Counted from the stretch's first letter, positions 1 through 64,000 are shown. The stretch: DNA of 64,000 nucleotides from Blastocystis sp. Blastoise (GCA_039096225.1 JBBPEB010000019.1:62001-126000); one strand, 5' to 3'. Translations and numbers: made by a program. The notes: generated by a model from the sequence alone, not told the origin.

Positions 1-89
1 ATATTTGAAGATGATTCCTTCTTAATTGGTTTCTTTGTTGCTAATTGAGATGCTATTGAAAAGGGATTCTTGGCTGATTTTGACATCAT
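1..89 (-). CDS. 5' end of an unknown gene running off the window
   Basis: ATG at 89 opens MMSKSAKNPFSIASQLATKKPIKKESSSN..., which stays open to the window edge; coding-like composition next to AT-rich upstream DNA. Confidence 0.5.
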   Translation of the reverse strand, partial: MMSKSAKNPFSIASQLATKKPIKKESSSN

Positions 90-1935
90 TCTGATTTATT
101 TTAATATATTGATTTGTACGAATTAGAAACTAATGAAGATAAATGAATAAATAGTATAAAAAACTACTTTGATGTAAACGCGCCAATTTTTTTTTGTTTT
201 GGTGGTATTTCATTTTCCTTTTTTTCTGAATTTCATTAATGCAACAATGAATGTGATTTAATGCAAAGGAAGAGAAAATGATTGCTTAATATAAATATCT
301 GTTTTTTGGTGAATGTCCAAAACCACAATTTGATTATTTATAGTTAATAAGATGTTTTTCTATATTATCTGCATGTGTACACCAAAATAAATTATCTTTA
401 AAGAATTAACGATAAAATATTACGTTTTTAGAATCTGAAATTGATGTCATTTTTGTAATAGAAACAAGAATAATATTTATCATTCATACTACAGACATTT
501 TTATAAAGCAAGTTTTTCAAATTTATATGAGAATGGAAATAATCTCGTAAATATACTAATAACTATTAATATATTTACAGATATTTCACATGCCACCAAA
601 GCATACAATCTTATAAAAACATAAATAACTTTAATTTTGATATACAATGAAAACAAGTAGTGAAATAAATCTAAGATATACTGTAAAAACACAATTTTTG
701 CAATATAGGCATATTTTTATATTATAATAACGATTTATATATCTATTTTATGCATAAAAAAACAAATTAATGAAAATAATTATTTTAAAACTATTGAAAA
801 ATAAAAAAAATATCATATAATGAGCATATCAGTCTTAATTAAATCATCTTTCGCATCTATCTAGGTAATAAGGTCTTTATATTTAAAAAAATACTGTTAA
901 CAAAAACAAAACAAAAATTATTAGCATAATTTCAAAACTAAATTTTTTTTAGAGGATGAATGATAAATTTATAAATAAATCATAGTTGTTGTTCTATTTT
1001 GACATCTCGGCATTATATATAATTATTGGTTTAAAATAAATGAGAAGAATGATAATTTGATTATTTTTTTTTGTTTTTATCAGTTCTTTATTATTACAAC
1101 ATAACTCAAAAAACAATCAAGACTAAGTTACTTGTTCCGTTAGAATACCATGAAGAATCTGTTTCATCATTTAGAATGTGTCCCTCTTTGTTATATTAAA
1201 ATCAAATTGAAAATGATCATGTTCAATTCACTTTCTCTCTTATTTTTTTCATTTATGCACCAATACCAAATATTCAGAAAAACAACAGAATCACTCTATC
1301 ACTATTTCATCTCTCTTAATAAATTCATTGGTCTATCCCTATTTTATCTATAAATACTTTTTATAAAGTAATAATATAAATTATTCTAGTGTTTGTTCTA
1401 AAATATAGGGTTGAAATCTGATTTCTTTTAAATAACAGAATTACTCTATTCTTTAAGAATTGCACCATGATGACTAGTCTTCATATGTAGATATTAATGA
1501 TCAATTAGAATTCTCCTGATTGATCTTATGGAATCTTTGAAGTCAAAAGAAAAGAATCATAATTTTGAGACACAGTATTCAAATTCTCCATAAAAATTCT
1601 CTTGGGTATAAAGTAACCTGTCTAGTAGTCATTAATACCGACTAAAGACGAAACGTAAAAGTCTTCTAGGGAAGGCTGGTTATCCAGAGAAGCGATTGGC
1701 AGATCCTGCTCTGAAGTCAAAAGAAAATAATCATAATTGTTATAAAACAACTGCCTCCAGATGACTTTCATTCCCACAAAAATTATTGTTTTTTTAAGGG
1801 AGAAATTTCATCTGACTTTTTCAATCAGTTTATTGGCTATAAAAAACGAATGATGCATTCACATAGTTCTCTCCAAAGAAACTCCTTCTAAAGAAAATCA
1901 AAAATCTTTTTTTCATTAAAAATATATAAATTTCT

Positions 1936-2919
1936 ATGTTAGCTGCTACTACAAAGTTAACTTTAAAGTCTGCTGTTGCTTTAAAATCTTTTGCTACTTG
2001 TACAATGTCTGTTCAATCTGGTATTCTTCCTGAAGGTGATTCTAGTGCTTATTTTGGTACTTATAAAGTCAATTATGAATATCTCTCTACTCCTAAGGGT
2101 AAGAAGACTTTCATAGATGCTGTTAAGGGATTCAACAATACCTTAGCTGCTGTTGGTAAAGAACATGATGCTTCCGTTACTGGTACTGTTTCCTTTGGTA
2201 ATAAATTATGGAAAACTCTTATAGCTGATAATGAAGCTCTTAAGAATACTGCATCTGAACTTATTGATTTCCCTGGATATGGTAAGGCTCCTTCTACTCA
2301 AGATGATTTCTATATTCATATTCACAGTAAGAAACAAGATGCTACTTTAGATGCTTCTTTACATGCTGTTGATCTTTTCGGACCTCAAAATAGTCTTATC
2401 TCTGTTACTGATGAAAAGAATGGTTTCCTTTATAAAGATGCTCGTGATTTAACTGGTTTCATTGATGGTAGTGCTAATCCTCATGGTCCTGAAAAACGTA
2501 CTGCTGCTGCTTTTGGTGAAGATAAGTCTTCTTATGTTCTTGTTCAAAGATATATTCATAATCTTGCTAAATGGGCTACTGTTGATGAGAAGGAACAACA
2601 AAATGTTATTGGTAGAACTAAACCTGATAGTGTTGAATTAAAACCTATGCCTCATTTATCTCATGTTGAAAGAACAGACTTAAAAGAAAATGGAAAAGGA
2701 TTAAAGATTGTCAGACATTCTTTACCTTATCTTGAAGCTGGTGGTAATCGTGGTTTATGGTTTACTGCTTATTGTGGTACTATGTATAATCTTGAAACTA
2801 TTCTTAAATCTATGAATGGTAAGAGAGATGGATTTATGGATCGTCTTTTAGAATATATTACTCCTGTTACTGGTGGATATTACTTTGTACCTACTTTAGA
2901 TCAAATTGAGAAATTATAA
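1936..2919 (+). CDS. yfeX: Dye-decolorizing heme peroxidase (DyP, YfeX-like) with a 23-aa N-terminal presequence; intronless
   Basis: DLTGFIDGSANP (GxxDG motif), IGRTK, SHVERTDLKENGKGLKIVRHSLPY (proximal His, distal Arg) and C-terminal PVTGGYYFVPT. The internal MSVQSGILPE resembles the N-terminus of enterobacterial YfeX. Confidence 0.93.
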   Translation: MLAATTKLTLKSAVALKSFATCTMSVQSGILPEGDSSAYFGTYKVNYEYLSTPKGKKTFIDAVKGFNNTLAAVGKEHDASVTGTVSFGNKLWKTLIADNEALKNTASELIDFPGYGKAPSTQDDFYIHIHSKKQDATLDASLHAVDLFGPQNSLISVTDEKNGFLYKDARDLTGFIDGSANPHGPEKRTAAAFGEDKSSYVLVQRYIHNLAKWATVDEKEQQNVIGRTKPDSVELKPMPHLSHVERTDLKENGKGLKIVRHSLPYLEAGGNRGLWFTAYCGTMYNLETILKSMNGKRDGFMDRLLEYITPVTGGYYFVPTLDQIEKL

Positions 2920-3350
2920 ATAATACTATTTATTTATTAAATATTAAAAATTAGGATTATTTGTAATTTTATTTTTATAATAAAAGTATTTCTGTTATTC
3001 AATATATTCATAATGTTTAATATTGAATGTTTTTTTCCATCTTTTTTATAATATATTTAATATTTTATATATTTTAAAAATGTTTGTTGCTTTCCTTATA
3101 AATTATAATCAGCTATTTATTTAGTGTTTCGTTTCAGATATATATATTTTTATTCTTATATAATAAGTAGCACTGTAGGTGTTTATACGTATAAAAATAG
3201 TATAATATATGTATTCTATTAGATCTTAAAAACAAAACAATAAAAAAAATGACAAAAAAACTCAACAAATAATTTAAATTAGAAAAAAAAACAAATTCAA
3301 ATAGAAACAAGAAAAGAAGGTAAAAAGAGTAAACAAATAGGTTTAAAGAG

Positions 3351-4801
3351 TTATGCAATCCCATGAATATTAAGTATATATTGAGCTGTAGAGGCGACAA
3401 GAATAGAAGAAGGAGATGAAGAGTCGACAAAAGCACAACAATTGGGTTTATTTCGAAGTTTCACATGAAGTTGTTGGTCATATTTCGTATTTCCAGTATT
3501 TGACGATACAGAGATCTTCATATCATCTCCTGCTCCTATTAATAAATGTGTACCTTCACTATTATATGCAGAAAGAACTTGAGTACAAGCTGCATAATGA
3601 GGTCTAGTTGAGGTATTTACTTCTTGCAAATATTCATTATTATTAAATAATAACTGACGCAATGACCCATCACCACAGGAACAAAAAATATTATTACCTA
3701 TATATAATATTATTATTATATTATTATTTTATTATTGAATACTATAATATAATATTATTGAATACTATACTATATATAATAATAAATAATATATATCATA
3801 ATATACTTCTGTAATCTTTACAGAGACTAGTAACAAAGGGAGGGTTTATATAGGAAGTACCCGGGTCCTGAGAGGGATTGATCGACCATTCATGCAACAC
3901 ATCACCCTCTAAATTCCTATATAAAGATAATATATATCATTATTATTATAAATATAATAAATATAATAAATATAATAAACATAAAAAGTAATAAAAAGTA
4001 ATAAAAATAATAAAAATAATAAAAATAATAAAAATATAAATATATTAAATATAATAAAACAATAAATAAAATAAATATAATAAAAATAATAAAAATAATA
4101 AAATAATAAAACAATAAATAAAAAAAAAAAAATAATAAATATAATAAATTATACCAATTATAAACTTTAAAGTCCATTCCACCACTAATGACACTTACAC
4201 TATATAAACAAATATATATTATTAGTATTCATAAAAATATATTACTTTCTGCCTTCTCTATAAAACATGACACTAGAACATATGTTACTATGCATATCTG
4301 TAACAGTAATCTCATTTTGCTCGGTCCATAAATTATATATGGAAACTGATCCAGAATCATCAGCAGAAGCTAAGTAATGACCATCATCATCAATAACTAT
4401 TTGACTAATATCATCATCATTCTCACTAAAACAATTGGAATATTCCTTTAAACAAACATCATAATTTCTTAAATCGAATTCATAGATGGTTTTTCCTGCA
4501 GCAGCAAATACTTGATGAGATTTAGTAGGATTCGACACAACAGACATTACAGCATCATTAAAAACACCCACAATACAATTTACTGTAGTCTCTGTCTTTA
4601 GATCCCATACACGAATTGTTTTATCTTCACTACCACTTATTGCTCTATCTCCATCACATATAACACATGTAACAGAATCTTGGTGACCTTTCCAATTAGT
4701 AAAATGCATTGTATAGATTGTTCTATTAATAGAATATGTTATATTCTGAAAACAAATACGAAATAATTCTGTTTATTGCCTTTAATTTACGATTTTTCCA
4801 T
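3351..4801 (-). CDS. WD40-repeat protein, WDR53-like, ~5 exons
   Basis: GHQDSVTCV...ISGSEDKTIRVWD and LASADDSGSVSIYNL. Spliced exons give VISGGMDFKVYNW, INPPFVTSL and FCSCGDGSL. A likely short first exon (ATG 4801) splices in frame to the 4709 ORF. Confidence 0.8.
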
Positions 4802-5762
4802 GTTTTTTTAGAAATTCTCTTTTTTAAGAATTTTAATACTGTGAATAACAACTCTTAATAAATATAATTTTAATTAACTCATGGCAGTAAAAATATGAAG
4901 CTAGTCCAAACCAAATTAAAATATAATAAAACAATTATAAAAAATAATTCTTTAATTTGATTTTGTAATAAAAAGCTATTGATAATAATGCAACAAAAAA
5001 ATGATAACAGGGAGAACAAACAACAATGAAAACTGAAAACAAAGTTTAGATAGAAATCACTAAAAAATGTTTAAATAAATAGAGAATTACATCACATTGT
5101 TCTTTTCTTAATAAGCAAATATATACATATATATATTTATAATAATAATAACAATGAGAATGATTAATCTATGCATAAAAACAAAAAACAAATTTCAAAG
5201 AAAAACAAAAACAAATGATAAATTATATTCGTATTGAATTGACTGAAAATAGTAGTAAAAAAAAGTAAAAATGTACATAAATATATAAAAATAAAATAAA
5301 TTAAAATAATTGAATACATATACATAATTACAAGCATATAAAGAAAACATGTAAGAATTTTGAAACATATTTAAAAAACAACTATATATGAATATGCGTT
5401 AGAATATATATATAGATTTTATTTCCAATAAAAACAGAATAATAAACAAATAAAAGAAAACGATAGAGAAAGACTCGAATAAAAGCTAACTATATATATA
5501 AAGATATATATGAATTTGAGTAACTATATAATGAAAAACAAATATATATATAAACAGAAAATGTAATGAATATATATATGAATGAATAATTCATATATAT
5601 ATTAATCCTAATAAAAAATATTTATAAAATAAATGAAAAATGAAATTCACAAAAAAAGAGAGTATCTACCAAGATAATAATAAGATTATATAAATAAATA
5701 TATATTATACAATATTAGTAATATATATATATAAATAATGCATTAGAGACGATTCATGTTAA

Positions 5763-8178
5763 TTAAGCAACTGTCTTGTTAACTGTATTATTAGTATTCT
5801 TATTAGTATTATTAGCATTAGTATTCTTATTAGTATTATTCTTCGTAGTTTTCGGTGCTTCATCTTCACTCTCCATTGAGTCTTCACTATCATAGTCATA
5901 ATCATATTCATATTCATCTTCATCATCTTCTTCTTCTGTTGCCGCCTTTCCATTGGCGCCTTTATTATGTGTAGCTTTATGAGCAGTATGTACCATCTTT
6001 AAGGAAGATTGTAAAGGAGTAATAGCAGAGGGTCTATTCATTATTGGAATGATTTCCTCTTCAAACCCACTAGTATTAGTATTACTATTAGTAGTAGTAC
6101 TATTAGCATTATTAGTAGTATTGCTAGTCGTTGAAGGACCTAAAGTGACATTTGTAGCTCCTTTAGGAGACATATTCCCATTAGTATTAGTAGATGTACC
6201 TTTATATTTACCTAATTCAAACTTCAATTGACGAATTTGTTCACATAATACATTGATTTCAATCTTTAATTTATTTATAGTACCATTTAACATAGTAGTA
6301 TTCTCTATATAACGAGCTTCATTTGTTTTATATGTAGCTACTTCAGCTGTTAATTTATTTAAAGATTTATCTAATTCATCCGCATGTTTCTTCAAATTAT
6401 CATAACTCTCTTGTATATGCTCTTTTTCTTCTTGAAGAGCTTTCATCTCTTCATTATCTTTACTATTCCATTTCGTACTCTTTAATTGACGGATTTCTTC
6501 TTCTAAACTTTCAACTTTCTTTCTTTCTTCATCTAATTGAGATTTCTTTACATTTGCATCTTCTTTACCTTTCTTACCATCTTTACTATTCGTTAATTTA
6601 CTTAATTCACCAGAAATACGAATATTATCACCTTCTAATTGATGAATATATTGTTCATAATTCTCTATACGATTATATAAAGCTACTAATTCATCTTCTC
6701 TTTCTTTTATAGCTATATTCAATTGACTTATCTCATCATTACGATCACGTATATCAGTAGTAATATTATTGATTTCTAACATAACTTGAGATAACTTAGA
6801 TTTCAAATCTTGTTCAGCATTCTCACTAGCAGATAATTTAGTTTGTAATACTTGTATATCATCTAAATAATGAGTTTTCTCTTGAATCATATCTTCACTT
6901 ACAGAACGAACATTAATTAATTCTTTATCCACTGTATCTTTCTCTCTTAATAATTCATCATAAGCTTGTTTTACTTTATATAATTCTTCAACCATAGCCT
7001 TTAAATCTTTCTTTGATTTATTAATTTCTTTCTTATCTTCATCCTTCTGCTTTGTATAACGTGTTAAATCATCACGTAAATTCTTGATTTCATTTGATAA
7101 GGATTTCACAGTACTATTTTCACTTAAATGAATACGAGCTTGAACATCTAATTTATTATCATAAGCTTCTTTTAATTCTTTAGCACGAGCGTTCTCATCA
7201 ACTAAACTAGAATTAATAGCTTTCAAAGTCTTAATTTCTTCTTCTTGTATTAATAATTGTTGACGCATCTTTCGAGTCTCACTCTTCTTTACATTAAATT
7301 CCTTACTACTCATACCCTCATATTCTATTAATAATTGTTTCTGATCATTACGTTCTTGTATAATCTTATTCATCTCTTCTTCTAAATGATTTATTTGACT
7401 TAATAAACTTATACGTACCGTTAATTCCATATCTAACTTTGGTAACCAACTTTGATGCTCTTCATTTAAACGTGCATATTTATCATTTAATTCTTCTAAT
7501 TGTTTACGTAATTGAGTATTCATCTCATTCAATTCAGTATTATCATCTTTCATCTCTACATTAGCTTGTAGAATCTCTACATTTCGTTCATTTAAATCTT
7601 GCATTCCTTTATCTACTTCTTTCATCTTACTCTTATATTCTGCATTCTCTTTCTCTAATTCTTCAACATGCTTCTTTACAGTGGTCAATTCTGTAGCTAA
7701 TACTTGACTATTATAAGGTAATTTCTCAATTAACGTCTTCATTTCTTCTTCTACTTTCGTATCATAACTACTCTCGACATTCTTCTTCTCTTTCTCTTTT
7801 AATAATTCTTCATAATTCTCTTGTAATTCACTTCGTTCCTTATCTTTTATCAATAAATTCATATTCGCCTGATTTAAGGATAATTTCACTTGTTGAAGTT
7901 CTTTTCGAATCATTTTCACTTGTTCTTGAGTTAAAATCTCATCAGTTCCTTCACTATTCTCTATTGATTGCTTCATATTCTCTTGTTCTATACGTTGTTT
8001 CTCTTCAATCTCTTTCTTATATTGATTATATTCTAATCGTAAGGAAGCAATAGAAGTAATTAACTTGGTATTCGACACACGATAATTATCATTCTCATTC
8101 TTCAATTTATTATATCGATCTTCTAATTGTTTATACATACCTTTTAACTCTTCATCTTGACTATGAATATTCTGTAAA

Positions 8179-8217
<39 letters not shown>

Positions 8218-8336
8218 TTATTATATTAAATATATATATATATACTTGTAAAGTTAATAAGTGATGTTTTCTTATTAAGTTGACTAATCAGAACACTTAC
8301 AGGGAGATTATTACTCTCTTTAGCTAGAGACAAATG

Positions 8337-8406
<70 letters not shown>

Positions 8407-8507
8407 ATATACTTAATTTAATATCTAGGGAGATCTTATTACTATATGTATTGATATAGGGTAATATATATTTCATACCATCTTCTCCTATTACAGGGAC
8501 TATATAG

Positions 8508-8591
<84 letters not shown>

Positions 8592-9242
8592 TATATATAT
8601 ACAGGGTATGCACATAGATACAATATTAGAAGGAGCGAACATATCGGCTTCAGGGTTGAATTCGAAGAGAATCTTATCAATATCATCTATATATATTGTT
8701 AATAATAATAAACATAATAATAATAATAATATATACCAGCAATATAGATTGTTTCAAGTGATAAGAATTGGTTATTAAGTATACATTCACATATATAGGG
8801 ATAAATAACATCATTACTGAGTACTAAAATAGAGTATAATAATAATAATAACAATAATATATAATAATATACAAGTTAAAATATAGACTTCTTTTTCTTC
8901 TTTAGGTCTATTATCAATATCAGCTTCAGTCAGCGTGGCCTGACTTTCGATGAAATCATTTGTTTGAGAGAGAGACATATCTATAGAATGACTATTATAT
9001 ATAAATATATATATAATATACTTTTAATATAAATTGTTTCTACATTAAGTGAAGAAGAGAAATTCGAAGAAATCTAAATAAATATATAAATAAATATAAT
9101 ATATATATATAATATATATATACCATAAAGAATGCAATATATTCGTCTTCTAATATATTGAGATCATGAAGAGGTGTTTCGTAGGGAATAAATGAATTCT
9201 GTTTATAGAATAATATCTGATATAAATCAGATCGTTGAAGGG

Positions 9243-9318
<76 letters not shown>

Positions 9319-9448
9319 TTGAATGCTTTGTTCTACATCAAGTAGATTCAGCGTATTTGTATAGGGGTAATCGAAATGGATATGAAGAAGAGGATGATAA
9401 AAGTGAATCACACCTACTGCCTAGAAGTATAATAATAATAATAATTTG

Positions 9449-9491
<43 letters not shown>

Positions 9492-10442
9492 TAAAATAAA
9501 ATAAAATAAAATAAAATAATATAAAATAATATAAAATAAACAAAATAAATAAAATAAAATAAAATAGAATAAAATAAAATAAAATAAAATAAAATAAAAT
9601 AGAATAAAATAAAATAAAATAAAAACCATATAAATATAAACACTCTATATACTTCATCAGGTTGTGTATTCATAGTAAGAAGATTATTAATTTGATCATC
9701 ATTACCATTAACAGGAGATACAGGAGTGGTTGCGTCATCAGGAACACCATTCATTTGATTGGTAGTTACATCAAGAGATTCCGGTGCATTCATACCCTTG
9801 GCTATATTATTATTCGCAGAATTCGTATTAGGAATTGAATTATTAGCGTTCGAAGGAATATTCTGTGAAGAATTATCTGCTACTTGATTGGCTAGTTGAA
9901 GAGAAAACTCAAATTGTGTTTCATTCACATAATAATCTAAACATTCATCACCGACACATAAAGTATTGTGATAAAAAACACACAAATCATTTTCAGATAC
10001 TTGAATACCACGAGCATTAATCAACTATATATTTAGGGAATAAAGAAAAATGTAAATAAATATATAATAATATCGTATAATAACTATGATTTTTATAAAA
10101 GTCAAAATATACTTGAACAACTTTCTTTAATGTAGAAACTAATCTATCTGTAGATTGAGCTTTAATGCTATATGAATCATTTTGAAAAGTACAACTAATC
10201 ACTAATTCTTGAATAGATCGTTCAAGAACAATAAATGATAACCCTGTCAACAACTGTTCAGGAAGTGAATCTTCTAAAGGAAGTGGTTCTTCATCAACAG
10301 TAATTTTCTGGAAAAAAGGTTGAATACCAAATTTGTCAAATATATGTTTTCTGAATTCAGGAATCGTATCTTTTGGATTCACAGGAACAGATTCCAAAGA
10401 TCCATTAAATTGAACCTTTGCATAAATCACAGAGGAAGTCAT
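5763..10442 (-). CDS. Multi-exon protein with N-terminal ubiquitin-like domain(s), long coiled coil and acidic/low-complexity tail
   Basis: Exon 1 (VPVNPKDTIPEFRKHIFDKFGIQPFFQKI) has a ubiquitin-like pattern. GT-AG-bounded exons link it to the 791-aa heptad-rich terminal ORF at 5763-8138. Confidence 0.7.
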
Positions 10443-11282
10443 AAATTCTTAAAATGAATAAGAAACTGATCTGTAAAAAGTTATTTAAAAAACAACTCGA
10501 ATTATTTTTCTATTTTGATAATCAGATAATTCCTTTGAGAAAAACTAAATCAATAGCTGAAATACAAAAATAACCAAGAATCATGGATAATTGAGCCTTT
10601 TAGTATTTTTTCTTTAAACACTTAGTTTTTCATCAGGAAACTCTTGTATAGTATTTTTCTTTTTTTAATTCCAAATAGTAAACAAACAATGCTTATTTTA
10701 TAGTTCTTTATTTTGCCATATTCATATAAAAAATGAATTCAATGGAGATGTACTTCTCGTTGTTGATGCTGTTTCAAAGATTTAAGGCTAACGCTATATA
10801 TTAATTATATTCTGCTATTGTAGACAATAAGAAAATATATAACTTAAATAGAATCTGCTTATTTTTATAGTTTTTCCTAAATAATTAGACATAGAAGTCA
10901 AATAAAAACTTATCTGTGACATATTCTATTGAATACTTCTATATTTATCTAATTTCTTTTAAAAAACAACAAAACGCACTTGTAAAATACGAATAACCCT
11001 TTCTTCATTTAATATCACCAATCAACTAATTAAAAACTTTATCTATAATCTAATAAAATACATAATCAATCACTATTACTATATACACAGCTATTCAAAC
11101 ACAACCCATTTCTTGTTTCTTTGACAAGCTGGAAGATCAAAATTCTTCACTCATTTACCATAAAAAACCATGGTTTTTTCTTTTTCTTTTTTCATGACAT
11201 TCTTTTTTTCTGCAAAGTTCATTATTTTAACTTCGTCGTTGAAGTACATATATTTTTTTGTTATTAAGTGAATATTTATAAA

Positions 11283-13421
11283 ATGCAAGGTATGAACCAC
11301 TATATTATCACTATATACTCTAGGTTATGGTACTGTAAAGTCCGTCATTTCTGGTGATACTATTGTTCTTATGGCTAATGTCAAAGTATGATATAAACAT
11401 TACTTAGCAAAGATATCTAAATACATTACTATTGTTTTTTTCACTTTAAATAGAAAGGTATTGCTCCTGAAATGCAATTAAATCTTGCTTATTGTATGGC
11501 TCCTCGTGTTGCTCGTGGTCCTGAAGGTATGGAAGAACCCTTTGGTTGGGAATCTCGTGAATATTTAAGAAAACATGCTATTGGACAAGTTGTTAAGTTC
11601 CAAGTTTTATATAAAGTATTTATAAACATTTATTTTAAAACATATTTATTTTCTTTTGAATAATTATTTTAAATCATAAGAAAAATAAGATTTAAAAAAA
11701 AAAAAAAAATTATTTATTGAAAAGTGATATTGATTTCATTCTATATATATAAATATATATATAGGTAGATGCTATTGGTAGAACATTTGCTAATATTTGG
11801 TTAGGAGAAAAGAGTCTTTGTGAAGATATGGTCAGTAGTGGTTGGTGTCGTGTAAAAGCAGAAACAAAGGAAGAAGGTGATTCTGAGTTATATGAACAAT
11901 TGATGGCTGCCGAAGGCACAGCCAAGAGTCACTCTCTTGGTGTATGGAATACTACTATTCCTAAGGCTCGTCAAGTCGACTATGAAGTAGCAGATGCTGA
12001 GAAGTTCTTTAAGAATAATAAAGGATTACCTTTCGCTGCTCTTATTGAACAAGTATGTTATTATATGATTATATGATTATATGATTATATGATTATATGA
12101 TTATATGATTATATGATTATATGATTATATATTATATGATTATATATTATATGATTATATGATTATATGATTATAGGATTATATGATTATATTATATAAT
12201 ATATCTATAGGTACGTGATGGTAGTACCTTCAAAGTTCTTCTCTTTGAGTCCAATAAAATGATCACTTTCCATTTAGCTGGTATTCAATGCCCTAAACCT
12301 GCTTTTGTACCTAAAAACTCAAATGGTATACATATTTATATACATATTTATATACATATTTATATACATATTTATATACATATTTATATACATATTACTA
12401 TTCCTTTCTATCTATGTTTCCCCTACCTTTAGAGTCCGCTACTCCTGATGAGCCCCTCTCTAGAGAGGCTAAAGCCTTTACTGAAGCTCGTCTTCTCAAT
12501 AGATCAGTTATCCTCTATATGGATGGACTTGATAAATTCCATACTTTCTTTGGTCATATTGAGCATCCTAAAGGTGATATTACTAAGGAACTTCTTAAGA
12601 ATGGTCTTGCACGTATAGTCGATTGGTCACTCAATTATAGAACAGCTGCTGATGCTATTTCCCTCCGAAATGATGAAATTGCCGCCAAAAGAGCCACTCT
12701 TGGTATCTGGAAAAATTATGTATGATTTTAATTCTATTTTATTCTATATAAACTATATTATATATATTATATATATTATATATATTATATATATTATATA
12801 TAGAAACCTGTTAATTCTGCTGCTGGAACTACAGTTCGTGTTCTTGAAGTTGTCTCTGGAGATTGTCTCTTAGTGACTATGAATCCCCGCGATTATTTAG
12901 CTGAACCTAAACGTGTTTATTTAAGCAGTATTCGTGCTCCTAAGATGGGATCTATTAAGAGAAATGTACCTGATGAACCTTATGCTTATAATGCTAAAGA
13001 AGCCCTTCGTAAGTTAGTTATAGGAAAGGAAGTCACTCTTAAAGTTGATTATACACGTACTATCACAAATACAGAAGGAGATCTCATCGCTACTTATGTC
13101 ACTATTACCGTGGGAAAGAAGGAAATGAATGTTGCTGAAGAACTTGTTAAACGTGGTTTAGCTACTGTTATGCATCATAAAGATGAAGATCCTCGTTCTC
13201 CTATATATGATCAATTATTAATCGCGGAAACTACTGCCAAGGATACGAAGAAAGGTCAATATTCCCGCGGAAGTTCCACTCGTTTGACTCCTGTAGATTT
13301 AAGTGAAAACAGTAATAAAGCCAAGTCTTTCCTTCCTTTCTTAAAGAGAAATAAAACTATGACTGTATGCTTTTTAGAATTATATTTATTATGTTGTTTC
13401 TTCTTCTTCTTCTTCTTCTTC

Positions 13422-13454
<33 letters not shown>

Positions 13455-14728
13455 TTTATATTAATATATAGGCTACTATCTTATATATTGGTAACGGTAG
13501 TAGATATCGTATATATATCCCTCAAGAGAATTGCGAATGTGTATTTATCCTTGAAGGCATCAAATCCCCCGCGGTTAAGACTGGAAAGGCTCAATCTGAA
13601 GCTTGTGCTGAAGCTGCTTTGGCTTTTGCTCGTTATCATTTCATGCAACGTGAAGTGACTATAGAAGTTGATACTCAGGATAAAGCTGGTAATATTATTG
13701 GTTATATGTATATAGAAGAAGAGAACAACAATAAGGATATTGCTACTTTTATGCTTAAGAATGGTTATGCTAGTATTCAGGAGATGAGTATAGATCGTTG
13801 TCGTGATGCCTCTATATATAAAGCTGCCGAAGAAGAAGCAAAGAAGATGAAGAAGGGAATCTGGAAGAACTATGTAGAAGTAGTATGAATATATATTATA
13901 TATAATATATATTATATTATTATTATTATATTATTATTATTATATATTATTATATATATTATTATTATTATATATTATTATTATATATTATTATATATAT
14001 TATTATAGGTGAAGAAGGTAGAAGAAGTAAAAGAAGAAGTCTATATGGGTGAAGTTTGTAATATAGAGGGTAATACTATATATATACAAACCGATAGAGA
14101 CTTAGAGAGATTAGATCAAATTGAAGCGGAACTCGAAAACTATAATAAGAATCATATATTAGCTATGAATATTAAGAGAAATGGTATTTATGTTGCTTAT
14201 AGTCAAGATAATAAGTTATATGCCAGAATTCGTATTGAAGAGACTGTAAAAGATAGTTCGATATTAAAATATAAAGTTGTTTATATTGATTATGGATTCA
14301 AGGATACTATTAATAATAACGTTATCTATGAATATACAAACTCTCTTAATATCCCTCCTCTTGCTCGTGCATCTCGTTTTGCCTTCTTAACTCTTCCCTC
14401 TCCTTCCTTCTCTCTTTATAATGATATATATAATGACTATTTAGATCTTATGGATGAAGCTACTTATCAAAAGAAACTTCAAATACATGTATTGGGTCGT
14501 GATAGTGAGAATCGTTTATTGATTATTCTGAGTGATCCTGCTGATAAGAAGAAACAGAGTATTAATAATAAAGTCGCTAGAGATGGCCTTGTTGTCTTAG
14601 ATAAGAAGAACAAACTTAATACTTATCCTGCTATTTTATCGGAATATGTCGCTGCCCTAGATGCTGCTAAAAAGGATCGTTGCGGAGTTTTCACTTATGG
14701 AGATTATGATGATGATGATGAAGAATAA
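11283..14728 (+). CDS. SND1: Tudor staphylococcal nuclease (Tudor-SN/p100), ~8 exons
   Basis: MQGYGTVKSVISGDTIVL, EEPFGWESREYLRK, EQVRDGST, EAKAFTEARLLNR, LSSIRAPK and Tudor VVYIDYG. The C-terminal ...YGDYDDDDEE completes the SN1-4/Tudor/SN5 layout. Confidence 0.93.
12059..12195 (+). repeat. Intronic (TTATATGA)n 8-mer tandem repeat in Tudor-SN; a 12-mer (TATATACATATT)n lies in the next intron, ~12327-12395
   Basis: Directly visible in the sequence. Confidence 0.85.
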
Positions 14729-15700
14729 AATTAGAATTATATATACTATCCTAAATGTAATGAAATACATTTATTTTATTTGATGTAATTATATATTATT
14801 CAATCGATTTTAAGGGGATATATCGTTGGTATTCTATTCTTGTTTTGTTTATTCTATATATTCAATAATTATATAATTTATATATATATATATATTGTTG
14901 ATTAAAAGTAAATTAAAAAACAAATTATATTTTTGACAAATCTGCTAACTATGTCAATGCTCATGACTATATACTATTTATAATTTTGAGAATTAAAAAA
15001 AGAAATATTATTTAATTTAAAAACTCTTAAAGCATTATGTAGCATTAAAAAACCTATTTATAGGTTGATGAAACGATTATTTTAATCTTGACTTTCTTAT
15101 TATTGTGTGTATTATATATGACAAGAAGGCATGAAGAACATGAATAAAATAATATTTGATTTGTTTATGAAAACAATATCTGTGACATTTTTTTTATTAA
15201 AGAAATCTAGAAGACATCTCGTTTTATATAACAATTATATTTATCATATATATTTGAAAAAAAAACAAAAACACATCCATTTTAATCACTATTTTTAATA
15301 TTGATAATTAATTATTTTGTAAAACATATTTTAGAATAAAGTAAACTATATATAACAGACAATCAACTTTTAATTATGATTGCCAAACAACAATTCATTC
15401 TCTAAGATTACTTCTTTTGACACTACAGCAAATCTATCATATTACTATCAATACCTATACGTTCTTTCACAATTTTCCAATAATACAAGTTGAAACTATA
15501 TAATAAAATATAATTCTTTATTCCCAAAGAAATTTCCTTCATGTCTTTGAATTGTGTGTCTATTCTTTTGTTTTGTTGAAGTTATTTCAAAAGTCTTTTT
15601 TTAGCTTGTTTTGTATATATCTTTTAGATACTAGTGTATTTGATAATAATCTTGCGATAATATTATCTCTAAGCTATATATAAATAACAATAAAGAAAAA

Positions 15701-20371
<4,671 letters not shown>

Positions 20372-20737
20372 TGATTATGAAATGAATGATACAATCATTC
20401 TAGTCTTATAAAATTAATTTTATTATTTTATTATATTTTAATGGTTTGCTATTTTTTTCATATGATATCTTGTGATCTTCTATTTCTTTATTTCCATTTC
20501 ATTATTTATGCATTGCTTAAACAGATATCGTTGAAACAAAATACATTAATATTCTATTGTTTTTGATAAGTAAACTAGAAATTATGGATGATTCTTAGTT
20601 ATCATAAAATAAATCAACATTTAAATATAATAAAAGTTTCTGTAAAACTAATTTTGATATAACAATAAATAAAGGTTAACAAATGCATACATTAATAAAT
20701 AAATACAAATAAAAAATATTCATATATATTAAACAAC

Positions 20738-22261
20738 CTATTCTCTTCCCCATACTTCATAATCTTCAATTAAAAAGTTATTTTGTTTATCATTATTATT
20801 TGTATTTACAAATAAAGAGTTTTTTTGAGGAGTATCAATAGTAGTAAAAGATCCAAAATTATTCCATGAGTTTTTATCAGTAGTATGACAATCACCACGT
20901 ATAGCAATATCAGTACCCCCTCCAAATAAAGGACCCCAAGAAGAATTACAACATATACCTCTTCCTCTTCCTTTACCAAGATGTTCATATTTTGTAGGAG
21001 GAATACCATGTTCATTACTTAATGTAAATATAAATGTTTTAGAAGGATCTTTATCTTTATTTGAACTATCCCAACTTTGATCTGTATATCCTCCAAATAT
21101 ATTCACATGATTATTATGACCTATATGTTTAACTAGAGTTACTGTTTCTCCTTTATTATCACAGTATTTATGGAATTCGTCTTTTGAATAATTATGTTCA
21201 CTTGCTCTATATAATAATTTCCATTTCTTTTCTTTGCCTAACCAATTTACTAAGGGAGTTTCAAAGCATTTCTTTTCAATTATAGTTGAATTCATAAATA
21301 CAGTTCTTATTTTCATCATTACCTCTTTAACTGCTTCTTTTCCTTCATCACCAAATAATTCAACCATTTCTTTTTCTAATAGTTCTTTATTAATATCATC
21401 AATTTTATCTTCTTCTATATATATATATCTATTATTCACATATTCAGTAATATATTCAATATATTTGTATTCCTTATTCATATATAAACTTTCATCAATA
21501 GGATTATAATCAATAAATCCATTATCATAGTTCATAACATAATTATTCCATAAGTCGTTCTTTATTAAAAACTCTTTAATAATATCATTCTTGTTTCCAT
21601 TTATAATTAAAGAAACTTCATCTCGTTTCTTATATTTCTTCATATTTCGATCTCTTCTTTCTCTACACGCAATCAAATCTATAGGAATCACTAAACCACA
21701 AAATTCAAATAAATTCAATAGTTCTAATTGTTCCTCATAAGAAAAAGTATCAAAATCTACTTTCTTTCCATTCAAATAATCTAATAAATAGTAAATAAAA
21801 GCATCATTACCTCTATAATCAAGAAATGCAGCTCCATCATTAGTTCTTTTATCTTCATTACGTTGTTCTTCAATAAAAGAGCCTTCCAACGAATCTAAAA
21901 CAGATTTCGATATTTGAAAAATAGGACCATTACTTGTAAATCGTATCAAATCCATATCATCATCATCATCATCATCATCATCATCGTCATCATCATTATC
22001 CATATTGAAATCAGATTCATGAATATAAGAATCATTTTGAAGAATTTCTTGTTTCTCATCTTCATTTTTACTATTGATTCCTTCATTATTTCTAGTTAAT
22101 TGTTTGATTAATTCATTGATGAATTCACCAGAGTAATTACAGAAACTAATTGACTTACTGAAAAGACCAATCAAATCAACAACTAGTTGTTCAAAGTGAA
22201 TTATATTCTTCTGAATATCACCATTCTTATTATTATCGTATTCTACCTTTTCTTTTACCAT
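20738..22261 (-). CDS. BTB-like plus TLDc domain protein, intronless
   Basis: WKLLYRASEHNYSKDEFHKYCDNKGETVTLVK, IFGGYT, FIFTL, GPLFGGG and IEDYEVW are TLDc motifs. ATG at 22261 (MVKEK) matches the paralogs. Confidence 0.88.
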   Translation of the reverse strand: MVKEKVEYDNNKNGDIQKNIIHFEQLVVDLIGLFSKSISFCNYSGEFINELIKQLTRNNEGINSKNEDEKQEILQNDSYIHESDFNMDNDDDDDDDDDDDDDMDLIRFTSNGPIFQISKSVLDSLEGSFIEEQRNEDKRTNDGAAFLDYRGNDAFIYYLLDYLNGKKVDFDTFSYEEQLELLNLFEFCGLVIPIDLIACRERRDRNMKKYKKRDEVSLIINGNKNDIIKEFLIKNDLWNNYVMNYDNGFIDYNPIDESLYMNKEYKYIEYITEYVNNRYIYIEEDKIDDINKELLEKEMVELFGDEGKEAVKEVMMKIRTVFMNSTIIEKKCFETPLVNWLGKEKKWKLLYRASEHNYSKDEFHKYCDNKGETVTLVKHIGHNNHVNIFGGYTDQSWDSSNKDKDPSKTFIFTLSNEHGIPPTKYEHLGKGRGRGICCNSSWGPLFGGGTDIAIRGDCHTTDKNSWNNFGSFTTIDTPQKNSLFVNTNNNDKQNNFLIEDYEVWGRE

Positions 22262-23342
22262 TTTCAAATAAGTAAAAAATATGAAAATAAAATAAAAATG
22301 TCAAAAAAATGAAATCTAAACAATTGAGGAGAATTCAATTTGATTTCCCTTTGATTCTTTGAACCAATAATATATGGATTTCTTCTTTACGTAAGAATTG
22401 TCATCGACTACAATAGTCCTCGTCAAGAATCTCAATAGAAATAGAATAAATAGTATTTTTATGATGAAATCTCATCTTTTGAAAGTACTAGGTTTAACAG
22501 GAATGAATAAACTGAATGTTTTGAAGGATTTGAAGGTTTGAAAATATTGTTTTTCTTTTGTTTATATATTATGAATCTTATTTATTGTAATGAATTATTA
22601 AGTAATAATTATTTAAAAAAAAAATTTGTGAAAAATAGAATTGTTCTTTTTTTGTTTATAAAAGTCACCTTTTTATTCTAATCATTCATTATCTCGATTC
22701 TTTCATTGATATTATTCAAGATAGTATTGCTTATTATTTGTAAATATTCCTATGAAAGAAAATATTATGAAAAAGAAATTATGTTTGATTAAAACATTGT
22801 TTATTATATATTTATTACATTCATAATGTATTCTATAGATGTTTGAAATGAAAATAATCTAAAGAATAATATATATAATTCTTGATCGAATTATCATTAC
22901 TTATATTTAATGATTATAAAGATTTCTTAATTATATAAATTGATATTCTAAAAAGTATTCTATATTAATTTCAATGAAATAGTTGAATATATGTTAAAAA
23001 ACCAATTTTAATGGTTTCAAATAACATGAATTACTTATTTATAAATATTATATTCACATATTTATTCATAATACAATGATTCTTTCATATATAAGAATAC
23101 CAATTTCAAAAAAAAATTCATTTCTTTCTTTGATTAAATCATATTCAATTCACTATTCTTCTTTATAAATCATTCTATCCAAGAATACTCACATTTTAAT
23201 CAAATTAACATTCCTAAATCATTTTAATCAAAATATCAAAAATACCAAGAAAAATCTCTTCTTCATACTTGATTTTTCATTATTTCGATAGTTATAGATT
23301 GAGTTACTGAAAGTTACTTTGTTTTTTAAATTAATAAAGGAA

Positions 23343-25612
23343 ATGGTTAAAGAAGGAGTTCTACTTGATCTTGATTCTTTCAAGCAACTAAAGGATATTG
23401 CTTCTGGATTTGATGAATTGATGAAGAAAGTTGTTGATGGATTCACATCTATAGTATCTGAAACTTTATACACTGGAAAAGCATTCCATGATGTTCTGAA
23501 GAATCTAAATAATAATAATAATGAAAATGAAGAAGATAAGAATTTGAATTACAAACAATTTCAAAATGAAAAGAACAATAATGTGAATGAAGCTATGAAT
23601 ATGAGTCAAAGATATTATAATCATGCTGAAGATACTGATTTGATTCGTTTTTCTAGTGATGGTCCTGTGTTTTCTATATCTAAAAGCATTCTCAATTCAA
23701 TTCAATATTCTTATATATATGAACAATCTGAAGAAGAAATGAGAACTAAAGATGGAACTATATTTCTTGATTATCGAGGAAACGATATTTATGTATATTA
23801 TTTATTAGATTATTTGAATGGAAACGAAATTGATTATAGTGTTTTTGATATAAAAGACAAATTGGAATTACTTCATTTATATGAATTTTGTAATATAATA
23901 ATTCCTGTAGAATTAGTTGGTTGTCGTGAACAAAGAGATGATAATAAAAGGAAGTATAAAGAAGGTGATGAAGTTTCTCTTTTTATTAATGGAAAGAAAG
24001 AAGATGTTATAAAACAATATTTAATTAAGAATGAGATATGGAATTCTTTTGTAATGAAGTATAATGATGGATTCGTTGATTATAATTTTATTGATAATTC
24101 TTTCTCTATGAGTTTGAAATGTGATACTATAAAATATATTACTCAATATGCTGAACATGAATTTTGTTATATAGTAGAAACAGTTAATAATGATTTGAAT
24201 ATTAATTTATTGAAAAAAGAAATGTATACTCTATTTGGTGATAAAGGAAGGCAATGTATTATAGATATGATGAAAAGACCTACTGTATTTCAAGAATCAA
24301 AGATTATTAATAAGAAATGTTTTGAGACTTCATTAGTGAATTGGCTTGGTAAAGAAAAGAAATGGAAATTATTATTTAGGTATATTATTATTATTTATTA
24401 TCTATGTTTATAGAGCAAGTGACCATAATTTTAAAGCAAGTGAATTCCATAAATATTGTGATACTAAATGTCCTACTGTTACTATAATTAAACATATAGG
24501 TCATGATGATAAGATTAATATATTTGGAGGATATACTACTCAATATTGGGAATCTAGAACTGATGATTGTATATATATATTATTGTTATTTAATAATATA
24601 ATACAATATAGGTTGGAAATATGACAGTGGGTCTTTCTTATTTACATTAAGTAATGAGCATGATATTCCTCCTACTAAATATGATATACTTGATCCTTTT
24701 AATGCATTATATTGTGATAAGAATAGTGGCCCTTGTTTTCTAGATATAAGTATTGAAGAGGATTGTCATAATAACAACGATAGTTATGTTAATGGTAAGA
24801 CTGGTGTATATTCTCATAGTCTTACTCCTCAATTCCGATCTTTATTTGTGAATACAGCTGGATTACAAGATAAAAATAATTTTATTGTTGATGAATATGA
24901 AGTCTATGAATTAATACCAAATCCTGATTTATATTTACCCAATTCAATTCTTATTAATGAAGAAATGGGTATTGAGTTAAGTAAATGGTTTGAAGGGAAT
25001 AAAGAATGGAGATTATTATATAGGTAAATTCTATTATTTTTTATAGTATTATATATATAGATGTTCTGATGAGAAGAGAAGTATAAAGAAATGGCATGAG
25101 AAATGTGATGATAAAGAATCATTAGTAATTATACAAGGAAAAGACAAAGATGGTCAATCGTATATATTTGGAGGATATTCTAGTGTTGGTTGGGGGAAGA
25201 ATCATAATGATATGGAAAATCCACTTAGAAGTATTTATATTAAATAAATAAACAAATATTTATATATATAGGAGGTATGGGATATAGAGTAGATTCAAAA
25301 GCCTTTTTATTTTCATTAACAAATCCACATGGACATAATTATACGAAATTAAATATTAATCCTAAATATATAAATAGTGCATTAGTAAGTAATGATTCAT
25401 CATTTGAACTTACTTTTTGTTATGGTATATATTTATGTACTCAAATTGATAAAGATCGATTTACAAATGGTAGTAATGAATTTTTATATAATGAAGATCC
25501 CGTATATATCTCTCCTTATCCTGAATTAGGAAATAGTTTCTTTGTTAATACTAATAAACCTGGTGAAAACAATGAATTTGATTTAATTGATTTTGAAGTA
25601 TTTACGAGTTAG
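23343..25612 (+). CDS. BTB-like plus two TLDc domains, 4 introns
   Basis: First TLDc: WKLLFR|ASDH...IFGGYT...VDEYEVY. Second TLDc: WRLLYR|CSDE...IFGGYS...AFLFSL...IDFEVF. Confidence 0.85.
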
Positions 25613-26202
25613 TCATAAAAAATAAATATCAAAAGCATTTATCTTCTTTTTAAATCTTATTTTATTATTTGTTCTCTTAAATCTTTTTATTCATATTAAC
25701 GTATATGTCATTAATAGAATTTATATGTATACATATACAGTTCATATATATATTTTCTTTATTATATACTATATATATTTATATCTACTTTTTTATTAAT
25801 TATTTTTAATACTATTCTTATTAAAATATATTTTTTCTTTTAGAATTATTAACCTCACAATGTATAACTTTTTTTGTTATGATAATTATTTATTATATAA
25901 TATACTATTCATTCACATTAAAAAGGCATGAATTATAAATAGGATCCAACAATAAGGACATGAATATATTAAAATATTATATTATATAAATTAACAAAAA
26001 TGTTTAGATATTATTTCTATGATACCAATGATATGTAGATTCTATTATATATTTCACAATTACTAAACATATAAGAAACACAAACAAATAAAATTGATAA
26101 TACAAAAATAGTAATAAGTAATAATACAAATATAAAAAAAGAAATATATATTTTCTTAGTATCTCAAATAGATTCATTCATATAATAGAATATACATATA
26201 TA

Positions 26203-27791
26203 TTACGCTCTTCCCCAGACTTCATAATCTTCAACTTTAAAGTAATTATATTCATTTGGACCAGCAGTATTAACAAATAAGGATGACCTTTGAGGAGTAT
26301 TTATCCATGTGAAAGAAGAAGCATTTGTATATGTATATACATTGTCAGTATCACATTTATCAACTAATGAAATATCAAAGCCACTTCCAAATACAGGACC
26401 CCATAAAGAAGAACATAAAATACCACTACCATTACCATTATGTAGATAGTGAGTAGGAGGAATACCATGTTCATTACTTAAAGTGAATAGAAATTCTTTA
26501 GAAGCAGGTTTATTACCTATAGAGAAGAATATGAAATAAATATTGATATATATATAAATAATATACATACCACTATTACTATCCCAATTTTGATCTGTAT
26601 ATCCTCCAAATATATTAATATGATTATAATTTCCTTTATGTTTAATTATAGTCACTGTTTCTCCTTTATAATCACAATATTTATGGAATTGGCTTGCTTT
26701 ATATTCATGTTTACTTGCTCTATAAACATAGATAATAATATATAATAATAACATATATACGTAAATAATAATTTCCATCTCTTTTCTTTACCAAGCCATT
26801 TCATTAAGGGAGTTTCAAAACATCTCTTTTCAATTATTCTTGAATTTGTAAATACAGTTGGGTTTCCCATCATTTCTTCTGTCACAGCTTCTCTTCCTTT
26901 ATCACCAAATAATTCAAACATTTCTTTATCTAATAATTCTTTATCAATACTAATTATTTTTTCTTCTTCTATATCTATATATCCATTATTTACATATTGA
27001 TTAATATATTCAATATATTCATATTTCTTATTCACATAAAAATTATCTTCTATGGGATTATAATGAATAAATCCCTTATCATAATGTATAACATATTCAT
27101 TCCATAATCCATTCTTTATCAAATACTTTTTAATAGTATCATTCTTATTTCCATTAATAATCAATTTTATTTCATCTCCTTCTTCATATTTCTTTTTCTT
27201 TGTATCTCTTCTTGCTCTACAATCTATTAATTCTAAAGGAATAGGTAAACCACAATATTCAAATAAATCTAATATTTTTAATTGTTCTTCATAAGAAAAA
27301 GAATCAAAATCTACTTTCTTTCCATTCAAATAATTAACTAAATAATAAACAGCGGCATCATTTCCAGGATAATCAAGATATATAGATCCATCATTTGTCC
27401 TAAGTTCTTCACTACATTGTTCTTCAATAAAAGAACCTTTCAAAGAATCTAAAACAGATTTTGATATTTGAAATATAGGACCATTATTGGTAAATCTAAT
27501 GGAATCCATATTATCATCACATTTATCATCCATATTGACATTCATATCTTCATTATTCTTATCTTCATAAGCAGATTTCATTTCAAATCCATTTTTTCCG
27601 CTTTTATTATTAATATAGCCATCTCCAATATGTTTTATAAGTCTATTAATCGACATTCCAGAATGAATACCAAGATTCATTACTGATCCAAATACACTAA
27701 CAACATCTTTCATCAATTCTTCATATACATTGATATCCTCCTTCAATCTATTGAATTTACCAATATCAAATAACGCCTTTTCTTTCACCAT
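26203..27791 (-). CDS. BTB-like plus TLDc domain protein, 2 introns (26720-26760, 26517-26570)
   Basis: Close paralog of 20738-22261 (IRFTNNGPIFQISKSVLDSL, GPVFGSG, VEDYEVWGR). Confidence 0.88.
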
Positions 27792-27998
27792 TATTTCAAT
27801 AAAGCTAAATCTTAAAAAAAAAATAAAATAATTTCTTCTCATAAAAATTTATCGAATCACAGTGATTTACTATTGTTTTCCCACATAAATTCAATCATAT
27901 TTTCAAACTTGTTTAATAATAAATTGAAACAGAAGAATAAATGAATTAAATTATAACCCAATTTAAATTATTCACATATTACCTTTAAACACATTTAA

Positions 27999-29316
27999 AT
28001 GTCAGAAATAGCTGATCATGTTCTCCCAAATCAAGAGAAAAGAAATAATGAAACGTTTGAAAATATTGAAAAACGTCAACCAACACAAATAAATTTCATA
28101 TTTCAAGATGAATCAAAAATAAGTATTCCATTGTCAATTGTGAAGAATTATCCAGAATCCATTTTATCTCTAACTTATCAGAGTCAGAATAATTATCTAG
28201 AAGAGGAAAGAGTCTATTATGTTGATTCTCCATCTCTATCTCTCGCTAAAGTGATTGAGTATCTCGATAATTCTCTTGATCTTGATTCTATTCCTTTAAA
28301 TGAAATAATAGATATATATAAAACATTGAAATATTTCTTTCGATATGAATCCATTGAAAAACAACTAAAAATTGAAGACTTTCTCGTGAATTCGTTTCAA
28401 GTATTTCTTAAAGAGAACAATTGTGAAATGTATTTATCTTAAAATATATTCTTCTAAAGTATTATAAAGTCCTTATGATTTTAAGAATGAAAATTATGAA
28501 TATCTCTATGATTATACTCAAAAACGTGAATTCTATATAGATGGTATGATTATTATTTGATTCATTTTTTATTTATCTATATAGGTCTTTTATCTGAAGA
28601 AAGGAATATTATATTTCAGCAATACTCATCTTTATTTGAATTCTTTAATTTCGTGAAAGTTACTATTAATTGTATATTATTTATAATAATATATATAATA
28701 ATAATTCTCATATCTATAGTTGATTTTTCTGAGGATATTCCTTATGAATCTATATATCCTTCTAATTTACATTCTATCTTTCCTAAATTAGAAACATATA
28801 CAATTCAAGGTATATATATATATATATGAAATCATTTATTTATATGTATGATTATAGTATATTATTATCCTCAAGTTCAATATATACGTATAACACCATC
28901 ATCATTCCATTATTCCTATTTCTATCAAGAATATATATTATTATATTATAAAGAGAATCTCCTAGATATATATAAACAATATATGGAAAAACACCCTGAA
29001 ATAAGTAGCTATCGATTTAATAAAGAAAGTATACGTTTGTCACCATCGAATAATCATGGGAATACAAATAAAAAAGAAGAAGAAGAGAAATACAAGGAGA
29101 TTATACATATTAATATAGTTGAAGACTTAACGAATACACAGAAAGAAAGGCCAGATTTATATATCCAGTCACTTTCTGATTATTCCCGTGAATATAATGA
29201 AGAACAAATGAAGTTACAAAAAACAAATGATACAATAAAAGAGAATCATAAACTTGTATCCTTTCAATTCTCTTATATAGATGAAAATGAAGGTATATTT
29301 CAATTTATTTATTTTG

Positions 29317-29348
<32 letters not shown>

Positions 29349-32165
29349 GTACGAGATAGAACACATCCAATATTTCGGTATAAATATGTTTATACATCTA
29401 TTCTATATCTATTATTATTATATTTATTATATATTATGTGTAATATATATATATATATATAAACATTTGTATATATATAGACCATCTAATAAATATAAGA
29501 ATGATGATATTCTTGCATATATATTAAAACTACCTGTTTGTAAACAATTAAAAAGCATAAATAATCTCAGTATATTATCTTTCTACTATATTTATATATA
29601 TAGTTTATCCTGGATATCAGTTTCAATTGAATATACCTCCGCTATTAAAGGCATTAAGAGATAAAATATTTGATTCTATACAAATATTTAATATTCTTAG
29701 TTGTATAGTTCTATATATATTTATTATTATTATTATTATATATAGATATTCATGATGAATCTTACTCTGAATATAAACAGTTATTTATAGATATAATTAC
29801 AAGTCATATATTTCCTAATGTTACTACTCTTATAATTGATGGTATATTCTTTTTTTATATTGTTAAATACATATATATAATTCTTTAAATTTAATAATGT
29901 TATTATTTTATATTAAAAACAAATATTAAATACTTTTCGTATGAATAAATATATAAATATATAAATATATAAATATATATATCATGAATAGATACCTATT
30001 CAAGATCAACTCTAAAGTTATATGCAGATATGCTTCCTTTAATAACAGAAGAACACTTTCCTTCTTTACATATATATGATATACATTCCTTCATTAGATT
30101 TTTATATAATAATTATACAGATGACATGGATTTTATTGATTTTTTATTTCCTATTTCTCTACTTAGTATTGTTGATATTATACTTCTTGAAGACAAAAAT
30201 GAAAGTTTATCGTTTATTCTGAATGAAGAATCCGTTAACAATATTATTCATGCAAATAAAAAACCATCTTTTTGTATTCAATGTATTTATATACTCTATG
30301 GATCTCTTTATTTTATCTTATATATACATATTTAATATATATAGCGAATATGCTTATTAGTTATCATGATAAAATAGCAAAACAATTATATGATCTTGGT
30401 TTATTAAATATTAATACTATTATTCTAGATTGTATATGATAATAATAATAAAAATAATAATGATGATGATTATTATTATATAGTTGATTATATGTCTTCT
30501 TGTTTTACACATAATTCTCAATATAAGTTAAGTAAATATCCATTCAAATATCTTACTGTTGGTATATATATATAATAAATATAATAATAATAATACCTAT
30601 TTTTAGAAATGAATGAATGTATTGATGAATATGAAGACGATCTTCTATATATATTTAAAAATATGAATTATACATTAATAAAAGAAATTCAAATTAGTAG
30701 TATATATATATATATTATTATTATTCTCCTCTATATTTGAATTTATATATATATAATTCATTTTATATTTATAGTAACACAGTCTCAATTTAATTCTATT
30801 TCGCTTATTAATAAATATTTCTTAATATATTGTAACTCAAACTATGAAACTGTGAATTCCTTAATGATTACTTGTATATACTATTCTTTGTCTATACATG
30901 ATTCTATTATTATATATGATAGATGAAGATAACGATGGAATTCCGATAGAAAGTACAAATCAAAGTGAATTCTCAGATGATGTACTTACTCTGTACTATC
31001 ATTTCTTCTCCTTATTCTCTACAAATATTCAAATATTAAATATATCAGGTATATAATAATTACTTATTATTTTCATGTTTAAAACTTTAAAATAAATATC
31101 AATAAATCAATCAATATATTTATAATTCTTATAGTTCCTTTAATGTCGACATATTTACTTGAGAATTATCATTTATTTATATTATGGACTAATATTCAAA
31201 CATTAACACTTTCATTCTGTATTTCTTATGTAATAATAATCCTATATATTATGACTAATATATATATATAGGCAATAATCCATTAAACAATATTCTCAAT
31301 TATATATTTACTATTTTCAAGAATCAAAAACTATCAAGAATTCAATCATTAACCATAAATACATATTGTAAATATATTTAGTAATAAAATATACTCTATA
31401 TATAGATAAAACATTCACGGATATATCTCCTATTTATGTATTTATTGAAAGTTTTAAAGATACTAGTTATATTAAACTTCAGGACTTCCATGAATTTCAT
31501 ATAAATATTAATGGAAAATGTATATTTCTATATATTGTATATTATATATTAATTGAAATTTATTTTATATATAAATATATATAGCTTTTCCTACCGGTAT
31601 GTTTTCATTATTTATTGTGATCGATGTACTCTAAATATATAGAATTTAAGTATATATATTCTTTTTTTTATAGAGTGTATGAGAGAGAAGCAATTCGATA
31701 TTTTGGAATCATTTCCTTCTTTTGATTTCTATATACATAAACATATAAATAGAATTATTATGTCAAAAGTATTAGCTTTTCATAAAGTGTTTTCTGTGAT
31801 ATATTGTGATTATATATATAAACAACTCACAATGGACTATGCAAGTAATATCAATTATTTAGAATTATGTATATGCTATTTAATTATATATCTAATTTAT
31901 TGTTTATTTTTTTGTTATAGATGTAAATAATAATGATTATTTGAATAACATTGTAGATTTAATTGTAAAGAATCATTTCACATTCTTAAGAAAACTGAAA
32001 GTTGTATATAAAAGTATATATATATCTAGGATTCAATACTATCATTGTGAATAATATATGAAATCATATATGTATTATATAGCAATTGATTACCCTGAAT
32101 TACAATGGAATAAATTAGATGAGTATAAAAAAACATTTAATTTTGAATTCAATTTTTATAGTTAA
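27999..32165 (+). CDS. BTB/POZ-like plus LRR-like protein, many introns; paralog of 15701-20371
   Basis: IVKNYPESIL...YYVDSPSLSL, YPSNLHSIFP, PDLYIQSLSDYS, FPNVTTL, FPSLHIYDI and YCDYIYKQLTM are all shared with the 15.7-kb gene. Confidence 0.7.
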
Positions 32166-32671
32166 ATAGAAAAATATTAAATATTATGATCATATTATGA
32201 AATCTATTAAAATGTATTTATGAACAATACTATATATTAGTGTATTTAAATTGAGTTTTTATTTATTTATATAGTATGATGCTTTATCTTTTTATATGAT
32301 TTAGGATATATGCATTAAATATTGTTTTTATTCTTTAGATATATATATATAATAAAAGAACATAGTTGATAATCATCATAAATAGAAAAGCAAATAAGAA
32401 TAGCATATTACTAATATAATAAAACGAAATAATTTTTTTTTTTTCAGCTTTCATATTAAGAACGATAAAACAAATAAAACAAAACAACATGTCAATAAGA
32501 ATACACTTGAAGAATAGAATACAAAGAAAAAGGAAAAGAAAAACAAAAAAGAATAAAAAACAACAAAACAATATGGATCATATAATAAATTGTTATATAT
32601 GAATTTAGATAATATAAATAGATATAGAAATAACAATAATAATAGATTCGATGAATCTATTACATCAAGTT

Positions 32672-37453
<4,782 letters not shown>

Positions 37454-38440
37454 TTCACTATATTCTTTACAGGATATTCAAACAATTGATCATAAAAAAA
37501 TATGGTTTTCCCTATTACTTGAATCAATAATATAACAAGCAAAATTAATATTTTTTTTTAATGTAAAAAATAAGGGTTTTTCATTATAACTGAATAATCG
37601 TATTTCTTAGTAAATAATCACAGCAAGTTGACCGTTTTTCCTGATTATAAAAACTACAATTTTATAAGATCAAAAATGAAAACGAGAAACTAATGTGTTT
37701 ATTTTGCTTTTCGTAAAAGAAGAAAAATATCGAAAATTCCTGGTAAGAAATATGTTTTTCTAGAAATTATTTTCATAAAAATAAAAAGGAGAATTTATTT
37801 GTGTTTATCCTTATGTTTGATTTCAATAAAATACGTATTCGTTTGAATATTTTAATGAGAATCTATTTCAAATATATGAAGAAACAAAATACAACTTGAT
37901 AAAGTAGAATTTAAAAGATATAAGAAACAAATAGTAATGTACAAGAAAATAAAATGAGAAAAATAAGAAAAGAAATATGTAAATAAAGCATAAAGCATAC
38001 CAATAAAATTAGCAAAAGTAATGATTTCATATTTATGAAAACTCATAAAAGAAAATTAGCTTAAATTTAAAAAAGAAGAAGAAATATTAAGATAAAAACA
38101 TATATATTTAAATTGTAGTATACACAGAAGCAATAATAGTTGATAGAATACATGAATGAATACAAAGAGTATAGAATAAAAAAAAAAAAAAAGAAAATAA
38201 ATTTACTATATTATATTAAATCCCCTAAATAAGAATATATGTTAAACATATATATATATATTTAGTATAAATCATGAAAATAATAATATAATAAATAGTA
38301 TTTAATGAATTAAAAAAGAGTACACACAAAAAAAGAAGATATTCTATTTATATTTATTTAATATTTATTAGATTTATAAATAGTTAATATATATATTTAA
38401 TATATAAGTATGAATAAAGAATAATTTTTAATATATATAT

Positions 38441-38739
38441 TTATCCAATTAGAGGTTTATCTTCTAAATACATATTATCATTATCTTCATCATCTTCTTC
38501 CATACAGGCTACTATAATAGTAATATCATCGACAACTTGTTCTTCATTATACCATTTCTTCCATGATAACGAAGATAACGTATTTACAGCATCCTTTAGA
38601 GGATAATAATAATATTATATATATTATAAATAATAATAAATAAATAAATAAATAAATAATAGCATATAAAATTATTTAAATAAATAAATAATAGCATATA
38701 AAATTATTTAAATAAATAAATAATAGCATATAAAATTAT

Positions 38740-38771
<32 letters not shown>

Positions 38772-39702
38772 CATATATATACTTCTGTATCTTGTGCTTT
38801 ATCTAATACTCCAACTACTTCTTCTTTTGTAATAAACTCCCAAAGACCGTCTGTTGCTATAACTATGATTTTATCCTTATCTGTTAATTCTCGTTCATAC
38901 ACAGTTGGAGTACTTAAAACACCTTATAAATAAATATAAAAGTAGTTATTATGATAAATAGATTGATTCTAATATATATATATATATATATATGTATACC
39001 AACAGTATGAGAGAGACAATCTCCTAAACTACGTGTCATAGCTAATCCAGGAATATCACTGTGTTTTAACCATACTCTTAAGGGACCAACTTCACCATCA
39101 TCGTAAGTCAATGAAAACACACGACCACCTTTAGTATTATTTATATTATTATAGGGAAAGTAATAAATATAAATATAAATATAAATATAAATATAAATAA
39201 ATATAAATAAATATAATATAAAAATAAAAATAAATAAAATAATAATAATAAAAATATAAAAAAAAAATAAAAATATAATAATAATAATATATAAATACCA
39301 TTTTCAAGAATACGATCTGATTCTTCTTTAACAGCAGGTTTATGATCTTCTGTTTCAAATGTTGTTACTAATTTATCATCGTCTTGACTTACTAACATAC
39401 CTCTTGAATCACCAACATTTAATACAAGAAGATGAGTATTACGAATTATCCATATATTCGCTGTAGTACCACTTAAATCAGAATTTATATAATTATCTAT
39501 TGATTTTAAATAAATATATATACATTAATATATATATTAATATATATATATATATATACTTTGAATACATTGTGATTCAGCTTTATCTAAAGAATCAACA
39601 GCAGCTTCTTTTAAATTTGTTTCATACAAAGGATGATTTATTAATTTACGATAAAAAGTATCGGATATAGACTATATAACAATTATTTATTGAAATAAAA
39701 GG

Positions 39703-39747
<45 letters not shown>

Positions 39748-40305
39748 TTCACTAACACAATGACCATGTTCTCCATGACCATCAAAAACAGCCAAGATAA
39801 TTGTACCTGTTTTTAAATCTTCTTTCATTAATAATGTATCTTGATTTGCTTTTTTTAAATTATAAGGAACGTATCTATATATTGTATAATTATTACTAAT
39901 AAAAAAAAAATAATTAATTGAAAAAAAAATATTGAATAAAAAATATAAATAGAAGAGAAATCAAGAATCAAGAATCAAGAATCAAAAATCAAAAAAAAAA
40001 AAATAAAAAAAAAAAAAAAATCTTTACCCTTTTTGACTTTTGCCAAAGTATTCGTTAATACAATGTTTATTTTTATGTATGACTTGATTTGGGATATCAT
40101 GAGATATATCATCATTTTCAAAACCATCTAAATTGATATCTGTTCCAGAAACAGATAATTTTCTTCTTAAAAAACGAACACGAGCTGTTTCATCATCTGA
40201 ATTAACATTATCACTAACTTGTCTATCATGATCTGGATCCTGTAACTCAACTGAAGGAGAAGTCGAACAGTCCATTGGACTTGGTGTTTTAGAAACGGGT
40301 AACAT
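38441..40305 (-). CDS. PP2C/PPM-family protein phosphatase, ~7 exons
   Basis: NQD, AVFDGHGEHG, SGTTA, NVGDSRG, TEDHKP, PGLAMTRSLGD, IATDGLWE and DDITII motifs across the exons. Confidence 0.93.
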
Positions 40306-40772
40306 ATTTAATAAATAAAAAAAAATCTTTGTTTTCACTACGTTATCAGAATATATACGTATATATACAGAAAAAAGGAAAAAAAACGTAGATACTTTTG
40401 TTTTTAAAACACAATATCTATTTATTTTTAACTTCGGACCATACAGTGTCATCTATCTTATCTATTCTCTTAATAAAATATTTTGATTTTTGGTACTTAT
40501 CTTCAGAATATGGGCCAATTTTTTTCGACTTCTCTTTACTCTTTAAAAAAACAAAAATATAAACATAGATTTTTTTGACTGATTTTTTCTGAATAGTATT
40601 TAAGATTTTTCATTTCATATTTTTTTAAAATATTCATGATTTTTATTTTTTAATTAGTTTGTTTAAAAATCTATATTTTCTTCATCATACTCTAATCATT
40701 AGTTGATTTATATAAAAAGATCGATTAAATATATATATATCAATATTTTTGTATCTAAGAATTACGTTATAA

Positions 40773-53288
<12,516 letters not shown>

Positions 53289-54490
53289 TAATAATATATT
53301 AAATAATAATATTAAATAATAATAATATATTAAATAATAATAATTAAAAAATACCTGACATAATATCTACTCTCTAAAATTTTATACCTTCTCTTTTTTC
53401 AAATAATTCCAATATTTCCACGGGAATACAGTATTCTATTTATTCAAAAAATAATAATTTTATCAATAAAAAAAAAATAAATAAACTATGTATATATATC
53501 TATAAACTATTTTATTTATTTTACAAATTTATTCTGTAATTCTTTTTTTTTTTTATATTTTTCACTTTTTTCTACAAAATTTATTATATATTTATATCTA
53601 TTATTTTATGTATATATAAAAATACATTTAGTCTTATTATTTATTGTTTATTTTATTTTTCTATATATTATGTATTATCAGATCTTTACATTTTACTTAC
53701 AATCTTCAAATTATTATTATATTCTAGATATGTATCTTCTTATATATTACAGTTATTTCTTTTAATTAATATAAGAAAATTGTCCACTTTTTTTAAATCT
53801 ATTTTTTTTATATTTATTAAAATGCTTATTATTGAAGTAGATATCATTTCTATCTTTTATCATTTTTGCTTTCTATTGCTCTATAACTATTTGATCTATT
53901 ATATCATTTTTGTTCATTTCAAACAGACTTTTTTGTTATTAATTATTTGTTCAATAAGAATTTGTACGATATTCTTATAATTGATGTAAAAATATATGGA
54001 CAAACCACATTGATTATACTAGCATTTAATATATTTAATTTTATATTTCACATTGAACAACAATGAGTTTCAATCTAGAATCTATTGTTTATTTATTATT
54101 AGATATGTAGAAATATAATAGTTTAGGATCAATTAATTGCATTCTTATTAAATAATAGCTATAAATGATAAATAAATTATAAAAAATTAAAAAAAAATAG
54201 TACCAATTTATAATCAAGATTATCATTAGAGTAATTACTCGAGATTTACAAAAAAAAACCGTATAAATGTTTTTCCCCAAAAAAGTAATAAACGCTGTTA
54301 TATAAAAATATGTTTTTTAGAAAATCTCTAAGTAAATCTCTATAAGGAATGGAAAAAAAGTGGATTCTGTGTCCACTCTTTTTTAACATTTTCCACCAAA
54401 AAAACTCTGTTTTAGATAATCTCAATTTTAGGTTCAAATATAATATTTAATCATGAATATATTTAAATTTTGAGACTTTTTGAAATGAAC

Positions 54491-55844
54491 TTGGCCAGAC
54501 TAAATTGCGCTATTAACTGTTCTCGGTTTCTGGCGGATACTACTAACCAGAAAGATAACAAAAAAAAGCCAGTGAAAAAATTGGTTTTATCACGATTATA
54601 AAGTAGTATTCTTTTGATCATTTTTCAAAAATAAAAATCGAGGTACAAAAATCGTTTTTTGCTATTTTAAGGGCAAAGACGTTTGAATATAAAAGAAATT
54701 ATATTTTTATTTATACATATATGTTATTTGAATTATAAGAAAAGTGTGAAATATATCATAACATTAAAAACAAAGAGATATTAAGAGAAAGTCAATAATC
54801 ATTAAAATAATAAGAATATAGAGAAAAAAAGTTAATAAACCTGGGAATGCTAAAAAAATTCTTTTTTTTCCATATTATTTAATTCTCTATTTTAGATTAA
54901 TAACAGAAAAAAACTATTTAAATTTAATTAATTCAGATATTATTATATGTATATATTTGTGGAAAAATATCATTTAAAGCTATAAACGTTATTTTCTAAG
55001 AATCAATACAATTATGTTTATAAAATATGACTATTCAAGCATAATTAACAAGATGTGTATTTTTAAAATATTTATTTAAAACAAATTGCAACTAAAAAAC
55101 TATTTTGTGTATGTGAATATAATGTGAATTAATAAATGGCAACATTTACGTGTTTAAATCGTTGTTTAAGAAACACTGAGACATTTCTTAGGAATAAAAC
55201 CGATTTATTTCTCATTTTGAGTATTCAGAAAACACGGACTTTTTAATAAAATATTTTAATATATGTAGTCTTAGTAATAATACTTTGCTGATTATACACG
55301 AATAATGCATTTTATAAACATAATTGTATTGATTCTTAGAAAATAACGTTTATAGCTTTAAATGATATTTTTCCACAAATATATACATATAATAATATCT
55401 GAATTAATTAAATTTAAATAGTTTTTTTCTGTTATTAATCTAAAATAGAGAATTAAATAATATGGAAAAAAAAGAATTTTTTTAGCATTCCCAGGTTTAT
55501 TAACTTTTTTTCTCTATATTCTTATTATTTTAATGATTATAGACTTTTCTTAATATCTCATTTATTTTTAATGTTATGATTCATATCTCACTTTTCTTAT
55601 AATTTAAATAACATATATATATAAATAAAAATATAATTTCTTTTATATTCAAATAATTTTGCCCTTAAAATAGCAAAAAACGTGTTTTTGTACCTCGATT
55701 TTTTGTTTTTAAAAAATTGTCAGAAATAACTACTTTATAATCGTGATAAGATCGATTTTTTCACTGCGTTTTTTTTGTCATTTTCTGGTTTAAAATATCC
55801 GCCAGAAACCGAGAACAGTTAATAGCGCAATTTAGTCTGGCCAA
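54491..55844. mobile_element. Non-autonomous foldback/MITE-like DNA transposon, probably hAT superfamily
   Basis: 536-bp terminal inverted repeats (54491-55026 and 55309-55844, starting TTGGCCAGACTAAATTGCGC) around a 282-bp spacer. Exact 8-bp TSD AAATGAAC at 54483-54490 and 55845-55852. Confidence 0.92.
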
Positions 55845-56191
55845 AAATGAACACAAAAAAATAGTTGTTTTTATGTTCAGTGATTTATTTCTAATTATTA
55901 TTTCTAATTATAAAAAAAAAATTAACTTTCAGCCAATATAAAACAAAAGAAAGAATAATATCATGTATTCATAATAAATATATTAGTAAATAATAATTAA
56001 AAGAAGAAAGAAAAATAAAGAAAAAACGCACTAAAAAACCACCAAAAATATACATAAAAATGGCGCCAAATATCTTATTTCCCCGCATTTATTTTATTAT
56101 TTTGGGGCAAAAAAGAAAGTAATATAGTATTATTAAACTATTTGTTAAATAGACATATAAGCAGTGTGAATAGAGTCGAAAATAACAGAAA

Positions 56192-57513
56192 ATGGCTGTT
56201 AATCATACAAAGAGAAGTATATAAAAATCTATAATAAAATACAGCAAAATAAATAAAATGTTTATATAGAAAGTAACTCGAAGAAAGAAAAGAATAATAA
56301 TACGAGAAATAAAGAGAAAACAAAGGCATCAACAGTACCAAGAAGAAGTGAACGTCTCAATAAAAGAATTGGTAAATTGCCTAGCAACCAAACACAAGAA
56401 GATATCGTATCTACTGAAAATGAGCCTTCAATAGCATCAAAGAAAGAGAAAAAAACAAAAATTACGGTTCAGGATAGATTAAGAATGATGACTGATGATA
56501 GATGCAGTCTATTTGAAGACAGAAATTATTTTGTACAAAGAGATGAAGATTTATATTGCAACATATGCAAGAAGATAGTAGATTATACTAACATCAGCCA
56601 TATATATTCTCATATAAAGAGTAAGAGACATTGTCTTAGAAGAAAGAATAAAGAAGAAACAGCACCTAAAGAAACGTTTGAAGTTGCTGAAAAAAGAAGA
56701 AATAATTTAGAAGTAGATCTATGTCGTGCTATGGTAGCTTCTAATAGATTATTGAAGGCTGTTGATGATGAACCGCTGAAATATTTCTTTTCACAATACT
56801 TGGATAGAAGTATTCCATGCTCAAAAACCCTTAAGGACAAGTATTTACCAATTGTGTATAGCACAGATAAAGAGAAGATAAAAGAAATACTGAAACCTGA
56901 AGGAGAAAGATTAGAATTATATAATAGTAGCAATAATAGTAGTAAGAGAATACAAATTTTTGTTGATTCAACAACGGACATGTGCGGAAGAGAAGTAGTA
57001 GCTATTCTTGCTAAAGTAATATCATCATCTGCAAACGAATATACTGCTTTAGAAGAAATCAATCCAATCTTCTTGCTAGATATAAAAGAAAATCATAATA
57101 TAAATGGAATTAAGTATGCATCGATGATTTATGATGTAATAAGAGATTATGAGATGAAGGATACAAACATAGTTCTATTTACATCAGATAACGCTACTGT
57201 TATGTATAAAACAGCAGAACTTCTATCAATTTCTTTTAGAAACATTAATCATCTTCCTTGTATATGCCATCTGATCAATATTCTAGGTTCAACTATTCAA
57301 GAGAATTTGGAGTCTAGCGATTCATTAATCAGATATATGAATAACTATTTTAGCTTTTCTATATATAAAAAAAACTCGTTAAAAGAATATCTTATAAGTA
57401 AAGGATTTGAAAAGGCTACATACATTCCACAGTATATTGAGACAAGATGGTCATCATTCTATGAATGCCTTGTATATCATAGCACCTATATAGATCAATC
57501 ATTACTATTATAA
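56192..57513 (+). pseudogene. hAT-superfamily transposase, 3'-truncated, with one 5' intron (56217-56269)
   Basis: BED-like finger CNIC...HIKSKRH, DSTTD and SDNA (first two catalytic Asp), CICH (CxxH) and TRWSS. The catalytic Glu and dimerization domain are missing. ATG 56192 splices in frame to the 56377 ORF. Confidence 0.85.
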
Positions 57514-58129
57514 AGCAAATAGGCAAAAAAATTCCCATTGGTCAGTTTTTGGAAAAACCATTTGATTGGCTACTATATACTATAGTTTGTCGCCGCAACT
57601 CCTCTAAACTTACGGGGAGTTAACTTTTGGTTGAAACACAGTTCAATACGATATAACGTGTAGTTTTGCACCGTATATTTGGATAAGCGATATTGTTTAT
57701 AATTAAAAAGTTATTAATAAAAAAACAGAAAACATGATTTTTGAGTCGTTTTTGATTGGCTCTTTGGGGTGACCCCGATAAAAATTGTTGACCAGACAAT
57801 TGAAAAATAAACATGGGGTAAACTTGATTTTTTTCTCAATCCCACAATATACGTTATCCGTGTTTATTCTTTATATTTATCTATTTTTTAATACTTTTTC
57901 ATATTGAACACGTGAGGCCTTAACGGTCAAATTTAGATTCTCAATTTGACATGATATTCTGATTCAGGAGGTCCAAAAACCTAGGTGTAGCGATTTTGAG
58001 CTCCTGAGGACGATTTTTGAGTGATCGATATTTTCTTCGATCTTCTTATAATGGACTAATATTGTAGCATAGTAATCAATAGGTCATCAAACTACTATAG
58101 TTAAAACAGAGTTTTAAAATAACGAGTTT

Positions 58130-59150
58130 AAAAGTGACAATTTTGAAAAATGTGAATTAAGTGGTCTTAGAGTGAGAGATTCAATATTATGACTTTTATT
58201 TAGTAAACTAGACTTATAACTCTATTCTATATTAAAAGGAGAGTCAAAATTATGAAGGTCAAAGTGTATGACCAAATGACAAAATGTGTCTTAAAAAGTA
58301 AAAGGGTTTATATATGTGTTTAGAATCATGTATCAAGTCTATTTTATGAATAAGAGCTTTAAATAAATAGTTTAAGGTTGTCAAATTTAAAAGAATGTGT
58401 AAAACATAGTCTTAAACTATGAATAAAAAATTTAGAGATATTAATTAGTGTACAGCTGTAGTAGCTCTACAACATATCAAAAGTACAGTTAAAATAATTT
58501 TTAAAGAATGGATGTGTGAGGTGTTGTGACTATTATTTAAAATTTATTTTTACTTCAGTTTGAGCAAAATCGTGTTTTTGGAACACTGTAGAAAAATTAA
58601 CTTAAAAAATCAACTCTAAGGGTCTTAATTTTTAGAAAATGTAAAAATGAGTGACTTAGAGGACGAGATTCAAAATAAGAGCTTTTAGTCATTAAACTAG
58701 AGTGTATAACCTATATTATATTAAAAGGAGGGACAAAAATATTTTGATCAAAGTGTATGACCAAATGGTAAAGTGTCTTTAAAAAGTCTAAAGTGTTGAC
58801 TAATGTGTTCATAGGTCTAAATCAAGTTTAATTTTAAAATATTAGCTTTATATAATAAGTTAAAGGTTGTCTATTTGTCAAAATGTATTAAGTAGTGTCT
58901 TAAACAAAGAGATTCAAGAAGTTGACTTTCATTTTATAGATAGCATGTGTATATAAACACTTTATGAAAAGTACTTTAGAAAATATTGTGGATGAGTGTT
59001 TTGCCAAATGGTAAAGTTGTATCAAGAGTTGATTGTTTCCATTCCTTTTTGTATAAATCAATGTTTCGTGTTTACTCTATAAAAATAAATTATTAATACT
59101 GAGTTTAACGTTTTAAAGTCGACATGTGTGTTTGGTTTGTTTACTTTTAA
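58130..59150. repeat. Diverged tandem repeat with ~245-bp period and ~490-bp dimer (block 1)
   Basis: AAAGTGTATGACCAAATG at 58261 and 58751; GAGATTCAA at ~58175, ~58665 and ~58909. Confidence 0.8.
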
Positions 59151-59377
59151 TTATTAAAATTGAGTTTAAATTGATAAATTATGTCAGACACGTCTATATT
59201 GATTGATTCAAACAGTTTAGAGATAATTTATTTGTTTGAGTATAAATAGATTTGTTCTCATTGTGACTGTTGTTAAGAAGAGGAAGTCTAAAAAAGCTAT
59301 AAAAAGTTAGATATATATGTTTAAGATCAAAATTGAAAAGTATAAATTAAAATGGTTTAAAATAAATTTAAAAAAGA

Positions 59378-59432
<55 letters not shown>

Positions 59433-59465
59433 GTGAATAAAATATTAAAAAATAAAAAAATAACA

Positions 59466-59531
59466 CTTTATGTCAGGAATTGAACCTGAAAACAATCTAT
59501 ATGATTGTTTCTCTCCTTCTAGAGCATAAAA
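59466..59531 (-). ncRNA. tRNA-like cloverleaf, copy 1 (not a canonical tRNA)
   Basis: TTTTATG-CTCT(AGAAGG)AGAG-AAACAATC(ATATA)GATTGTTT-TCAGG(TTCAATT)CCTGA-CATAAAG; canonical T-arm/B-box. Confidence 0.7.
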
Positions 59532-60110
59532 GGAGTTTATAAATAATAATAATAATCAAATATATATATTTATATATATATAATAAGAAGGAAATGAAGT
59601 GGAAGGATGAGGAAGAAGGAAGTAGGAAGGATTAGGAAGAAGAAGTAAGAATAAGGAAGGATGAGGAAGAAGGATGAGAAAGAAGGAAGTAAGAAGAAGT
59701 AAGAATAAGGAAGGATGAGGAAGAAGGAAGAATCCAGAATGAAGAAGAAGTAAGTAAGAAGAATCAAAGATGAGGAAGAAGGAAGAAGGAAGTAGGAAGT
59801 AGGAAGTAGGAAGCATGAATGAAGAATGAAATAGGAAGAAGGAAGCATGAATGGAGAAGGAAATAGGAAGAAGGAAGAAGGAATGAAGAAGGAAATAGGA
59901 AGTAGAAAGAATGAGAAAGAAGTAAGAAGGAAGAAGAAAGAAGAAAAAAAAGAATAAGAAGATTTTAAACCTATATAAAATAGAAAACATATAAAAAAGA
60001 TAATATAAATAATTAATAAATACATAAATAAATATTAAAAATAAATAAATAAACATATAAAATAAATAAATAATAATAAATAAATAAACATATAAATATA
60101 ATAAATATAA

Positions 60111-60153
<43 letters not shown>

Positions 60154-60570
60154 AATAAATAAATAAATAAATAAATAAAATAAATTTAATAAATAAAATA
60201 TAAATAAATAAAGAAACAATAAATAACAAAAATAATAAATAAAATATAAATATATACATATAAATCAACCTGAAACCACAGATTTAAAAGAAAGACATGA
60301 AAAAACGAAGAGTATAACACACACATCAGTTACATTTTCTTCCCTATAGAATAAAAATAACTAATAATCTATTGATTAATTATATATAAAGAAAATATAA
60401 ACCAAAAAGATAATAAAAAAAGAAACAATTAAAGAAACAAATGAATTAAAAATGAAATATTATAAAAAATATATATATTTATATACCTGACACTAAATAA
60501 ACCATTTCATTTAACCAGGACCACTTCAAGAACCACTAACCATGACAACCAAGGCAAATACAAGAGAATC
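59532..60570 (-). ncRNA. Putative spliced non-coding transcript (exons 60570-60487, 60343-60270, 59970 onward)
   Basis: GC-richer islands bounded by TATAG| acceptors and CAG|GT donors like those in real genes of this window; no convincing spliced ORF. Confidence 0.45.
59585..59960 (+). repeat. Polypurine (GAA/GGAA-rich) low-complexity tract; C/U-rich on the minus strand
   Basis: Directly visible; mostly A/G, with AGGAAGAAGG-type subunits. Confidence 0.9.
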
Positions 60571-60925
60571 CTATAAAGAAGTGTATTATTTTAAATAAAT
60601 AAATTAGTATATAAATAGATAAATATAATACTAAGTTAAATAACTTTAAATAAATAAATAAAACACACTAAGTCAATCAATACAATAAAATATTTAAAAA
60701 AGAGTAAAGAACTATGTTTTTTGGGTACCCAAAATGATTTTAAACCAGAATGACCCAATTATTACTTTTGTAATAAAATCAATGAAAAATTAAGGCAATT
60801 TTTGATTTCTATTATGTTTTAAGAAGCATATTTTAAAAATAGACCCTATTATATTTATTAATTCAAATGAAATAGGATTGTTAAATACATAATCTAATAC
60901 TCATTTATATATTAAATTATTAATT

Positions 60926-62280
60926 ATGATGTCTAAGAACAACAAAATTGCTTCAAGGTGGAGGTCTGGAAATAAAAAATAATTTATATTTCAAAGAAAA
61001 TCAGGTATATTGTATCTATTTGTTATTAGTATTCATATTTAGGTTCTTCTACTCAATAGAATCCAGTTATGTATGTTCTTAGTCTTGGTGGTACTTGCTC
61101 TGATGGTCTTAAAGGTATATATTTTCCATTTCTTTTTTTATTAATTATTTATTATATTATTTTAGGTTGTTCTATGTTATTTGTATCATACAGAGGTGGT
61201 GGTGTTGCCTGTTATGCTAACTGTGAAGGTATGTTGTCAATGATTTGTTTTTATTTTTTTAACTTTTCTTTATATATAGGTTCTTCTGTTATTGTAAGTG
61301 ATTCCAATAGTGATATCGGTGTTGATGTAGGTTCTTCTTGCTTTATAGATGGTATGTTACCAATCATTTTTTTTTTTTTTTTATATTTTATTATTATTTT
61401 TTTATTATTTCTATATATATAGGTTCTTCAGTTGTTGTACATGTTAACAGTGATGTTGATAATAGATGTCTGTGTGGTGTTGAAGGTATGTTGTCATTCA
61501 TTTATTTTTCTTTTTTTACTTTTATATATATAGGTTTGTTTTATTGATGTAAATGTTGCTATGGATGTTGTTGGTGATCAGGTAGACTGCTCATATGATA
61601 TTAAAGGTATATATATATTGTCATTCATTTATTATTATTTTTTTTTATTTATTATTTGTCTATTACTGTTTCTTTATAGGTTATTCTACTGTTGTGGTTG
61701 TAGTTGCTGAACGTATTAATGATGAAGGTATGTCTACTTTTTAAATTTAATTTAGTTTATTATTATTTTTATCTTATATAGGTCGTTCTTTTCTTATGGA
61801 GTCTTGGATTAATGGTAATAATGATACAGGTATATTCTTATTTCTTCCTTTCTTTTTTTTTTTGATTTATTAATTATCTTTTCATTATATATAGGTTCTT
61901 CAAGTCAGTTAAGATATCATTGTGTTTCCTCTGTTCCTTCTTTAGAAGGTATATATATATATTTATTGTTTATATATATTTTATCATTTATTATATTATA
62001 TATAGGTGTCTTTTCTAATAGGGGATCTTATCACCCTAATGTTAGCTTTCATTTTAATAATAAAAATGTATCTAAAGGTATATATATATATATATATATA
62101 TAACAAATATTTATAATATTTCTTTTAATATATCTATATCTTATATCTATATAGTGATGGTGTGAATAGTTTTTAATACTGAAGGTATATATATATATGT
62201 TAGATATATTTATTATACTATCTCTTATTATATATATATATATCTTTTATCTATATAGGTTCTCTTAGTGTTATGGTTAT
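60926..62280 (+). pseudogene. Micro-exon gene or pseudogene: 12 exons, internal exons 30-73 nt, phase-1 symmetric
   Basis: Eleven GTAT...TAG introns. Internal exons are 72, 63, 72, 63, 73, 48, 48, 54, 72 and 30 nt and encode G/S/V/C/D-rich modules. In-frame stops in exons 1, 2 and 11, and a 1-nt excess in exon 6. Confidence 0.6.
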
Positions 62281-62445
62281 GTTTAGATTTTTTTTTTTTA
62301 GTTCTTTTTCTTTTTCTTTTGCTTATTATTATTATTATTTTTCACATTTAATAGCTTTCTATTATCTGCTTTCTTTATATTATTTATTTATTTATGCTGT
62401 TGTTATCGTTTTAGCTATTCTATATTTAAATGTTTTCTTTTGTTC

Positions 62446-62483
<38 letters not shown>

Positions 62484-62719
62484 TTAAATTGTGTCGACTA
62501 TTAAGATAATTCTTCAATTACTTAATATATTAAATAGTGTCAAGTTTTTAAATGTTTGGATTCAATTTAATTTAAAATATCTATTGTCCACTTTTAACTT
62601 TATATAGTATAACTGATTTAATACTGTCAATGATTGAGATATTTAAGTTTTGTTTTTCTCCACTAATTCATCTTGCATATATATATTATTGTGTAAATAT
62701 AAAGTCATAAAAGTAAGTT

Positions 62720-63450
62720 TAAGGTTGTAAAATTTAAAAAATTGTAAAAAGGGGTTCTTAAACTAAGAGATTCGAAATTCTAAAAAATGATTTAATATAC
62801 ACTAAGCTAAATTCTACAACATATTAAAAATTAAGAGAATTTCATTTTTGAAAAGTTAATTAACAATGTGTTTGAGTTGTCTAGAAATTTTAAAGAGTTA
62901 GCTTCTTTGTTTAAAATTGTGTTTTTATTATACTATGAAAATTTTGACTTTTAAAAACAAGTTTAAAGGGGTTTATTTTTTTAAATGTAGAAATAAGTTA
63001 CTCAACGGACGAGATTCAATATAAAACATTTTATTTATCAAACTATGAACTATAGTCTAAATTATATTAAAAGAAGTGACAAAAATACTCTTGAAAAAGT
63101 GTATGACCAAATGTAAAATGTTTATAAAGAGTGTTAAAATGGTAACTAATGTATTGATAGAGTTATGTTGAGTATAGTGTTTAAATATTAGAGTTTTAAA
63201 TTAACTATAAGTGTGTCAATTTTTCAAAATGTATTAAAAAGCGTCATGAGGTCAGAGATTCAAGACATTAAACTATAATTAATAAATAATACAATGAGAT
63301 CTATACTGTGTGAAAGTTATGTCTAAAACGATTTTGATACAGTGGATATCGAAATGGTAAAGTCTCTCTAAAAGCGATATTGTTGATACTGTTATGTATA
63401 AAAATTCTATTTAGATTGATTTCATTAATATTAATTCTAAAACTATGTGT
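62720..63450. repeat. Second block of the ~245/490-bp repeat, offset ~4.35 kb
   Basis: GAGATTC at ~62767, ~63011 and ~63255; AAAGTGTATGACCAAATG at 63096. Confidence 0.8.
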
Positions 63451-63782
63451 TTAAGTCGTTAATGTGAAAATAAATGTTGATATTGTTGTGTTAAATTTGT
63501 TTTAGTTTTATGAAATGGTTAAAAATAGTTTAAACTACTTTATTCTAATCTATTTAAATTAATTTAATAAAATAAAAATATTTTTCAATACTTCACATTG
63601 TGACCCATTTCGAGATTTATTAGCTTTAGAAATTCCATAATGATTAAAAAAGTAACTAAACTATTTATAAATACAAAATATATTTAAAAAAAAATAAATA
63701 ACAAATATAATGAATCAAACAAGAATTTATATATTTTTTTTTGTTTTTAGTTTTTCAGATATTATTTAAATAATCTATTTAA

Positions 63783-63852
63783 TTCTTATATCAGGAATTG
63801 AACCTGATAACAATCAATAAATGATTGTTACTCTCCATATAGAGTATAAGAA
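63783..63852 (-). ncRNA. tRNA-like cloverleaf, copy 2
   Basis: TTCTTATA-CTCT(ATATGG)AGAG-TAACAATCA(TTTAT)TGATTGTTA-TCAGG(TTCAATT)CCTGA-TATAAGAA; stems covary with copy 1. Confidence 0.7.
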
Positions 63853-64000
63853 GTTTTATTAAAATAATGTATAATATATATAATATATTATATATAATAA
63901 GTAACATCTAATAGATAATATTTAATAAATAATACATATTATATAATATATAATATATAATATATAATATATAATATATTATAGATAATAAGGAAAGAAA

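Follow-up and report, generated by a model that had tools for sequence, protein, structure and literature searches.

We have found that positions 58375-64000 of a 64,000-nt stretch of the Blastocystis sp. Blastoise genome (the window) are the interior of a 6.6-kb Helitron without a transposase of its own, and a single 6,583-bp non-autonomous Helitron, i.e. a rolling-circle transposon, very probably spans 57499 to a point 81 bases beyond the window. A preliminary description had seen in this segment a tandemly arrayed, bidirectionally transcribed module that matched no recognised family, and had put it forward as a candidate for an undescribed system. The element is a Helitron, and the exon chain is not an independent system; it represents a degenerate 5' portion of the transposase gene of the Helitron. 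The suggestion that a rolling-circle element might carry the module was borne out by the tested termini and an empty site. What had appeared to be an unknown genetic system is resolved as a known kind of mobile element with unusual conserved parts, which removes a false lead, and an abundant, recently active repeat family can now be annotated with exact boundaries. The features of the element and of the interrupted host gene are collected in Table 1.

The ends were defined by comparison with an empty paralogous site, an uninterrupted copy of the host gene at C34 (L022) with flanks that are 100% identical over 797 bases. All 6,583 bp are missing from this site as one block, and comparison of the empty with the occupied sites (n = 2 occupied) shows that the element went in between an A and a T without duplicating the target. 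The same TC start was observed in a second copy, in an autonomous copy and in short copies. The 3' terminus is CTAG, which conforms to CTRR and lies 78-81 bases past the window (L001:78-81), and CTAG is followed by T at all 18 of the 18 3' ends in the loci fetched. A GC-rich hairpin 35-71 bases past the window (L001:35-71; fold of -19 kcal/mol, z-score -5.1) stops approximately 10 nt short of this end, and in other lineages its stem is kept while the inner sequence differs. The second purine tract that had been thought to begin in the last bases of the window amounts to only 11 purines, after which come this hairpin and the CTAG, ending at L001:81. A second copy and a nested inverted copy repeat the same ends and the A/T insertion seen at the empty site, the nested copy sitting between A and T in the (ATATAAT)n tract of the next copy. 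By eye, the 5' leader contains ATTGG motifs and a short GC-rich stem. The sole Pfam match of the host ORF is to DUF659 (weak, below the curated cut-off), and a Pfam search with the C-terminal exon of the host gene returned nothing.

Table 1. Features of the Helitron and its insertion site, in window coordinates (L001 positions are counted past the window)
Feature	Position	Strand	Remarks
Host ORF cut by the Helitron; two-copy gene	56377-57498	+	ORF listing; frame resumes at L001:82
Helitron 5' end and 5' leader	57499-58112	+	TC at 57499-57500; A|TC boundary from empty-site comparison
Block 1, four diverged ~245-bp tandem units	58113-59089	+	starts 58113, 58358, 58602, 58845
Cloverleaf type A, internal copy	59468-59539	-	fold z-score -3.5
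Putative last minus-strand exon	59541-59970	-	acceptor motif 59970/59971, also in autonomous relative
(ATAA)n tract read as intron	59971-60257	-	donor and acceptor motifs kept in autonomous relative
Putative exon B	60258-60344	-	splice motifs conserved
Putative intron between exons A and B	60345-60486	-	splice motifs conserved
Putative exon A	60487-60570	-	splice motifs conserved
Conserved central region	60571-60928	.	between minus-strand exon A and plus-strand start codon 60929
Micro-exon chain, ~12 exons, all phase 1	60929-62330	+	decayed 5' part of RepHel gene
Micro-exons 1-4	60929-61004, 61043-61114, 61166-61228, 61280-61351	+	
Micro-exons 5-8	61423-61485, 61534-61606, 61680-61727, 61782-61829	+	
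Micro-exons 9-12	61895-61948, 62006-62077, 62155-62184, 62259 onward	+	
Poly-T run and conserved block	62433-62702	+	lies in long intron of autonomous relative
Block 2, three ~245-bp units	62703-63435	+	starts 62703, 62948, 63191
Cloverleaf type B, near 3' end	63786-63857	-	full cloverleaf fold, z-score -3.9
(ATATAAT)n tract running to 3' end	63870-64000	+	hairpin and CTAG just beyond window

The window copy is non-autonomous because it has no ORF of RepHel size and because its exon chain contains stops and a frameshift. No ORF of at least 150 aa was found in 57499-64000 except for low-complexity frames in the purine tract, and the frame of the chain, in which single micro-exons encode 16-25 aa, is interrupted by two stop codons (60980-60982 and 61057-61059) and by a sixth exon of 73 nt. 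The chain is a pseudogene in this copy; its frame is open in L006 and L016 and, with every exon in phase 1, in autonomous relatives. That the chain is spliced follows from four copies (L007, L024, L023 and L032) from which the introns at 61115-61165 and 61229-61279 are precisely absent, in three different combinations and with breakpoints exactly at the predicted splice sites; these losses show that mRNA is reverse-transcribed and its sequence returned to a DNA transposon. In an autonomous relative, the acceptor motif and phase of the large exon leading into RepHel are those of the chain and, judging by phase and motif, the chain appears to continue by splicing into the RepHel exons of autonomous relatives; no copy was found in which the chain is fused directly to the RepHel exon. 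The transposase gene of this family would carry a fast-evolving micro-exon arm.

Autonomous relatives are active, as shown by at least 51 Helitron_like_N (RepHel) loci in the genome, most of which have open frames of 1,400-1,680 aa; one RepHel ORF matched the Pfam families Helitron_like_N (1.8e-56) and PIF1 (2.1e-64). One autonomous copy presents the same order as the window (leader, repeats, cloverleaf, purine tract, central region, exon chain) and has the 5' 4.5 kb in common with the window element, with two fewer 245-bp units. When 59780-59815 was masked in the comparison, the leader was found to be 88-98% identical between subfamilies, compared with only 55-77% for the exon chains of the same subfamilies. 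Another RepHel element (C4 locus, ORF of ~1,631 aa) has the last 220 bases and the 3' hairpin in common with the window element, and the hairpin and the 5' 4.5 kb of the window element match two different autonomous lineages. A simple pattern scan found no micro-exon chain upstream of the ~1,631-aa RepHel at C4. Short relatives of 3,163 bp lie head to tail, joined as CTAG-TAA-TC. These 3.16-kb elements, the smallest members, consist solely of the leader, repeats, cloverleaf and 3' end, a content which suggests that cis-acting parts exist in addition to the classical Helitron ends.

The cloverleaf had been called a tRNA mimic, a designation that stands for its fold, which is real and covarying, but not for its identity, as it escapes ARAGORN and Rfam and has an unusable anticodon loop. 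Among 10 cloverleaf variants, 92.5% of cells pair, versus 37-53% when the partners are slid, and both sides have changed in 7 of the 24 pairs, a number that only 2 of 500 shuffles attained; the secondary structure is maintained by selection. ARAGORN identified 0 tRNA genes in the cloverleaf, and Rfam gave no match at the gathering score and no tRNA match at E values up to 10. The anticodon stem is 7 bp long, there is no variable loop (the anticodon and T stems are no more than 1 nt apart), and the anticodon loops, as read from the sequence, vary between copies and types and do not have the usual U33 or purine-37 pattern. The cloverleaf covaries, but it is not a tRNA. Type B is also present in the short 3.16-kb relatives. 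Inspection by eye showed the type B cloverleaves to be without a T-run immediately downstream.

The order reported earlier for the next part of the element, namely the polypurine tract, minus-strand exon-like blocks, central region and plus-strand micro-exon chain, was found to be correct, with the (ATAA)n tract next to the polypurine tract. The putative last minus-strand exon is C/U-rich as RNA (it corresponds to the plus-strand polypurine tract at 59585-59960) and ends at the cloverleaf. The minus-strand splice-site motifs persist across subfamilies, and among 22 distinct copies they show either no variation or conservation of at least 90%; loss of a minus-strand intron was looked for in approximately 35 copies, and none was seen. 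Exon A has a 28-codon frame that is open in 8 of 11 variants, and the ORF of exon B (~24 codons) has no in-frame join with it; the putative unit is treated as non-coding or as coding at the micropeptide level. Several blocks of 7-14 nt in the central region are invariant in the 22 distinct copies, and this region, a putative bidirectional promoter, may also include a first minus-strand exon. The bidirectional transcription claimed in the preliminary description is upheld on the plus strand by the precise intron losses, whereas minus-strand transcription is predicted from the conserved splice motifs.

Tentatively, the conserved non-coding parts could make up an undescribed regulatory or cis apparatus of Helitrons. 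An antisense spliced RNA would arise from a promoter common with the transposase gene and have the C/U-rich exon as its last, and a processing signal shaped like a tRNA would release or stabilise it; or else the cloverleaf would serve as an element for Pol III/TFIIIC. For rolling-circle transposition, the 245-bp repeats would provide the iterated binding sites required. It is possible, if doubtful, that the repeats, cloverleaf and antisense unit are instead neutral passengers or debris, their conservation being due to the youth of the copies or to recombination of the 5' part among subfamilies. Many copies are indeed nearly identical, recombination could explain why subfamilies resemble one another much more closely in the leader and repeats than elsewhere, and the T-run missing directly downstream of the type B cloverleaves would fit as well; against this, the cloverleaf stems still pair despite the two-sided changes, no parts other than the leader, the repeats, the cloverleaf and the 3' end are kept in the 3.16-kb relatives, and conservation of the minus-strand splice motifs extends across the 22 distinct copies.

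The 4.3-kb offset is a segmental duplication within the element, by which the 245-bp repeats and the cloverleaf are present twice. The repetition of 58375-59590 at 62723-64000 was confirmed in the form of diverged direct copies at 58109-59590 and 62716-63870 (~70% identity over ~550 nt), and the offsets previously estimated at ~4345 in the repeats and ~4318 at the cloverleaf were measured as 4346 (repeat family D5) and 4318 (family D18, in which the cloverleaf arm at 59468-59501 recurs at 63786-63819 with 91% identity); a further family, D11, has a spacing of 243/489. The block 1 units are 51-69% identical to one another, with conserved cores in common, and a degenerate fifth stretch continues to about 59330. 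The block 2 units correspond in order to units 2-4 of block 1 (identities of 0.56, 0.71 and 0.60). Homology to the autonomous relative stops at about 62690-62716 and the remainder resembles the short relatives, which, together with the match of the 5' part and the 3' hairpin to different autonomous lineages, could suggest two adjoining or nested elements, a 3'-truncated autonomous and a 5'-truncated short Helitron, that form no single mobile unit. This is highly improbable, as the empty site lacks the entire 6,583 bp as one block, the composite of both parts with the same two ends recurs at at least seven loci (99.7-100% identity), and the junction, represented by the stretch 62540-62900 at 40 loci with 72-100% identity, is common to subfamilies down to 72% identity. 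The element may be chimeric in origin, but it transposes now as one.

Copies of this single Helitron are abundant and dispersed. The first 926 bases of 58375-64000 matched at least 40 loci at 88-100% identity (of 182 first-look candidates), at least seven of them being 100% identical over those bases, and whole-length copies are 99.7-99.8% identical. This genome-wide check, in which the copies fell on at least 15 contigs, revealed no tandem host module. Nor is there a tandem 4.3-kb array: downstream lie the Helitron end, host sequence and then a new 6.58-kb copy. A next full unit does exist beyond 64 kb, starting ~6,837 bp after the first and behind 254 bp of host sequence, as a separate insertion and not at a 4.3-kb period. 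The genome is AT-rich (33 Mb, 22% GC) with (AAT)n runs. A host-encoded, immobile tandem 4.3-kb module with its own bidirectional genes, which the related blocks 4.3 kb apart and the further full unit downstream might suggest, has a negligible probability. It is refuted by the existence of an empty site and by identical copies at dispersed loci, the Helitron 3' end lying within ~220 bases of the second block and being followed by host sequence, and the neighbouring 6.58-kb units, each bounded by TC...CTAG, standing 6.84 kb apart.

We propose that the window element would be mobilised in trans by the RepHel of autonomous relatives in the same genome, which presumably recognises the common 5' leader and 3' hairpin-CTAG end, with entry at A^T sites by rolling-circle transposition. 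The interior would have been inherited from an 11.4-kb autonomous element with the ancestral order of 5' leader, 245-bp repeat array, antisense cloverleaf, antisense spliced unit, central divergent promoter and a RepHel gene whose first ~12 exons were small and in phase 1. In the window lineage the RepHel body would have been lost. Its place would have been taken by the repeat/cloverleaf/3'-end portion from a short relative, or else this portion would have been duplicated inside the element; either event would account for the second block of repeats and cloverleaf and for the apparent period of 4.3 kb. An autonomous and a short element may have fused to give the two-block form, or the short element may have arisen from that form by deletion.

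In the literature searched, nothing was found that ties Helitrons to Blastocystis or to a tRNA-like module, and the word Helitron is absent from the tortoise-gut Blastocystis genome paper (PMC12129017). The cloverleaf resembles tRNA genes and the heads of tRNA-derived SINEs in its four arms, its T arm with GGTTCAATTCC (B-box-like) and its 7-bp acceptor stem; it differs from them in being missed by ARAGORN and Rfam and in its 7-bp anticodon stem and missing variable loop. In layout only, a non-decoding cloverleaf directly 3' of the last, C/U-rich exon of an apparently non-coding unit recalls MALAT1/MEN-beta with mascRNA. The latter, carried by a long RNA, is a tRNA-like signal for 3'-end processing. 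The host here is a protist transposon rather than a vertebrate lncRNA, and the cloverleaf also occurs in short relatives that have no antisense exons. The chain shares with the micro-exon genes (MEGs) of schistosomes its short symmetric exons in series, any one of which can be skipped with the frame kept; unlike those genes for secreted proteins, to which it has no sequence relationship, it is the N-terminal arm of a transposase, and in the window it is a pseudogene.

The closest known systems are the canonical Helitrons (Helitron1 type), which comprise plant and animal Helitrons, the bat Helibat/Helraiser family and their non-autonomous derivatives. The Blastocystis family shares with them the 5'-TC, the 3'-CTAG, a GC-rich hairpin ~10 nt from the 3' end and A/T insertion without target duplication, as well as the lack of terminal inverted repeats, autonomous relatives that encode RepHel (Rep plus Pif1-like helicase) and are outnumbered by deletion or chimeric derivatives, and head-to-tail arrays. 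It differs from them in its highly conserved leader (88-98%), its 245-bp repeat array and antisense covarying cloverleaf, its putative antisense spliced unit, and the roughly twelve phase-1 micro-exons with which its RepHel gene appears to begin.

The interval 58375-64000, which the preliminary description had read as a tandem, divergently transcribed cassette of ~4.3 kb and as a candidate for an undescribed system, lies within a transposable element. Copies fetched from the same genome align to the window without a break over ~57498-64000 with 99.7-99.8% identity, so 58375-64000 is internal to a longer, dispersed repeat. This repeat interrupts a host ORF (56377-57513), an uninterrupted second copy of which is present on contig C34, with flanks that are 100% identical over 797 bases. 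Element boundaries were set by comparing the occupied ORF with this empty paralog, which placed the start at the TC at 57499 and the end at the CTAG at position 81 of L001, a locus whose positions continue past the window end. The element is thereby 6,583 bp long and was inserted between A and T with no target duplication. The same host ORF was hit by a second copy 254 bases further on, again between A and T, and a third copy is nested, inverted, between A and T in the (ATATAAT)n tract of the second. The GC-rich 3' hairpin (-19 kcal/mol, z-score -5.1) stops ~10 nt short of the terminus, and in the fetched loci 18 of 18 3' ends carry CTAG with a T directly after it. The tandem system was thus not borne out, as the element is a dispersed Helitron with TC...CTAG ends of its own; a side remark in the same description that a rolling-circle element may be involved was right, and is now established by the Helitron ends and the empty site.

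Copy searches covered the window's own genome (33.34 Mb in 34 contigs). The genome-wide count called for in the preliminary description came to at least 40 full-length matches of 58375-59300 with 88-100% identity, among 182 first-look candidates, and at least seven of the matches listed are 100% identical and spread over several contigs. The cloverleaf stretch gave at least 40 matches among 199 candidates.

GC content is 19-30% over the entire window. Within 54000-64000, a repeat finder identified a 222-nt family at 58166, 58655 and 63001 (spacings of 489 and 4346), a 33-nt core at 58263, 58752, 58995, 63098 and 63341 (spacings of 489, 243, 4103 and 243) and a 34-nt stretch at 59468 with a second copy at 63786 (91% identity, offset 4318). 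Alignment resolved the repeats into two blocks of ~245-nt units, among which identity is 51-71%. Units 2-4 of block 1 are the counterparts of the block 2 units, in the same order, so the arrangement is a block duplication and not two independent arrays. The offsets originally reported for the repeat family and the cloverleaf agree with these values, and the reported order of parts within the cassette was also correct, with a purine tract, an (ATAA)n tract and a poly-T run all detected. The last bases of the window were mistaken for the start of a second purine tract; the sequence runs on into the GC-rich hairpin and CTAG.

Positions and conservation of features of the Helitron (window coordinates)
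Feature	Position	Strand	Observation	Basis
Leader	57499-58250		83-98% identity	Three subfamilies
Block 1, four ~245-nt units	58113, 58358, 58602, 58845			Unit alignment
Putative acceptor	59970	-		Splice motif
Putative exon B	60258-60344	-		Flanking splice motifs
Putative exon A	60487-60570	-		Flanking splice motifs
Intron	61115-61165	+	Lost in L007, L024, L032; present in L023	Copy comparison
Intron	61229-61279	+	Lost in L023, L032; present in L007, L024	Copy comparison
Block 2, three ~245-nt units	62703, 62948, 63191			Unit alignment
Retained repeats and cloverleaf			78-96% identity	Three subfamilies
Exon chain, aligned bins		+	49-77% identity	Window's copy vs autonomous-type copy

Helitron_like_N gave at least 51 matches in the genome, most of them inside open frames of 1,400-1,680 aa. 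One ORF for the Helitron transposase (RepHel) matches Helitron_like_N (1.8e-56) and PIF1 (2.1e-64) and also carries a Pif1 2B domain. The autonomous element around it occupies ~11.4 kb on the minus strand of contig C1 (140.6-152 kb), has the same 5' start as the window's element and finishes in hairpin-CTAG. From 5' to 3', it contains a leader, 245-bp repeats, an antisense cloverleaf, a purine tract, (ATAA)n, a conserved central region and a micro-exon chain, seven parts whose order is identical in the window's element; its 245-bp array is two units smaller. Past the chain is a ~1.4-kb stretch with ~100-bp tandem repeats, after which an acceptor with the form and phase of those in the chain marks the start of a long exon, rich in asparagine, that continues via short introns into the RepHel ORF. 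Approximately seven of the ~100-bp repeats lie at G000:C1 ~146,700-147,400 (minus strand; 4650-5350 of auto.fa, the autonomous copy), in a putative long intron that separates the micro-exon chain from the large RepHel-leading exon. The 5' 4.5 kb of the window's family matches a lineage with RepHel ORFs of 1,559-1,571 aa, but a different lineage, with a RepHel of ~1,631 aa, has the identical hairpin; either may supply the RepHel that mobilises the family. This second autonomous lineage (L017/L018, G000:C4:1522000-1533830) matches the window's 3' end in its last 220 bases and hairpin. Its upstream 5 kb does not resemble the window's element at the DNA level, nor did a simple pattern scan pick up a micro-exon chain upstream of its RepHel.

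In both autonomous-type copies examined (L006 and L016), an open frame runs from a start codon across at least 10 exons of the plus-strand micro-exon chain, all of them phase 1. In the window's copy, this frame is interrupted by stops at 60980-60982 and 61057-61059 and broken by the sixth exon, which is 73 nt long. Being open in autonomous-type copies, broken in the window and placed before the RepHel-leading exon, the chain is, to judge from its sequence, the degenerate 5' part of a transposase gene. Two of its introns are absent, singly or together, from four copies, in each case exactly from GT through AG. Loss this exact is a textbook sign that a gene has recombined with the reverse transcript of a spliced mRNA, and these losses are therefore indirect evidence that introns 61115-61165 and 61229-61279 are spliced in vivo. 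The 30-nt eleventh micro-exon and parts of both flanking introns are missing in L010 and L011 (~92% identical copies; compare window 62128-62195), a deletion that is imprecise, unlike the exact intron losses.

On the minus strand, the donor and acceptor motifs of exon A, exon B and 59970 are invariant or almost so in 22 distinct copies, from which we infer minus-strand transcription. Intron loss was not seen among the copies compared, and open frames are only short and cannot be joined in frame. Exon B holds a ~24-codon hydrophobic, cysteine-containing small ORF that ends at the 3' edge of the exon and is open in most subfamilies (L006, L016, L028, L038 and L042 compared), although not in the window's copy, where it is interrupted. 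It may encode a micropeptide or have arisen by chance.

Against shuffled sequence, both copies of the cloverleaf fold better, with a z-score of -3.5 for type A (internal) and -3.9 for type B (near the 3' end). Covariation was assessed in 10 distinct variants from window, autonomous, short and other copies. Standard pairs occupied 92.5% of cells, compared with 37-53% when partners were slid, and changes on both sides were present in 7 of 24 pairs, a value matched by 2 of 500 shuffles. The cloverleaf has an invariant T arm and no variable loop, and the anticodon loops of the two types are unlike one another. The cloverleaf was recognised neither by ARAGORN nor by Rfam, even at E-values up to 10. 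It is a selected tRNA-shaped element and not a tRNA. One variant (L007:1740-1815, minus strand) shares the T arm and also has a D arm and a good 7-bp acceptor stem, but its anticodon arm is replaced by a (TA)n run.

Homology with the autonomous element ends at ~62690-62716. From block 2 onwards, through the second cloverleaf and (ATATAAT)n to the hairpin, the sequence resembles short relatives of 3,163 bp. These contain nothing beyond leader, repeats, a single type B cloverleaf, AT repeat and 3' end, and are found head to tail with CTAG-TAA-TC joints. At least three of them form such an array at G000:C4:1533830-1542000 (L018:1830-10000), the first directly 3' of the end of a RepHel-bearing element; the array looks like the outcome of rolling-circle read-through or tandem duplication. 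The junction at 62540-62900 recurs at at least 40 loci with 72-100% identity, and a recurrence this wide, at identities this low, marks the two-block design as old and successful. An autonomous element may have been fused by deletion to a downstream short element, or a two-block ancestor may have given rise to the short elements through recombination between its blocks.

The highly conserved parts of the element are exactly those kept in its shortest relatives. It is hypothesized that leader, repeats, cloverleaf and 3' hairpin matter in cis, for RepHel recognition, expression or chromatin state, and that the micro-exon arm would be fast-evolving and not needed in trans-mobilised copies. Recombination that swaps 5' parts between subfamilies could yield the same conservation pattern, an explanation that we regard as possible but rather doubtful.

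Elsewhere in the window, a foldback-like structure with nested inverted repeats is present at 54491-55844; its 239-nt inner arms (54788-55026 and 55309-55547) are 100% complementary and its outer arms 87-90%. An unbroken (AAT)162 run at 50000-50487, within long open frames, exemplifies the extreme low-complexity tracts of this genome, coding or non-coding.

The word Helitron is absent from PMC12129017, on tortoise Blastocystis isolates, and a literature search outside of which lay most subscription journals and Repbase returned no description of a Helitron in Blastocystis or of a tRNA-like module in Helitrons, which is absence of evidence only. Each defining feature of Helitrons that could be tested is present in the element, which is a non-autonomous Helitron from a family with unusual accessory parts.
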